From: an uncultured Alphaproteobacteria bacterium
Lineage (GTDB): Bacteria; Pseudomonadota; Alphaproteobacteria; RF32; CAG-239
Direction of reading: 5' to 3'
DNA length: 64,000 nt
Assembly (NCBI GenBank): GCA_944391405.1
Contig: CALXTN010000001.1
Span: 4,503 to 68,502 of the forward strand
A program made the translations under genes and the position numbers. Below the pieces are notes generated by a model. The model did not search any database, was not told the origin of the DNA, and saw only the letters and a list, made by a program, of their open reading frames with translations. Positions 1-64,000 of the stretch are shown piece after piece (the first letter of the stretch is position 1; every line of letters begins with the position of its first letter).

Positions 1-1253
1 GCAAAATCTATATAAGCGGCGCAAAAAATGCAGCACTGCCACTTATTTGCGCTTCTCTTTTGACTGATAAAAGTGTTATTATAAAAAATGTACCCCAACT
101 TTCAGATATAACATTTTTAAATAGCCTTCTTAAATATTTAGGAATGAATATCTCTCAAAAACAAGAAATCTTTGAACAGCATCAATCTTCAACATATATT
201 TACCAAGCAAATCAAATTACGAATCTTATCGCCCCTTATGATTTTGTAAGAAAGATGAGAGCATCTTATTATGTACTTGGCCCATTGCTTGCACGATTTA
301 AGCATGCTGAATTATCTCTTCCTGGTGGTTGCGCAATTGGCGCCAGACCAATTGATATTCATTTATCTTCTCTTGAACAAATGGGAGCTAAAATTGAAAT
401 AAAAAATGGATACGTCATTGCTGATGCTCCCAATGGACTTACAGGTGCTCATATAATATTTAGTAAAGCATCAGTTGGTGCTACTTGTAATATTCTTATG
501 GCTGCAACACTTGCTTCAGGTATTACTAAAATAGAAAATGCGGCTAAAGAGCCGGAAATAGCTAACCTTATAGATTTACTTAATGCTATGGGGGCTAAAA
601 TTGAGGGCAAAGATACATCTATTTTAACTATTGAAGGTGTTGAAAAACTACATTCTGCAGAGATTGCTGTTATTTCAGACAGAATCGAAGCTGGCTCTTA
701 TGCAATTGCTGCCGCTATTACTCATGGAAAAATTGAATTAGTCAACGCTCAAGCTGATTTTCTCCAACAACCCTTGCGCGTTTTGGAAAAAATGGGTGTA
801 GATGTTTCCATAAATGATAATTCCATAACTATTGATGGCATCAATAAAACTATAGTTGGAGAAGATATCTATACAGATTATTATCCAGGATTTCCTACAG
901 ATTTACAAGCTCAATTTATGGCTTTGATGACGGTTGCTGAAGGTGCTTCTTTAGTTACCGAAAGCATTTGGGAAAATCGTTTTATGCATGTGCCAGAGTT
1001 GTGTCGCATGGGGGCGAATATTAATATTCATGGACACGCATCTGCCATTGTTCGTGGTGTAAAAAAACTTTCAGGCGCCCCCGTTATGGCTACAGATTTA
1101 AGAGCTTCTTTTGCTCTTGTTCTCGCAGGACTTGTTGCTGACGGAGAAACTATTGTAAATCGTGTTTATCACTTAGACAGAGGATATGAAAGACTTGAAG
1201 AAAAGCTTAGATCTGTCGGCGCCAATATTGAACGTATTAAAGAGAGCGATTAA
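1..1253 (+). CDS. murA: UDP-N-acetylglucosamine 1-carboxyvinyltransferase MurA (5' end cut by window edge)
   Basis: The reading frame is open from nt 3 (KIYISGAKNAALPLICASLL...), upstream of the TTG where the ORF track starts. It has the active-site Cys loop PGGCAIGARPID and is collinear MurA-like to the stop at 1253. Confidence 0.93.
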   Translation, partial: KIYISGAKNAALPLICASLLTDKSVIIKNVPQLSDITFLNSLLKYLGMNISQKQEIFEQHQSSTYIYQANQITNLIAPYDFVRKMRASYYVLGPLLARFKHAELSLPGGCAIGARPIDIHLSSLEQMGAKIEIKNGYVIADAPNGLTGAHIIFSKASVGATCNILMAATLASGITKIENAAKEPEIANLIDLLNAMGAKIEGKDTSILTIEGVEKLHSAEIAVISDRIEAGSYAIAAAITHGKIELVNAQADFLQQPLRVLEKMGVDVSINDNSITIDGINKTIVGEDIYTDYYPGFPTDLQAQFMALMTVAEGASLVTESIWENRFMHVPELCRMGANINIHGHASAIVRGVKKLSGAPVMATDLRASFALVLAGLVADGETIVNRVYHLDRGYERLEEKLRSVGANIERIKESD

Positions 1254-2316
1254 TATTTCCTTGAAATAAAATTCCTCTTAACTTTTGCAAATTGCGACAA
1301 GATTTTCTTTCTTCTTTGTTATATAGGGTGAAAGTATTATAATTGTTGTACGCTTCCTCCAGCGCTTGAGTTAGATCTTCTCCGTAGCGCATAAGGTTGC
1401 TTATTCCGAGAATTGTCCATGATAGCCAAGCATCGTTTATTAACATTTGTGTTCTGCGTTTGGCTGATTTATATTCTTTAGTTTGTTGAAGCTCTGCTAA
1501 TCCTATGCGATTTTCAGTAATAACGTTCTTGGATTTAGCTAAACTGTCTATTCTATTGCGATAATTATATAAAGGTGTTTTGATAATAGATACAAGAGGA
1601 TTGACTAAAAAAGAACGATATATAAAAAAATCATCTTCTCCTAAGCTTATTTTTAGAGGAAATGTAAAATTGTGTTCTTCTATAAATTTTTTACGAAATA
1701 CCTGTCCTCTAACCCCCGTCCCTGAATAAAATAAATCACTATGCGCCTCTTTGCTATAAAAAGGAGAGAACAATGATAAATTATCTAATTTTTTTATTGG
1801 AAATTTAGCTTCTTCTTGCACTTGATTGGCCGCAACTTCTCCTCTTGTGTTTTTCACCCACTCTTTATCATACACATCATAGTACGCTGTCAGCAAAACG
1901 TCTGGAGAATCTTTCTTTAATTGTTTTAGTATTTGTTCAAAAGCATCTTCCTCCAGCCAATCATCGCTATCTACAAAAATTATATAATCTCCTTTGGCTT
2001 CAGAAATCCCTTTATTTCTACTAGCTGATACACCCTGATTTTTTTGTGTAATTACCTTTATATTAGAATATTTTTCGGCATAGTGCTGGAGTATATTTAG
2101 ACTTTTATCCGTCGAACCATCATTAATTGCAATTATTTCAAATTTTCCATCTTGATCTATAATACTGTCTATACATTGAGCCAAATATTTTTCTGCATTA
2201 TATACAGGCACAATAACACTGAGAGTTATTTGCTGCATTTTGAATATTCCTAATATTATCAAAATTGCAGCAAATATACTTCCATAAAATAATTTTATTT
2301 TCAGTTCTTTCATCAA
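1237..2316 (-). CDS. Family-2 glycosyltransferase with N-terminal membrane anchor
   Basis: GT2 signature LSVIVPVYNAEKYLAQCIDSI...INDGSTD...IIFVDSDDW. Its 3' end overlaps the murA 3' end convergently by 17 nt. Confidence 0.8.
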   Translation of the reverse strand: MMKELKIKLFYGSIFAAILIILGIFKMQQITLSVIVPVYNAEKYLAQCIDSIIDQDGKFEIIAINDGSTDKSLNILQHYAEKYSNIKVITQKNQGVSASRNKGISEAKGDYIIFVDSDDWLEEDAFEQILKQLKKDSPDVLLTAYYDVYDKEWVKNTRGEVAANQVQEEAKFPIKKLDNLSLFSPFYSKEAHSDLFYSGTGVRGQVFRKKFIEEHNFTFPLKISLGEDDFFIYRSFLVNPLVSIIKTPLYNYRNRIDSLAKSKNVITENRIGLAELQQTKEYKSAKRRTQMLINDAWLSWTILGISNLMRYGEDLTQALEEAYNNYNTFTLYNKEERKSCRNLQKLRGILFQGNINRSL

Positions 2317-2382
2317 AATTTCCTATAATCTTTCCTTTTATACAAGCTTAGCTTATAAAAGAATGATTGCAAGTAACTTTCT

Positions 2383-3312
2383 CTATATAATTTTTAATTG
2401 TTTATAGAGTGGACGGTCTGTCCTTATATTTAAATAACTGCATTTTATTCGTTTGCAAAAATTTTCCATTTCTTTCCGTTTTTGCAAAAAATGTTGATAA
2501 TAAATATCTTTAAATCCGTTAGAGAAAGTTTCAAACGTTACTTTTTCCCCTCTATATTCGGCCATGTATCTTCCATCAAGCGGAGCATATTCTTCTATAA
2601 CATCATACACATTTATACAATAAAGCTGAGAACGTCTGCTCAAAGCAACGAGATTTCGTTTTGCCGTATTACTTATATTGTTATAATCGCTTATAACAAA
2701 AATCATAGCTTTACCTTTGGTACTGTATTGCAAAATCCTTAATGTTTCTGACAGATCTTTTAGTTCATCTGTATTATATTTACGAGATAAAACGGCTAAA
2801 CTTGTTTCTGATACAGCCTTAAAAATTGCCATTAGATTTTTCTGATTATTTTGTGGCTTAAACATTTTGGTTTCATATCCATCAAACAAAATCAAACCAT
2901 ATCTATCTTTGTTTGCTAGACTTTGCCACCCTAATAGTGCAGCTAATTTGGATGCTGCCACAGACTTCAATTCATTTCTTGTTCCAAATAGCATATATGG
3001 AGACAAATCTAAAACCACATAGACCTCTCTATCTTTTTCCTCTGAAAATACCTTTGTATATGTATCCCCTTTTCGAGCGGTCACACGCCAATCTATATCC
3101 CTGACATCATCTCCATAACCATAGCTTCTGACTTCTTCTAGTTCCATTCCTCTCCCTTTGAAGGCTGAACGAATGTCTCCGGCTTGATATGAAGTTATAT
3201 TGTTGTGGCGTTGTTTTATGTATGGAAGAAACTTGCGTTGCGCAATGAGTTCATCTACACCAACGCTTAATCCTTGCATGCTATTTATTTTTTCTTCCCG
3301 TCTAAAAAACAT
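2383..3312 (-). CDS. DUF58 family protein (vWA-like), partner of the MoxR ATPase
   Basis: Motifs GMELEEVRSYGYGDDVRDIDWRVTARKG...VYVVLDLSPYM are typical of DUF58. It lies directly downstream of moxR. Confidence 0.8.
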   Translation of the reverse strand: MFFRREEKINSMQGLSVGVDELIAQRKFLPYIKQRHNNITSYQAGDIRSAFKGRGMELEEVRSYGYGDDVRDIDWRVTARKGDTYTKVFSEEKDREVYVVLDLSPYMLFGTRNELKSVAASKLAALLGWQSLANKDRYGLILFDGYETKMFKPQNNQKNLMAIFKAVSETSLAVLSRKYNTDELKDLSETLRILQYSTKGKAMIFVISDYNNISNTAKRNLVALSRRSQLYCINVYDVIEEYAPLDGRYMAEYRGEKVTFETFSNGFKDIYYQHFLQKRKEMENFCKRIKCSYLNIRTDRPLYKQLKII

Positions 3313-3339
3313 TCAAACACACCATTTAAATACATTGTT

Positions 3340-4332
3340 TTAAGGGAGTGGCACCATCTTTAAAATATTGGAAATGATATCATCACTTTTTAATCCTTCC
3401 GCCTGTGCTTCAAAACTCAATATAATACGATGTCTTAGAACATCATACACGACATCATGAATATCTTCAGGAATAACAAAATCACGTCCTTTTAGCCATG
3501 CATTTATTTTTGCACATTTATCTAATGCTATTGTAGCGCGAGGACTAGCCCCGTAAAGTATCTTCTCTTTTAACGAACTATCATATTTTTCTGGATGTCT
3601 GGTGGCCATTATTAATTGTACCAAATAATTCTCCAAATTATCATTCATATAAACGGAGAGTACGTTTTTTCTTGCATTCAACACATCTTCTATTTTAATC
3701 TTTCCAACATTACCAAAAAATTCTTTTTCGGCTGTCTGATCCTCATGTTTTCCTTGTTGTTCTGCTCGTACTAGTCTTAATATTTTGTGTTCTGTTTCTG
3801 CATCTGGTTGATCAATCTTTATATACATTAAAAAGCGGTCTAGCTGTGCTTCAGGCAAATTATATGTTCCCTCTTGTTCAATTGGGTTTTGAGTTGCCAA
3901 AACCATGAACAATGGCGGTAACACGTATTGTTTCCCTCCTACACTCACTTGACGCTCCGCCATAGCCTCCAGCAAAGCAGATTGAACCTTTGCCGGAGCA
4001 CGGTTAATTTCATCAGCCAGCACTAAATTAGCAAAAACAGGGCCTTTGCGAAATTCAAATTCGCCTTTTTCTGCCACATAAATATCACTTCCCGTTATAT
4101 CCGACGGGAGCAAATCCGGTGTAAATTGAATACGGTTGTAATGTGCTTGTATACAATCCGCCAAAGTTTTTATAGCTTTTGTCTTAGCCAACCCTGGAGC
4201 ACCCTCTAATAAGGCATGACCATCTGCTAACAGCGTGATTATAAGTTTTTTCACTAATTCCTGTTGCCCAACAATTCTATTATCCAGATAATTTTGTAAA
4301 GCGACGATTTTCTCCCTAATTTCGCTCATCAT
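3340..4332 (-). CDS. MoxR-family AAA+ ATPase
   Basis: Walker A LLEGAPGLAKTKAIKTLA, Walker B LVLADEINRAPAKVQSALLEAMAERQV, and a MoxR-like length of 330 aa. Confidence 0.88.
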   Translation of the reverse strand: MMSEIREKIVALQNYLDNRIVGQQELVKKLIITLLADGHALLEGAPGLAKTKAIKTLADCIQAHYNRIQFTPDLLPSDITGSDIYVAEKGEFEFRKGPVFANLVLADEINRAPAKVQSALLEAMAERQVSVGGKQYVLPPLFMVLATQNPIEQEGTYNLPEAQLDRFLMYIKIDQPDAETEHKILRLVRAEQQGKHEDQTAEKEFFGNVGKIKIEDVLNARKNVLSVYMNDNLENYLVQLIMATRHPEKYDSSLKEKILYGASPRATIALDKCAKINAWLKGRDFVIPEDIHDVVYDVLRHRIILSFEAQAEGLKSDDIISNILKMVPLP

Positions 4333-4446
4333 ACCCTCTCTGTTTTATTTCTGTTCTAAAAAACCATAAAAAACTTTTAATTCAAAATTTATCTTGTATA
4401 ACTCTATATATGATTTTGATTAACAAAAAACAAGAAATTTTACAAG

Positions 4447-6852
4447 ATGAGTAACATTTTTGATTTTGATGAGAGTGATGATAGTTCCGCACCTATTACC
4501 TATGATAATATTAGTGCGCTTAAACCGACTTGTCCATTTCTGGACAATTTAAATCCCGAGCAATCACAAGCTGTACAAAAAACAGAAGGGCCTTTGTTGG
4601 TTTTGGCTGGAGCCGGAACAGGTAAAACGAAAGTATTAACAACACGCTTAGCCTATATCTTGCAAAACAATTTTGCACACCCTTGGAACTGTTTAGTGGT
4701 TACCTTTACAAATCGCGCTGCTAATGAAATGAAAGAACGTGTCAGAAGTTTTATCGGAGATGCAGTTAATTCTGTTTGGCTAGGTACATTCCACAGTATT
4801 TGCGTTAAAATATTAAGAAAATATCCAGAACTCGCTGGCCTGAAGGCAAATTTTACTATTTTAGGTGAAGATGATCAAAAACGTGTTATTAAAAAAGTAT
4901 TACAAGAAAACTCTATTGATGAAAAACAGTATCCACCGCAATCTATTCTAGAAAAAATATCTCGTTTTAAAGATAAAGGTTACACTATTGAAAAAATTGC
5001 GAACGACTGCAAAAATAATATAACAGTATTCATTTATAAAGAATATCAGAAAAAACTTATTGAAATGAACTGTGTCGATTTTGGAGATATTCTTTTGTAT
5101 GTTCTGGATATGTTATTAAAAAATCCGACTATTTTACAAGAGTATCAGCAACGTTTCAAATATATTATGGTCGATGAGTATCAAGATACAAACGTTACTC
5201 AGTATTTATTATTGCGCCTACTTTCTCAACTTCATAGAAATATTTGTTGCGTTGGAGATGACGATCAATCTATTTATTCTTGGCGTGGCGCAGAAATTGA
5301 AAATATTTTAAAATTCACAGAAGATTTTCCAGAGGCTACAACTATTCGACTGGAACGAAACTATCGGTCAATTGCTAATATTCTTAACGCGGCGTCCGCC
5401 GTTATTAGCCATAACACAAAGCGCTTAGGAAAGACCTTAAAAGTTGCGGAACATAGTCCTGTTTCTGATTGTTCTAATGAAAAAATTAAAGTTGTCAGCA
5501 CATACAGCGGAGACGATGAGGCAAAATATATCACGCAAGAAATTCAACGCTTAAAATATAAAGGAATCGCTTATGATGAAATGGCGGTTTTAGTTAGAAC
5601 AGCATCTCAAACACGTGCCTTTGAAGAAAGCTTTATTAAAGAATCTCTCCCATATAAAGTCGTCGGAGGTTTAAAATTCTATGAGCGTGCTGAAATTAGA
5701 GATTTATTGGCTTATTTTCGTCTTGTTCTGCAACCTAGTGACGATTTAGCCTTTGAGCGCATCATCAATAAACCTGCTCGTGGTATTGGTGAAAAGACTG
5801 TCGATAAATTCCGCGAAAGAGCAAAAACGCACGAGTGCTCCTTATATCAAGCAATGATTGACTTAATGGGCGAAGGTTCTTTTTCAGGAAAAACATTACA
5901 CGCTCTTGATGCTTTCGTAACGCATGTTAATGAGTGGCGCCGTATATTACCAGCTGTTTCATTAAGTGATTTTGCCGAACAAATTGCTGATGAATCAGGA
6001 TATTTTACCATGCTTGAACAAGATAAATCTGTTGAAGCTGCGGGAAGAATTGAAAACATTAAAGAGCTCATTAACGTTATGAGCGATAATGAAAATTACC
6101 CTAACCTCTCTGAATTTTTAGAGCATGTTAGCCTAGTTATTGATAATGAATATGGCGACAATTCCAATAAAATTATTATTTCTACCTTGCACGCAGCAAA
6201 AGGACTCGAATTTGATGCCGTATTTTTACCTGGATGGGAAGAAGGTATTTTTCCTCATCAAAAATGTCTTGATGGAGATGATGGAGGCATTGAGGAAGAA
6301 CGCCGTTTGGCCTATGTTGCTATTACGCGTGCAAAAAAACTTTTATATATAACTATGGCCTTTAATCGTAAATTATATGGACAATGGCAGAGCAATCTTC
6401 CATCTCGGTTCTTAAACGAATTACCACCAACTTGTATTGATCTTATCAATAATACAGGGTATGGTGCCGTATCTAAGACCAAACTCGCTTCCGATAGTTC
6501 ATATTCTTACGCAAAATCCTCTTATAACAGCAACAAATATTCGGACAGTTATCGTTCATCTTATTCAGACAATTATTCATCTTCTTATTCTAAAAAAGAG
6601 AAGCATGGTTTCTTTGATAGTTATGAAAGCGCTGCTTATGATGAATGTGACGATGATAATTCATACAAGACAAAGTATAAAAACGATTATTTTTATCAAA
6701 CTAAAAAGGTTTCGCCTTTGGTGGGCAAGAAAGTACGCCACACTACTTTTGGTAATGGAAAAATTGTTGATGTTGACGGAAACAAATGCGAAGTATTTTT
6801 TGATAATTTCGGTAAAAAGAAAATTATGAAAAGCTTTTTGGAAATACTTTAA
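4447..6852 (+). CDS. uvrD: UvrD/PcrA/Rep-family SF1 DNA helicase with Ser/Tyr-rich linker and C-terminal Tudor-like domain
   Basis: Motifs AGAGTGKT, VDEYQDTN, YSWRGA, LERNYRS, TLHAAKGLEF and AYVAITRAK. The C-terminal segment is VGKKVRHTTFGNGKIVDV. Confidence 0.88.
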   Translation: MSNIFDFDESDDSSAPITYDNISALKPTCPFLDNLNPEQSQAVQKTEGPLLVLAGAGTGKTKVLTTRLAYILQNNFAHPWNCLVVTFTNRAANEMKERVRSFIGDAVNSVWLGTFHSICVKILRKYPELAGLKANFTILGEDDQKRVIKKVLQENSIDEKQYPPQSILEKISRFKDKGYTIEKIANDCKNNITVFIYKEYQKKLIEMNCVDFGDILLYVLDMLLKNPTILQEYQQRFKYIMVDEYQDTNVTQYLLLRLLSQLHRNICCVGDDDQSIYSWRGAEIENILKFTEDFPEATTIRLERNYRSIANILNAASAVISHNTKRLGKTLKVAEHSPVSDCSNEKIKVVSTYSGDDEAKYITQEIQRLKYKGIAYDEMAVLVRTASQTRAFEESFIKESLPYKVVGGLKFYERAEIRDLLAYFRLVLQPSDDLAFERIINKPARGIGEKTVDKFRERAKTHECSLYQAMIDLMGEGSFSGKTLHALDAFVTHVNEWRRILPAVSLSDFAEQIADESGYFTMLEQDKSVEAAGRIENIKELINVMSDNENYPNLSEFLEHVSLVIDNEYGDNSNKIIISTLHAAKGLEFDAVFLPGWEEGIFPHQKCLDGDDGGIEEERRLAYVAITRAKKLLYITMAFNRKLYGQWQSNLPSRFLNELPPTCIDLINNTGYGAVSKTKLASDSSYSYAKSSYNSNKYSDSYRSSYSDNYSSSYSKKEKHGFFDSYESAAYDECDDDNSYKTKYKNDYFYQTKKVSPLVGKKVRHTTFGNGKIVDVDGNKCEVFFDNFGKKKIMKSFLEIL

Positions 6853-6881
6853 TACAGCTTCTATGCTTTATTTTCCTCAAA

Positions 6882-7346
6882 TTACTTTTTCTGCCTAAAT
6901 GAGAAATATTTGTGCACAAAAAAGGTCAAAACAGTAATAATAACGATACAGCATAATTGAGCTACCGCTTTATCTAAATTAGGAACTTCTTGAAGAATAT
7001 TCTGTGGAGATAAATTTTCTTGTACGCGGATTGCGCTAACAAAGAAAGCCAAAAGTCCAGTATTTATAAAATACAAGACAATATAAGACGAAAAAGCTTT
7101 TAAATATTCTTGTTTAAAATTACCCTGACTTTGAAATACATAATAGCGCATTGTGACAATGGATATATTAATATTAATTATATTCATCAGCAATAAAGAT
7201 ATTTGTTCGCGACCTTGAGTTAAATATAAAAACAGATAGTATAAAACAAAGGATGTTGTTGTATTAAAGCCACCTACCAGCAAAAAACGTATTTTTTGAT
7301 TTATTTTAAACCATATATTTTCTAAATATTTATAAGCTTTAATCAT
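6882..7346 (-). CDS. GtrA-family small polytopic membrane protein (candidate lipid-linked sugar flippase)
   Basis: RFLLVGGFNTTTSFVLYYLFLYL plus four predicted TM segments. It is the last gene of the four-gene glycosyl-modification cluster. Confidence 0.7.
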   Translation of the reverse strand: MIKAYKYLENIWFKINQKIRFLLVGGFNTTTSFVLYYLFLYLTQGREQISLLLMNIININISIVTMRYYVFQSQGNFKQEYLKAFSSYIVLYFINTGLLAFFVSAIRVQENLSPQNILQEVPNLDKAVAQLCCIVIITVLTFFVHKYFSFRQKK

Positions 7347-8166
7347 CGTTTATACCTTTCAGGCAATCTTTATCCAAAGTGGCCAATAACTCTATACCTC
7401 TTGTTTTTGATATTATATTTTTATCCGAAAGGATATCTATATTTTGTTTATCAACATCCGGCGTCCCGGGATGCATCATTATTTCAATTCCATTATAATT
7501 TTCAGGAATTTTAATTTTCTTTAAAACTTCAGCATTCATATTCCCTGTATATATAATGCTAAAAAAGTAAATATCTGACTTAGCTTTTGCCATAAATCGC
7601 AAAAATGTTAGAATAGCATATTTAATAACTCCTCCATTTTTTATTCCGCCTATTTCATGCTGATCTTTCCATGTTTTGAAGATATTCTCATTAATCACTC
7701 TCAATCTTTTAATTGCATATTTTTTCTGCAATCTCACCATAATCTTATATATCATTGGGATCATTTGAATATGACGATGTCCATCAATGTGAGAAAGAGC
7801 AATATCATTATTTAGTGCGGCTTTAATTTGTGCCTCAATCTCTCTCCAAATTTGAAACCTCACTCTTTTTAAATACATCGTTCTATACATAATTTTTACA
7901 AATCCACAACAAAAATTTCCTTTTGAATTTACGAGATTTTTAACTTTATTTGGCAGACACAAAGGGATGCCATTTGTTAAATTTATGTGTACACCGATGC
8001 TCACATGATTCATTTGCTTACTTAATTGTATTGCCTCTTCCGTTCCGGATTGATTCATCATAATGCTAGTTGAATTTACTATTCCTTCCGTACTCCCTTT
8101 GTAAATAGCCATATTTACACCATGGCTAAAACCAAAGTCATCAGCATTAATATAGACTTTTTTCAT
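7339..8166 (-). CDS. YdjC/ChbG-family carbohydrate deacetylase
   Basis: MKKVYINADDFGFSHGVNMAI...DGHRHIQM. The internal ATG at 8166 is preferred over the longest ORF start at 8214. It overlaps the upstream GT2 stop. Confidence 0.75.
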   Translation of the reverse strand: MKKVYINADDFGFSHGVNMAIYKGSTEGIVNSTSIMMNQSGTEEAIQLSKQMNHVSIGVHINLTNGIPLCLPNKVKNLVNSKGNFCCGFVKIMYRTMYLKRVRFQIWREIEAQIKAALNNDIALSHIDGHRHIQMIPMIYKIMVRLQKKYAIKRLRVINENIFKTWKDQHEIGGIKNGGVIKYAILTFLRFMAKAKSDIYFFSIIYTGNMNAEVLKKIKIPENYNGIEIMMHPGTPDVDKQNIDILSDKNIISKTRGIELLATLDKDCLKGINDD

Positions 8167-9154
8167 TTCTCTTCCTTTGAGCTTTAAATACATTGTTTTT
8201 ATCAGATACCACAATATAATCTGCCATATAAAGAGGTCGTTTCTTTACTTCCATATGGATTTTTCCAATATACTCTCCAATAATTCCCAAAGCTAAAAGA
8301 ATAACAGATCCCAGAAAAGACATTGTTACCATAATTGTTGCATAACCAGGTGTTCTGTGCTGAATTATATAGTATTCAATTATCACATAGCCTCCAAGCA
8401 CAATTGAAATAAACGCGCCTAAAAGTCCAAGATAGGTTGCTAGACGAAGAGGTCTTACGGAAAATTGAATAATACCATCCATAGCCAGAGCACAACTTTT
8501 AAATACACCGTATTTAGAATTTCCGCTAAACCTTTTGGGAGCCACAAAATCAATAGTTTTCACTCTATCTGTCGGCATTATCCAACTTAACAATCCCCTA
8601 AATAATCTGTCATGTTCATTAAAACCTTTTAAAAAGTCAACATAGCGTCTATCCAATAAGCGAAAATCAGGACTTTTAGAAGGAATTTTTGTATCTGAAA
8701 GCCAGTTTAGGATTTTGTAAAAAATATTTGAGAAAAATTTATAAGCACACCCTGTACCTAAATTATCTAATCTACGGCTTAATACAATTTCAGCACCATC
8801 TGCCAAAAATTCTACCATTTGCGGAATATATTCCGGAGGATGCTGCAAATCAGCATCCATAAAAATCACAGCATTCCCTAACGCATGATCCATTCCTGCA
8901 GTCATTGCGATTTCGTGTCCAAAATTTCTCTTTAAATTTACTATTCTTATATCACCATCCTGTTTTTGAAGTTGTTTTATTTTTTTCAATGTATTATCTC
9001 TTGAACCATCATTCACAAAGATATATTCAAACCTATATTTTAGCCCAATATTTTTATTTTGTTTCGTATTTACGATTAACTCTTTATATAATTCAGCAAT
9101 ATTTCCTTCTTCATTATAGGCTGAAATAACAATACTTATAATCTTTTGGGACAT
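8147..9154 (-). CDS. Polyprenyl-phosphate glycosyltransferase, GT2 (ArnC/GtrB/LgmA-like)
   Basis: ISIVISAYNEEGNI...VNDGSRDNT...IFMDADLQHPPE plus two C-terminal TM helices, which is the ArnC/DPM1-like architecture. Confidence 0.82.
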   Translation of the reverse strand: MSQKIISIVISAYNEEGNIAELYKELIVNTKQNKNIGLKYRFEYIFVNDGSRDNTLKKIKQLQKQDGDIRIVNLKRNFGHEIAMTAGMDHALGNAVIFMDADLQHPPEYIPQMVEFLADGAEIVLSRRLDNLGTGCAYKFFSNIFYKILNWLSDTKIPSKSPDFRLLDRRYVDFLKGFNEHDRLFRGLLSWIMPTDRVKTIDFVAPKRFSGNSKYGVFKSCALAMDGIIQFSVRPLRLATYLGLLGAFISIVLGGYVIIEYYIIQHRTPGYATIMVTMSFLGSVILLALGIIGEYIGKIHMEVKKRPLYMADYIVVSDKNNVFKAQRKRNEKSLY

Positions 9155-9156
9155 TT

Positions 9157-10644
9157 TTATTCTCCTTCTATAAATCCGTAATAATAACGTTTTTCTCTTG
9201 ATTTTCCCAATATATTGCTAAATTTAAATTTTATAATCTGTGGCTCTGATACTTTTGTATAATTTTCTGTATATTCTGCATATTCTTTTAGGCTTTCCGC
9301 AAATATAATTCCACCATAGGCTTTTATATCTGCTTTGTTAAACCATGGATTACTATGAGGTTTCCCCCAAATTACAGGCTTGGGTTTATCTATACTCTCT
9401 AATGCTAAAATGCTTGATAACCAAACATCTCCAAAAACATATTTCAAGCTATCGCCTTGGTGATAATACCATTTTCTAGTAAAACTTTTAGCAAATTGCT
9501 CTCCGTTAAGATTATATTTGGGGCTATTACTGAATAAAACACTTAAACTGTAAGCTATTCCCATTATAAACATTAAAAGATAGCAAGCTTTCTGCATTTT
9601 AATATATACATCTTCCGATATATTCTCTCGAACTCCTGAAAAAAGAATAATTCCTAGTAAATATAAAAAAGGAAATCCCCACATGCTTTTTATTGGAGTT
9701 CCGCTTATCAATCCTCCGATGAATACAAAAATTATTGGGCAAATTCCTGTATAAAACAAAAACTTACTTTGAAATATTTGAATATTTAATTGATATTTGA
9801 TTTTTTGTTTAAAAAACAATACTGCGAGTAAGACACACCCTAAGCTATAGAAAAACAAGGAGGCTAAAAATTTCGACGGATACACAAAATGGTCTGTCCA
9901 ACTTGCTAAAACATCTTTTCCTCCTCTTGTTGAAAAATATTCAAAAACAAAAAAGTTATGTTCAAGTAGCCAATATAAATGAGGGATAATTATTAATATA
10001 AAAACGAGCAATCCCACATATGCTTTATATGATTTTAAGCATTTTCTCCCTTCTTCTGTAAACATCATAAGTAATGAAAAACCTAGCAACTGTAAAACAC
10101 CTGTATATTTGTTCAGTATATTCAATCCACATGCTGTTGCAGCGAACACCCACCATTTTAATTTATTTTCTATTATTGCTGAATAAAAATAATAGGCACA
10201 TATTGGCCATATGGCTAAAGACATAACATTCACATTATATTCCGGCGAACAGTATCCATAAAAGACACATCCTTCTAAAACCATAACCGATAAAACAGCT
10301 GTCCTGTGCTGATTTAATATTTTTAAAGCTAATTTATATAAATAAATAAAACCAACAAGTATACATATTTGACTTAGAAAATATACTGCTTTCGTATTTT
10401 CTGAAAACAAAAGATATATTCCATATGCAGGGAATCCTGAGAGTGGCGGATGTTTATTTGTCCCCCAAAAACAATATTTCCCCCACCATATAGCTTCCAA
10501 ACTATCCATAGGAACACCGTTCCTTAATAAAGGGAGTAAACTCCATACACACATATGGATAAAGCAAAAAGTTACTAGAGGATATTGTTTTATATATTTT
10601 TTTATACTCATTTTACACTCAAACTTAATTTCTCCTTTTCCCAT
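9157..10644 (-). CDS. GT-C fold lipid-linked sugar transferase (ArnT/PMT family, GT39/GT83-like)
   Basis: A roughly 495-aa protein with more than 10 predicted TM segments and an aromatic-rich N-terminal loop (WGTNKHPPLSGF). It is adjacent to the GT2. The start is uncertain (10644 or ATG at 10611). Confidence 0.7.
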   Translation of the reverse strand: MGKGEIKFECKMSIKKYIKQYPLVTFCFIHMCVWSLLPLLRNGVPMDSLEAIWWGKYCFWGTNKHPPLSGFPAYGIYLLFSENTKAVYFLSQICILVGFIYLYKLALKILNQHRTAVLSVMVLEGCVFYGYCSPEYNVNVMSLAIWPICAYYFYSAIIENKLKWWVFAATACGLNILNKYTGVLQLLGFSLLMMFTEEGRKCLKSYKAYVGLLVFILIIIPHLYWLLEHNFFVFEYFSTRGGKDVLASWTDHFVYPSKFLASLFFYSLGCVLLAVLFFKQKIKYQLNIQIFQSKFLFYTGICPIIFVFIGGLISGTPIKSMWGFPFLYLLGIILFSGVRENISEDVYIKMQKACYLLMFIMGIAYSLSVLFSNSPKYNLNGEQFAKSFTRKWYYHQGDSLKYVFGDVWLSSILALESIDKPKPVIWGKPHSNPWFNKADIKAYGGIIFAESLKEYAEYTENYTKVSEPQIIKFKFSNILGKSREKRYYYGFIEGE

Positions 10645-10782
10645 TTATTTAATATTATCTAACTTTATTTGACAAGCTTAAACATTTTTGTTTTTTTTAC
10701 TCTTTTGCGTTATAAAAAAATTTAAACTTGAAAAAAATCTTAAGAGTGCTAGTAATCTATGGTATTTAAAAGGAGATTACTT

Positions 10783-11070
10783 ATGGCTGTTGATAACGAC
10801 ACTGTGAAAAAAATTGCTTTATTAGCAAAACTTAGAGTGGATGAAAAAAAATTAGAAGACACAAAGTCCGAATTTAATAAAATTCTTACTTGGGTAGAGG
10901 AACTTGGTGAAGTAAATACTGATAATGTTGAGCCTTTATCTTCTGTTAATGATGAGGCTTTAACTTTGAGAGAGGATATTGTTACTTCTGGACATATTAG
11001 TCAGGATATTTTGAAAAACGCCCCCGAACAAGAATTTGGATATTTTGTTGTACCGAAAGTTGTGGAGTGA
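10783..11070 (+). CDS. gatC: Asp/Glu-tRNA amidotransferase subunit C
   Basis: VKKIALLAKLRVDEKKLE...NVEPL. AAGGAG lies 7 nt upstream of the ATG at 10783. gatA follows. Confidence 0.9.
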   Translation: MAVDNDTVKKIALLAKLRVDEKKLEDTKSEFNKILTWVEELGEVNTDNVEPLSSVNDEALTLREDIVTSGHISQDILKNAPEQEFGYFVVPKVVE

Positions 11071-11073
11071 AAA

Positions 11074-12528
11074 ATGACTGATTTAACGGATCTTACTATT
11101 GTTGACGCTTTATCTAAATTAAGAGAAAAGCAAATTTCTCCTGTTGAATTAACTCAAGCATATATACAAAATTTAAGTAATAACCATAAATACAATGCTT
11201 ATATTACTTTGGTTGCTGACCAAGCTTTGCAGCAAGCTTATTTGTCTGAGCAAAATTATATAAATAAAAAAAATCGTCCTTTAGAAGGCATTCCTTTGGG
11301 TATTAAGGATCTTTTTTGTACAAAAGGTATAAGAACAACAGCTTGCTCTCATATTTTAGATAACTTTATTCCTCAATACGAATCTACTGTTACACAAAAT
11401 CTTCTAAACGATGGAGCTTTGTTTTTAGGAAAACTTAATATGGATGAGTTTGCTATGGGCGGAAGTAATGAAACTAGTTACTACGGTCCGGTTGTTAATC
11501 CGTGGAGCAAGGACAAACCTCTCGTTGCTGGAGGATCTTCTGGGGGCTCAGCCGCTGCTGTTGCGGCAAAAATGTGTGCAGCTGCCACAGCTACTGATAC
11601 TGGTGGTTCTATACGTGAACCTTCTGCATTTTGTGGTGTTACCGGCATTAAACCTACTTATGGAAGATGTTCTCGTTATGGGATTATTGCTTTTGCTTCA
11701 TCTCTTGATCAAGCAGGTCCTATTTGTAAAAATGTCGCAGATTGTGCTATTCTTTTAAATAGTATGGCAGGATACGATCCTAAGGATTCAACATCTTCTA
11801 AACGTGATGTTCCTGATTTTTCTTCTTTTATTGGACAAGATATAAAAGGATTAAAAATCGGTATCCCCGAAGAATATAGACCGGTAGGACTTAATTCTGA
11901 AGTTGCTTCTTGTTGGGATAAAGCTATTCAAATCCTTAAATATTGCGGAGCTGAAATAGTTCATATTAATCTTCCTCATACTAAATACGCTTTGCCAACC
12001 TATTATGTTATTGCTCCTGCTGAAGCTTCTTCAAATTTAGCACGTTATGACGGTGTTCGTTATGGTTTGAGAGAAGATGGAAACAGCCTTGATGAACTTT
12101 ATATTAATACAAGAACAGCTGGGTTTGGTGCAGAGGTAAAACGTCGTATTCTTATTGGTACTTATGTGTTATCTGCTGGTTATTATGATGCATATTATCT
12201 TAAGGCGCAAAAAGTTCGAAGATTAATTAAGAATGATTTTGATAATGCTTTTCAAAATTGCGACATTATACTAACACCAACCTCTCCAGTTGAACCTTTT
12301 GCTATTGGAGATACAAGGATGTTAGAAAATCCCATTAATATGTATCTTAACGATGTATTCACCGTTTCCGTTAATTTAGCAGGTCTTCCGGCTATGAGTT
12401 TACCTATTGGGTTATCTCAAAATGGTTTACCTCTCGGTATGCAATTAATTGGACGGGCTTTTGACGAAGGTACAATATTTAAAACTGCTTATCAGTTGGA
12501 ACGTGGTGCAAATTTTGTTAGGATATAA
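11074..12528 (+). CDS. gatA: Asp/Glu-tRNA amidotransferase subunit A
   Basis: Amidase signature [13 protein letters not shown] and [15 protein letters not shown]. Confidence 0.95.
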
Positions 12529-12531
12529 AAT

Positions 12532-13986
12532 ATGTCAGAATATATTATTGAAACAGAAAAGGGAAAATGGGAAATTGTTTGTGGTTTAGAAATTCATTGT
12601 CAAATTATTTCTAAGTCTAAGATATTTAGTGGGGCGCCGGCTGAATTTGGAGATGATGCAAACGAAAATGTTTCTTTTGTAGATGCAGCTATGCCCGGAA
12701 TGTTACCGACCTTAAACGAGGAGTGTGTTCATCAAGCTATAAAAACAGGTCTTGGGTTAAATGCTGTCATTAATAAATATTCCGTATTTTCACGGAAAAA
12801 TTATTTTTACGCTGATTCTCCTCAAGGATATCAAATTACTCAATTTGAACATCCTATTGTTGGCGAAGGGAAAATTACTATCGATTTGACTGATGGCTCT
12901 TCTAAGGATATTCGTATTGAGCGATTACATATTGAACAAGACGCCGCAAAATCTATCCATGACTTAAATCCAACAAAAAGCTTTATTGATTTTAATAGAT
13001 GTGGTGTCGGTTTAATGGAAATTGTCACAAAACCTGATTTTCGTTCTCCTGAAGAAGTTGGGGCTTTTTTAAGAAAATTGCGTTCAATATTGCGTTATCT
13101 CGGCACATGTGATGGTAATATGGATGAAGGCTCTATGCGCTGCGATGCAAGTATTTCCGTTCGGCCTCTGGGAAGTAACGAACTGAGACAACGAGCTGAA
13201 GTCAAAAATGTAAATTCTGTTAAATTTGCTATGCAAGCTATTGATTCTGAAGCACACCGCCAAGTTGAGGTTTATGAATCCGGTGGTACTATTTTGCAGC
13301 AAACTTGTCGATTTGATCCATCAACTGGTGGTACTAAATTTTTACGACTTAAAGAGTTCTCGGATGATTATCGTTATTTCCCTGAACCTGATTTACCTCC
13401 TTTGATTTTAAGTGATGAATTAATTAACAAAATTAAAGAAGAATTAGTTGAGCTACCGGATGCAAAGAAATCTCGTTTTATTAATGAGCTTGGCTTGACT
13501 CCCTATGACGCTATGGTTATTTGTGAGAATAAAGAGGTTGCCGACTTTTTTGAAAAAGCCGCACAAGGGAGAGATGCTAAAAAGGTTGCTAATTGGTTGA
13601 TTGGAGATTTCTTTGCTATGTTAAAAAAGAAAAATATTGAGATTTCTCAATCCCCTGTTTCCGCAGAAAACCTTGGTAAATTAGTTGATCTTATTTCTCG
13701 TGATGTTATTTCTGGTAAAATTGCAAAAGATGTTTTTGAAATTATGACGGAAACTTCTGATGATCCTGAAAAAATTGTTGAAGAAAAAGGATTAAAACAA
13801 GTTACAGATACATCTGCAATTGAGGCAATTATTGACGCTGTTATTGAAGCAAATCCTGATAATGTAGCTAATTATAGAGCTGGGAAAGTAAATCTTTTAG
13901 GTTGGTTTGTGGGACAAGTAATTAAACAGTCTAAAGGGAAAGCAAATCCAGCTTTGGTTAATAAGCTTTTAAAAGAAAAGTTATAA
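12532..13986 (+). CDS. gatB: Asp/Glu-tRNA amidotransferase subunit B
   Basis: WEIVCGLEIHCQI...YFYADSPQGYQITQ...RYFPEPDLPP. Confidence 0.95.
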   Translation: MSEYIIETEKGKWEIVCGLEIHCQIISKSKIFSGAPAEFGDDANENVSFVDAAMPGMLPTLNEECVHQAIKTGLGLNAVINKYSVFSRKNYFYADSPQGYQITQFEHPIVGEGKITIDLTDGSSKDIRIERLHIEQDAAKSIHDLNPTKSFIDFNRCGVGLMEIVTKPDFRSPEEVGAFLRKLRSILRYLGTCDGNMDEGSMRCDASISVRPLGSNELRQRAEVKNVNSVKFAMQAIDSEAHRQVEVYESGGTILQQTCRFDPSTGGTKFLRLKEFSDDYRYFPEPDLPPLILSDELINKIKEELVELPDAKKSRFINELGLTPYDAMVICENKEVADFFEKAAQGRDAKKVANWLIGDFFAMLKKKNIEISQSPVSAENLGKLVDLISRDVISGKIAKDVFEIMTETSDDPEKIVEEKGLKQVTDTSAIEAIIDAVIEANPDNVANYRAGKVNLLGWFVGQVIKQSKGKANPALVNKLLKEKL

Positions 13987-14129
13987 CTTATTTTTTAACT
14001 TAAAACTTTCGTTGTATTATAAAGCTGTCTAGTATATAGACAGCTTTATAAACATAGACATTAGTTTTATATCCCTTTATTTTGCAAATATTGCTTTTAT
14101 ATTATTTGTACTTTTATGAGGAGGGTTAA

Positions 14130-14324
14130 ATGAGTAACGTCAATATTGCAAATTTTGTTGTTTATGATTTAGCTAGCCAATTTAATTTTGTTGAAAATCA
14201 TGAATTAGATAATGAAATTGTAGGGCTTGTTGCTGATCACTGGAATAAAAAACATTTTGTTTCAGGCACTAAAAATCTTAAATTTAATCATAGCAGCAAT
14301 ATTCGCCAAAAATTTATAATCTAG
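14130..14324 (+). CDS. Hypothetical small protein (64 aa)
   Basis: Strong SD GAGGAGGG lies 5 nt upstream of the ATG. No family recognised. Confidence 0.4.
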   Translation: MSNVNIANFVVYDLASQFNFVENHELDNEIVGLVADHWNKKHFVSGTKNLKFNHSSNIRQKFII

Positions 14325-14425
14325 AATCGTTTTTTATTGTCAATATAGCTTTTTTGAGATCTTTAAAATACTATTTTCGTACATACTTATTGCATGTTCG
14401 GATTATTTTTTATGTGAGGTATGAT

Positions 14426-14677
14426 ATGAAAAAAGTTCAAATTGATCGATTAAAAGAAAATATTATGTTTGTTGGAACTATTTATGATAGTTTTGAAGCT
14501 CTTGAAGAAACTCTTGGTAAGCTAAAACTTGAACGTCCTTTATTCATTACGCATGTTGCTAAAATTGCTTTTGCAGAAGAAGTTTTTAAACGTGTAGAAG
14601 GAGCTCCTAAACTATGCCGTTTTACTCATCATTCTAATTCTAAGATTACTACTATTTCTCCGCGTTTTTATAATTAG
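14426..14677 (+). CDS. Hypothetical small protein (83 aa from the internal ATG)
   Basis: GTGAGG SD before the ATG at 14426. A strong terminator hairpin follows. No family recognised. Confidence 0.4.
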   Translation: MKKVQIDRLKENIMFVGTIYDSFEALEETLGKLKLERPLFITHVAKIAFAEEVFKRVEGAPKLCRFTHHSNSKITTISPRFYN

Positions 14678-14684
14678 TTGCATA

Positions 14685-14720
14685 TAAAAAAACTCCTTGG
14701 AAAAATCCAAGGAGTTTTTT
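14685..14720. terminator. Bidirectional intrinsic terminator between the small ORFs and secF
   Basis: AAAAAACTCCTTGG-aaaaat-CCAAGGAGTTTTTT: a perfect stem with an A-run on one side and a T-run on the other. Confidence 0.85.
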
Positions 14721-14731
14721 ATTTTTTATAC

Positions 14732-15667
14732 TTATCCGATTGATCCAAAATAATTCTCTTCCTCTGAATGATGAACTGCACGCAAATCAAATAAATTCAA
14801 AATTGCTGCAGATACATAAATTGAAGAATATGTTCCGATGATCAACCCTGAAAGAATTGTGAACGAAAAGCTTTCCAGTGCATCTCCTCCCCACAAGAAC
14901 AGAGGAATAACAGCTATTAATGTTGTTACTCCTGTCAATATTGTACGGGAGAAAATATCGTTTACGCTTTTATTAATCAGTTCTTCTTGTGGCATTTTAC
15001 GATATTTTTTCAAATTCTCACGAATTCTATCATATGTTACCACTTTATCATTCACAGAATAACCAACTAACGTTAAAATTGCCGCAATAGTTGTTAAACT
15101 AAAATCATATCTGAAAAATGAAAGCAATCCTACAACTATTATAGTGTCGTGAAATAGACCCAACAGTGCACCAACAGCAAACTGCCATTCAAATCTAACC
15201 CAGATATAAATAGCGATGGCTAATATTGCTAAAATTGAAGCTACAGTTCCAGCTGTTTTTAGTTCATCACCAACTTGAGGTCCAACTGTTTCAACACGGC
15301 GGTATTCATAATCATTACCAAGAATTTCTCTGATTTCTGCAACAGCTTTACGTTGAGCAACTTCATTTGCATTATCTGCCTGAGCTCTGATCATTAATTC
15401 TTTTCCTTCGGTTCCTATTGTTTGAAGATTTAATTCATCTAACTTTACAACACTTAATTTAGAACGAATTTCTTCTATATTGATAGGCTGTTCCGATTTG
15501 ATTTCCATTAAAACACCACCTGAAAAATCAATACCGAAATTAAAACTTTTCAGATAGATACTAGCTATTGATAATATCACCATAACAGACGACAGTATGT
15601 ATGTAAAATACCGCGCTTTCATGAAATTGATATTTGTGTCTTTTGTTATCCATTTTAACATTGTCAT
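14732..15667 (-). CDS. secF: Protein translocase subunit SecF
   Basis: INFMKARYFTYILS...GIDFSGG...RTILTGVTTLI. It lies downstream of secD. Confidence 0.93.
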   Translation of the reverse strand: MTMLKWITKDTNINFMKARYFTYILSSVMVILSIASIYLKSFNFGIDFSGGVLMEIKSEQPINIEEIRSKLSVVKLDELNLQTIGTEGKELMIRAQADNANEVAQRKAVAEIREILGNDYEYRRVETVGPQVGDELKTAGTVASILAILAIAIYIWVRFEWQFAVGALLGLFHDTIIVVGLLSFFRYDFSLTTIAAILTLVGYSVNDKVVTYDRIRENLKKYRKMPQEELINKSVNDIFSRTILTGVTTLIAVIPLFLWGGDALESFSFTILSGLIIGTYSSIYVSAAILNLFDLRAVHHSEEENYFGSIG

Positions 15668-15685
15668 TTTTCTATTCCTTTTTAC

Positions 15686-17233
15686 TTAAATCGGTAGTGT
15701 CTTTGGTTTATAACGATTAAACCAAGCGGCAATTATCAATCTGGTTACAGTTACAGATGTAAACATTGATGTTGCAATACCAATTGACAAAGTTACAGCA
15801 AATCCTCTTACCGGACCGCTTCCAAAGTAAAACAGAACGGCTGCGGCAATTAATGTTGTTAAATTGGAGTCAATAATTGTACCCCAAGCAATTGAAAATC
15901 CGCTCTCTATAGCATCCTTTATAGAACGTCCATTTTTGACTTCTTCACGCATGCGTTCAAAGATCAAAACGTTGGCATCAACTGCCATACCGATTGTTAA
16001 GATAATTCCGGCAATACCCGGCAAGGTCAATGTTGCGCCAATTAAACTCAAAGCACCTAACATTAAGAACAAGTTTAAGAATACAGTAATTGTTGTAAAC
16101 AAGCCAAACAATCCATATGCCAAAACCAAGAATATAACCACACCGATGAAACCAATTACAGAAGCAAATATACCGGCTTCAATAGAATCTGCACCGAGGC
16201 CTGCTCCTACGGTTCTTTCTTCCAAAATATTTAATGGAGCAGGTAATGCACCTGAACGAAGCAATAAAGCAAGTTCTTGTGCGCTCTCAGAAGTGTAGTT
16301 ACCAGTAATCACACCTGAGCCACCTGTAATGGCTGATTGGATAGTCGGTGCTGAAATAACTTCATCATCCAAAACAATTGCCAATTGTTCACCAATGTTG
16401 TTTTTGGTAACTTCGCCAAATTTCTTTGCACCTAAATTGTTAAATTTAAAGCTAACCGCCGGGGCTCCTTCTTGGAAAGAAACACCTGCATCTGTTAATG
16501 TTTCACCACCAACAGCTGGCTTTCTAACAATAACATATTGCTCGCCTTCAACACCCCTTATAATACGTGATGAACTTTTTAATTTGCCTCGCTTTGCTTC
16601 AGCTACGGAAGTTGAACTATCAACTAAGTGGAAAGTCATTTTTGCGGTTTTACCTAGCAATACTTTAACTTCTTCTGGATTTTGAACACCAGGTAATTGA
16701 ACCAAAATTCTTCCTTCACCTTGACTTTGAATTATTGGTTCATTCGTACCATATTCATCAATACGCTTACGAACAATTTCAATTGATTGATCTATCAGTT
16801 TTCTTTTAATTTCATTTAAGGCTTGTTCATCATAAGTTACAACCAAGACGTCATTGCCATTATCTGTTACTTTCAAGCCATCATCCATTTTACGCAATGG
16901 AACCATTGCTTTGGCTCTGGAATTTGTGCTCTCAATTTTTACCTTCAGACCATTTTCATCTGAATTTATGCTTTGATAACGAATTCTTGCCTCTTTTAGA
17001 GCTGAACGAGCAGCATCTTCTAAAGTCTGCATTCTATCTTTTAGGGCTGTCGTCATATCCACTTCAAGCAACAAACTTGAACCACCCTGCAGGTCTAGTC
17101 CTAAATTTACAGGTTGCCACCATGATGGCAAGGTTGTTTTTGGATCTTTAACGAAGTTTGGAACGGCAAAAAATATGCCTATCAAACATATCGCTAAAAT
17201 CATAACTATTCTTTGTAACGATAATTTATACAT
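15686..17233 (-). CDS. secD: Protein translocase subunit SecD
   Basis: LGLDLQGGSSLLLEVD...LPGIAGIILTIGMAVDANVLIFERMREE. Confidence 0.93.
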   Translation of the reverse strand: MYKLSLQRIVMILAICLIGIFFAVPNFVKDPKTTLPSWWQPVNLGLDLQGGSSLLLEVDMTTALKDRMQTLEDAARSALKEARIRYQSINSDENGLKVKIESTNSRAKAMVPLRKMDDGLKVTDNGNDVLVVTYDEQALNEIKRKLIDQSIEIVRKRIDEYGTNEPIIQSQGEGRILVQLPGVQNPEEVKVLLGKTAKMTFHLVDSSTSVAEAKRGKLKSSSRIIRGVEGEQYVIVRKPAVGGETLTDAGVSFQEGAPAVSFKFNNLGAKKFGEVTKNNIGEQLAIVLDDEVISAPTIQSAITGGSGVITGNYTSESAQELALLLRSGALPAPLNILEERTVGAGLGADSIEAGIFASVIGFIGVVIFLVLAYGLFGLFTTITVFLNLFLMLGALSLIGATLTLPGIAGIILTIGMAVDANVLIFERMREEVKNGRSIKDAIESGFSIAWGTIIDSNLTTLIAAAVLFYFGSGPVRGFAVTLSIGIATSMFTSVTVTRLIIAAWFNRYKPKTLPI

Positions 17234-17268
17234 TATTGTTCTCTCTTTTCTATTGTTTATTCTTTAGC

Positions 17269-17598
17269 TTATTGTTTTGAAATAACTTCTCTAACGCTTG
17301 ATCGAGATATTTTTATCTCTACACCGTTAGCAATTTCTACTGTCAAAACACCTTCTTCTGCTTTAACAACTTTTGCATAAACACCGCCTCCAGTCAGAAT
17401 TTCATCTTTAGGCTTAATGGCATTTAGCATATCTTCATGTTCTTTCATTTTTTTCTGTTGTGGACGAATCAGCAAAAAATAAAATATTGCAAATACAATA
17501 ACTAATTGCACAATAAAGCCAACCATCGGATTTGGTTCTACTGTTGCAGCAGCATCCGTCGCAGCAATAGCTTCTGATATAAACATTGTTTTCTCCAT
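17269..17598 (-). CDS. yajC: Preprotein translocase subunit YajC
   Basis: FYFLLIRPQQKKMKEH...TGGGVYAKVV. It lies upstream of secD. Confidence 0.9.
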   Translation of the reverse strand: MEKTMFISEAIAATDAAATVEPNPMVGFIVQLVIVFAIFYFLLIRPQQKKMKEHEDMLNAIKPKDEILTGGGVYAKVVKAEEGVLTVEIANGVEIKISRSSVREVISKQ

Positions 17599-17729
17599 TT
17601 AAAATTTAATCTTTTTCGTAAGGAGTTTACGCAAAAAAAATGCTTGATACAACTCAAAATACAGAGATTTACCACGAAAATTTTAATTTATCCGAATATT
17701 AGATTTATCTTTGGCTCGGCTAAGCTTTT

Positions 17730-18716
17730 TTACGGAAGATAAGAACGGGGATTTACTGCTTTTTTGCCTGCTCTAACTTCAAAATGCAGCTGTGGAAAAT
17801 TAACACTTCCCGTGCTTCCCACTGTGGCTATTTTTTCGCCACGCAATACTTTCTGTCCTTTTTTTACATATAAATGCTGATTATGCGCATATGCTGTAAT
17901 GTAACCATCACTATGTTTGATTAGAATTAGATTACCAAATCCCTTTAATTCGTTTCCAGCATAGGCAACAACTCCTTTATCAGCTGCTTTTACATTTGTT
18001 CCCATTGCTGCCTTTATATTAATACCATCATTTTTGCGTCCTTTACCAACAATACCAAAATTTGAGACGATTGTTCCTTGCACAGGCCATATAAACTTGG
18101 TTTTTCTGTATGTTGAAACATTCCTACGAGGCGCTTTTTTATTTATACTTTTAGAAGTTGCCGTTGTTTTTTTTGTAGTTGCTTTACTTTTTGTATTCTT
18201 ACTTGTGGTTACTGTTTTTTTCGCAGTACTACCTTTTGTATAAGAATAACTAGACGAACCTCCTGAACTTGTTTTTGATACAACTTGGTATTGAGTATTA
18301 CTATTGCTACTTCCAGCCAAAGTTTCGGGCAGCAGAAGAGTTTGTCCTACGCTAATCGTATATGGTTCTTCCAAATCATTTAAACGACTTAGAGATGTTA
18401 TATCAACGTTATACTTTTTTGAAATGCTGTATAATGTTTCCCCCTTAGAAACTGTATGTTTCTGTCGTTTTGGCAACTTTAAACTTTGCCCAATATTTAG
18501 AGCATAAGGGGCTGATAGATTATTTTCTTCAATTAATCCTCTTAGCGGAACTTGATATTTTCTGGACAAACTGTATAGAGTATCCCCCTTTTGAACAATC
18601 ACATTGCCTGGGGTATAGTTGTAACCATAACTATTAAACAAAGGTATACCACCGCTTCTGGCATAACAACCAAACAGCAGAGGGATAAAAAGTAATGTAA
18701 TTAATGCCTTTCTCAT
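17730..18716 (-). CDS. LysM-domain M23 metallopeptidase lipoprotein (NlpD-like)
   Basis: Lipobox LLFGC, two LysM repeats (VQKGDTLYSLSRKY / VSKGETLYSISKKY), a Ser/Thr/Lys-rich linker, and an M23 core GINIKAAMGTNV...GYITAYAHN...VGSTGS. Confidence 0.88.
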   Translation of the reverse strand: MRKALITLLFIPLLFGCYARSGGIPLFNSYGYNYTPGNVIVQKGDTLYSLSRKYQVPLRGLIEENNLSAPYALNIGQSLKLPKRQKHTVSKGETLYSISKKYNVDITSLSRLNDLEEPYTISVGQTLLLPETLAGSSNSNTQYQVVSKTSSGGSSSYSYTKGSTAKKTVTTSKNTKSKATTKKTTATSKSINKKAPRRNVSTYRKTKFIWPVQGTIVSNFGIVGKGRKNDGINIKAAMGTNVKAADKGVVAYAGNELKGFGNLILIKHSDGYITAYAHNQHLYVKKGQKVLRGEKIATVGSTGSVNFPQLHFEVRAGKKAVNPRSYLP

Positions 18717-18849
18717 TGTTTTCCTTTGTTTATTATTGCCTTTTATATGAAAAAAACTAAATATTCGTTAAACTCTGGTAGAATCTATTCTTGATTTTTA
18801 TAGCACATTATTTTATACAGAGATAAATTATCTATTTAAGGAAAAATTT

Positions 18850-20295
18850 ATGAGCAGTATTCCTAATATTGTTGATGAAAGTGGCGACAAATATAAATTT
18901 GGTTTTGTAACCGATATTGCAGCCGATGTTGCACCTAAAGGCCTCAATGACGATATTATAAAATTAATTTCGCAAAAAAAAGAAGAACCAGATTGGCTTC
19001 TTCAATCTCGTCTTAAAGCCTATCACTATTGGCTATCTTTATCTGAGCCAACATGGGCAAAATTAACCTATGATAAAATTGATTATCAAGATTTGTACTA
19101 CTATTCTGCCCCAAAGCAAGCTGTTCACCCTAAGAGTCTTGATGAGGTTGATCCTAAAATTTTAGAAACATATAATAAGCTAGGAATTCCTCTTAGAGAA
19201 CAAGAGGCTTTAGCCGGTGTTGTGGCTGTTGATGCCGTTTTTGACAGCGTTTCCGTTGCAACAACTTATAAAGCTCAACTTAAAAAGCAAGGAATTATTT
19301 TTTGCTCCATTTCTGAAGCGGTTAAAGAACACCCTGATTTAATCAAAAAATATCTTGGTTCTGTTGTCCCTTATACAGATAATTTTTTTGCAGCTCTTAA
19401 TTCTGCTGTTTTTACCGATGGTTCTTTTGTGTATATCCCTAAAGGGGTTAAGTGCCCAATGGAATTATCGACTTATTTCCGAATTAACGCTAAAAATACA
19501 GGACAATTTGAACGTACTCTCATTATAGCTGATGAAGGTAGCTATGTTTCTTATTTGGAAGGTTGTACGGCTCCTCAACGTGATGAAAATCAATTGCATG
19601 CGGCCATTGTTGAAATTTTTGTTCACAAAGATGCTGAAGTTAAATATTCCACCGTTCAAAACTGGTATCCGGGAGATAAGGATGGAAAAGGTGGTGTTTA
19701 TAACTTTGTAACAAAAAGAGCTCTTTGTGATGGCGAAAATGCTAAAGTTTCTTGGACACAAGTTGAAACTGGTTCTGCCATTACTTGGAAATATCCATCT
19801 TGTGTCTTAAAAGGCGATAATTCTAAGGGCGAATTTTACTCTGTTGCCATTACCAACAACAAACAACAAGCTGATACCGGTACCAAAATGATTCATATTG
19901 GTAAAAATACGAGTTCTAAAATTATTTCTAAAGGTATTTCCGCTGGATTTTCAAATCAAACATATAGAGGACTTGTTAAAGTTGGTAAAAAAGCAGATAA
20001 CGCACGAAACTATTCTCAATGCGACAGCTTGCTTATTGGGCAAACTTGTGGTTCTCACACCGTCCCGTATATTGAAAACAGTAACAAGTCGGCTATCTTG
20101 GAACATGAAGCTACCACTTCTAAAATTAGTGATGAGCAACTCTTCTATTGCAAGCAACGCGGACTTTCTGATGAAGATGCGGTTAGTTTAATTGTTAATG
20201 GTTTTTGTAAAGAAGTTATGCAAAAATTGCCTATGGAATTTGCAGTTGAAGCAGCTAAATTAATTGATATTTCTTTAGAAGGTAGTGTTGGTTAA
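18850..20295 (+). CDS. sufB: Fe-S cluster assembly scaffold SufB
   Basis: Full-length SufB-like protein ([23 protein letters not shown]...[20 protein letters not shown]). No sufC or sufD lies adjacent. Confidence 0.93.
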
Positions 20296-20371
20296 TTTTT
20301 GTGTATATTGAAATTTTCTTACTTTATCTTTCCTACAAACACACTATGTTTGCATTGTTATTAGAGAAAAC

Positions 20372-20402
20372 AAAAAAGCTCCTTAAATAAAGGAGCTTTT
20401 TT
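20372..20402. terminator. Bidirectional terminator between sufB and topA
   Basis: AAAAAAGCTCCTT-aaataa-AGGAGCTTTTTT. Confidence 0.85.
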
Positions 20403-20407
20403 CGTGC

Positions 20408-22861
20408 TTATTTTGTGCTATCTATAACTTTTAGGGCATCCTCTAACGTAATATCTTGCCCACGCAAGTTATTTGGTATCCGATAATTGTTTTTACCACA
20501 TTTTATATATAGACCATAACGTCCTGTTGCTAAAAGAATATCCGCTTTTAGTTTTGGATGTTGTCCTAATACTTTGGCTTCTGGCTTTTCTGATACATTT
20601 TTAAGTAATTCTTCCGCACGTTCTTTTGTGATGTTAAAAATATTATCACTGCCCGTCAGAGATTTAGACTTAAGTCCTTGTTTAATGTATTGACCAAATT
20701 TACCGATGTTGGCGCTTATTCCATCACCCAAATCTCTGGGTAAACTAGCCAATATATCTGCTTGTTCAAATGTGACTTCCTCTGGATTTAAGAACTTTGG
20801 CAAAGCTATTCTCTTTGGCTTTTCTGTTGTTGCCGTTGCATCTTCACCAAGTTGAACATAGTAGCCGTAAGGACCTTTTTTTAGATATACGTTTAATCCG
20901 CCATGTTCACCTAATAGCTTATCTTCTGGATTAGGTTGTTTTTCTGTACTTTGTTCTTCTTCCTCTTTTACATCTGTCAAGGGCATAGTATATTTGCATT
21001 CCGGATAATTAGAACAACCTAAAAACGCACCAAACTTCCCTAACTTAATACTCAAATGCCCCTTATGACATTCCGGACATAGGCGAGGATCTGATCCATC
21101 TTCTTTGGCCGGAAACAGGTGATACGCCAACACTTCATCAATCTTATCTATCACTTCGCTAACTTGAAGAGGTTGTACGGCTTGAATATTTTTATAGAAT
21201 TTCGCCCAAAAACCTGTAAGAAGTTTTTTCCATTCCATTGAACCGGCGGATATATCATCAAGATATTCTTCCATTTGCGCCGTAAAATCATATTCCACAT
21301 ATTTTTTGAAAAAGTTTTCTAAGAAAATTGTTACAATACGACCTCTATCTTCAGGAATAAATCTTAGCTTTTCCACTTTTACATATTTACGTTCTTGCAG
21401 AACTGCAATAATTGACGCATATGTTGAAGGACGGCCAATCCCCAATTCTTCCAGCTTCTTAACAAGACTTGCTTCAGTAAAGCGTGGTGGTGGGGTGGTA
21501 TAATGTTGTTCCGGTTTAATGGCTTTTTTATCAACAGCGTCATCAACTTCTACATTTGGAAGAAGTCTGTTTTCATCATCATCATTTTCATCATCTTTGC
21601 TTTCTTGATAGAGTTTCAAGAATCCATCAAATGCGATAACTTGACCATTTGCTCGTAATAAAATTTTACCATCTACTGATAAAGTATCAATCACAACCTT
21701 ATCTAAAATTGCAGGCTCCATCTGGCAGGCTATAGTTCTTTTCCAGATTAGCTCATATAATTTATATGCATCCGAATCCAATTTTCCTTCCATTTTCTTC
21801 GGTGTATTCATTACATCTGCCGGACGAATTGCCTCGTGTGCTTCTTGTGCATTTTTAGATTTCGTTTTATACTCTTTAGCTTCCTTAGGAAGATACTTCT
21901 CTCCAAAATATTTTAAAATGGCTTCACGGCATGCACTGATTGCTTCTACTGATAAATTTACAGCGTCCGTTCTCATGTAGGTTATATAACCGGATTCATA
22001 TAAATTTTGCGCTATCTGCATTGTTTTTTTAGCAGAGAATCTTAATTTTCTTGCGGCCTCCTGTTGGAGTGTAGATGTGGTAAAAGGAGGTGCCGGATAA
22101 CGATTTGCTTTTTTGCGTTCAATTTTAGAAATCTTAAAATCCTGAGCTTCTATTTTAGCTTTTGCTTCTTCTGCTTTTTCTTTTGTATTAATGTCAAATT
22201 TTTCCAGCTTCTTTCCATCCAAATTTATTAAGTGTGATGGAATTATAGCTTTTTCTGCTGTTTCTAAATCTACATCAACTGTCCAATATTCTTCCGGTTT
22301 AAATTTTTCAATTTCCATTTCTCTTTCGCAAATTAAGCGAAGCGCAACCGATTGAACGCGTCCGGCTGATTTTGACCCTGGAAGTTTACGCCATAATACC
22401 GGGGAAAGAGTAAAACCCACCAAATAATCTAAAGCTCGACGTGCCATATAGGCTGATACTAAATTTTCATCAATCTGCCGTGGATTTTGAATTGCTTCTG
22501 TTACAGCATGTTTGGTAATTTCATGAAAGACTACTCGCTCAATTTTCTTGTCTTTCAACTTTTTCTTTGCACTCAGTTCTTCTAATATATGCCACGCAAT
22601 GGCCTCTCCTTCTCTATCCGGGTCGGATGCGAGGACTAATGTGTCACAATCTTTTAATGCCGTAATGATGTCATTTAAACGTTTTTTTCCACCGGGACTT
22701 AATTCCCACACCATGCTAAAATCTTTATCTGGATCAACAGAACCATCTTTACTCGGCAAATCTCGAATATGCCCATAACTGGCTAAGACTTTATAATCTT
22801 TACCTAAATATTTATTGATTGTTTTGGCTTTTGCCGGTGATTCTACTACGACTAATTTCAT
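20408..22861 (-). CDS. topA: DNA topoisomerase I
   Basis: Toprim N-terminus MKLVVVESPAKAKTI, ITYMRTD active-site Tyr region, and C-terminal Zn-ribbon CPEC...GCSNYPEC. Confidence 0.95.
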   Translation of the reverse strand: MKLVVVESPAKAKTINKYLGKDYKVLASYGHIRDLPSKDGSVDPDKDFSMVWELSPGGKKRLNDIITALKDCDTLVLASDPDREGEAIAWHILEELSAKKKLKDKKIERVVFHEITKHAVTEAIQNPRQIDENLVSAYMARRALDYLVGFTLSPVLWRKLPGSKSAGRVQSVALRLICEREMEIEKFKPEEYWTVDVDLETAEKAIIPSHLINLDGKKLEKFDINTKEKAEEAKAKIEAQDFKISKIERKKANRYPAPPFTTSTLQQEAARKLRFSAKKTMQIAQNLYESGYITYMRTDAVNLSVEAISACREAILKYFGEKYLPKEAKEYKTKSKNAQEAHEAIRPADVMNTPKKMEGKLDSDAYKLYELIWKRTIACQMEPAILDKVVIDTLSVDGKILLRANGQVIAFDGFLKLYQESKDDENDDDENRLLPNVEVDDAVDKKAIKPEQHYTTPPPRFTEASLVKKLEELGIGRPSTYASIIAVLQERKYVKVEKLRFIPEDRGRIVTIFLENFFKKYVEYDFTAQMEEYLDDISAGSMEWKKLLTGFWAKFYKNIQAVQPLQVSEVIDKIDEVLAYHLFPAKEDGSDPRLCPECHKGHLSIKLGKFGAFLGCSNYPECKYTMPLTDVKEEEEQSTEKQPNPEDKLLGEHGGLNVYLKKGPYGYYVQLGEDATATTEKPKRIALPKFLNPEEVTFEQADILASLPRDLGDGISANIGKFGQYIKQGLKSKSLTGSDNIFNITKERAEELLKNVSEKPEAKVLGQHPKLKADILLATGRYGLYIKCGKNNYRIPNNLRGQDITLEDALKVIDSTK

Positions 22862-22873
22862 CTAAAAATTCCC

Positions 22874-24001
22874 TCAAATTTTAGCTACTTTATTCCCCGG
22901 AAGACGTATTATCTTATTGTCTAACTCCAACTCTACGATTGTCATTAAAACTTCTTCTGTCGGCAGTTTCATTACTCGAATAAGCTCGTCTATATCCTCC
23001 CCGCTTGCAGAAATCAGTGATAATAACTTGGTGTATTTATCTTCTTGTTCTAGTTCTTCTTTTTGTTCTGGAATATCGGAATTATTTTCTTGCTTGTCAA
23101 GCGAATATTCAAATAAATCTGATATTTCCTCTTTTTCTTTGGCTTTTGATATAAATCGTCTGGGCGAAAAATTAAAGTTTTCCAAGATATCTTCTGGCGT
23201 ATCCACCAATTGTGCTCCTTCTTTAAGCAATTTATTACATCCGATGGAACGAGTATCATACGGAGCTCCTGGGACAGCATAAACATCTCGGCCTTGTTCT
23301 AACGCCTGATGTGCGGTAATCAAAGACCCTGAATGTAGCCCGGCCTCTATAACCAGCACACCTTTGCTTAACCCCGAAACAATTCTATTTCTGCGTGGAA
23401 AGTTAGAAGCTTGTGGACGGGTATGAAATGCGTATTCAGTTAATATCAAGCCTTCATTTTTGATAATATCTTTATATAAGTCCTCATTTTCTTGAGGATA
23501 AATAATATCAATTCCCGTTCCCATAACTGCAATTGTACTACCATTGTGCCCCAAGGCTCCTTTGTGTGCCGCTTTATCAATACCGCGAGCCATCCCAGAA
23601 ACTATCGTAATATTATTATCTGCAATATTTGATGCTAGATTTTCTGCTAATTTCATTGCACTTAATGAAGCGTTTCTTGATCCAACGACGGCTAGCATAT
23701 TATCATTTTTCAATAAATCCACATTACCTTTCGCATATAGAATCGGCGGAAAATCTTCTATTTGTTTTAAATTATATGGATAGTTTTGATCTTCATATGA
23801 TATTATTTGAACGCCCTTAATTTCGGCGATCATCACCTCTTCTTCGGCTTTTTTACGAGAAAACAGCATTTTTTTTAGGGATATCTCTTTCAAGACTTCA
23901 TCTACATTACCATATCTTGACATCAACCTCTTAAAGCCAATAGGGCCTATGCCATTGGTATTTATAAGTTGGATATACGATATGAGTTTTTCTTTAACCA
24001 A
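22874..24001 (-). CDS. dprA: DNA-processing protein DprA
   Basis: AVVGSRNAS...SGMARGIDKAAH...FPRRNRIVSGLS. Confidence 0.9.
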   Translation of the reverse strand: MVKEKLISYIQLINTNGIGPIGFKRLMSRYGNVDEVLKEISLKKMLFSRKKAEEEVMIAEIKGVQIISYEDQNYPYNLKQIEDFPPILYAKGNVDLLKNDNMLAVVGSRNASLSAMKLAENLASNIADNNITIVSGMARGIDKAAHKGALGHNGSTIAVMGTGIDIIYPQENEDLYKDIIKNEGLILTEYAFHTRPQASNFPRRNRIVSGLSKGVLVIEAGLHSGSLITAHQALEQGRDVYAVPGAPYDTRSIGCNKLLKEGAQLVDTPEDILENFNFSPRRFISKAKEKEEISDLFEYSLDKQENNSDIPEQKEELEQEDKYTKLLSLISASGEDIDELIRVMKLPTEEVLMTIVELELDNKIIRLPGNKVAKI

Positions 24002-24012
24002 TGTCTTTACTT

Positions 24013-24633
24013 CTATTCTGTTTTCTTGAGTTTAATTTTGCTCTCTTCCCCTTTTAGCAATCTTTTGATATTTGCATGATGTCTTACAATAACCAAAAAG
24101 ACAATCAATGTATATGCAATTGTATATTCCATTGTTGGAGCCAAGAAATATGATGCTACCGGTACAAATACTGCAGCTGTCAAAGCCGACAGAGATGAAT
24201 ATTTAAAAGTGAAAGCCATAATCAACCATATTACTAATGCGATTAAAGCCACAGGCCAGCATGTCACTAAAATAAAACCAAATGTTGAAGCAACACCTTT
24301 ACCACCTTTAAATTTCAACCATATTGGGAAGTTATGCCCTAGTACACCAAAAGCTCCTGCTATCAACATTGCCGTAATACCAACAACATCATCTCCAACC
24401 ATTTGCTTAGCAACGACTGCGGCGACACCTGCTTTAAATGCATCACACAGGACTGTTAACAGCGCTAGCGTTTTATTTCCCGTTCTTAGGACATTTGTTG
24501 CGCCGATATTTCCAGATCCAATTTTTCTTATATCTCCATATCCTGCCATCTTTGTCAATATCAACCCAAATGGAACCGAGCCGATCAAATAACCAAATAG
24601 CGCACTTAAGCTATATATTATTTCCGCAGACAT
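24013..24633 (-). CDS. plsY: Glycerol-3-phosphate acyltransferase PlsY
   Basis: GSGNIGATNVLRTG...KGGKGVAS. Confidence 0.92.
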   Translation of the reverse strand: MSAEIIYSLSALFGYLIGSVPFGLILTKMAGYGDIRKIGSGNIGATNVLRTGNKTLALLTVLCDAFKAGVAAVVAKQMVGDDVVGITAMLIAGAFGVLGHNFPIWLKFKGGKGVASTFGFILVTCWPVALIALVIWLIMAFTFKYSSLSALTAAVFVPVASYFLAPTMEYTIAYTLIVFLVIVRHHANIKRLLKGEESKIKLKKTE

Positions 24634-24801
24634 TTTAATCTCCCAAAGTATTTTTTGTTTATGTTAGAGAAAAGTGTTAAAAATTCAACTTATTTTAATA
24701 CAACATGTGTATTTTATCTTTTTGTATATTAGACCAAAAAAAATAATGACAATGCGATTTAATCGTTTATTATAAAATAGAATATTTAGATAGAGGAGCA
24801 A

Positions 24802-25512
24802 ATGAAAAAGACCTTTAGCAGAATTCTTTTAAAACTTTCCGGCGAAGGATTGATGGGAAAACAAGCTTTCGGTATTGATGAAAATGTTCTAGATATGGTT
24901 GCAGAGAGCATTAAACAGTTACGTCAGGAAAATATTGAAACTTGTATTGTTATTGGCGGGGGTAATTTTTATCGAGGTGTTAATAACACCAATAAAAGTA
25001 TTAGCCGTCCTATCGCAGACCAAGCCGGAATGATTGCAACCGTGATTAATGCCCTATTTTTAAAAAGCATTTTAGACAGCAAAGGAATTAAATCTGAAAT
25101 ATTGTCAGGTTTGAGCATTCCACAAGTGGCAGAAACTTACTCTTATCGTTCCGCTCAAAATTTATTAAAACAAGGAACAGTTGTTATTTTTGCCGGAGGA
25201 ACCGGTAATCCTTATTTTACGACTGACACCGGAGCTACTCTTCGAGCCTTAGAAACAGAGTGCGACGCCTTATTTAAAGCAACCCAAGTTGATGGTGTTT
25301 ATGATAGCGACCCCAAAAAGAATCCGAAAGCTATTCGCTATAAAACTGTTTCTTATGACGATGTTATCACAAAAGAATTAAAGGTTATGGACATGACAGC
25401 CATATCTATGGCTCGTGAAAATAAACTTCCCATTGTTGTGTTTAAACAGGTTGACAAAGACTCCCTAATTAATGCAATAAAAGGGAAAGGAAATTTTACA
25501 ATTATAAAATAA
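24802..25512 (+). CDS. pyrH: UMP kinase
   Basis: RILLKLSGE...VIGGGNFYRG...FAGGTGNPYFTTDT. Confidence 0.95.
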   Translation: MKKTFSRILLKLSGEGLMGKQAFGIDENVLDMVAESIKQLRQENIETCIVIGGGNFYRGVNNTNKSISRPIADQAGMIATVINALFLKSILDSKGIKSEILSGLSIPQVAETYSYRSAQNLLKQGTVVIFAGGTGNPYFTTDTGATLRALETECDALFKATQVDGVYDSDPKKNPKAIRYKTVSYDDVITKELKVMDMTAISMARENKLPIVVFKQVDKDSLINAIKGKGNFTIIK

Positions 25513-25531
25513 AAGGAAAAGAGAGGCATAT

Positions 25532-26095
25532 ATGACCGATTTTAATGACATAAAAAGAGACACAGCAGAGCGTATGGAAAAAACTTTAGAAACCTTACGT
25601 GGGGATTTTGGAGGATTACGCGCAGGACGTGCGCACGCTAGTTTGCTTGATAATATTATGGTTGAAGCTTATGGAAATTTATCTCCTATAGCTCAAGTTG
25701 GAACAATCAGCGTTCCAGATGCAAGAACTCTCTCCGTCAGTGTTTGGGATAAAGGTTTGGCAAAATCTGTTGAAAAAGCTTTAAGAGAATCTGACTTAGG
25801 CCTCAACCCTGTATCAGACGGTCAGCTCATTCGTATTCCAATCCCCCCACTTTCCGAAGAAAGAAGAAAGGAACTTGTTAAAGTTGCAGGGAAATACGCT
25901 GAGCAGACAAAAGTCGCTATTCGTAATATTCGTCGTGATGCTTTAGATGATGTAAAAAAACTTAAAAAAGATAATCTTATTTCTGAAGATGACGAAAAAA
26001 AATATAGCAACGAAATCCAAAAAATGACTGATGATTCCATCAAAAAAATTGATGATATGCTAAACCAAAAAGAAAAAGATATTTTACAAGTATAA
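25532..26095 (+). CDS. frr: Ribosome recycling factor
   Basis: LRAGRAHASLLDNIMVEAYG...IPIPPLSEERRKELVK. Confidence 0.95.
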   Translation: MTDFNDIKRDTAERMEKTLETLRGDFGGLRAGRAHASLLDNIMVEAYGNLSPIAQVGTISVPDARTLSVSVWDKGLAKSVEKALRESDLGLNPVSDGQLIRIPIPPLSEERRKELVKVAGKYAEQTKVAIRNIRRDALDDVKKLKKDNLISEDDEKKYSNEIQKMTDDSIKKIDDMLNQKEKDILQV

Positions 26096-26100
26096 GAACT

Positions 26101-26808
26101 ATGGAAACAACAAATATTTGTAATCATATTGCCATTATTATGGATGGTAATGGGCGTTGGGCTAAAAAAAGAGGAATGCCCAGAACCTTTGGACATAAAA
26201 AAGGTGCTGAGAACGTTGTCAAAATTACTCGCTCAATGAAAGAATCTGGGGTTAAATATTTAACTCTTTATGCCTTTTCAACAGAAAATTGGCAACGTTC
26301 TAAAGATGAAGTTGATGCACTGATGCAACTTCTTAATGAGTATCTAGATAAAGAACTAAAGGAGATTATGGAAAACAATGTCCGAATTGTTTTTATCGGT
26401 GAAAGATATATGCTCTCAGACGCCATTCAACAGAAAATGCATCATTTAGAGGAAGAATCCGCAAAGAATTCTGATTTAACTCTCTGCATCGCTTTATCTT
26501 ATGGTTCTCGGCAAGAAATTTTATCTGCCGTCAAAAATATTGCTCAAAAAGTTCAAAGCAAGCAACTCGGTATTGATGATATTGATCAAGAAATTTTTGC
26601 TAATGAACTTTACACAAAAGGAATTCCCGATCCGGATATTCTCATTAGAACCAGCGGAGAGCAAAGAATTAGTAACTATTTATTGTGGCAAATAGCTTAT
26701 ACTGAGTTGTTCTTTACAGAGACTTTATGGCCCGATTTTAGCAAAGATGAACTATTAGAAATTATTAAAAATTTTACTTCTAGGGAGAGAAGGTATGGAA
26801 AAAACTGA
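26101..26808 (+). CDS. uppS: Undecaprenyl-diphosphate synthase
   Basis: HIAIIMDGNGRWAK...LTLYAFSTENW...IRTSGEQRISNYLLWQ. Confidence 0.95.
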   Translation: METTNICNHIAIIMDGNGRWAKKRGMPRTFGHKKGAENVVKITRSMKESGVKYLTLYAFSTENWQRSKDEVDALMQLLNEYLDKELKEIMENNVRIVFIGERYMLSDAIQQKMHHLEEESAKNSDLTLCIALSYGSRQEILSAVKNIAQKVQSKQLGIDDIDQEIFANELYTKGIPDPDILIRTSGEQRISNYLLWQIAYTELFFTETLWPDFSKDELLEIIKNFTSRERRYGKN

Positions 26809-27637
26809 ATTAACGTCATTACAAAAAAGAATATTAACATCTCTTGTGATGATTCCGATTGTCATTGGAGCATTACATTCCGGACATCCTTATATTGACA
26901 TTTTGATATTTTTCGTTGGTACTTTATTATCCTGGGAATGGGGTTCAATGGTTCCTAATAAAAAAAGTAGCGTTTATGTTGCCTGCTATATTTTTGCACT
27001 AGGCTGTTCATTGTTTGTATTTAATCGTTGGATACTTTTTTCTTCAATTATTTTAACATCTATTTTTGTATATTTCAAAGCTGCAGATGAAAAACACAGA
27101 CGCTTACTTACTCTGGGTGTTCCTTATATCTCTATTGGCGTAGGTGCTCTTTATTGGATTTATTACCTTTTTGATGCTTTTGGCAGTATTCCAAATGAAA
27201 AAGGTAGCTTTGTTATGACGCTTTGGTTTATTTTAATGGTTTGGGGGGTTGACATTGGTGGCTACATTGTTGGCTCATCATTGAAAGGGCCAAAATTAGC
27301 TCCTAAGATTAGCCCAAATAAAACCTGGTCAGGACTGATTGGCGGTATTATTTTATCTGTTGCCATCAGCTTTATTTATATGTTTTGCATCAAAAATATT
27401 TTTGATTTACCTATGCCTATAGCAGAACAACTAAAATTTGCTCAATTAGGTGCATTTATTGCTGTTATTGCGCAAGTTGGCGATCTTATCGAATCTTCCA
27501 TCAAAAGACATCTCGGAGTTAAAGACAGTAGCAATTTAATTCCGGGACACGGCGGTATTTTTGATAGAATCGATGGGCTTATTTTTGCTGCGCCTATTGT
27601 TTACTGCTTATTTACATTAATTGCATTTAGTTATTAA
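26795..27637 (+). CDS. cdsA: Phosphatidate cytidylyltransferase
   Basis: ISPNKTWSGLIGG...SSIKRHLGVKDSSNLIPGHGGIFDRID. Confidence 0.92.
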   Translation: MEKTELTSLQKRILTSLVMIPIVIGALHSGHPYIDILIFFVGTLLSWEWGSMVPNKKSSVYVACYIFALGCSLFVFNRWILFSSIILTSIFVYFKAADEKHRRLLTLGVPYISIGVGALYWIYYLFDAFGSIPNEKGSFVMTLWFILMVWGVDIGGYIVGSSLKGPKLAPKISPNKTWSGLIGGIILSVAISFIYMFCIKNIFDLPMPIAEQLKFAQLGAFIAVIAQVGDLIESSIKRHLGVKDSSNLIPGHGGIFDRIDGLIFAAPIVYCLFTLIAFSY

Positions 27638-27647
27638 GGATAAAACT

Positions 27648-28784
27648 ATGGAGTGGTTGTTAAATATTATTCATTACGTCGTTCCTTTTCTTATTCTACT
27701 TGGCGTATTAGTTTTTGTGCATGAATTTGGACATTTTATTGTTGCTCGTTGGGCGGGTGTTAGTGTTAGCGCCTTTTCTATTGGTTTTGGGAAAGAGCTA
27801 TGGAGCAAAACAGATAGAAAAGGAACTGTTTGGAAGATTTCTGCCATACCTTTAGGTGGGTATTGCCAATTTTTAGGTGATGCAGATGAATCTTCTTCTA
27901 CATCAGAAATTGATTTAAGCAAATATTCTAAAGAAGAGCAAAAACATTTGTTTGCTACGCAGTCTCCATATAAAAAATTAGCCATAGCAATAGCTGGTCC
28001 TTTATTTAATTATCTCTTCGCTTTTATCACTTTTTTTGGGCTATTTTATTTCATCGGCAGTTATGATATCCCACCTGTTGTTTCCGATGTTATAAAAGAC
28101 AGCCCCGCTCAAGCTGCTGGAATTATGAAAAATGATAAAATTATAGAGATTAACGGCAAAAAAATTAATGATTGGTCTGATATCAATAAAGAAGTTAGTA
28201 TTGCTATTGATAATGTTGTATTAAAAATTGAAAGAAATGGTACAAATTTGACTATTAATGTTCCATTAGTTGAAATGGATTATGCTTTTGATGAAACCGA
28301 AAAACCAATTAAAAGGAGAATGATTGGTATTAAAGGGGAAACAAAGCAATTTAAGGTAGTTAAAGATAACTTTCAGTTTATCCCCTCCCTCAAAAAATCC
28401 GCTGAAGAAATTTACAATATTACAGACATGACTTTACGTGGCATTGGACAAATGATTATGGGCGAACGCTCTGGCGAAGATGTTGGTGGAATTATCCGCA
28501 TTGCAGAAATGTCTGGGGATATTTCTAAAACTCGAGGTCTTTTAGATTTCTTGTATTTCATGGCGTTACTGTCCATTAATCTTGGACTTATTAACTTATT
28601 CCCAATCCCTGTATTAGATGGTGGACATGTTGTAATTTATTTGTTAGAAATAGTTTCAAGACGCGAAATTAATGCTAAACTAAGAGATGGTTTATTTAAA
28701 ATCGGTCTGGGATTTATTTTGTTTTTGATGGTGTTTGCAACTTGGAACGACATACAACACCTCATAACACGTTGGTTTGATTAG
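27648..28784 (+). CDS. rseP: Site-2 zinc metalloprotease RseP
   Basis: HEFGHF zinc motif, PDZ region and NLFPIPVLDGGH. AAGGA SD before the ATG at 27648. Confidence 0.92.
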   Translation: MEWLLNIIHYVVPFLILLGVLVFVHEFGHFIVARWAGVSVSAFSIGFGKELWSKTDRKGTVWKISAIPLGGYCQFLGDADESSSTSEIDLSKYSKEEQKHLFATQSPYKKLAIAIAGPLFNYLFAFITFFGLFYFIGSYDIPPVVSDVIKDSPAQAAGIMKNDKIIEINGKKINDWSDINKEVSIAIDNVVLKIERNGTNLTINVPLVEMDYAFDETEKPIKRRMIGIKGETKQFKVVKDNFQFIPSLKKSAEEIYNITDMTLRGIGQMIMGERSGEDVGGIIRIAEMSGDISKTRGLLDFLYFMALLSINLGLINLFPIPVLDGGHVVIYLLEIVSRREINAKLRDGLFKIGLGFILFLMVFATWNDIQHLITRWFD

Positions 28785-28800
28785 TTTAAAGGAATATAAA

Positions 28801-31053
28801 ATGAAGTTTAAATTAGCAGGAATTTCATTATTGACATTAGCCATTTGTTCTAATGCCATGGCTCAGAGTGTTATTAATAATATTAATATTAACGGACTGC
28901 AACGTGTTGAGCGTGAAACAGCTTTATCTTACGCCGGAATCGATACTAACAAACAAGTTTCTTCCGAAGAATTAAACCAAGCATTAAAACGCCTATACGA
29001 TACAGGGTTGTTTAGTGATATTAATTTTGATACCAAAGGCGACACTTTAATTATTAATGTTAAAGAAAATCCTGTTATCGGTATGATGGCTTTCGATGGC
29101 AATGATAAAATTGATGATAAAATTTTAGAGTCAGAAGTTCAATCCGCTCCGCGTTCCGTCTTCAGCAAAACAAAAGTTCAACAAGATGTTCAGCGTATTC
29201 TTGAAGTATATAAAAGAGCTGGCCGCTATGGTGTTTCTGTTGAACCGAAAATCATCAAAAAATCTGAGAATCGTGTTGATTTGATTTTTGAAATTGAAGA
29301 AGGTCCTGAAGCAAAGATTGATACCATTAATTTTATTGGAAATAAACACTATACCGGTGAAGATTTGCAAAATGAAATCATGAGCAAAGAAAGCCGCTGG
29401 TACAGACTATTTTCCAGCGCAGAAAATTTTGATCGCGAGAAAATGAATTATGACCAAGAGTTGTTAAGACGCTTTTATAATCGTCATGGTTATGCGGATT
29501 TTGCTGTTGTTTCTGCCATTGCAGAATTATCTCGCGATAAAACTTCTTTCATCTTGACATTTACTATTGATGAAGGAAAGCGTTATAAAGTTAACGATAT
29601 TCAAATTAAGTCTTCCGTACCAGATATTGATGCTAATATGTGGTATAAATATGTTACATTTAAGACAGGAGCTTGGTATAATTCAGATGAAATTGAGAAG
29701 ACTGTAAACGCTTTAACTGAAGAGCTATCTCGTAAGGGTTTTGTGTTTGTAGAAGTTGTTCCGAATATTTATAAAGACCGTGAAACCGGAAAATTAAGCG
29801 TTGTTTTTGATATTAAAGAAAACGCAAAAGTTTTTGTTAACAGAATTAACATCACAGGAAATACCAGAACACTTGATGAAGTTATCAGACGCGAATTCCG
29901 TATTTCTGAAGGAAACGTATTTAATGTTGCAAAAATCAGAGAATCCAGAAGAAATGTTGAGCGTTTGAACTATTTCAGCAAAGTTGACATTGATTCTCAA
30001 CGTGTTGATTATGATAAAGCAGATATTAATGTTAATGTCGAAGAGAAATCTACTGGTTACTTTAACGTAGGTGTTGGTTATTCTACGGTAAATGGAGCAT
30101 TGGTTCGAGCAGGTATTACCGAAAACAACTTCCTTGGAAAAGGCCAGCAAGTTAGCTTAAATGCCGGCGTTTCTCAACGTTCGACTGATTATAGTTTCAG
30201 CTTTACTGAGCCATACTTTATGGATAGACGCTTAAGCGCAGGTACAGATTTGTTCTACCAGACAGAAGATTATCAAGATGAAAGTAACTATGATATGGAT
30301 ACAATGGGTGGTAGAGTTAGATTTGGTTGGAACTATACAGATGATTTAAGCCAATATGTTCGCTACACATTGAAGCAAGATAAAATTAAAAACGTGAGCA
30401 GCGCTTCTAAATACATTCAAGAAGAAGAAGGTGACGCTATCGACTCTGTTATCGGTCAAACAATTGTTTATGATAAGAGAGATAACATTCTTAAACCCCG
30501 TGAAGGTTACTATTTATCGTTTGGTAATGATGTATCTGGTTTAGGTGGTGATGACAAATATTTGAAATTTGATGCAAAGGCATATAAATTCTATACACTC
30601 AATGACTACTATACATTTAAGTTCTTTATCAATGGTGGTTATATCGCTGGTTATGGCGGAGAAGATGTTCGTCTTGCTCAGAGATATTTCTTAGGTGGTA
30701 ACACAATGCGTGGATTTGAAACCGGCGGTATTAGTGCACGTGATAAAGTTACAAAAGATGCTTTGGGTGGTAACTGGATGTTATACGGTGGTGCTGAGTT
30801 AGCCTTCCCGATGGGATTGGATGAACTTGGTATTCGTGGTCGCACATTCGTTGATATTGGTACAACAGGTAAGCCGGATAATATTGATACAAGTGATGTT
30901 GATTACTCTTCAAGTCCTCGTGTTGCCATCGGTTTTGGTTTCGAATGGACTTCTCCTATGGGTAAAATTGATATCGACTTCGGCTTCCCGATTGTTAAAC
31001 AAGATTACGATGAGACAGAAGTATTCCGTTTGAACTTTGGTACAAGTTTATAA
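28801..31053 (+). CDS. bamA: Outer membrane protein assembly factor BamA
   Basis: Signal peptide [26 protein letters not shown] repeats and a C-terminal beta-barrel ending ...FRLNFGTSL. Confidence 0.93.
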
Positions 31054-31072
31054 GTCGAAAAGGATTTTTAAT

Positions 31073-32086
31073 ATGGTTGATACTGTATTTTATAAACATA
31101 ACGGTGCTAAAAGTATTAAAGAAATTGCAACTATTGCAGATGCCGTTTTGATTACCGAAGGTAAAGAAAAAGAGCAGATAGAAAATATCTGCTCTATCGA
31201 ATCTGCCGGAAGTCAAGATATTTGCTTTTTTTATGATAAGAAGAATAAGGATAAAGCGGCTAATATCAAAGCCAAAGCATGTATCACGACAGAGGAATTA
31301 GTGCGTTTTATTCCTGATGGCGTCATTATTTTAACGTGTTCTAATCCTAAACTTTCTTTCATCAATCTGGTTAGCAGTTTTTATGCTGAAAATAAACCTG
31401 CTCCGCAAATTTCACCGAATGCAACAGTAGCACAAAGCGCTAAAATTGGTCAAAATTGCTCTATTGCCGCAGGTGTCGTTATTGAAGATGATGTTGTGAT
31501 TGGCGATAATTGTATTATTGAACCAAACGCTGTTATCGGCAGAGGTTGCAAAATCGGGAACAACTGTAGAATCGGAAACAATGCCAGCATTGCGTATTGC
31601 TTGATGGGGAATGATTGTTACATTTATACCGGCGCAAGAATCGGACAAGATGGTTTTGGTTTTTCTGTTGTTAACGGACAACATAAACGTATTCCTCAAA
31701 TCGGACGAGTTATTATCGGTAATGATGTAGAAATTGGCGCAAATACCTGTGTTGATAGAGGCGCTTTAGATGATACAATTATCGGCGATGGCTGTCGTGT
31801 TGATAATTTGGTTCAAATTGCTCATAATGATAAAATCGGTAAATGCTGTATTCTTGTCGCACAAACTGGTATCGCAGGTAGCTGTATTTTTGGTGATTAC
31901 GTTGTTTGCGGCGGTCAAACTGGTTTTGCTGACCACCTAAATGTTGGTAGCGGGGCTCAGGTTGGTGCACAATCTGGTGTTATGCGAGATATCGAACCAG
32001 GCGCAATTGTTATGGGTACACCGACAGTTCCTTTTAAAGATTTTATGCGCCAAGTCGCATTTTTACAAAAAAATAGCAAAAAATAA
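31073..32086 (+). CDS. lpxD: UDP-3-O-acylglucosamine N-acyltransferase
   Basis: Hexapeptide-repeat LbH core and [23 protein letters not shown]...AHN. Confidence 0.92.
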
Positions 32087-32101
32087 ATTAGGAGACTTGT
32101 T

Positions 32102-32554
32102 ATGTCAGAAAATATAAAAGTTTATCAAATTGAAGAAATTATGAAAATGCTCCCACATCGTTATCCATTTTTGTTGGTTGATCGCTTGGAAGTTGAAGTT
32201 CCAGGTGAGAAAGGTGTTGGCATTAAAAATGTTACCATGAACGAAGAGTTTTTCCAAGGTCACTTCCCTGGTAATCCGGTTATGCCAGGGGTTCTTCAAA
32301 TTGAGGCTATGGCTCAGACTGCCGGTGCTGTTGTTATTTCTCAAGACGAAAATTATGCTGCATCTAAACGTAATGTTCTCTTTATGGCTGTTGACGGTGT
32401 TAAATTTAGAAAGCAAGTTAAACCTGGAGATCAATTGAGAATGCATGTTGAAAAGATCAAAGCTCGCAGAAATATTTTTGTATTCAAAGGAACTTGCATG
32501 GTTGATGGTCAAGTTGCTTCTGAAGCTGAATTAACAGCTATGATTCTTGAATAA
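32102..32554 (+). CDS. fabZ: 3-hydroxyacyl-ACP dehydratase FabZ
   Basis: LPHRYPFLLVDR...FFQGHFPGNPVMPGVLQIEAMAQ. Confidence 0.95.
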   Translation: MSENIKVYQIEEIMKMLPHRYPFLLVDRLEVEVPGEKGVGIKNVTMNEEFFQGHFPGNPVMPGVLQIEAMAQTAGAVVISQDENYAASKRNVLFMAVDGVKFRKQVKPGDQLRMHVEKIKARRNIFVFKGTCMVDGQVASEAELTAMILE

Positions 32555-32581
32555 TTTTATTATTCATTTGTTTTAAAGTTG

Positions 32582-32621
32582 AAAAAATTAGAGATAGGAT
32601 TTATCTTATCTCTAATTTTTT
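32582..32621 (+). terminator. Intrinsic terminator after fabZ
   Basis: AAAAAATTAGAGATA-ggatttatct-TATCTCTAATTTTTT. Confidence 0.8.
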
Positions 32622-32631
32622 GAGGTGTAAA

Positions 32632-33858
32632 ATGTTTGATGCTCATATTGTCAGGAAAGATTTTCCTATCTTAAACCGCTTAGTTGATGGTAAAAAAAAT
32701 ATCTATATGGATACTGCTGCTTCCGCACAGAAACCGCTTATTTTATTAAAGAGACTTGAAAAAGCTTATATGGAAGAATATGCAAATGTGCATCGCGGTA
32801 GTTATTGGTTGTCTGAAGTAGCCACGGAAAATTATGAAAAAGCCAGACAGATTGCGGCTAAATTTATAAATGCAGAATCTCATGATTCTATTATTTTTAC
32901 CAGAAACGCAACCGAAGGAATAAATTTGGTAGCCGGAACATATGGATTAGCTAAACTGAATGAAGGGGATGAAATTTTACTTTCACGCGCCGAACATCAT
33001 GCAAATCTCGTTACATGGCAACAAACTGCTTTGAAAACAGGTGCCAGAATTGTTTATTTTGATTTAGACGATTGCGGAAATTTTGTTTGGAATAATTTTG
33101 CAACGGCTTTATCTTCTCGTACTAAAATTGTTGCCGTTACAGCTATGTCTAACGTTTTAGGTACAATTTTTCCGGTAGAGCATATCTGCAAAGCAGCTCA
33201 TGACATTGGAGCTAAAGTGCTTATTGATGCTTGTCAGTTTGCTGTTCACAAAAAAATTGATGTTCAAAAATTTGATTGTGACTTTTTAGCTTTCTCTGGG
33301 CACAAAGTATATGGTCCAACAGGTATTGGGGTTTTATACGGCAAATATGATTTACTTAAAGAAATGCCTCCTTATCAATATGGCGGAGATATGATTGAGC
33401 ACGTTAGTTATGAAAATACAACTTTTGCGCTCCCTCCCGCTCGATTTGAAGCAGGTACTCCAGCCATTGTTCAAGCTATCGGTCTCTCGGCGTCTTTGGA
33501 ATATATGATGCAATTTAATTTTGATGATATTGAGCAATATGAAGCTGAATTAATTGATTATACTACAAAGCGTTTGTTAGATATTTCCGGACTAAAAATT
33601 TTAGGTACCGCAAAGGATAAAGGCGGCGTTTTCTCTTTTGCTATTGAAGGAATTCATCCTCAAGATTTAGCCTTTATTTTAGCTAAAGAAGGGGTAGCTA
33701 TTCGTACTGGACATTTTTGCGCTCAGCCACTTGTTAATGCTTTAGGTTATAACTCATTGGCTCGTGCTTCTTTGGGGATTTACACTACAAAAGAAGATAT
33801 TGATGATTTTATTGCAGCTTTACAAAAAGCTAAGAACTTTTTTGCGAATGAAATATAA
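32632..33858 (+). CDS. sufS: Cysteine desulfurase SufS (class II aminotransferase V)
   Basis: YMDTAASAQKP...FSGHKVYGPTGIG...RTGHFCAQP. GAGGTG SD before the ATG at 32632. Confidence 0.92.
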   Translation: MFDAHIVRKDFPILNRLVDGKKNIYMDTAASAQKPLILLKRLEKAYMEEYANVHRGSYWLSEVATENYEKARQIAAKFINAESHDSIIFTRNATEGINLVAGTYGLAKLNEGDEILLSRAEHHANLVTWQQTALKTGARIVYFDLDDCGNFVWNNFATALSSRTKIVAVTAMSNVLGTIFPVEHICKAAHDIGAKVLIDACQFAVHKKIDVQKFDCDFLAFSGHKVYGPTGIGVLYGKYDLLKEMPPYQYGGDMIEHVSYENTTFALPPARFEAGTPAIVQAIGLSASLEYMMQFNFDDIEQYEAELIDYTTKRLLDISGLKILGTAKDKGGVFSFAIEGIHPQDLAFILAKEGVAIRTGHFCAQPLVNALGYNSLARASLGIYTTKEDIDDFIAALQKAKNFFANEI

Positions 33859-34286
33859 TGACTGATACAGAAAATACTGAAATAGTTGACGAGAATGAGG
33901 CACAATTGCTCAATGCTATGAGCATTGACGATTTGCCTGTCTATAAAGCATATGCCGGGGATAGTTTGGATGAATCTACCCCAAAAGCTAAATTGTTTGA
34001 TGTTGTTGAAGCTATTAAAACAGTTTGTGATCCAGAAATTCCTATCAATGTATATGATTTAGGATTAATCTATAAAATTGATCAAAAAGATACTGGGGAT
34101 TTGCATATTGATATGTCTTTAACAGCTCCTGGATGCCCAGTTGCTGGGGTATTGCCTCAACAAGTTGCAGACGCTGCGGCAGGCGTTGAAGGTGTTGGAA
34201 AAGTTGAAGTTGAAGTGGTTTGGGAACCTGCTTGGTCTTTGGAACGATTAAGCGAAGAAGCGCGTATGATGTTAGAAATGATTTGA
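33858..34286 (+). CDS. DUF59/MIP18-family Fe-S assembly protein (SufT-like)
   Basis: VCDPEIPINVYDLGLIY...LTAPGCPVAG. Its start overlaps the sufS stop. Confidence 0.85.
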   Translation: MTDTENTEIVDENEAQLLNAMSIDDLPVYKAYAGDSLDESTPKAKLFDVVEAIKTVCDPEIPINVYDLGLIYKIDQKDTGDLHIDMSLTAPGCPVAGVLPQQVADAAAGVEGVGKVEVEVVWEPAWSLERLSEEARMMLEMI

Positions 34287-34291
34287 GGCTT

Positions 34292-34717
34292 ATGATGAGT
34301 GTTGAAAATTTAATTGATGATTTTTCTTTTTTAGATAACTGGGAAGATAAATACAAATATTTAATTGAGCTCGGAAATCAATTACCTCATTTTGATGATA
34401 CTCAAAAAATTGAACAATGGAAAATATCTGGTTGTCAGTCGCAGGTCTGGATTATCCCTCATTTTTCATCATCCTCTCTTTCTTTTCAAGGAGATAGTGA
34501 TGCAATAATCGTACGTGGAATTATTGCTGTAGTGCTTGAAATTTTTAATGATAAATCTGCACAAGAAATTTTAGATATTGATGTTGAAGAAATTTTTGAT
34601 AAAATGGGATTGAGGGAACATATTACACCTAATAGACGTAGTGGTATGCTTTCTATGGTTGATAAGATTAAATTTTATGCCAGACGGTCTTTAGAGGAAA
34701 AAAATGAACATTCATGA
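34292..34717 (+). CDS. sufE: Cysteine desulfuration protein SufE
   Basis: WEDKYKYLIELG...ISGCQSQVW...GDSDAIIVRG...PNRRSGMLSM. The start ATGATG is at 34292, not the longest ORF start at 34220. Confidence 0.9.
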   Translation: MMSVENLIDDFSFLDNWEDKYKYLIELGNQLPHFDDTQKIEQWKISGCQSQVWIIPHFSSSSLSFQGDSDAIIVRGIIAVVLEIFNDKSAQEILDIDVEEIFDKMGLREHITPNRRSGMLSMVDKIKFYARRSLEEKNEHS

Positions 34718-35912
34718 GTACCAAGCGAAGAAAATATTTAAGCAATTCGGAATCAACGTTCCAAACGGACTTGTGGCTTATACACCTGCAGAGGCTAAAA
34801 TGGCTGCGGAAACAGTTTCTGAGTTTGGTCCATGGGTTGTGAAAGCGCAAATTCAGGCCGGTTCCAGAGATGTGGGAAAATTCTCGGATAAGCGTGCTGG
34901 GCGCAAGGGTGGTATTCGCCTATCTAAGACGCTTGATGAAGTTTTTGATAATGCCGATGAAATGCTGGAAAACCTTCTGGTTACAAATCAAACCGGTGCA
35001 AAGGGAAGATTGGTTAGTCGTGTTTATATTGAAGAATATATTAAAACGGTTCGAAAATTTTATTTAGGTCTTGTTGTTGATTGGGTTTCTGCATCTACTT
35101 TTTTATTAGTTGCACCTGTTTTGGAAAAAGATGATGATGATATTGTAAAACTTGCTATTGAATCACCTGAAACAATCTTAAAAATAAATCTTGGCTTGCA
35201 AAAAGAAATAAAGACAGAACAACTTACTCAAATTGTTTCTTTTATGAATATGCAGATTGAGCTTTCTGAGTTAAAGACATTTTTAAACAGAATGCTCAAG
35301 CTCTTTTACATCTATGATACGACATTGCTAGAAATTAATCCGATTGGAATTACTAAATCCGGTAAAATTTGGGCTTTGGACGCTAAAATTGTTTTTGATG
35401 AAAACGCTTTATATAGACATCCTGAAATTCAAAAATTAGCCGATGATTCAGAAATTGAAGAAAGAGAGCTTATTGCTTCTAAATTTGGTTTCCAATATAA
35501 AGAATTAGAAAGTGGCATGGGAATAATTGTTAATGGTGACGGCTTAGCAATGAACACTATTAATCAAGCTAAAGATATGGGTATAAATACAGCGTGTTTT
35601 CTAAATCTTAAAGGCGGTGTTGATAGAGATAAAATTTCGGCAAGCATTAAGCTTATTATGACGAATCCACGTGTTGATGGGATTTTTATCAATATCTTGG
35701 GTGGGTTTTCCCGATGTAATCTCATTGCCGACGGTATTATTACCGTTGCAGATGACTTGGGGTTAAATATTCCTCTTGTTGCTCGTTTTGAAGGAACAAA
35801 TAAGGATGAAGCTACAGATATTTTGAAGAAATCTGGCTTACCTCTTTCTATCGCCGAAGATACAACACAAGGTTTGCAACTCTTAAAAGAAGCTATCGCG
35901 GAGGATTTGTAA
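34704..35912 (+). CDS. sucC: Succinyl-CoA synthetase beta-subunit homologue (divergent; ATP-grasp loop has an insertion)
   Basis: MNIHEYQAKKIF...LLEINPI...VNGDGLAM...ILGGFSRCNLIADGI. The GGRGK loop is replaced by AGSRDVGKFSDKRAGRKGG. It overlaps the sufE 3' end by 14 nt. Confidence 0.8.
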   Translation: MNIHEYQAKKIFKQFGINVPNGLVAYTPAEAKMAAETVSEFGPWVVKAQIQAGSRDVGKFSDKRAGRKGGIRLSKTLDEVFDNADEMLENLLVTNQTGAKGRLVSRVYIEEYIKTVRKFYLGLVVDWVSASTFLLVAPVLEKDDDDIVKLAIESPETILKINLGLQKEIKTEQLTQIVSFMNMQIELSELKTFLNRMLKLFYIYDTTLLEINPIGITKSGKIWALDAKIVFDENALYRHPEIQKLADDSEIEERELIASKFGFQYKELESGMGIIVNGDGLAMNTINQAKDMGINTACFLNLKGGVDRDKISASIKLIMTNPRVDGIFINILGGFSRCNLIADGIITVADDLGLNIPLVARFEGTNKDEATDILKKSGLPLSIAEDTTQGLQLLKEAIAEDL

Positions 35913-36778
35913 TGTCTGTTCTGGTAAACAAAAAACTTAAGATATTAGTGCAAGGTATTACCGGTGCTCAAGCTTCTTTCCATGTTCAAAGGGCATTAAA
36001 ATACGGAACCAACATTGTTGCAGGTGTTGCGCCCAATAAAAAAGAAACCTCGTATTTAGGCCTACCTTTATTTGGCACAGTTCAAGAAGCAAAAGAAAAA
36101 ACCGGTGCGAATGCTTCTATCGTTTTTGTTCCGGCAAAATATGCTAAATCTGCAATTATTGAAGCAATTAAAGCTGATCTTGAGCTTGTTGTTGTTATTA
36201 CTTCTGGTATTCCTGTTCGTGATATGATGGAAATTAAGCACGAATTACTTAATTCTTCTACCACACTTATTGGTCCTAATACTCCGGGAATTATTACTCC
36301 TGGTGAAGCATATATGGGAATCTTTCCGGATAATATCCATAAAAGTGGTAATATCGGTATTGTTTCTCGTTCTTCCACTTTAACTTATGAAGTGGTTTTG
36401 GAAATTAATAGAATCGGATTTGGAGAATCGACTGTTGTTGGGTTAGGTGATGATTTTATTATCGGAACTAGTTTTGTTGAAATTATCAAAAAATTTAATA
36501 ATGATATAAACACCAAAGCTATTGTTTTAATTGGTGGCATCGGTGGTAATTATGAAACCGAAGCAGCTGATTTTTATGCTAAACTTGAAAAAAAGAAGCC
36601 AACTATCGCTTTAATTTTAGACGATCCAACCCCGCTATCAGACAACAAAGGGCTTGCTCCGGAAATTATTTGTCGAGGTATTACATCTGCTATGGATAAA
36701 AAAAGAATCTTACAAAATGCCGGAATGATTGTCGTTGATAATATTAGCGCCCTTAAAAGTGAACTTTTGAAGTTATGA
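35912..36778 (+). CDS. sucD: Succinyl-CoA synthetase alpha-subunit homologue lacking the catalytic phosphohistidine (predicted pseudoenzyme or repurposed)
   Basis: Collinear with SucD (QGITGAQASFH, GPNTPGIITPG, IGIVSRSSTLTYE). The MGHAGAII motif reads KGLAPEII, and IGEIGG reads IGGIGG. Confidence 0.8.
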   Translation: MSVLVNKKLKILVQGITGAQASFHVQRALKYGTNIVAGVAPNKKETSYLGLPLFGTVQEAKEKTGANASIVFVPAKYAKSAIIEAIKADLELVVVITSGIPVRDMMEIKHELLNSSTTLIGPNTPGIITPGEAYMGIFPDNIHKSGNIGIVSRSSTLTYEVVLEINRIGFGESTVVGLGDDFIIGTSFVEIIKKFNNDINTKAIVLIGGIGGNYETEAADFYAKLEKKKPTIALILDDPTPLSDNKGLAPEIICRGITSAMDKKRILQNAGMIVVDNISALKSELLKL

Positions 36779-37494
36779 TTAAATGGCTGCAACTTCTTTT
36801 TAATTTTGTTTTACCTCCTCGTTGTCTTCTTTGTGGAAAAGAAGTTTCAGCCGATGGAATACTTTGCTCTGAATGTTTCTCTCGCATCAATTTTATTGTT
36901 CATCCTTATTGTAAAAAATGCGGAAAACCTTTTGAGTATCATCTATCAGATAAGGAAATATTTTGCCCAGAGTGTCTTTCTCATAAATCACCTTTTAGAA
37001 TGTGTCGTTCTGCGGTTGTTTATGATGAAAATTCTAAAAAATTAATTTTGGATTTTAAATTTTTTGACCATCTTGAAAATAAATCGTTGCTTGCAAATTG
37101 GCTGTTACTTGCAGGAAAGGATATTTTTAGCGAGAGTGTGGATTTACTTATTCCTGTTCCTTTGCATTTTTCTCGTTTATTAAAACGTAAGTACAATCAG
37201 TCTGCGGTACTTTGTGATGCTTTATCCAAACTTTCGCATATTCCGGCTAATTACAAAGCATTAAAAAAAACGAAACATACACTTCCACAAGTGTCATGCA
37301 ATGGCAAGCAACGACTAAAAAATGTTAGAAATGCATTTGAAGTTACTCATCCTGAAATGGTTAAAAACAAACGTATTGTTTTAATTGATGATGTTTTTAC
37401 TACAGGTTCTACACTTAAAGAATGCGCTAGAGTTTTAAAGAAAGCTGGAGCTGAATCCGTTTGTGCTTTAACTATTGCTCGTGTCTGTGATTAA
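36775..37494 (+). CDS. comF: ComF-family phosphoribosyltransferase-like protein
   Basis: N-terminal Cys4 zinc finger (CLLCG...CSEC...CKKCG...CPEC) and PRT motif VLIDDVFTTGST. Confidence 0.88.
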   Translation: MIKWLQLLFNFVLPPRCLLCGKEVSADGILCSECFSRINFIVHPYCKKCGKPFEYHLSDKEIFCPECLSHKSPFRMCRSAVVYDENSKKLILDFKFFDHLENKSLLANWLLLAGKDIFSESVDLLIPVPLHFSRLLKRKYNQSAVLCDALSKLSHIPANYKALKKTKHTLPQVSCNGKQRLKNVRNAFEVTHPEMVKNKRIVLIDDVFTTGSTLKECARVLKKAGAESVCALTIARVCD

Positions 37495-37495
37495 T

Positions 37496-37526
37496 AAAAA
37501 AAGCAGGTTTTAAAACCTGCTTTTCT
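37496..37526. terminator. Bidirectional terminator between comF and the tolC operon
   Basis: AAAAAAGCAGGTTTT/AAAACCTGCTTTTCTT palindrome with flanking A and T runs. Confidence 0.85.
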
Positions 37527-37757
37527 TCACTTTATAACACAAAGTAACTTCGAATATTTTTGCAAAATACATTCAGCAATTCCCGCTAGCTCTGATTTTT
37601 CTTCTTTATTGAAACGCCTTCCTTTAATTTGCATTTCCGGTGTTAGTTCAAAAATATCTCCAGAAAAATCTCGCATACAATGCTTTTTACTCTTTGTATC
37701 TATTATACTCTGACGAACTATTTCTGTTATATCGTCTATACTCTTTTGTTCAGACAT
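37527..37757 (-). CDS. Small PopZ/DUF2497-like protein (76 aa, N-terminal motifs only)
   Basis: AAGGG SD 7 nt upstream of the ATG, 16 nt after the tolC stop. IDDITEIVRQSIID resembles PopZ MEEILASIRRIISE, and DIFELTPEM resembles PopZ EVLELTDPI. Confidence 0.45.
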   Translation of the reverse strand: MSEQKSIDDITEIVRQSIIDTKSKKHCMRDFSGDIFELTPEMQIKGRRFNKEEKSELAGIAECILQKYSKLLCVIK

Positions 37758-37773
37758 TTATTACCCTTAATTC

Positions 37774-39150
37774 TTAATCAATGCTAGTTGACAGCCATTT
37801 TCCGGATGTCTCTTCATATTTAGCATTTGCATCATATAAATCAACATCTAATTTCAAATCTTTTGCAGTCAACTTACCCATTGCCTGCAGAAGTTGCAAA
37901 CCTGATACATAATATGCATAACGTGTCGTTACTTCTTCTACTTCTGAATCAAGTAAATATTGGTATTGGTTTAATACATCAAGAACTGTTCTATTACCCA
38001 AAGCTTCTTCTTCGCGAACACCATTTAATGCTACTTGGTAAGCCTTAATCTGTGCTCTTACAGACTTGATTTTAGCTTTATTTGCACTCAGGTATTCCCA
38101 ATAGCTTGTAATATTTGAATATAAAGCATCTTGCGCATCTAACACATCTTCTTGGGCTTGCCAACGATAATATTTGCTTTGACGAATCTTGGCACGACTT
38201 GAACCTGCGTTATAAATTGGAATCGAGAAATTTACTCCTAGTTCAACAGAATTATCTGTTGGATTTTTATCCATTGTATAATCTTGGCTCTTCAAACGAC
38301 CTGCTGATGCGTAAGCATTTATAGATGGAAGTAATTCACCTTGACTAGTTTTTACATCATACTTCTTAGCTTTTAGATTATGCTTTGCGGCATTCAAGTC
38401 GTAGTTATGAATTTTTGCGTATTCCAATGCCTCTTCCATGCTTTTGGGAAACATTTTTTCAATCTCTTTTGGATCTTTTGTTTCTTTGGGCTCTTCGCCA
38501 ATAACTTGTTTGTAAACGGCCTTAGATGCTTCTAAATCGCCTTCTGCTGAAATTCTTTGCGATTGCGCAGATGCATAACTTGCTTCAGCTTGCGATACAT
38601 CTGTCGTGGTTACTTCGCCTACCTTGAAGCGTTCACGTGTTTCTTCTAACTCTTTTTTCAGCAGTTTTTCATTATTTTTTTGTAATCTAACGATTGCTTC
38701 ATCACGAAGAACATTCAAATAAGCTGTCGCTGCATTGAGCAATAAGCTTTGTTCCGTTGACATCAAGCTTGCTTGTGCGGCTTTTACCGAACTTTTTGCA
38801 GAACTTACAGAATTTACTGTTTGAAAACCACTAAAAATCGGCTGGGAAATTGTTGCGGCCAAAGTTCTTTCATATCCATCTATCGGACGAGTGCTTCTAT
38901 TACTATTAACTTTAGAATCGCTATAACCTCCATCAATGCTTAATGTTGGACGATATCCTGATTTTGCAATAGCAACATTTTCATCTACGGCACTTGTTGC
39001 GGCACGTGCTGCTTTTAATGACGGATTATATTCATAGGCTTTTGCCAATGCCGTTTCTAATGTGTCCGCTTGCGCAGAAAGCGCTGTTGAAACGGTAAGA
39101 GCCAACGCAAGAATACTCAGCTTTTTCATTTCTAAATTTCCCTCTTTCAT
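37774..39150 (-). CDS. tolC: TolC-family outer membrane channel
   Basis: Signal peptide MKKLSILALALTVSTALSAQA (probable start at 39129). Two-repeat TolC architecture with LETALAKAYEYNPSLKAA. Confidence 0.9.
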   Translation of the reverse strand: MKEGNLEMKKLSILALALTVSTALSAQADTLETALAKAYEYNPSLKAARAATSAVDENVAIAKSGYRPTLSIDGGYSDSKVNSNRSTRPIDGYERTLAATISQPIFSGFQTVNSVSSAKSSVKAAQASLMSTEQSLLLNAATAYLNVLRDEAIVRLQKNNEKLLKKELEETRERFKVGEVTTTDVSQAEASYASAQSQRISAEGDLEASKAVYKQVIGEEPKETKDPKEIEKMFPKSMEEALEYAKIHNYDLNAAKHNLKAKKYDVKTSQGELLPSINAYASAGRLKSQDYTMDKNPTDNSVELGVNFSIPIYNAGSSRAKIRQSKYYRWQAQEDVLDAQDALYSNITSYWEYLSANKAKIKSVRAQIKAYQVALNGVREEEALGNRTVLDVLNQYQYLLDSEVEEVTTRYAYYVSGLQLLQAMGKLTAKDLKLDVDLYDANAKYEETSGKWLSTSID

Positions 39151-39290
39151 TTACAAAAAAGATTTATTTGCTCCTTTTTTAGCACTTAATTGTTAAAAAA
39201 ATACCAATCTTCATTTTTATTTTTCTAAATACTCTTATATTATTAACGAAAATTCAAACTATTTTGCCTTATTTGTGTGAATAGTAAAGT

Positions 39291-41822
39291 ATGTTTAATT
39301 TAGGAGATTGTGTATTGAAAAAAGCTAAATTACAAATTAACGATGAAGCAAGAAAAGCTAGACTTAAATTGTCTATTGAACATTACATTAAATATTTCAT
39401 CGGTAAAAGAGCTTGTGAAGTTACAAAAGAGGAGGCTCTTTATGCTATTTCCTTGGCTGTGAGAGAATTTGCCATGGATGAAATGTATAAAACAATGGCT
39501 AAATATAACGAAAACTCAGCTAAAAGAGTTTATTATTTGTCTATTGAATACTTAATTGGACGCTCCTTGGAAAATAACCTACATAACCTTGGTTTATATG
39601 ATTTATTAAAAGATATTAAAATTGAGGGTTTTCCAGATATTTCTTTAGAGGAAATTTTTGATACAGAATACGATCCTGCTTTGGGAAATGGTGGTTTGGG
39701 ACGTTTAGCTGCTTGCTATTTGGACTCTATGGCTTCTTTGGGATTACCTGGATTTGGTTATGGTATTAATTATCAATTCGGCTTATTTAAACAGAAATTT
39801 GAAAATGGATGGCAAGTTGAACAAGCTGATGATTGGTTCTCAGACTTCTCTCCGTGGGAGTTAGCCAGACCAGACAGATTAGTCACTATTCCTATGTTTG
39901 GAAATGTTGAAACCTATAAAGATGCCAATGGTAAAGATACCTATGTCTGGGCAAATACGCAAACTCTTTATGGCGTTCCTTACGATTTCCCTGTGGTTGG
40001 TTACGATGGAAAATCTGTAAATTACCTACGTTTGTTCTCCGCTAAAACAGATGATGAATTTGATATCGATATTTTTAATAACGGTGGATATATTGAAGCA
40101 GTTGAAGATAAAATTAAAACAGAAGCTATTTCTAAAGTTCTTTATCCTTCAGATGCTATCGAATCCGGTAAAGCTCTTCGTTTATCTCAACAATATTTCT
40201 TCGTTTCTTGTGCTATTCAGGATATTTTTAGAAGATTTTTAGAAAAAAGTAATGACTTTGAAAAATTGCCTGACTCTGTTTGTATTCAATTAAATGATAC
40301 GCATCCAGCTTTAGCTATCGTTGAAATGATGCGTTTACTCATAGATATTTATGGGCAAGATTGGGATACTTCTTGGAATATAGTTACTAAGGTATTTGCT
40401 TATACAAACCATACATTATTGCCTGAAGCTTTGGAAACATGGCCTGTTAAATATTTTAAGCATATGTTGCCTAGACATTTGCAAATTATTTATGAAATTA
40501 ATCGTCGATTTATTGAATTCGCTAAAACTAAATTTGGTGCTACAAGTGAAAAATTAGCTAAAGTTTCTATTGTATCTGGTGATGGCGATACACAAATTAT
40601 TCGTATGGCAAATTTGTCTATTGTTGGTTCATTCTCTGTTAATGGCGTGGCTAAAATTCACTCTGAACTGATTAAGACCTCTCTCGTGCCTGAATTTTAT
40701 GAATTGTGGCCAGAGAAATTTACCAATATCACAAATGGTATTACCCCAAGACGTTGGTTATTGCACGCGAATACAAATTTATCTAACTTGATTTCTGAGA
40801 AAATTGGTAAAGATTGGATTTCTAACCTAGATTTATTAAACCAAGTTGCTAATTTTGTTGATGATGATGATTTTCTTAAGCGTTTTATCAAAATTAAAAA
40901 AGCCAACAAAGAACTGTTACGCCATGAGATTTTTAAGAAAACGAATGTTGCTGTTACAACAAACAGTATGTTTGTGGTTCAAGCTAAGCGTATCCACGAA
41001 TATAAACGTCAACTTATGGCGATTCTGCAAGTTATTGGCGATTATTTGGCCATCGTTCGCGACAATGTTCGTCCGGTTTGCCCAAAAACTTATATCTTTG
41101 CAGGTAAAGCAGCTCCGTCATATACTTTTGCTAAATTAATCATTAAATTGATTAACAATGTTGCAAATGTGGTCAATAATGACCCCAAAGTCGGCGACGC
41201 GCTTAAAGTGGTATTTGTTCCGGATTATAAAGTTTCTTTGGCAGAAATTCTTATTCCAGCAGCTGATGTTAGCTTGCAAATTTCCACCGCTGGTTTTGAA
41301 GCTTCCGGTACGGGTAATATGAAATTTGCCTTAAACGGTGCTTTGACTGTTGGTACATATGATGGTGCTAATATTGAAATTCGTGAAGCGGTGGGTGAAG
41401 ACAATTTCTTCCTCTTTGGTTTGCGTGAAAATGAAATTCAAGAAATGCGTCCAACTTATAATCCGCGCAAGATTTATGAAGAGTCGGAATATATTAAGCG
41501 CATTTTGAATACATTAACATCTAATCTGTTTTGTGAAAAAGATGCACCGTCTTTGTTTAAGCCAATTTTTGATGAATTGCTTAACCGTGACTACTTCTTT
41601 GTTTTGGCTGATTTGGAAGCCTTTGATAAAGCCATGAAAGATGCTGAAAAAGCATATCTTAACAAAGAGGAATGGGCTAAAAAAGCTATTTATAATGTAG
41701 CAAGAGTTGGTTATTTCTCCAGCGACCGTGCGGTTAAAGAATATGCCGAAAAGATTTGGCACGTTCAAAGCTATGATTCGGATGATGACTATATGTCTGA
41801 AGATGAAGCTAAATCTGCTTAA
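39291..41822 (+). CDS. glgP: Glycogen/maltodextrin phosphorylase (GT35)
   Basis: LGNGGLGRLAACYLDS...EASGTGNMKFALNGALTVGTYDGANIEI (PLP lysine motif). An alternative TTG start at 39315 has a GGAG SD. Confidence 0.93.
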   Translation: MFNLGDCVLKKAKLQINDEARKARLKLSIEHYIKYFIGKRACEVTKEEALYAISLAVREFAMDEMYKTMAKYNENSAKRVYYLSIEYLIGRSLENNLHNLGLYDLLKDIKIEGFPDISLEEIFDTEYDPALGNGGLGRLAACYLDSMASLGLPGFGYGINYQFGLFKQKFENGWQVEQADDWFSDFSPWELARPDRLVTIPMFGNVETYKDANGKDTYVWANTQTLYGVPYDFPVVGYDGKSVNYLRLFSAKTDDEFDIDIFNNGGYIEAVEDKIKTEAISKVLYPSDAIESGKALRLSQQYFFVSCAIQDIFRRFLEKSNDFEKLPDSVCIQLNDTHPALAIVEMMRLLIDIYGQDWDTSWNIVTKVFAYTNHTLLPEALETWPVKYFKHMLPRHLQIIYEINRRFIEFAKTKFGATSEKLAKVSIVSGDGDTQIIRMANLSIVGSFSVNGVAKIHSELIKTSLVPEFYELWPEKFTNITNGITPRRWLLHANTNLSNLISEKIGKDWISNLDLLNQVANFVDDDDFLKRFIKIKKANKELLRHEIFKKTNVAVTTNSMFVVQAKRIHEYKRQLMAILQVIGDYLAIVRDNVRPVCPKTYIFAGKAAPSYTFAKLIIKLINNVANVVNNDPKVGDALKVVFVPDYKVSLAEILIPAADVSLQISTAGFEASGTGNMKFALNGALTVGTYDGANIEIREAVGEDNFFLFGLRENEIQEMRPTYNPRKIYEESEYIKRILNTLTSNLFCEKDAPSLFKPIFDELLNRDYFFVLADLEAFDKAMKDAEKAYLNKEEWAKKAIYNVARVGYFSSDRAVKEYAEKIWHVQSYDSDDDYMSEDEAKSA

Positions 41823-41840
41823 ATTTTCTTACTAAAGATT

Positions 41841-41875
41841 AAGCCCGAAGCACAAAACTTCGGGCTTTTTGTTTA
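41841..41875 (+). terminator. Intrinsic terminator after glgP
   Basis: AAGCCCGAAG-cacaaaa-CTTCGGGCTT followed by TTTGTTTATTTT. Confidence 0.88.
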
Positions 41876-41926
41876 TTTTCAATAGATTATCGCTATTGCG
41901 ACTCGAAACAGCGAATCGACAACAGC

Positions 41927-41955
41927 TTGACGTATGGCAAAAAATGTGGTATATT
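41927..41955 (+). promoter_or_regulatory. Near-consensus sigma-70 promoter with extended -10
   Basis: TTGACG (41927-41932), a 17-nt spacer ending in TGG, then TATATT (41950-41955). It sits about 300 nt upstream of the lipoprotein ATG. Confidence 0.6.
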
Positions 41956-42264
41956 ATAGCTGTAAAGTGAATTATTCTGTTTTCTAAGTTTTATTTTTAT
42001 TATTGTAAAAATCTCTTAGTGCGGCGTAGTTCACTTAATAAAATTGAATATTAACAGACGCATTTGGAAGTACCGGACCAGCAGCTGATAGAAATTTTTT
42101 GATTGAAAAGGCATTATTACGACAACAGCCTACCGCAAGCGAATAATAGTAACTTAGGTTAACCAATTGAAATTGAGTATTGAAGCGCCCCCAATAGCCA
42201 AATGCTATTTTAAGATAACGCGTGAGTAGACAGGTGGAAACATCTTGAGGAGCGCGTGTGACGT

Positions 42265-43149
42265 ATGAAGAAAAACTTATTCTTCGTAGTCGTTGTGTTA
42301 TTAAGTGTAATGATGTTTTATTCTTGTGCCGGTGAAGAACTGGTGCAAATTGTCGAAGAAACTTCTGAAAAATATCAGGAGCCAGCACAGGTTCCTGAAT
42401 ATTGGGAGTGGTCTTACAGCCACTCTGAGTTAGTTAAAAATGAAACAACGCTGGTTGACGGCGTTGTGGATTTCGAGATTGAGATTAAAGACGTGTACAC
42501 AGCGGTGTATGCAGGGGAAAAGGTGTATAAAGACACCACCCGCGTCTACAATTTTTCAACTATTCAGAGCGCTGAGTGGAGATCTGTAAACCTTGCGTTT
42601 AGCAAGGGATACAAGGCATATCAGACTGAGTTCACGAACCATAACAACATGGTTCGCAACCTCTATGCAGAAAGAGACTCCACTTTCTGTGAAGAAGGTG
42701 GATGGACAGTAGTCCGTGAAGAAAAGGCAGCCCACTTCAATTACGTTTCTTCAACATGCGAGGAGGATGGGTTCGATCCTGTTGCTTCTTGCAACAACTT
42801 CGCCGGTTTCTTTACCGACGAAAAGTTGGGTGAAATCCAATTGAAGCCGGTGGTGATTACAATCTATCCGAGAGGATACGAAAGTAAGCACCACAAAGAC
42901 GAAACTTACCGTTACGACGGTGAGTCAGGTCTTTGGATTGACCGTCCGTGGGAAACATCAGAGGATAAGCAGAGCTCTCGCTCTGCCGTTGAAAACGGGA
43001 AAGAGTATATGAGATATCCTATTATCATTTCAGCAGAATTTTCTTGCGAAGACTTCGGTCTGAGCGAAAAATTCGTTGCTGAGTATGATTATTGGATCCT
43101 CTTCAATCGTGAAGAGGCTATCGCAGAAGGCTCAGCTATTCCGTTCTAA
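42265..43149 (+). CDS. Orphan lipoprotein, Bacteroidota-style signal/lipobox, higher-GC foreign-looking gene
   Basis: MKKNLFFVVVVLLSVMMFYSC|AGEE: a lipobox Cys followed by acidic residues. GAGGAG SD. Three internal C-E-[ED] motifs (FCEEGGW, TCEEDGF, SCEDFGL). Hand-counted 60-mers are 40-48% GC. Confidence 0.7.
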   Translation: MKKNLFFVVVVLLSVMMFYSCAGEELVQIVEETSEKYQEPAQVPEYWEWSYSHSELVKNETTLVDGVVDFEIEIKDVYTAVYAGEKVYKDTTRVYNFSTIQSAEWRSVNLAFSKGYKAYQTEFTNHNNMVRNLYAERDSTFCEEGGWTVVREEKAAHFNYVSSTCEEDGFDPVASCNNFAGFFTDEKLGEIQLKPVVITIYPRGYESKHHKDETYRYDGESGLWIDRPWETSEDKQSSRSAVENGKEYMRYPIIISAEFSCEDFGLSEKFVAEYDYWILFNREEAIAEGSAIPF

Positions 43150-43174
43150 GCACAGCGGTGCTGCACTAAGATAA

Positions 43175-43206
43175 GGGTCCCAAGCATTTGCTTGGAACCC
43201 TTTTTT
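43175..43206 (+). terminator. Intrinsic terminator after the lipoprotein gene
   Basis: GGGTCCCAAGC-attt-GCTTGGAACCC (10 of 11 bp paired) followed by TTTTTT. Confidence 0.85.
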
Positions 43207-43260
43207 ATGCTCTATTGGGCTTTTTATCAGCTTTTTATCCGCGAATCTTTTTAATTTATT

Positions 43261-44172
43261 CTAGCGATAATCCCACTCTTCTTTGGCTCGTCTGTTTCGT
43301 GCTTCTATGGATAAAGTTCTACCTTTATATTTTTGGGGCTTTTCCGTAAACTCTTTAACGCGCTCCATCGCTTTTGCATAACGATTTTCTTCATATTCCG
43401 CTTTTTTAGAAATATCTTCATATCGTTTGGTCTGCTCCGCATTATTTGCATCTCTGCTCAATGCGGCGGCGGTTATGCGTATGGCATAATTAAAATCTTT
43501 TTTTAGCTTAAACTTAGCACTGCGATTGTACTTTTCAGCTGGCAAGCAATCCACTATGTTTAAACAGTTTTCATACAACGACAATTTCTCCGCACAACCT
43601 TTTATTTTTCTAAGTTCCTCGTTGTTCATTACTTCTTTGAAAAAATACATTGCATCTTTTTCATAATCTTTAGACGCCTTTTGATTTTTACGACGCAAGC
43701 GTTCATATCCTTTTTTCATATCCCGAATGCGCAATGCTTGACGATTATATTCTTCCAATATAATTCTATCATGATATTCTGGCAGATGGCGCTTACAATT
43801 GTATTCTAATGCGTTTAGAATATACTTATTTTCAGGGTATATATGGGGGCGAAAATATTCGACTCCGTGTAACAAATTTCGGTAATGATACTCACTCAAA
43901 TTTTGCGTATTATTGGCATATGAATCTATAGATTGTCGATATTCCTCCAAACTGTCACAAAAATCTACTGCTTTGGCCGTTTCTATATATAACAGCGAAT
44001 CGTCTGTCCAAATGCTTAATTGTCCATCTGCACTACGACGATGAGCAACCTTACTTTGATATATGGAAATCTCTGTGTTTACTGAACTGTTTTCGTGATT
44101 TGTGCAACGTGAAACGGCTCGGTTTATTATCCGATACAATTCTTGTATTTGAACATTTTCCGCCATGATCAC
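43261..44172 (-). CDS. Hypothetical, predicted all-helical Lys/Glu/Tyr-rich protein (about 301-303 aa)
   Basis: Long uninterrupted ORF. It starts at GTG 44172 or ATG 44166 and has its own candidate promoter. No family recognised. Confidence 0.6.
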   Translation of the reverse strand: MIMAENVQIQELYRIINRAVSRCTNHENSSVNTEISIYQSKVAHRRSADGQLSIWTDDSLLYIETAKAVDFCDSLEEYRQSIDSYANNTQNLSEYHYRNLLHGVEYFRPHIYPENKYILNALEYNCKRHLPEYHDRIILEEYNRQALRIRDMKKGYERLRRKNQKASKDYEKDAMYFFKEVMNNEELRKIKGCAEKLSLYENCLNIVDCLPAEKYNRSAKFKLKKDFNYAIRITAAALSRDANNAEQTKRYEDISKKAEYEENRYAKAMERVKEFTEKPQKYKGRTLSIEARNRRAKEEWDYR

Positions 44173-44195
44173 TCTTTCTTTATTTGCTTTTGTTT

Positions 44196-44224
44196 ATTTT
44201 ATCATACTTTATTTTTGTTTGCAA
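44196..44224 (-). promoter_or_regulatory. Candidate sigma-70 promoter for the 303-aa gene
   Basis: The minus strand reads TTGCAA, a 17-nt spacer, then TAAAAT, about 24 nt upstream of the start codon. Confidence 0.35.
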
Positions 44225-44287
44225 AAGAAAAATATAAAGTAAAAGAAGCCGTTTATTTACGACTCCTTATTATACTTTCAAAAAATA

Positions 44288-44719
44288 TTATTCGTTTTCT
44301 AAAATAATATCTCCAGTTTTTAGCAGAACTAATTTATCTAATACCCATTTATTAATTTGTTTAATTTTCTCATTTTCGACATTAAGACGTTCAGCTATAT
44401 CAATAATAAAATCAATTTCATCATCATCTAAGCCACTGTCTGAGTTGGCTAAATAACATAATTCTTTAATTAGTTGTAAGGCTTTTTTGCGTTCTTTTAT
44501 CTGGCTTACTTTTTCTAAAATCTGTTCTTTATTCAGATTTTTCATAATGTTTACAATTTCCGCCTCTGGAATTTCATACATTTTTCCGATATTTTTTAAA
44601 AAATCTATCTCTTCTTTGGCTACTTTTTTATCTGAGCATACCATGCTGCAAAAACTTTCTACAAAAATCCTTTTTTCTTCTGGACTTAAAGTTGCTATGT
44701 ATTCATATTCATGGTTCAT
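44288..44719 (-). CDS. TerB-like (tellurite-resistance TerB / DjlA-N type) domain protein
   Basis: Two repeats of the TerB pattern: FCSMVCSDKKVAKEEIDFLKNIGKMYEI and LCYLANSDSGLDDDEIDFIIDIAERLNV. GGAG SD 8 nt before the ATG at 44719. Confidence 0.6.
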   Translation of the reverse strand: MNHEYEYIATLSPEEKRIFVESFCSMVCSDKKVAKEEIDFLKNIGKMYEIPEAEIVNIMKNLNKEQILEKVSQIKERKKALQLIKELCYLANSDSGLDDDEIDFIIDIAERLNVENEKIKQINKWVLDKLVLLKTGDIILENE

Positions 44720-44874
44720 CTTTTTTCTCCGCTGAAAATTTCTTTGCATAGTATACAATAATTTATTTAAAATCCACTAAATAAATGAAATCTGTGTATT
44801 TCTAAGAAATTACTCACTTTCGCAAAAAATATGTTGACGTTACTGAAAACTTAATGTAAATGTTCTTAAGTTAC

Positions 44875-44962
44875 GGAGTGTTGGCAGAGCGGTAATGCAG
44901 CGGATTGCTAATCCGTCATCCCGAATAAGGATGCACAGGTTCGAGTCCTGTACACTCCGCCA
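44875..44962 (+). tRNA. tRNA-Ser (anticodon GCU), type II with long variable arm, CCA encoded
   Basis: Acceptor stem GGAGTGT/ACACTCC, discriminator G and CCA. Anticodon loop TTGCTAA, long variable arm CATCCCGAATAAGGATG, and T-arm GGTTCGAGTCC. Confidence 0.93.
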
Positions 44963-44967
44963 TTTTT

Positions 44968-44997
44968 AGGCCTGCTAAATTGCAGGCTTTCGTTTTA
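44968..44997 (+). terminator. Terminator after tRNA-Ser
   Basis: AGGCCTGC-taaatt-GCAGGCTT followed by TCGTTTT. Confidence 0.65.
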
Positions 44998-45182
44998 TCA
45001 TTTTTATAACTTTTTCACTTATCCACCATTTAGACAAAATATGAGTTTTTTCTTTACTTTAATTTAAGATTTTGCTGATATATATTTGTTAGTGTTGGTT
45101 TTTACTTTATTTGTAAAATAGTTATTGACAAAAACAAAACTCTCTGTCATTTATTATGTCAATAACAAGAAAGGAAATAAAT

Positions 45183-45404
45183 ATGATTAAGGCTACAATT
45201 AAAAACGAAACAAAAAGAAATCTCTTTGCAAAAACGGGTGCAAAAAAAATAGCAAGCGGTTTTTGTTCTACCAAAAAGAAGCTTTCGTGTGGGGTTATCC
45301 TTGATCAATATAAAATTATTGCAACAGGCGTTTGTTCTGATAGAGAGATTAAACACGAATTGAATAATGTTTTGCTTTTCAAAAAACAAAAAGAAGTTGC
45401 TTAA
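45183..45404 (+). CDS. Hypothetical small Lys/Cys-rich protein (73 aa)
   Basis: AAGGAA SD 7 nt before the ATG at 45183. A perfect TTCG-tetraloop terminator follows. No family recognised. Confidence 0.4.
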   Translation: MIKATIKNETKRNLFAKTGAKKIASGFCSTKKKLSCGVILDQYKIIATGVCSDREIKHELNNVLLFKKQKEVA

Positions 45405-45425
45405 AAAATATTTGTTGTTGCTTGG

Positions 45426-45447
45426 GTCCGCTTCGGCGGACTTTTTT
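45426..45447 (+). terminator. Intrinsic terminator with TTCG tetraloop
   Basis: GTCCGC-TTCG-GCGGAC followed by TTTTTT. Confidence 0.88.
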
Positions 45448-45554
45448 ATGCACAGATACACCATCCTTGTCATTTTATTAAAAATATCTTGCAAATATTA
45501 CGCAAATTTATATATTCATGGGTGAGAATTAATATTTATGATAAGGAGATTATA

Positions 45555-46592
45555 ATGCCTTTAGTTTCTATGCGTCAGATTTTAGATCACGCTGCCGAAA
45601 ACAACTATGGTGTTCCGGCTTTCAATGTTAATGATATGGAACAAATTATTGCTGTTTTGGAAGCAGCTAAAGAAGTTAACGCACCAGTTATCATCCAAAC
45701 TTCTACCGGTGCCAGAAAATTTGCCGGCGATCCGATGATTCGTCACATGATTGCAGCCGGAATCGAAATGTTCCCAGAATTACCAATCTGTTTACACCAA
45801 GACCATGGTTCTTCCGTTGATATTTGTCAATCTGCTTTGGTTAACGGCTATTCTTCAGTTATGATGGATGGTTCTTTGGAAGCTGATGGTAAAACACCTT
45901 CTTCTTTTGAATATAATGTTCGCGTTACTAAAGAAGTTGTTGCAAGAGCTCATGCTGTTGGCGCTTCTGTTGAAGGGGAACTAGGTGTTATCGGTTCTTT
46001 GGAAACAGGTAAAGGTGACAAAGAAGATGGTCACGGCGCTGAAGGTGTTATTGATAAAAAACGTTTGGTTACAGATCCTGACGAGGCTGCAAAATTTGTT
46101 GCTGAAACAAATATTGACGCTTTGGCTGTTGCTGTTGGTACTTCTCACGGTGCTTATAAATTTACTCGCAAACCTACCGGCGACATTTTGGCTATTGATG
46201 TTATTGAAAAAATTCATGCTAAATTGCCAAATACACACATGGTTATGCATGGCTCATCTTCTGTTCCACAGGAATTGCAAGATTTAATTAACGCTTATGG
46301 CGGTGCTATCCCTCAAACATTTGGTGTTCCGGTTGAAGAAATTGTTCGCGGTATTAAATCTGGTGTTCGCAAAGTTAATGTTGATACAGATTGCCGCATG
46401 GCTATTACAGGAGCTATCAGAAAATTATTTACTGAGAATCCAAAAGAATTTGATCCTCGTAAATATTTAAAGCCTGCTATTGAAGAAATGAAGAAAGTTT
46501 GCATCGACCGTTATGTTGCTTTTGGTGCGGCTGGTCAGGCTGATAAAATTAAACCCCTTCCCTTGTCTGTTATGGCAAAGAAGTACGCTTAA
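45555..46592 (+). CDS. fba: Class II fructose-bisphosphate aldolase
   Basis: [26 protein letters not shown]...HQDHG...HGSSSVP. AAGGAG SD before the ATG at 45555. Confidence 0.93.
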
Positions 46593-46610
46593 GTTTCTTC
46601 ATATTTTTAT

Positions 46611-46638
46611 AGAGCTGTATAATTTACAGCTCTTTTTT
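46611..46638 (+). terminator. Intrinsic terminator after fba
   Basis: AGAGCTGT-ataattt-ACAGCTCT followed by TTTTT. Confidence 0.85.
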
Positions 46639-46666
46639 ATATGTTTTTATGCAAAAAATAAGGCGG

Positions 46667-46684
46667 TTTTTTTTTTTTTTTTTT
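46667..46684. repeat. Homopolymeric T18 (A18 on the minus strand) tract in the convergent intergenic spacer
   Basis: Direct count gives 18 consecutive T between the fba terminator and the infC stop. Confidence 0.9.
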
Positions 46685-46702
46685 CTCTTATATATCTATA
46701 TT

Positions 46703-47254
46703 TTATGCTGGAGAAACAATCATAAACATTTGCTTTCCTTCTAATTTAGGAGCTGCGTCTACTTTGCAGACACCATCTAAATCTTCAAGCAATCTGTTCA
46801 ATATTTCTTTTCCCATGTCATTAGCACTCATTTCACGACCTTTGTAACGCATAGTAAACTTAACTTTATCTCCCTGTTCCAAAAATTTCTTTGCCTGTTT
46901 TACTTTTACCTCATAGTCGTGAGTATCAATCATCGGGCGTAATTTCAATTCTTTAATATTTACAACCTTCTGATTTTTCTTTGCTTCATTTTTCTTCTTC
47001 TGCATTTCATATTTATATTTACCATAATCCAATACTTTGCAGACAGGAGGAGTTACTTGAGGAGAAATTTCTATTAAATCCAATCCAACTTCTTGAGCAA
47101 TCTTCAATGCTTCTATAATTGGCACTATTCCTAAATTTTCTCCATTATAATTTATTAAACGAACTTCTTTGGATTTTATCTCGCGATTTATGCGCGGTCC
47201 ATCATTTTCACGTACTGGCGCATTAGTATTTTCAGTAGCTATGGTTGCCTCCAA
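46703..47254 (-). CDS. infC: Translation initiation factor IF-3
   Basis: RINREIKSKEVRLINYNGENLGIV...DLIEISPQVTPPVCKVLDYGKYKYE... Confidence 0.93.
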   Translation of the reverse strand: MEATIATENTNAPVRENDGPRINREIKSKEVRLINYNGENLGIVPIIEALKIAQEVGLDLIEISPQVTPPVCKVLDYGKYKYEMQKKKNEAKKNQKVVNIKELKLRPMIDTHDYEVKVKQAKKFLEQGDKVKFTMRYKGREMSANDMGKEILNRLLEDLDGVCKVDAAPKLEGKQMFMIVSPA

Positions 47255-47341
47255 TAAAAATTAATGTTACTTTTTGTATAATAGTTAAATTTATTATACT
47301 TCGCAACAAAAATCTTTCTATTTTTTCGCAAATTCTTATGC

Positions 47342-48202
47342 CTATAATGCTTTTGCGAATCTGCTTTTTATTTCCAACATCTGATAATTTTTGTGAGATA
47401 AGTAATTTTGACGATTGTAATATTGTGTATGCGCAAATAACACTTTCCCTTTTTCTTTATCAAAATCAATACCTACAAACCCTTTGGATATCATGTAATC
47501 TATCACTTCTAAACGTTCATAAGGAATAGATATTCTCGGCTTAAAACAAGATAAAACACTCTCTTTATCCATCGGTTTATGCAGCAAAGAAATTTTTCCG
47601 CCGTCAGAAGGATCTATCGCTGTTGAAAATAAATTAAATTTACATGCAAAATATGGGCCCATATTCCATCTATTTTTTCTGTCTACAATAGAGGTACAGT
47701 CTGTACACCCCAGCTTTTTTGCTTGTTCAATACGGTAATTTATCATTATGGTATTTAAAGAGTTTCCGCGATACATCGGCAAAACAGAATCCCCTCCCAT
47801 AGAGGCAATTTTATTCCTCCCTTTATTTCTGCGATCATCAAAGAAATCATACTCGCAATTAGGGAGCTCTTCTTGTAAATCTTTTTGATTTTCACAAAGT
47901 CGAATATATGACATTCCTACAAGTCTATCTCCAACAAAAACTCCTATATATTTAATTTGCGGATTATCAAAAACTTCATGAAAATATTCTTTATTATGTT
48001 TGTGAATAAAGCACTCTTCTCCATTTTTTAAATAATGATAAATGCTCTCAGAGAGCTTCCCCATTTGTTCAGCATCTTTTTTATTCAATGGACGAATATG
48101 AAAATTTACAGGCTTTTCTTGCTTTATATTGTTTACTTTATAAAGTTTACCTATCCATACGCACGTTCCATTTACTTCATATTTTTTTAACTCTGAAAAC
48201 AT
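47342..48202 (-). CDS. GNAT-family acyltransferase-like protein with C-terminal extension
   Basis: IRPLNKKDAEQM..., GVFVGDRLVGMSYI and VLPMYRGNSLNTIMINYRIEQAKKLG (GNAT motif A-like). Confidence 0.55.
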   Translation of the reverse strand: MFSELKKYEVNGTCVWIGKLYKVNNIKQEKPVNFHIRPLNKKDAEQMGKLSESIYHYLKNGEECFIHKHNKEYFHEVFDNPQIKYIGVFVGDRLVGMSYIRLCENQKDLQEELPNCEYDFFDDRRNKGRNKIASMGGDSVLPMYRGNSLNTIMINYRIEQAKKLGCTDCTSIVDRKNRWNMGPYFACKFNLFSTAIDPSDGGKISLLHKPMDKESVLSCFKPRISIPYERLEVIDYMISKGFVGIDFDKEKGKVLFAHTQYYNRQNYLSHKNYQMLEIKSRFAKAL

Positions 48203-48434
48203 TTCTTTTTTCCATAAAAAATGCGGGATTTACCCCGCCCTTGCTTTATTTGCTTAGTTTAAAACACAAAACTAACTTAACGGCGGGATATTATTTTCCT
48301 GACGTTTTATTTTCATTTGTTTTGTTATTATCAAGTATAGCATCTTGTGTTCCTCTAAACAACATTCTGGGGGTATTCTAATTGTTTTATAGAATTCTGT
48401 CAATAGATTTTCTATATTTATGTAGAATCGATAA

Positions 48435-51325
<2,891 letters not shown>

Positions 51326-53516
51326 AATCTATGCCCAGTTTAGACAAGATATCTTCGTTTTCATCGGTTCTTTGTGCAACAATCCAATCTGGTACCCATG
51401 GTGAATGTGGTAACTTGGACATTGCCAACATCTTTTTATCCAGATAAAAACGCGGAGCATCTGCCATAATTGGGGTATCAATCGCACCTTGCATCAGTAC
51501 TACTTGTTTCAACATTGGCAAACTCAATAAATCATTAGCGCTAATTGCTGAAACGCCTTGTAGCTGATAACTTACGTTTTTAGCAAATGGATTGTACTCT
51601 TTGGAGAGGCTTCCTTCTTGACGGCTATATGATGTGGTCTGAACTGTTTTATTACCAATCATTTTAGAGAAGCGTTGCGCTGTTTGCTCATTGTTTTGTG
51701 ACAAAATAACTTTGCAAGCTGTGGTTGAAATAACTGTTTCTAGATCATCTTTTCCGTATTTACCGGAAATTTGGCCTAAGTCTTGTCCAATCAGCAAATA
51801 TGACACTTTTTGACCGCGACCTACAGCCGGTCCATCAATAACAGCTTTTAATTTAGGCATCTGCGGAAACTCGTCGAGCACGAATAATGCTGGAAACGGT
51901 CCCATTTTACCATCAGTTGGGTGTACTGAGTTTGGCGGATTTGAAATTAAGTATGCGCTAATTAAGTCCACAAACGTTGCACTAATTGGGTTTAAGGCTT
52001 GGGCGTCTGTTTGGTTAACGGATAAGTATACTGAAATTGGCTTCCATTCCCCTGTTACAGGGTCTTTCATTCCACGCAAGTCTTTAAATTGCAAGTCTGA
52101 GAAACTTGTTCTGGCAACTACTGCCGAGTTCTTAAAAATACCAATACCCGTCAAACCTGTTGACATAACGGAGCCACGCTCTTTGTCTGGCATTGCACTC
52201 AATGCACTCAATTCTGTTACGCACCGACGAGAATAACCATAGTTATTAGCTTCTTCCACCGCTGCATCAAGCAAATCACGCATCGGGTCTGCCATGGCTG
52301 CCATTTGGTCACCTTCTTCCAAACGGCGTTTAATTTCGTTTGCTTGCTCGATTTGTGATGATGTAATCCATTCCAAAATCATTGCCATACATGGTTCATG
52401 ATTTACCCATTTATCCGGTAAAAGATTCCATGTTCCTATCGGCAAATAATTCTCTATGGTTAAATTATCATTTTGCAAGTCTTGTATCGCGCGTGCGGCA
52501 TTTGCTCTTAATCCACCGATGCTCATGTCATCGTAATATTGCATTAGTTCGGCTTTGTCTTCCGCGGTCATTGAGCCTTCATATATCTTTTGAATAAAGC
52601 GTTCATTTGCTAAAGCTCTTTCGCATTTCGACGATATAAAGTGAATAAATCCGCACAATGCACTACGACCTGTTTTAGACCAGTGTGGGTCTGCACCACC
52701 TTTTGGATCTTCCACTAGCGTATTACACATTGAGTCCACGTATAAGTCACGGTCTGGACCAGGTTTTGGTAAAGCACCAGGAGACAGAGGATTCCAGCTT
52801 GGATAGTATTCGCCTGTTGCAGGGTTGTCTTCTTTGCCCCAGTTAATTACAAATACCGGACCTACTTTGCTTCTAGCTCCTGTTGTTTGGTAACACAACT
52901 CGGGTTTTGGGTCGTTCACGATAATACTTAATCCTTCTGAATTAAAAATTGTCGGAATAACAACACCTGCTGTTTTACCGGTTCCCGGAGGTGCACAGCA
53001 TAAAGTTGACAATGTTTCTTTTAATTTCAGCATCTTACCTTGGAATTTTCCGACCACCATACAAAAGCCGTCAAATCCAAGCAATGGCATATTCTCAATA
53101 TCGCGCAACGTCGCAATGTGCGCAGAACCATGAATGTTTGATTGGAATTTATATGGGCACTTTATTCCGCCAACTAATAAAATTATAGGAAAGGATAAAA
53201 ACGGCAAAATTGGTGGCCACAAGCTTATTTTAAATTCACCGCTGTATCTGTATATCTTTTTAAACCACTTCATATACCAATCCCACAAAAATCCAAAATC
53301 TCCAAGGGATCTTTTTAAAAAAGCACCACCCACCTCTACACTTTTTTTAGATATTCCATTTTGCATTAAAAACGCAAATATTGGTGATAGATATAAAAAG
53401 AATATAGTTACGCCTACTGATATGGCAAAGGTTATTGTCATCCAGCGTACCGCGTTATCATATTCTTCCCATTCTTTTCCTCTTTCTTTTGCCATTTGCA
53501 CCTCTAATAAACAAAA

Positions 53517-54827
53517 TTAAGCCAAACTACGTATAAGTTTTTTAAGTTTTTCCAATGTGTTTTTATCTGTCTTTTCTTCACAATTATCTATTGACTTGGA
53601 GAATAGGCGTATTTCTTTCGGACTACCTCTATTGATACGTGTTACATTTATGTTCATATTACTCCATATCTCAAACATATCCTCAGCATTGATGATATTC
53701 CCTGATTGAATAATAACATAGGAAACAATTTCAAAATTCATATCGCCAACAGCTAGTTTTGTCTTCAAGATATCCCTTGCTATATCGACTTTTCTTACCG
53801 GAGAAATTCGATGACTGCTTTCTGAGAACCATAGTGGCTCTTCATCATTGAATTTTTCTTCATCAGCTAACCAGTCTCCCATTTCTTTATCTACTAAACA
53901 CAGCATAAGCTGATTTTTGGATACAGCGACATAATCTATTGTTGTATTTTTGATTATTGCTGATGAAATTACATCATACCCTTTTTGGTTTAGAACATCT
54001 AATACCGGTGTATGAGATTCTTTTATTTGAGTCGGTGTTTGATTATCTTGTTGTTTGCTCTTTTGTTGATTATCTTTCTTATTATTTGTGCTTTGTCCCT
54101 TATCTTGATGTTGTGGCTTTACTGCAACTTCTGGTTCTATATCTTTAATTATTTCTGTTTCTATTATTTCAGGTTTATCTACAACTAAAGCTGATGGAAT
54201 ACTATCATCTATATCTGATTTCTTTTCTTTTTTCTCGAAATCAAAATCTAAATCAAAATCATCATCATCAAAGTTAAATAATGCATGATTTGTAGGAACT
54301 TCTGCGGCGTCTTTTTTACCCGGAGTGTATCCTGATGATGCTCGAGATCCCATTGAACTTAAATTATTATTTATATTTGATTGTAATAAAGTTGCTGAAG
54401 GAAGTGGAGGACGTTTCATTGGAGCTTTCTTAATAATCGGCGTCTTTTTTATAACTTTGGGCTCTTCTGTTATGGATTTTTTCTTTACAACAACCGGTGC
54501 TTTTGTCTTTAGAGTAATTTTTCTATATGCGTATAAAGGACTTAAGGCAACTTTTTTTACAAAACTTTCCCATTTTACAAGACACAAACCAACCCACCCT
54601 GCTAACCATAGCGGAATGGAACTTACAATAATTATAAAAAAACCTATTTCAGAATTACTTATTGGTGCACCACTATTCCATTTATATCCTAATAAATGCC
54701 AATGTTCTGATAACAAAATATCAAAATGCCAATTGATTAATAGTAAAACTCGGATACCATCTATGAATATAATACTCCATAGATAGCCAACCAATAATGT
54801 TTTTAATATTATTATTAAAGGTTTCAA
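53517..54827 (-). CDS. Hypothetical membrane protein: N-terminal 2-TM 'W-x-FDIL' module, Lys/Pro/Asp-rich linker, C-terminal NERD-like domain
   Basis: TTG start with a GGAG SD 6 nt upstream. The N-terminus is paralogous to the 163-aa neighbour. The C-terminal pattern IDYVAVSKNQLMLCLVDKEMGDW...LWF...ISPVRK resembles NERD. Confidence 0.6.
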   Translation of the reverse strand: MKPLIIILKTLLVGYLWSIIFIDGIRVLLLINWHFDILLSEHWHLLGYKWNSGAPISNSEIGFFIIIVSSIPLWLAGWVGLCLVKWESFVKKVALSPLYAYRKITLKTKAPVVVKKKSITEEPKVIKKTPIIKKAPMKRPPLPSATLLQSNINNNLSSMGSRASSGYTPGKKDAAEVPTNHALFNFDDDDFDLDFDFEKKEKKSDIDDSIPSALVVDKPEIIETEIIKDIEPEVAVKPQHQDKGQSTNNKKDNQQKSKQQDNQTPTQIKESHTPVLDVLNQKGYDVISSAIIKNTTIDYVAVSKNQLMLCLVDKEMGDWLADEEKFNDEEPLWFSESSHRISPVRKVDIARDILKTKLAVGDMNFEIVSYVIIQSGNIINAEDMFEIWSNMNINVTRINRGSPKEIRLFSKSIDNCEEKTDKNTLEKLKKLIRSLA

Positions 54828-54879
54828 GTTTTTCTCCGGTTTTATTCCTTATATTATTTTAGCATTAGTTAACAACTAA

Positions 54880-55371
54880 TTATTGTTTTTCATTTTCTTC
54901 AATTTTTACTGCAATTTGTTTTCTTATATCTAGTGTTTCATGTGTACGACTAATATTTTTTTCATCTTTTGCCATTTTTTCTTTTATGATTTCATCTAGG
55001 CTCTTATCTTTTTCTCCTAAGTTTTTAATTGATACATGTTCAATTTCCATAGTCTTAGGACGAGTTAATCGCCTGTATAACACTAAAAAAGGTTTTCCTA
55101 AAAATTTCCCTAGTCCATATTTATATAATTTACTACTCAAAATGAGCCATACTATTGGTAATGCTATTAAACTAAATCCTAAGCTACAATCTCGAAAGGT
55201 ATTGAAAACACCTCCTTTTTCCCAATATTCGTACATTATTTGGTATGATTTAGCATTTAAAATATCAAATTTCCATAATGCTTTAAAAAGAAACTGACAG
55301 ATGTAAATCAACACAACAAAAACTATAACACAGCTAGATAAAAATCTTATCATTTTACCTATCTTTTTCAT
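54880..55371 (-). CDS. Hypothetical membrane protein with 2-TM 'W-x-FDIL' module
   Basis: AAGGAG SD. LWKFDILNAKSYQIMYEYWEKGG followed by a TM segment, paralogous to the N-terminus of the 436-aa protein. Confidence 0.6.
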   Translation of the reverse strand: MKKIGKMIRFLSSCVIVFVVLIYICQFLFKALWKFDILNAKSYQIMYEYWEKGGVFNTFRDCSLGFSLIALPIVWLILSSKLYKYGLGKFLGKPFLVLYRRLTRPKTMEIEHVSIKNLGEKDKSLDEIIKEKMAKDEKNISRTHETLDIRKQIAVKIEENEKQ

Positions 55372-55381
55372 TTTTCTCTCC

Positions 55382-56989
55382 TTAACGCCCTAATCTATAT
55401 TCTCTTATAGCCTTAGAAAATTGCTTTTCAGTTAACGTAAATTCATCTTTTTGCGTAGCTGGAGCTCTTTCTGAAATTTTTGTACCTTCAAGCATATAGT
55501 CCTCTATTGTTTTACTTATTTGCGCAACTGCTTCTTTAGCCTTTTTATGTTTGCTTCTGTCATTAATATTTTTAGTAATTATTGTATCGGTTTCTTTTTT
55601 TGCATTTTTGCCTGCATTATTTACTGACGTTAAGTAGTTTTTTATATTTTCTTGAATTTTTTCAGGATTATCTGCATATACTTCATGTATTTTATCAATA
55701 TTTTCCATTATTTTTTTGTAATGTTGCTGGCTGCGCTTTTGAATATGCGTTTTGATTATTTCTTCATTTTCTACGGCATCTTTGCTAATTGTTTTAATTT
55801 CTTTTATTTTTCTAGATACATCTTTTGTGATTGCTGATGCTTTTGTACCACTGTTTGTTATTTGACTGATTTCTTCCAATTTTTTATTAATTTCTGTACA
55901 GGCTTTTTCTTCGCCACCAACTTCTTCTTGCAGAGAACTTACATATGCCGAAACAATTGTTTTAAGTTGCTCAACATTCGTATTTTTTTCTTTTAATTTG
56001 CTTTCTAATTCTTCCAATTTATTTGAAAACTCTGGTGATATTGTATCTTTTTCTCCACGTATAACTTCTTCTATCGTTGCTAAACGCGTTGCAAGCGTAA
56101 ATATTTTTTCTTCCTTAGAAAAACGCCCTTCTATTACCTCTTTATTTACACCTAATCCATACTTCTGCATAAATTCAGCTTCTGGAGATGATGGATCTTC
56201 ATCTGCTTTTTCTTGAATTTGACAGAGCTTTTTATAGAAATTAGGCTCTCTTTCCCACAATACCCATGAAGGAGCTATGCCATCTCTTTTTTTGGCAATA
56301 TTCTCATTAAGCTCTATTAGTTTAGCCTTTTCTTTTGAAAATCTCTCAGCCCTTTCTTTATAGAATTCATCGCCTACCATATAAATATTTTTCTTGGCTT
56401 TTTCTTCTTTCTCATCAACCTTTCCTCCTGATTTATAAGGTGCAAATAATACCCATTCGGCAAAATCTAAGGTATTATCAACGATGGCGTCTATTCCCCA
56501 TGCATAAAAAGCCATTATGCAATCGTTCCAAAAGACTTCCATAATGTTATCACCGCCGGATTTTCCTTTGGTTCCACCTCTATCTCTTTTGGGAGGAGTT
56601 ATTGAACCTTTTGAAACGACGTTCTTTTCTGTTTTATCTTTTGGAGCTTTTACATCAAATCCTTCAACGGGTACCTCATCATATGCTCTTGATACGCCGT
56701 CAGGTATTCTTTCAGGTTCTCTAGGTTGAGAAGGCGGTTCTTGTTGTTCATCTTGCAAAGTATTGACATTATTAGCTGTATTTGTATCTGTATCGTTAAT
56801 ATCTTCTGTTGATGTTTGAGTTTCTGCTGGAGATGAAATATCTGCATCAGTATTTGAAGATGAAACGGTACTATCCTCATTGGTTAAAGAAGAATCCACA
56901 CGAAGATTTTCTTGAGTTTTTCTCTCTATTTCTTCCAAATCTTTTTTAATTCTTGCGCTTAAATCATCACTTTGAGAATTAGTTACCAT
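55382..56989 (-). CDS. Hypothetical 535-aa protein: acidic Ser/Thr/Asp-rich N-terminus, short hydrophobic core, long Lys/Glu coiled-coil-like C-terminus
   Basis: GAGGAG SD. Long uninterrupted ORF. No family recognised. Confidence 0.6.
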   Translation of the reverse strand: MVTNSQSDDLSARIKKDLEEIERKTQENLRVDSSLTNEDSTVSSSNTDADISSPAETQTSTEDINDTDTNTANNVNTLQDEQQEPPSQPREPERIPDGVSRAYDEVPVEGFDVKAPKDKTEKNVVSKGSITPPKRDRGGTKGKSGGDNIMEVFWNDCIMAFYAWGIDAIVDNTLDFAEWVLFAPYKSGGKVDEKEEKAKKNIYMVGDEFYKERAERFSKEKAKLIELNENIAKKRDGIAPSWVLWEREPNFYKKLCQIQEKADEDPSSPEAEFMQKYGLGVNKEVIEGRFSKEEKIFTLATRLATIEEVIRGEKDTISPEFSNKLEELESKLKEKNTNVEQLKTIVSAYVSSLQEEVGGEEKACTEINKKLEEISQITNSGTKASAITKDVSRKIKEIKTISKDAVENEEIIKTHIQKRSQQHYKKIMENIDKIHEVYADNPEKIQENIKNYLTSVNNAGKNAKKETDTIITKNINDRSKHKKAKEAVAQISKTIEDYMLEGTKISERAPATQKDEFTLTEKQFSKAIREYRLGR

Positions 56990-57069
56990 TGTTTTCTCCT
57001 CTTTTTAAAATTTTGTTTATGGTAACATAAAAACAACTGCTTGTCTACTTTAAACACCTAAAAAATTTC

Positions 57070-58137
57070 TTAAACTTTTAATTTTTTAATAAATTCACCA
57101 ATTTTTTGATTTGCTTTTATACCATCTTCAGGTGTAACTTTTATTAAACCGAAAAATTTCGGATGAATTTTATCAAATTCGATAGGCGAAAACATTGCTG
57201 GATTCTTAGTTAGAGCCTTATACGCACCATCTGCATCTTTTTGCGCTGCCTTAAAGTAATTTCCTATTAATTTTTCTGCATTTATTGGAAAATTCTTTTC
57301 TTTTAATTTTTGGATAAATAAAGATCTTCTTTCTTGCAGCTCCATATATTCGTCATAGAGTTCTTTTTTTATTCTATTTTTTTGGATAATTTCTCGTTTT
57401 TGTTCATAGCTAACTTCACATATTTCCATATTTATCAAAATCTCAACATATGAAATTATAGCTAATTGCATATCTGTATCTGTCAAACTTTCTGCAAAAT
57501 TAAGAAACTCCTCATCTCCTGCATCCTTTGATAGCCTTTTCATATTTTCTGGATCGTATTTATTAATTATATCCCAACAATCTAATAAGTATTTTGCTAT
57601 CTTTTTGCCAACACTTGGCTTATAGTTTGGATATAGCATATTTTCTGTATACTCTGTTTCTGGAGCCTTTAAATTCTTTTTTTCTGCTAAAGAAATTACT
57701 CCATCACGAAAATTTGTAACAGCTCGTGCTAACTCCCGCTCTTCATCCTTTAAGTTTATTTTATCTTCAAACTCATTTTGTTTTTTTTCTACAGATGTTG
57801 TTTGTATATTTGCCAACTCAGATAAATTGTTAATCACTTCTATTTGATTCGAAGATGTTAATTGGTTATTTGATTGTAATATTTGTGGTTCTGAAGAAAC
57901 TAAATTTTCTTTTGCTTGTTCTGATGATGTAATAAAACTCTCTAGCCCTCCTTCTGGTTGTGATAAAAATCCATCCAGTGTTTCTTCTTGAGGTTCACCC
58001 CCTTCTTTTCTATCTTGATTTATAAAATCATTTAATAATTTAGCAAATTCATCTTCAATTTTTGTGTTTGTTGTTTCTTCTTTTTTTTCTGTGTTTTGTG
58101 TTAAAAAATCATCTAATGACTCTATATTATTGTTCAT
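57070..58137 (-). CDS. Hypothetical 355-aa acidic protein with repeated L-[DE]-x-F-[LI]-[TS] motifs
   Basis: GGGGTG SD. N-terminal motifs SLDDFLTQ, LLNDFINQ, TLDGFLSQ and GLESFITS. No family recognised. Confidence 0.6.
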   Translation of the reverse strand: MNNNIESLDDFLTQNTEKKEETTNTKIEDEFAKLLNDFINQDRKEGGEPQEETLDGFLSQPEGGLESFITSSEQAKENLVSSEPQILQSNNQLTSSNQIEVINNLSELANIQTTSVEKKQNEFEDKINLKDEERELARAVTNFRDGVISLAEKKNLKAPETEYTENMLYPNYKPSVGKKIAKYLLDCWDIINKYDPENMKRLSKDAGDEEFLNFAESLTDTDMQLAIISYVEILINMEICEVSYEQKREIIQKNRIKKELYDEYMELQERRSLFIQKLKEKNFPINAEKLIGNYFKAAQKDADGAYKALTKNPAMFSPIEFDKIHPKFFGLIKVTPEDGIKANQKIGEFIKKLKV

Positions 58138-58441
58138 TTTTCACCCCTTTGTCTCCTTTAATTAAGCGAATAGTTATTACTTCTTTTGCTTGTTTTTCAT
58201 CAATTATTTTTATTTTATCAATTCTTGGTGTCGTCGTCAAAATATAAATTTTTTCATCATTTACTAAAAATTGTTTGATTTTTTCTTTTTTTTCTAAATA
58301 AACATTTACTTCTTTTTGAAGGGGCTGCCCAGAATTGCTTGTAGTTTTGGTAAGTATTTTTGCAATTATTAAATATGTACATAAAATGATACTTATACTT
58401 AATAGCATTACAATACTTTTTAGTACATTTTGTTTTGTCAT
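58127..58441 (-). CDS. Hypothetical small membrane-anchored protein (104 aa), first gene of the T4CP operon
   Basis: AAGGA SD and a single N-terminal TM segment (IVMLLSISIILCTYLIIAKIL). It overlaps the next gene by 11 nt. Confidence 0.55.
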   Translation of the reverse strand: MTKQNVLKSIVMLLSISIILCTYLIIAKILTKTTSNSGQPLQKEVNVYLEKKEKIKQFLVNDEKIYILTTTPRIDKIKIIDEKQAKEVITIRLIKGDKGVKNEQ

Positions 58442-58519
58442 ATTATATCCTTGATTTTATCCTCTTTTATGGTTTATCTTATAATGGAATTTGTGAATAT
58501 ATATTTAACGTGATTTCCT

Positions 58520-59509
58520 ATGTGTAATGAAAATAATAAAGTTTTTTATACCTCTCTCGTAGACGAAACTCAGAAATCTTTACGTCTTGATAAATTTATT
58601 GCTACTCAATTTGCAGATTTTTCTAGAGCTCAGGTGCAGAGATTAATTGAAAATGGATGTGTTTTTGTTGATGATGAAGCAGTTGTCGATAAAAATTACA
58701 AAACACGATTAGGAGATGTTTATCAAATTATTCTTCCGGAACCACAAGAAGCCGCACCTATACCTGAAAATATTCCTTTGGATATTCTTTTTGAAGATGA
58801 CGATTTAATTGTGGTAAATAAACCCGCTGGTATGACTGTACATCCTGCTGCAGGTGTATGTTCTGGCACTCTTGTTAATGCTCTTCTCTATCATTGCAGA
58901 AATTCTTTATCTGGAATCGGTGGTGTTGCAAGGCCAGGTATTGTTCATCGAATCGACAGAAATACGAGTGGAATTCTTGTTGTTGCTAAAAATGACATAA
59001 CTCATCGTGGATTAGCGGAACAGTTTTATAATCATTCTATTGAACGAACTTATTATGCTGTTGTTTATGGCGTCCCTTCCCCTCGTTCTGGAACAATTGT
59101 CGGTAATATTTCTAGGAGTCCTTATGATAGAAAGAAAATGGCTATTGTTCAAACTGGAGGAAAAAGTGCAATCACGCATTATCAAACTGTTGAAGCATAT
59201 ATTAACAATACGGCTTCTCTTGTTAAATGCAACTTGGAAACTGGGCGAACGCATCAAATTAGAGTACATTTATCTTCTATTGGTTGTAATCTTGTCGGAG
59301 ATAACGTTTATGAAAAATCCAAAAAAACAACAATAAAACTTCCTCAACATATAAAAAATTATATCAATAATTTTCCAAGACAGGCTCTTCATGCTTTTTC
59401 TTTAGGATTTATTCATCCAAAAACAAAAAATTTTTTGTCCTTTCACTCAGATTTTCCAGAAGATATGAAAAATTTAATTCAAGAATTAAAAAATATTTCC
59501 AATATATAG
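58520..59509 (+). CDS. rluD: 23S rRNA pseudouridine synthase, RluA family (RluD-like)
   Basis: S4 domain (LRLDKFIA...SRAQVQRLI) and catalytic motif GIVHRIDRNTSGILVVAK...GRTHQIRVHL. Confidence 0.9.
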   Translation: MCNENNKVFYTSLVDETQKSLRLDKFIATQFADFSRAQVQRLIENGCVFVDDEAVVDKNYKTRLGDVYQIILPEPQEAAPIPENIPLDILFEDDDLIVVNKPAGMTVHPAAGVCSGTLVNALLYHCRNSLSGIGGVARPGIVHRIDRNTSGILVVAKNDITHRGLAEQFYNHSIERTYYAVVYGVPSPRSGTIVGNISRSPYDRKKMAIVQTGGKSAITHYQTVEAYINNTASLVKCNLETGRTHQIRVHLSSIGCNLVGDNVYEKSKKTTIKLPQHIKNYINNFPRQALHAFSLGFIHPKTKNFLSFHSDFPEDMKNLIQELKNISNI

Positions 59510-59634
59510 TTTTTAGTTTTGTATCTCCTTGTTTTTGTTAATATTTTATTAAGTAAAAATAGAACTATTGTCTAGGTTGTGGAAAAAAAATTAGGACTAT
59601 ATTCTCTCTTGAGTCAACTTTTAGGAGAAGAAAT

Positions 59635-60510
59635 ATGAAAGAACAACTTACTCTAAATGGACTTGACTTTTCACCTGAAGAAAACTTATCTCGCTATTTA
59701 CAGGCAATAAAAAAATTTCCTATTCTTACCTCTGATGAGGAATATAGTTTAGCTTTACAGTATCAAAAAACTAAAGATGCTAATATTGCCTATAAACTAA
59801 TTACATCTCACTTGCGATTAGTTGTTAAAGTTGTTGCAAAATATAAAGGGTACGGCCTTCCTATCGGAGAGATGATTTCTGAGGGTAATATTGGATTAAT
59901 GTATGCTATTGAAAGATTTGCTCCCGAAAAAGGTTTTCGTTTTTCTACTTATTCCCTTTGGTGGATTAAAGCTTCTGTTCAAAAATATATTCTTAATTCT
60001 TGGTCTTTAGTTAAACTTGGTACTACTGCGGCTCAAAAAAAATTGTTTTTTAATTTACGCAAAATCAAAAATCGCTTAAATTTAATTGATGATCGAGAAC
60101 TTTCTCAACATGTTTTAAATGATATTGCTCGTTCTCTTGATGTTAGCGTTCAAGATGTTACTGATATGAATATGCGATTGAAATCTCATGATGGTTCTCT
60201 TAATTCTGTAATTGATGGCGATTCTGATGGAACAACTGAATGGATGGATTTTATTTCTGATTCAAAGCCAAATCAGGAAGAAGTTCTTGCTCACACAGAA
60301 ATTGCAAAATATAGAAAACAAATGTTTAATCAAGCATTATACGTCTTAAACAAAAGAGAAAAAGACATTCTCTTTAAACGTCGCTTATACGAAAAAACAA
60401 TAACTTTAGATGATTTAAGTAAAACTTATAATATCTCTAAAGAACGTGTTCGACAGATAGAATTAAATTCCATAAAAAAAATTACTAAGGCTATTGAATT
60501 AATGCAATAA
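59635..60510 (+). CDS. rpoH: RNA polymerase sigma-32 factor RpoH
   Basis: SHLRLVVKVVAKYKGYGLPIGEMISEGNIGLM and the RpoH box WWIKASVQKYILNSWSLVKLGTTAAQKKLFFNLRK. Confidence 0.93.
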   Translation: MKEQLTLNGLDFSPEENLSRYLQAIKKFPILTSDEEYSLALQYQKTKDANIAYKLITSHLRLVVKVVAKYKGYGLPIGEMISEGNIGLMYAIERFAPEKGFRFSTYSLWWIKASVQKYILNSWSLVKLGTTAAQKKLFFNLRKIKNRLNLIDDRELSQHVLNDIARSLDVSVQDVTDMNMRLKSHDGSLNSVIDGDSDGTTEWMDFISDSKPNQEEVLAHTEIAKYRKQMFNQALYVLNKREKDILFKRRLYEKTITLDDLSKTYNISKERVRQIELNSIKKITKAIELMQ

Positions 60511-60575
60511 CCTTGAAACTTTGCCTTTGCTTATTATCTATTTTATAAATTATAGCAGATTTTAAGGATTGGCAG

Positions 60576-61709
60576 ATGTATAATCATAAAGAACGTCTTA
60601 TCTATGTGTTATTATTAATTTTTATGTGTCTGGTTTCTTTTGGGTTAGGTTTCTTTGTTTTTAGAACATCTCACCTTCAAGAGACCAGATCACTGCCTAT
60701 CTCTGACAGTATTGTTCTTAATGCCAAACAAATTATTCCCCAGGATAATTTTGTTACTAAAAACTATGTAGGTTTTGTTGAAGCTATTCATCAAGTACAA
60801 ATTATTCCTTATGTCAGTGGTTTTTTGCAACATATTGCTGTTAAAGCTGGGCAATCTGTTAATGAAGGAGATTTATTGTTAACAATTAATCCGGATGAAT
60901 ATAATGCTAAACTTAATATTGCAAAAGCTGCTGTTTTACAAGCGGAAGCAGATTTTGAATATAATAAAACTTATTACAACCGTATTTTAAAATCTGGTAA
61001 AAAAGCTTTTTCTGAAACAGAAATTGATAGTGCGAAAAATAATTTTCTTCAATCACAGGCTAATTTAGAAAATGCCAGAGCAAACCTAAATTTAGCAGAA
61101 GTTAACCTAAATTATACAACTATTAAAGCGCCTATTTCAGGTGTTATCGGAAACTTTTCTCTTAGTAAGGGTGACTATGTTTCCCCTGCTTCTGGAACCT
61201 TGATTGATATTATACAAATGTCCCCTATTCGTATTGTATTTTCTATCACAGATAAAGAATATCTTAACTTAAAGGAAAATAGTCCACTCTTATTTCAAAA
61301 TGCTTCCATTCACTTAAAATTATCTAATAATGCAATTTTTGAATATTCTGGAATCTTCAAATATACTGATAATCAGATTGATAGAAATACTAATTCTTTG
61401 GCTATTTATATTTATTTTAAAAACAAAAATCAATTACTCCTTCCTAATTCTTATGTTACTGTTGAAGTTAGGCACCGCTTTAAAAACACCGTTTTAATTG
61501 AAAAAGAATTTGTACAATTATTGCCTGATGGTGCTTTTGTTAGTATAGCTAGAAACAATTCTCCATTCAAAATGAAAGTTAATATTCTTGCAGATGCAGG
61601 AGCAAATTATATTGTTGAAAATTCTTTTCATTCTGGAGATTTACTTATTTTAGATAAATTTTCTAAAATTCCAAACGGGGCAACTATTCGTTTTAACATT
61701 GTTGATTAA
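60576..61709 (+). CDS. RND efflux periplasmic adaptor (membrane fusion protein)
   Basis: N-terminal TM anchor, lipoyl/hairpin pattern (GQSVNEGDLLLTINPDEY...LAEVNLNYTTIKAPISGVIG). It lies directly upstream of the RND pump. Confidence 0.88.
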   Translation: MYNHKERLIYVLLLIFMCLVSFGLGFFVFRTSHLQETRSLPISDSIVLNAKQIIPQDNFVTKNYVGFVEAIHQVQIIPYVSGFLQHIAVKAGQSVNEGDLLLTINPDEYNAKLNIAKAAVLQAEADFEYNKTYYNRILKSGKKAFSETEIDSAKNNFLQSQANLENARANLNLAEVNLNYTTIKAPISGVIGNFSLSKGDYVSPASGTLIDIIQMSPIRIVFSITDKEYLNLKENSPLLFQNASIHLKLSNNAIFEYSGIFKYTDNQIDRNTNSLAIYIYFKNKNQLLLPNSYVTVEVRHRFKNTVLIEKEFVQLLPDGAFVSIARNNSPFKMKVNILADAGANYIVENSFHSGDLLILDKFSKIPNGATIRFNIVD

Positions 61710-61724
61710 TAGGAGAAACATACA

Positions 61725-64000
61725 ATGTTTTCAAAATTTTTTATTGATAGACCTCGTTTTGCTTTGGTTATTTCTATTATTTTGATGATATTAGGGGGCT
61801 TAGCTATTAAAATTTTACCTATTTCTCAATTTCCTAATATTACTCCTCCACAAGTTACTGTTCAAACAAATTATTTAGGGGCTAATGCTCAAGTTTTAAT
61901 AGATACCGTTGCTGTTCCTATTGAAAACCAAATCAATGGTGTTGAAAATATGTTGTATATGTCTTCAACTTCCGACGATAATGGCAGTTATAATCTTACA
62001 GTTACTTTTGACATTGGGACTGATCCTGACATTGCTCAAGTTAAAGTTCAAAATCGGCTTCAACAGGTTAATAGCGATTTGCCAGAAGAAGTCATTCAAG
62101 ATGGTTTAGACGTCTCAACAGAAAATGCTGATATTTTAGCACTTATTGTTTTGCAATCTCCTAATCATTCTTATGATGATTTATTTCTTAGCAACTATGC
62201 TTATACAAATATTAAAAATCCTTTATCTCGTTTATATGGTATTGGTCAGGTTCAAATTTTTGGTCCACAATATAGTATGAGAATTTGGCTTGACATTGAT
62301 AAGATTACAGCTCTTGGTCTTAGTAGCGAAGATATTATTAAAGCGGTACAAAATCAAAATGTTCAGGCTGCTGTCGGAAGTATTGGTTCTGCGCCTAGTG
62401 CAAAAGACTCTAAGCTTGTCTTTACATTAACAGCAAAAGGATTGCTCAACAGCGTTCAGGATTTTTCTAATATTATTGTCGCAACTTCTCCCAATGGCGG
62501 TATTACTTACTTAAAAGATGTTGCTAAAATTGAACTTGGTAGAAATTCTTATAATATTAACTCCAAATATAATAATTCTCCTGCTGTTATTATTGCACTT
62601 AATCAAACTCCTAATACAAATGCATTGGAAACAATGAATGATGTACAGGCTGAAATTGATAAATTAGCTCAAACTTTTCCAGATGATATGGAAATTAAAA
62701 TTGCTTATGATTCTACAGATTATGTTCGTGCATCAATTTCCGCTATTATTGAAACTCTTTTTATTACATTTAGTTTGGTTATTCTTGTTACCTATTTATT
62801 CTTACAAAAAATTAAAACAACTCTTATTCCTCTCATTACTATTCCAGTTTCTTTGATTGCTACGTTTATTGTTATCTATGTTTTGGGATTTGATATCAAT
62901 ATTTTAACATTGTTTGCCATGATTCTTGTTATAGGACTTGTGGTTGATGATGCCATTATTGTTGTCGAAAGAGTGCAATATCTTATGTTAAATGAAAAAA
63001 TGAAAGCATATGATGCGACTGTTAAGGCTATGTCTCAAATCGGTAGCGCTATTATTGCAACAACTTTTGTTTTGTTGGCTATATTTGTTCCTGTAGGCTT
63101 AATGGTGGGTATTACCGGAAAAATTTATCAGCAATTTGCTGTTGCCATTGCTACAGCCGTTATTTTTTCGGCTTTTAATGCTCTTACTCTTAGCCCTGCT
63201 CTTTGTGCTATATTTTTAAATAACGAAGACGAAAATAAAAAAGCGGCTTTCTTTAAACTTTTTAATAACATTTTGGATAAATTTAAAAATCTTTATGTTA
63301 AGATTGTTGGTTATTTTTCTCGCTATTTATTATTAACGACTTTTATTATTTTGGCAGTTCTTGCTATTATCTTTAGTGCTTTTAAAATTACTCCGACTTC
63401 TTTTATTCCGGAAGAAGACCAAGGTATTATCTTTGCTAATATTCAGTTAGATACCACCGCAAGTATTAATCAAACAGATGATGTTTTATCTGAGATGACT
63501 GATAAAATATTACATATGGATGGTATTAAATATGTTATGACCGTTGCGGGTTATAGTCTTCTTGGTGGAGGTGGTGAAAATGTTGCTTTAGGCGTTATTG
63601 GATTGAAAAATTGGTCTGAACGTACAACAAAACAATTATCCGTTGAAGGAATATCAAATTCACTAAGAAATGAATTTCGTTCTTATCCAAATGCTGAGCT
63701 TAATTTTTTTGCTCCTCCTTCTATTCCCGGAATTGGACAAAGTAACGGACTTTCTTTAGAATTAATTGCAACGGATACCGATACCTCTCCTAAAAATTTA
63801 AATAAAGCCTTAAATGAATATTTATTTAAACTTAATCAAAATCCAAATTTAGCCTATGCTTTTAGTACTTTTACTGCAGATACTCCTCATTTGTATCTTA
63901 ATATTGATCGTACTAAACTTCAATTTTATAATATTTCTGTGGCAGAACTATATAATACTCTTCAAGCAAACTTAGGGGCAACTTATATTAATAATATTAC
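61725..64000 (+). CDS. RND (HAE1/AcrB-family) inner-membrane efflux pump, 3' end cut by window edge
   Basis: This ORF is absent from the ORF track, presumably because it has no stop in the window. My translation from the ATG at 61725 gives MFSKFFIDRPRFALVISIILMILGGLAIKILPISQFPNITPPQVTVQTNYLGANA..., a classic AcrB N-terminus. AGGAG SD upstream. Confidence 0.9.
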   Translation, partial: MFSKFFIDRPRFALVISIILMILGGLAIKILPISQFPNITPPQVTVQTNYLGANAQVLIDTVAVPIENQINGVENMLYMSSTSDDNGSYNLTVTFDIGTDPDIAQVKVQNRLQQVNSDLPEEVIQDGLDVSTENADILALIVLQSPNHSYDDLFLSNYAYTNIKNPLSRLYGIGQVQIFGPQYSMRIWLDIDKITALGLSSEDIIKAVQNQNVQAAVGSIGSAPSAKDSKLVFTLTAKGLLNSVQDFSNIIVATSPNGGITYLKDVAKIELGRNSYNINSKYNNSPAVIIALNQTPNTNALETMNDVQAEIDKLAQTFPDDMEIKIAYDSTDYVRASISAIIETLFITFSLVILVTYLFLQKIKTTLIPLITIPVSLIATFIVIYVLGFDINILTLFAMILVIGLVVDDAIIVVERVQYLMLNEKMKAYDATVKAMSQIGSAIIATTFVLLAIFVPVGLMVGITGKIYQQFAVAIATAVIFSAFNALTLSPALCAIFLNNEDENKKAAFFKLFNNILDKFKNLYVKIVGYFSRYLLLTTFIILAVLAIIFSAFKITPTSFIPEEDQGIIFANIQLDTTASINQTDDVLSEMTDKILHMDGIKYVMTVAGYSLLGGGGENVALGVIGLKNWSERTTKQLSVEGISNSLRNEFRSYPNAELNFFAPPSIPGIGQSNGLSLELIATDTDTSPKNLNKALNEYLFKLNQNPNLAYAFSTFTADTPHLYLNIDRTKLQFYNISVAELYNTLQANLGATYINNI

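Follow-up and report, generated by a model that had tools for sequence, protein, structure and literature searches.

Two questions are raised by a stretch of DNA that follows glgP in an uncultured alphaproteobacterium: where does a compact, GC-enriched transcription unit with a single lipoprotein gene come from, and what is the role of the long leader that precedes this gene? Within the window (the whole stretch of DNA that was analysed, 64,000 nt), positions 41927-43206 of the forward strand hold a self-contained unit of promoter, leader, ORF and terminator (Table 1). Here, a strong promoter, a structured 5' UTR of ~300 nt, an orphan lipoprotein ORF and a conserved 3' UTR with its terminator together make up an accessory cassette with one gene.

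Table 1. Position of the cassette features in the window.
Feature	Position	Strand	Remarks
glgP intrinsic terminator	41841-41867	+	left border of the cassette
Sigma-70-type promoter	41927-41955	+	TTGACG-17-TGgTATATT, extended -10; score 10/12
P0, AU-rich 5'-proximal hairpin	41965-42036	+	AAGUGAAUUA.../...UAGUUCACUU
Long-range duplex, 5' arm	42012-42026	+	CUCUUAGUGCGGC; partner is the start of the 3' UTR
Structured RNA core	42058-42261	+	matches models R1 and R2
P1	42060-42067/42198-42205	+	GCATTTGG at 42060-42067 pairs long-range with CCAAATGC at 42198-42205
P2	42075-42076/42190-42191	+	GG/CC
P3	42099-42105/42164-42170	+	
P4 hairpin	42132-42159	+	conserved loop CGAAnnAnAGUA
P5 hairpin	42218-42257	+	contains SD-like GAGGAG (42247-42252); 7 nt from its end to the ATG
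Orphan lipoprotein gene, 294 aa	42265-43149	+	signal peptide, lipobox FYSC, acidic tether
Long-range duplex, 3' arm	43157-43172	+	GUGCUGCACUAAGA; complement of 42012-42026
Cassette terminator	43173-43206	+	AAGGGUCCCAAGC-AUUU-GCUUGGAACCCUU, then T run

Composition and descent of the cassette

The first-pass annotation of this DNA had proposed a near-consensus sigma-70 promoter with an extended -10 motif, a terminator on either side of the unit and an ORF for 294 aa, and all of these were recovered. The promoter is kept in all lipoprotein cassettes, and in other genera an equivalent promoter (TTGACAAAA...TGnTATAAT) lies upstream of the leader motif. Judged from the sequence, transcription would start near position 41962, the leader and the ORF would be co-transcribed, and any processing of their common mRNA is likewise a matter of prediction. 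The terminator core CCAAGC...GCUUGG is retained across cassettes whose ORFs are only 31-55% identical at the amino acid level. A perfect 11-nt inverted repeat flanking the cassette (41885-41895/43262-43272) is absent in relatives and was dismissed as a chance occurrence.

The change in composition behind glgP, originally noted by hand counting, was borne out by sliding-window analysis, with GC values of 0.43-0.46 over positions 42300-43200 versus 0.30-0.39 in glgP and 0.33-0.37 downstream. The lipoprotein ORF itself has a GC content of 0.440 and a GC3 of 0.473, which ranks 27th among 1241 long ORFs (97.7th percentile of the genome; genome mean 0.294, sd 0.072). The codon shift is strongest for TTC (0.72; genome 0.18), AAC (0.69), GAC (0.64), CAG (0.71), AAG (0.53), CTG (0.23) and GTG (0.31); the reported move toward GC-ending codons is therefore real and includes the CTG and GTG that had been listed, but GGC and ACC, listed as well, are unshifted. 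Codon bias linked to high expression was considered as its cause and rejected: GC3 is only 0.21-0.30 in the genes for GAPDH, AtpD, Eno, DnaK, EF-G and fba, the G-ending codons enriched in the lipoprotein ORF are avoided by the highly expressed genes of this genome, and none of the ORFs with the highest GC3 is a housekeeping gene. Hence, it stays plausible that the cassette ultimately came from a foreign source or is of some other distinct origin.

The encoded protein starts with the signal MKKNLFFVVVVLLSVMMFYS-C, and the signal peptide and lipobox seen at first reading (...VMMFYSC followed by AGEE) hold. By the rule of a basic n-region, a hydrophobic h-region and a lipobox [LVI..][ASTVI..][GAS]-C, the protein is a predicted lipoprotein and substrate of SPase II. 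Its relatives possess the lipoboxes FSSC, FSAC and LSAC; Cys21 is invariant and the only cysteine kept throughout the family, so that the three C-E-[ED] motifs pointed out earlier, although present in this protein, are not a family trait. An AF2 model of the protein is all-beta (pLDDT 79.6), and a Foldseek comparison of this model with the PDB and BFVD found no neighbour (best TM ~0.15). The gene is hypervariable between close relatives. A search of 5.8e9 proteins gave 68 homologues, and one of 1.84e9 gave 14 representatives; each of them is an unnamed protein that lacks a Pfam domain. Those whose context was examined (10 genomes of the genus plus contigs) all reside at the same glgP locus in the same group.

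The acidic residues at +4/+5 behind the lipidated cysteine (C-A-G-E-E), nearly invariant in the family, resemble the LES signal of Bacteroidota surface lipoproteins, and on this likeness a link to Bacteroidota had been suggested. However, the host is an alphaproteobacterium, and among 1.8-5.8 billion proteins no homologue from Bacteroidota or elsewhere outside this group was recognised. Acidic tethers behind the lipobox are common outside Bacteroidota too, and a place of the protein among the LES-dependent surface lipoproteins of that phylum is not supported.

The descent of the cassette can be read from its neighbourhood. At least 17 independent assemblies, which stem from different studies, have the same cassette between glgP and a gene for a 303-aa protein. 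One subclade of the genus (support 99/95) has 13 genomes, of which 11 carry it, an occupancy that corresponds to one old gain and two losses. In relatives with an empty site, glgP and the 303-aa gene converge on a single bidirectional terminator. The cassette thus entered the intergenic terminator between these two genes once, in the ancestor of the subclade, and has since been inherited vertically, with two losses. The cassette is flanked by glgP, tolC, fba and infC.

This region had originally been explained as an assembly chimera or as a piece of DNA acquired horizontally not long ago, perhaps out of Bacteroidota. The deviant GC and GC3, the enriched G-ending codons that set the ORF apart from highly expressed genes, the superficial resemblance of the lipobox and its acidic residues to the Bacteroidota export signal and the existence of empty-site relatives all fit such an event. 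We nevertheless judge it extremely unlikely: a chimera is contradicted by the shared arrangement in the independent assemblies, and homologues of gene and leader at the same locus in relatives, which the first-pass annotation had itself named as the observation that would speak against a recent transfer, were found in a well-supported clade to which the cassette is limited. Furthermore, the ORFs have diverged down to 31% identity despite syntenic flanks, exhaustive profile searches gave no homologue in an outside context, and there was no match to phages or plasmids. A local GC anomaly can outlast long vertical descent, and is by itself a poor indicator of recent transfer. A phage moron or other mobile element was rejected as the source of the cassette as well, given that no PHROG, phage, plasmid or IMG/VR match was obtained. 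Like a moron, the cassette is a self-contained transcription unit of higher GC content, and its insertion exactly separates two genes that are neighbours in relatives; in contrast to morons, it lies outside any prophage and has a large conserved structured leader, a feature that is not known from morons.

A structured RNA family in the leader

The leader contains a previously undescribed structured RNA family that is confined to this bacterial family. Its core comprises eight helices with 40 base pairs, in which P1-P4 form a multi-helix junction where a few nucleotides (AAG...GG and CC.A.AG) never vary. P5 consists of an outer stem (ACGCGUG/GCGCGU), an internal loop (AGUAGAC/UUGAGG(A)) and an inner stem (AGGUG/CAUCU) capped by a GAAA tetraloop (42237-42240) that is invariant even though its closing pair varies. 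Upstream of the core, a hairpin is found at the P0 position in all classes of the motif, with a sequence that differs by class.

This fold is supported by covariation. In an alignment of 11 sequences, 97.7% of cells are paired and compensatory changes occur in 20 of the 40 pairs (0/500 shuffles), against 28-47% paired cells in slid controls of the same alignment (at most 50% across alignments). With 16 sequences, the values are 94.9% and 32/40, and with 22 sequences 93.2% and 33/40, with a covariation of 0.784 versus 0.230 in shuffles; in reading these values it should be considered that the fitting of alignments A8 and A9 to the model inflates pair counts. Variable-length insertion is exemplified by an extra hairpin in L049 and L052. 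The two hairpins originally drawn by eye (ATTATTaCG/CGAATAAT and AATAGC/GCTATT) are not conserved structures; P1 and the P4 loop are favoured in their place, and CGAATAAT is a hairpin loop in the conserved fold.

The earlier impression that the leader falls outside known RNA classes was upheld. A scan of positions 41500-43600 of the window (G000) with the 4227 models of Rfam 15 (E<=10) yielded only terminator-driven noise outside the leader, motif variants from four other genomes had no match on the motif at E<=1, and a limited search of full-text literature found nothing relevant. A covariance model detected the core in 24 of 282 genomes of this alphaproteobacterial family, representing six of its 23 genera, and always in a single copy per genome, the source genome included. 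In a class-wide sample of 400 genomes, which includes three of this family, neither model detected the motif, and phage, plasmid and IMG/VR collections contained none. The order consists of approximately this one family, and an order-level search therefore covers the same genomes as the family search.

Several familiar devices of leader-mediated control were sought in this RNA. All three leader frames are full of stops, and no uORF or leader peptide is conserved; no intrinsic terminator was found within the leader, and no terminator or U-tract after P5; and no alternative (ON/OFF) pairing was found that is kept across genera. CsrA-type GGA sites were ruled out, as the loop GGA is missing from other genera.

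The motif is tied to the start of a gene. In 16 of 16 inspected loci, which involve four unrelated ORF families, it lies on the sense strand with the start codon 3-5 nt past the end of the model. The genes concerned are four unrelated, GC-enriched orphans, namely the lipoprotein, a small FHA protein and two unknowns, and every motif unit, in all four ORF classes, starts with a strong promoter and ends with a terminator of its own. No entry of Pfam, PHROGs, PADLOC or NCBIfam matched the lipoprotein, the 303-aa protein next to it, or the proteins of ~240 aa and 390 aa, and only the FHA domain was recognised in the ~110-aa protein encoded behind the motif; the downstream genes are orphans and consequently offer no functional clue. 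The leader is better conserved than the ORF in every comparison (for example, 93% versus 64% nucleotide identity in G023).

Covariation together with a fixed position before several gene families strongly supports the suspicion that the RNA is a structured cis-regulatory 5' leader. As a single-copy structured RNA in front of four unrelated orphan genes, it is most likely a new gene-control element. It shares with translational (RBS-sequestering) riboswitches and the orphan candidates known from Breaker-laboratory surveys and the Cis-reg section of Rfam its nature as a long 5' UTR element, a multi-helix junction with a few invariant junction nucleotides, co-varying helices, variable-length insertions, a last helix that overlaps the ribosome-binding region by the start codon, and non-homologous genes downstream. 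It differs from them by matching none of the 4227 Rfam models, by its limitation to one bacterial family in single copy, and by standing before orphans instead of metabolic or transport genes. Classical metabolite riboswitches have a wider phylogenetic range and usually control genes of a coherent metabolic or transport function.

Pairing between the two untranslated regions

In the lipoprotein class only, the 5' leader pairs, with covariation, with the first bases past the stop codon. The pairing comprises 9-12 bp and spans 1.1 kb; its 3' arm starts 8-11 nt past the stop codon here and 0-5 nt past it in other cassettes. In the underlying alignment (A10), which was made by hand, the mismatches of the duplex are all G.U on the sense strand and never A.C, a pattern that fits pairing of RNA and not repeats in DNA.

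The same sequences can be viewed as 12-nt inverted repeats (42014-42025/43160-43171) that serve as recombination sites, so that the core and the ORF would invert relative to a fixed promoter and the lipoprotein would be subject to phase variation. In keeping with such a switch, the conserved and co-varying repeats enclose exactly the core and the ORF and leave the promoter upstream of them, and the gene encodes a predicted surface lipoprotein that is hypervariable. Of the traits of a site-specific invertible switch, however, this locus has just the repeats: all assemblies carry one orientation, no recombinase is encoded within several kb, and the mismatches are of the RNA type. We therefore regard inversion as highly improbable.

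An RNA-based role has precedents in the 5'-3' UTR pairing of icaR in Staphylococcus aureus and in enterobacterial sRNAs derived from 3' UTRs. As in these systems, a short conserved element between stop codon and terminator is complementary to the 5' UTR of its own mRNA, and conservation is higher in the 3' UTR than in the ORF. Different from them, the pairing target is a segment of P0 and not the SD sequence, and the arrangement is restricted to the lipoprotein class.

Possible modes of action and meaning of the leader

On balance, we favour, with some reservation, the view that this is a single-gene cassette whose leader RNA acts in cis on translation initiation in response to some signal. 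With its 3' half, P5 reaches over the ribosome-binding region and stops 7-9 nt ahead of the start codon. The GAGGAG that was annotated as SD is present, but it is part of the conserved hairpin P5 and is 12 nt away from the ATG. The distance of such SD-like purines from the ATG is variable (12 nt in G000), and occlusion of the RBS by P5 is accordingly plausible as a proposal only. P5 would probably be held in place through docking of its GAAA loop on a receptor-like internal loop of P1/P2, and a signal, be it a small ligand, a protein or an RNA, might shift the equilibrium of P5. In the lipoprotein class, the 9-12-bp pairing of leader and 3' UTR could add a second layer, either as 5'-3' pairing within the mRNA or through an RNA derived from the 3' UTR that acts on its own leader. 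The docking step draws on the GAAA tetraloop/11-nt receptor (5'-UAUGG/CCUAAG-3'), a tertiary module found in large folded RNAs, with which the invariance of the GAAA in P5 despite a varying closing pair agrees. By inspection, the presumed counterpart of the receptor is the most conserved internal loop of the core, which in genus g1 reads ...UAC(N)GG/CC(U)AAUAG and resembles it; other genera differ in that they read CCCGAGAG.

The leader could instead be devoid of sensing and form part of a constitutive expression module, which would stabilise the mRNA and enhance translation, with very high expression of any accessory ORF that is plugged in. Such a module would rely on a compact fold, on a 5' hairpin that wards off RNase E/RppH and on an AU-rich platform for S1. 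Near-consensus promoters with an extended -10 in all classes, a 5'-proximal hairpin, AU-rich stretches, and unrelated downstream genes with no common pathway are what one would expect of such a module. Its core of 200 nt and eight helices, with invariant junction nucleotides and the GAAA loop, goes far beyond known stabiliser leaders, though, and the pairing of P5 with the RBS region would hinder initiation. We thus hold a purely constitutive role to be rather unlikely.

Less probable still, and in our estimation very unlikely, is an independent non-coding RNA gene. In this case the 300-nt RNA would itself be functional, either in trans or in the role of a scaffold or decoy, while the ORF would be a passenger expressed by read-through. 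One copy per genome with a patchy distribution, an RNA more conserved than the ORF, and the replacement of the ORF by unrelated genes between lineages while the RNA stays are all in line with this idea. Yet neither a terminator nor a U-tract follows P5, and each of the four ORF classes shows the same fixed spacing between P5 and the start codon, which an independent gene would have no reason to keep.

A wider scheme is advanced here tentatively and with well under even confidence. The motif may represent a new class of sensing RNA, a riboswitch or a leader responsive to protein or RNA, that serves as an 'expression socket', present once per genome, into which unrelated, GC-rich, fast-evolving accessory genes are swapped, with the conserved 5' leader and 3' UTR as the places of recombination; the pairing of the UTRs in the lipoprotein version would close a loop of the mRNA.

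Collectively, these data add to the catalogue of RNA a well-supported structured family of ~200-300 nt that is new to Rfam and stems from an essentially unstudied order of uncultured Alphaproteobacteria of the human gut and the rumen. It is an unusual leader, as it is single-copy and coupled across lineages to four unrelated orphan genes, which all deviate in GC content and have a strong promoter and a terminator of their own. If the leader does sense a signal, a new class of riboswitch-like RNA would have to be added to those known; as a portable expression platform, on the other hand, it would illustrate the way in which small genomes slot in accessory genes.

The cassette at the glgP locus and its history

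The draft genome that carries the window (1.72 Mb, 36% GC, 68 contigs) contains all features that the first-pass annotation had named for the segment between glgP and a gene for a 303-aa protein (Table). Sliding GC content rises up to 0.43-0.46, the promoter is present as described, terminators flank the cassette on both sides, and the 294-aa ORF encodes the lipoprotein signal MKKNLFFVVVVLLSVMMFYSC followed by AGEE. With a GC3 of 0.473, this ORF ranks 27th among 1241 long ORFs, 2.5 standard deviations over the mean. Its codon shift is real and concerns mainly TTC, AAC, GAC, CAC, CAG, AAG, CTG, and GTG; GGC and ACC, originally listed as well, are not shifted. Normally highly expressed housekeeping genes (GAPDH, AtpD, Eno, DnaK, EF-G, fba) have GC3 values of 0.21-0.30 and disfavor codons ending in G; C-ending and G-ending codons are both enriched in the lipoprotein ORF, and housekeeping genes are not among the top-GC3 ORFs of the genome.

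Table. Coordinates of features in the window, in other contigs of its genome (C) and in contigs of relatives (L)
Feature	Contig	Position	Strand
Cassette region of the first-pass annotation	window	41876-43260	
Promoter TTGACG-17-TGgTATATT	window	41927-41955	
Duplex, leader strand CUCUUAGUGCGGC	window	42012-42026	
RNA core	window	42058-42261	
Partial match to repeat complement	window	42074-42094	
Lipoprotein ORF	window	42265-43149	
Duplex, 3' UTR strand GUGCUGCACUAAGA	window	43157-43172	
Tandem 11-nt direct repeat GCTTTTTATCA / GCTTTTTATCC	window	43219-43240	
303-aa neighbor	window	43261-44172	-
tRNA-Ser(gct)	window	44875-44962	
rpoB	C17	23236-27420	
rpoC	C17	27444-31664	
High-GC3 ORF regions	C34; C7	11748-13826; 54496-56145	
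277-aa lipoprotein paralogue	L049	3813-4646	
Mostly non-coding DNA, ~1.35 kb	L049	4647-6000	
Site where the class-3 cassette of G048 adjoins a tRNA gene	L139	616-688	
Fluoride aptamer match	L095	1020-1084	+

This composition had been read as a sign of recent horizontal acquisition or of an assembly chimera. The latter was not borne out, since human-gut metagenome contigs from unrelated studies show the identical gene order. In every contig with enough flank, tolC (leftward) and glgP (rightward) are followed by the leader and lipoprotein gene (rightward), the 303-aa and TerB-like genes (both leftward) and, further on, fba. The records are labeled uncultured Alphaproteobacteria, some being mislabeled Acetobacter sp. 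or Rickettsiales, and several stem from human-gut studies. Within the genus, the lipoprotein was found in 8 of 25 genomes of a first sample (0/16 outside the genus), the leader in 11/36 and the 303-aa gene in 31/36. In cassette-free genomes, the convergent glgP and 303-aa genes share a single bidirectional terminator (gap 48-140 nt). A phylogeny built on the neighboring 303-aa protein, which is not a species tree, places all 11 cassette genomes inside one 13-genome clade (support 99/95) whose other two members lack the cassette at this site, implying one gain and two losses. Lipoprotein identity drops to 31% inside this clade. Exhaustive searches yielded only 68 homologues among 5.8 billion proteins and, in a set of 1.84 billion, 14 cluster representatives. 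None of these has a name or a Pfam domain, and wherever the genomic context of one was inspected, it was the same glgP locus in the same bacterial group. Phage and plasmid searches gave no match to the cassette. Gene and leader thus reside at the same locus in relatives, the very finding that the annotation had named as speaking against its proposal, and a recent transfer is not supported. The compositional anomaly is nevertheless genuine, and all homologues retain a GC content of 0.42-0.45 despite deep divergence.

Among the top-GC3 ORFs (0.55-0.62) are an RNase H, a GH108 lysozyme that also has a PG_binding_3 domain, and several ORFs that belong to no Pfam family, one of them 548 aa long with a GC content of 54%; prophage or foreign islands may be the setting of these ORFs. 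GC3 is 0.485 (98th percentile) in rpoC and 0.364 in the adjacent rpoB.

Further observations concern the surroundings. One genome without the cassette (G043, contig L069) carries a ~611-nt insert between the glgP and 303-aa stop codons, with GC-rich hairpins at both ends and an opposite-strand ORF resembling an IS200/IS605-type (Y1 transposase-like) element; this spacer thus seems to be a hot spot for insertions. In the metagenomic relative L049, a lipoprotein paralogue without a detected leader copy directly follows glgP, and the mostly non-coding DNA behind it holds the leader of the 294-aa copy. The 303-aa, TerB-like and tRNA-Ser genes form a variable islet; the 303-aa protein belongs to no Pfam family and is itself evolving fast (30-88% identity across the genus, 80-90% for glgP). 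The tandem repeat is located past the cassette terminator, ahead of the stop codon of the 303-aa gene, and the 76% match of its complement to part of the leader is probably due to chance.

Searches of Pfam, NCBIfam, PHROGs and PADLOC assigned the lipoprotein to no family. Its AlphaFold model (pLDDT 79.6, pTM 0.72) predicts a disordered acidic tether (residues 22-45) ahead of an all-beta body, with no structural neighbor in PDB or BFVD. Cys21 is the only invariant cysteine of the family. Alleles differ strongly between closely related genomes: in the comparison with genome G023, the leader shares 93% nucleotide identity and the 303-aa neighbor 87% amino acid identity, the lipoprotein only 56%. 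Conserved flanks thus enclose a hypervariable ORF, which probably encodes a variable, putative outer-membrane or surface lipoprotein.

Covariation in the leader and its probable 3' partner

From promoter to ATG, the leader is conserved above the ORF in every comparison. RNAalifold (11 sequences) folds its core into eight helices with 40 pairs. In this alignment (A7), 97.7% of the cells are paired and 20/40 pairs show compensatory change; the observed covariation was reached in 0/500 shuffles, and slid structures pair 28-47%. The larger alignments A8 (16 sequences; 94.9% paired, 32/40 compensatory, 0/500 shuffles) and A9 (22 sequences; 93.2%, 33/40, covariation 0.784 vs. 0.230 shuffled) were fitted to the model, so their counts lean toward the structure. 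Helix P1 (GCAUUUGG/CCAAAUGC) varies as GCAACUGA/UCAGUUGC, GCAUAAAG/CUUUAUGC and GCUUAAGG/CCUUAAGC. P5, a hairpin in two parts, is capped by a GAAA tetraloop that is invariant and closed by G-C, C-G or U-G, and two members carry an additional hairpin after P4. The invariant unpaired nucleotides AAG...GG, which follow P1, and CC.A.AG, which precede its return strand, form a loop which, by inspection, we take to resemble a GAAA-tetraloop receptor. The two hairpins originally drawn in the leader are not conserved. The leader matches no Rfam family, and all three reading frames are closed, leaving no uORF. Judged by its conserved and co-varying fold, it is a structured RNA.

Further upstream, the leader is complementary to a segment just past the lipoprotein stop codon, and this 9-12-bp duplex is retained in 11/11 distinct cassettes. 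Coordinated changes (UUAGUGC/GCACUAA vs. UUGAUGC/GCAUCAA; GCAGUUU/AAACUGC; GCGGUU/AACCGU) occur, and all mismatches in the duplex core are G.U on the sense strand, none A.C. In the hand-made alignment A10, covariation was 0.305 vs. 0.203 shuffled (0/500), and slid controls pair 25-48%. Folding predicts a partner inside the leader (columns 45-47/75-77), but the UUAG-to-UUGA change is not compensated there, which suggests that the true partner is the 3' UTR. The terminator core CCAAGC...GCUUGG is likewise conserved.

Genes linked to the RNA

A first covariance model (R1) found one copy in the genome of the window, none in the other 400 genomes of a class sample (three from the same bacterial family), and copies in two further genera within the family. 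Rebuilt from 16 sequences (R2), it detected the motif, always single-copy, in 24 of the 282 family genomes and 6/23 genera, and nowhere in the class sample outside the family; an order-level search takes in just one genome beyond the family. E-values of both models are rough, and the strict filters applied in searches of more than 40 genomes may miss weak copies.

At 16 inspected loci, the next start codon lies 3-5 nt past the model end, and the ORFs fall into four unrelated families: the ~294-aa lipoprotein (class 1; cassette subclade of the host genus, g1), a ~110-aa FHA-domain protein (class 2; genus g324), a ~240-aa protein with a YYWGTNPW motif (class 3; genera g18, g19, g326, plus genome G048 of the host genus) and a 390-aa protein (class 4; genus g311). 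The class-3 protein belongs to no family, and a search of 5.8 billion proteins gave only 6 cluster hits for it. Of the two cassette-clade genomes with an empty glgP site, one is G048; its class-3 unit lies at a different locus, beside a tRNA, so that this genome still has exactly one RNA copy. The RNA also occurs independently of the lipoprotein gene. In every unit, a TTGACAAAA...TGnTATAAT-type promoter precedes the core by ~45-100 nt and a strong terminator of the unit's own stands at most ~40 nt from the stop codon. Most linked ORFs exceed both flanks in GC content (GC 0.42-0.53, GC3 0.38-0.58). Classes 2-4 show no leader/3' UTR duplex of the lipoprotein-class type.

The G048 unit directly adjoins a tRNA gene, and tRNA-Ser is 1.7 kb away from the window's cassette; variable regions close to tRNA genes may be favored by such cassettes. 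A weak, sub-threshold fluoride riboswitch match in L095 (24 bits; gathering score 34), situated within a 2-hydroxyacyl-CoA-dehydratase-like ORF or close to its end, is probably due to chance.

A candidate role in translation

The motif abuts the start codons of unrelated genes at a fixed position, the leader has no internal terminator, and the motif is confined to one bacterial family with one copy per genome. We consider it reasonably likely that the RNA is a cis-acting translational control element, and within this reading we give a small-molecule riboswitch no higher probability than a leader that responds to a protein or an RNA. The RNA would act in cis on translation, with the 3' half of P5 covering positions -20 to -7, including SD-like purines. 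P5 may be fixed onto the core via its GAAA loop, and a ligand, protein or RNA signal would shift the equilibrium. Through the 5'-3' pairing, mRNA stability or feedback may be linked to this translational control.
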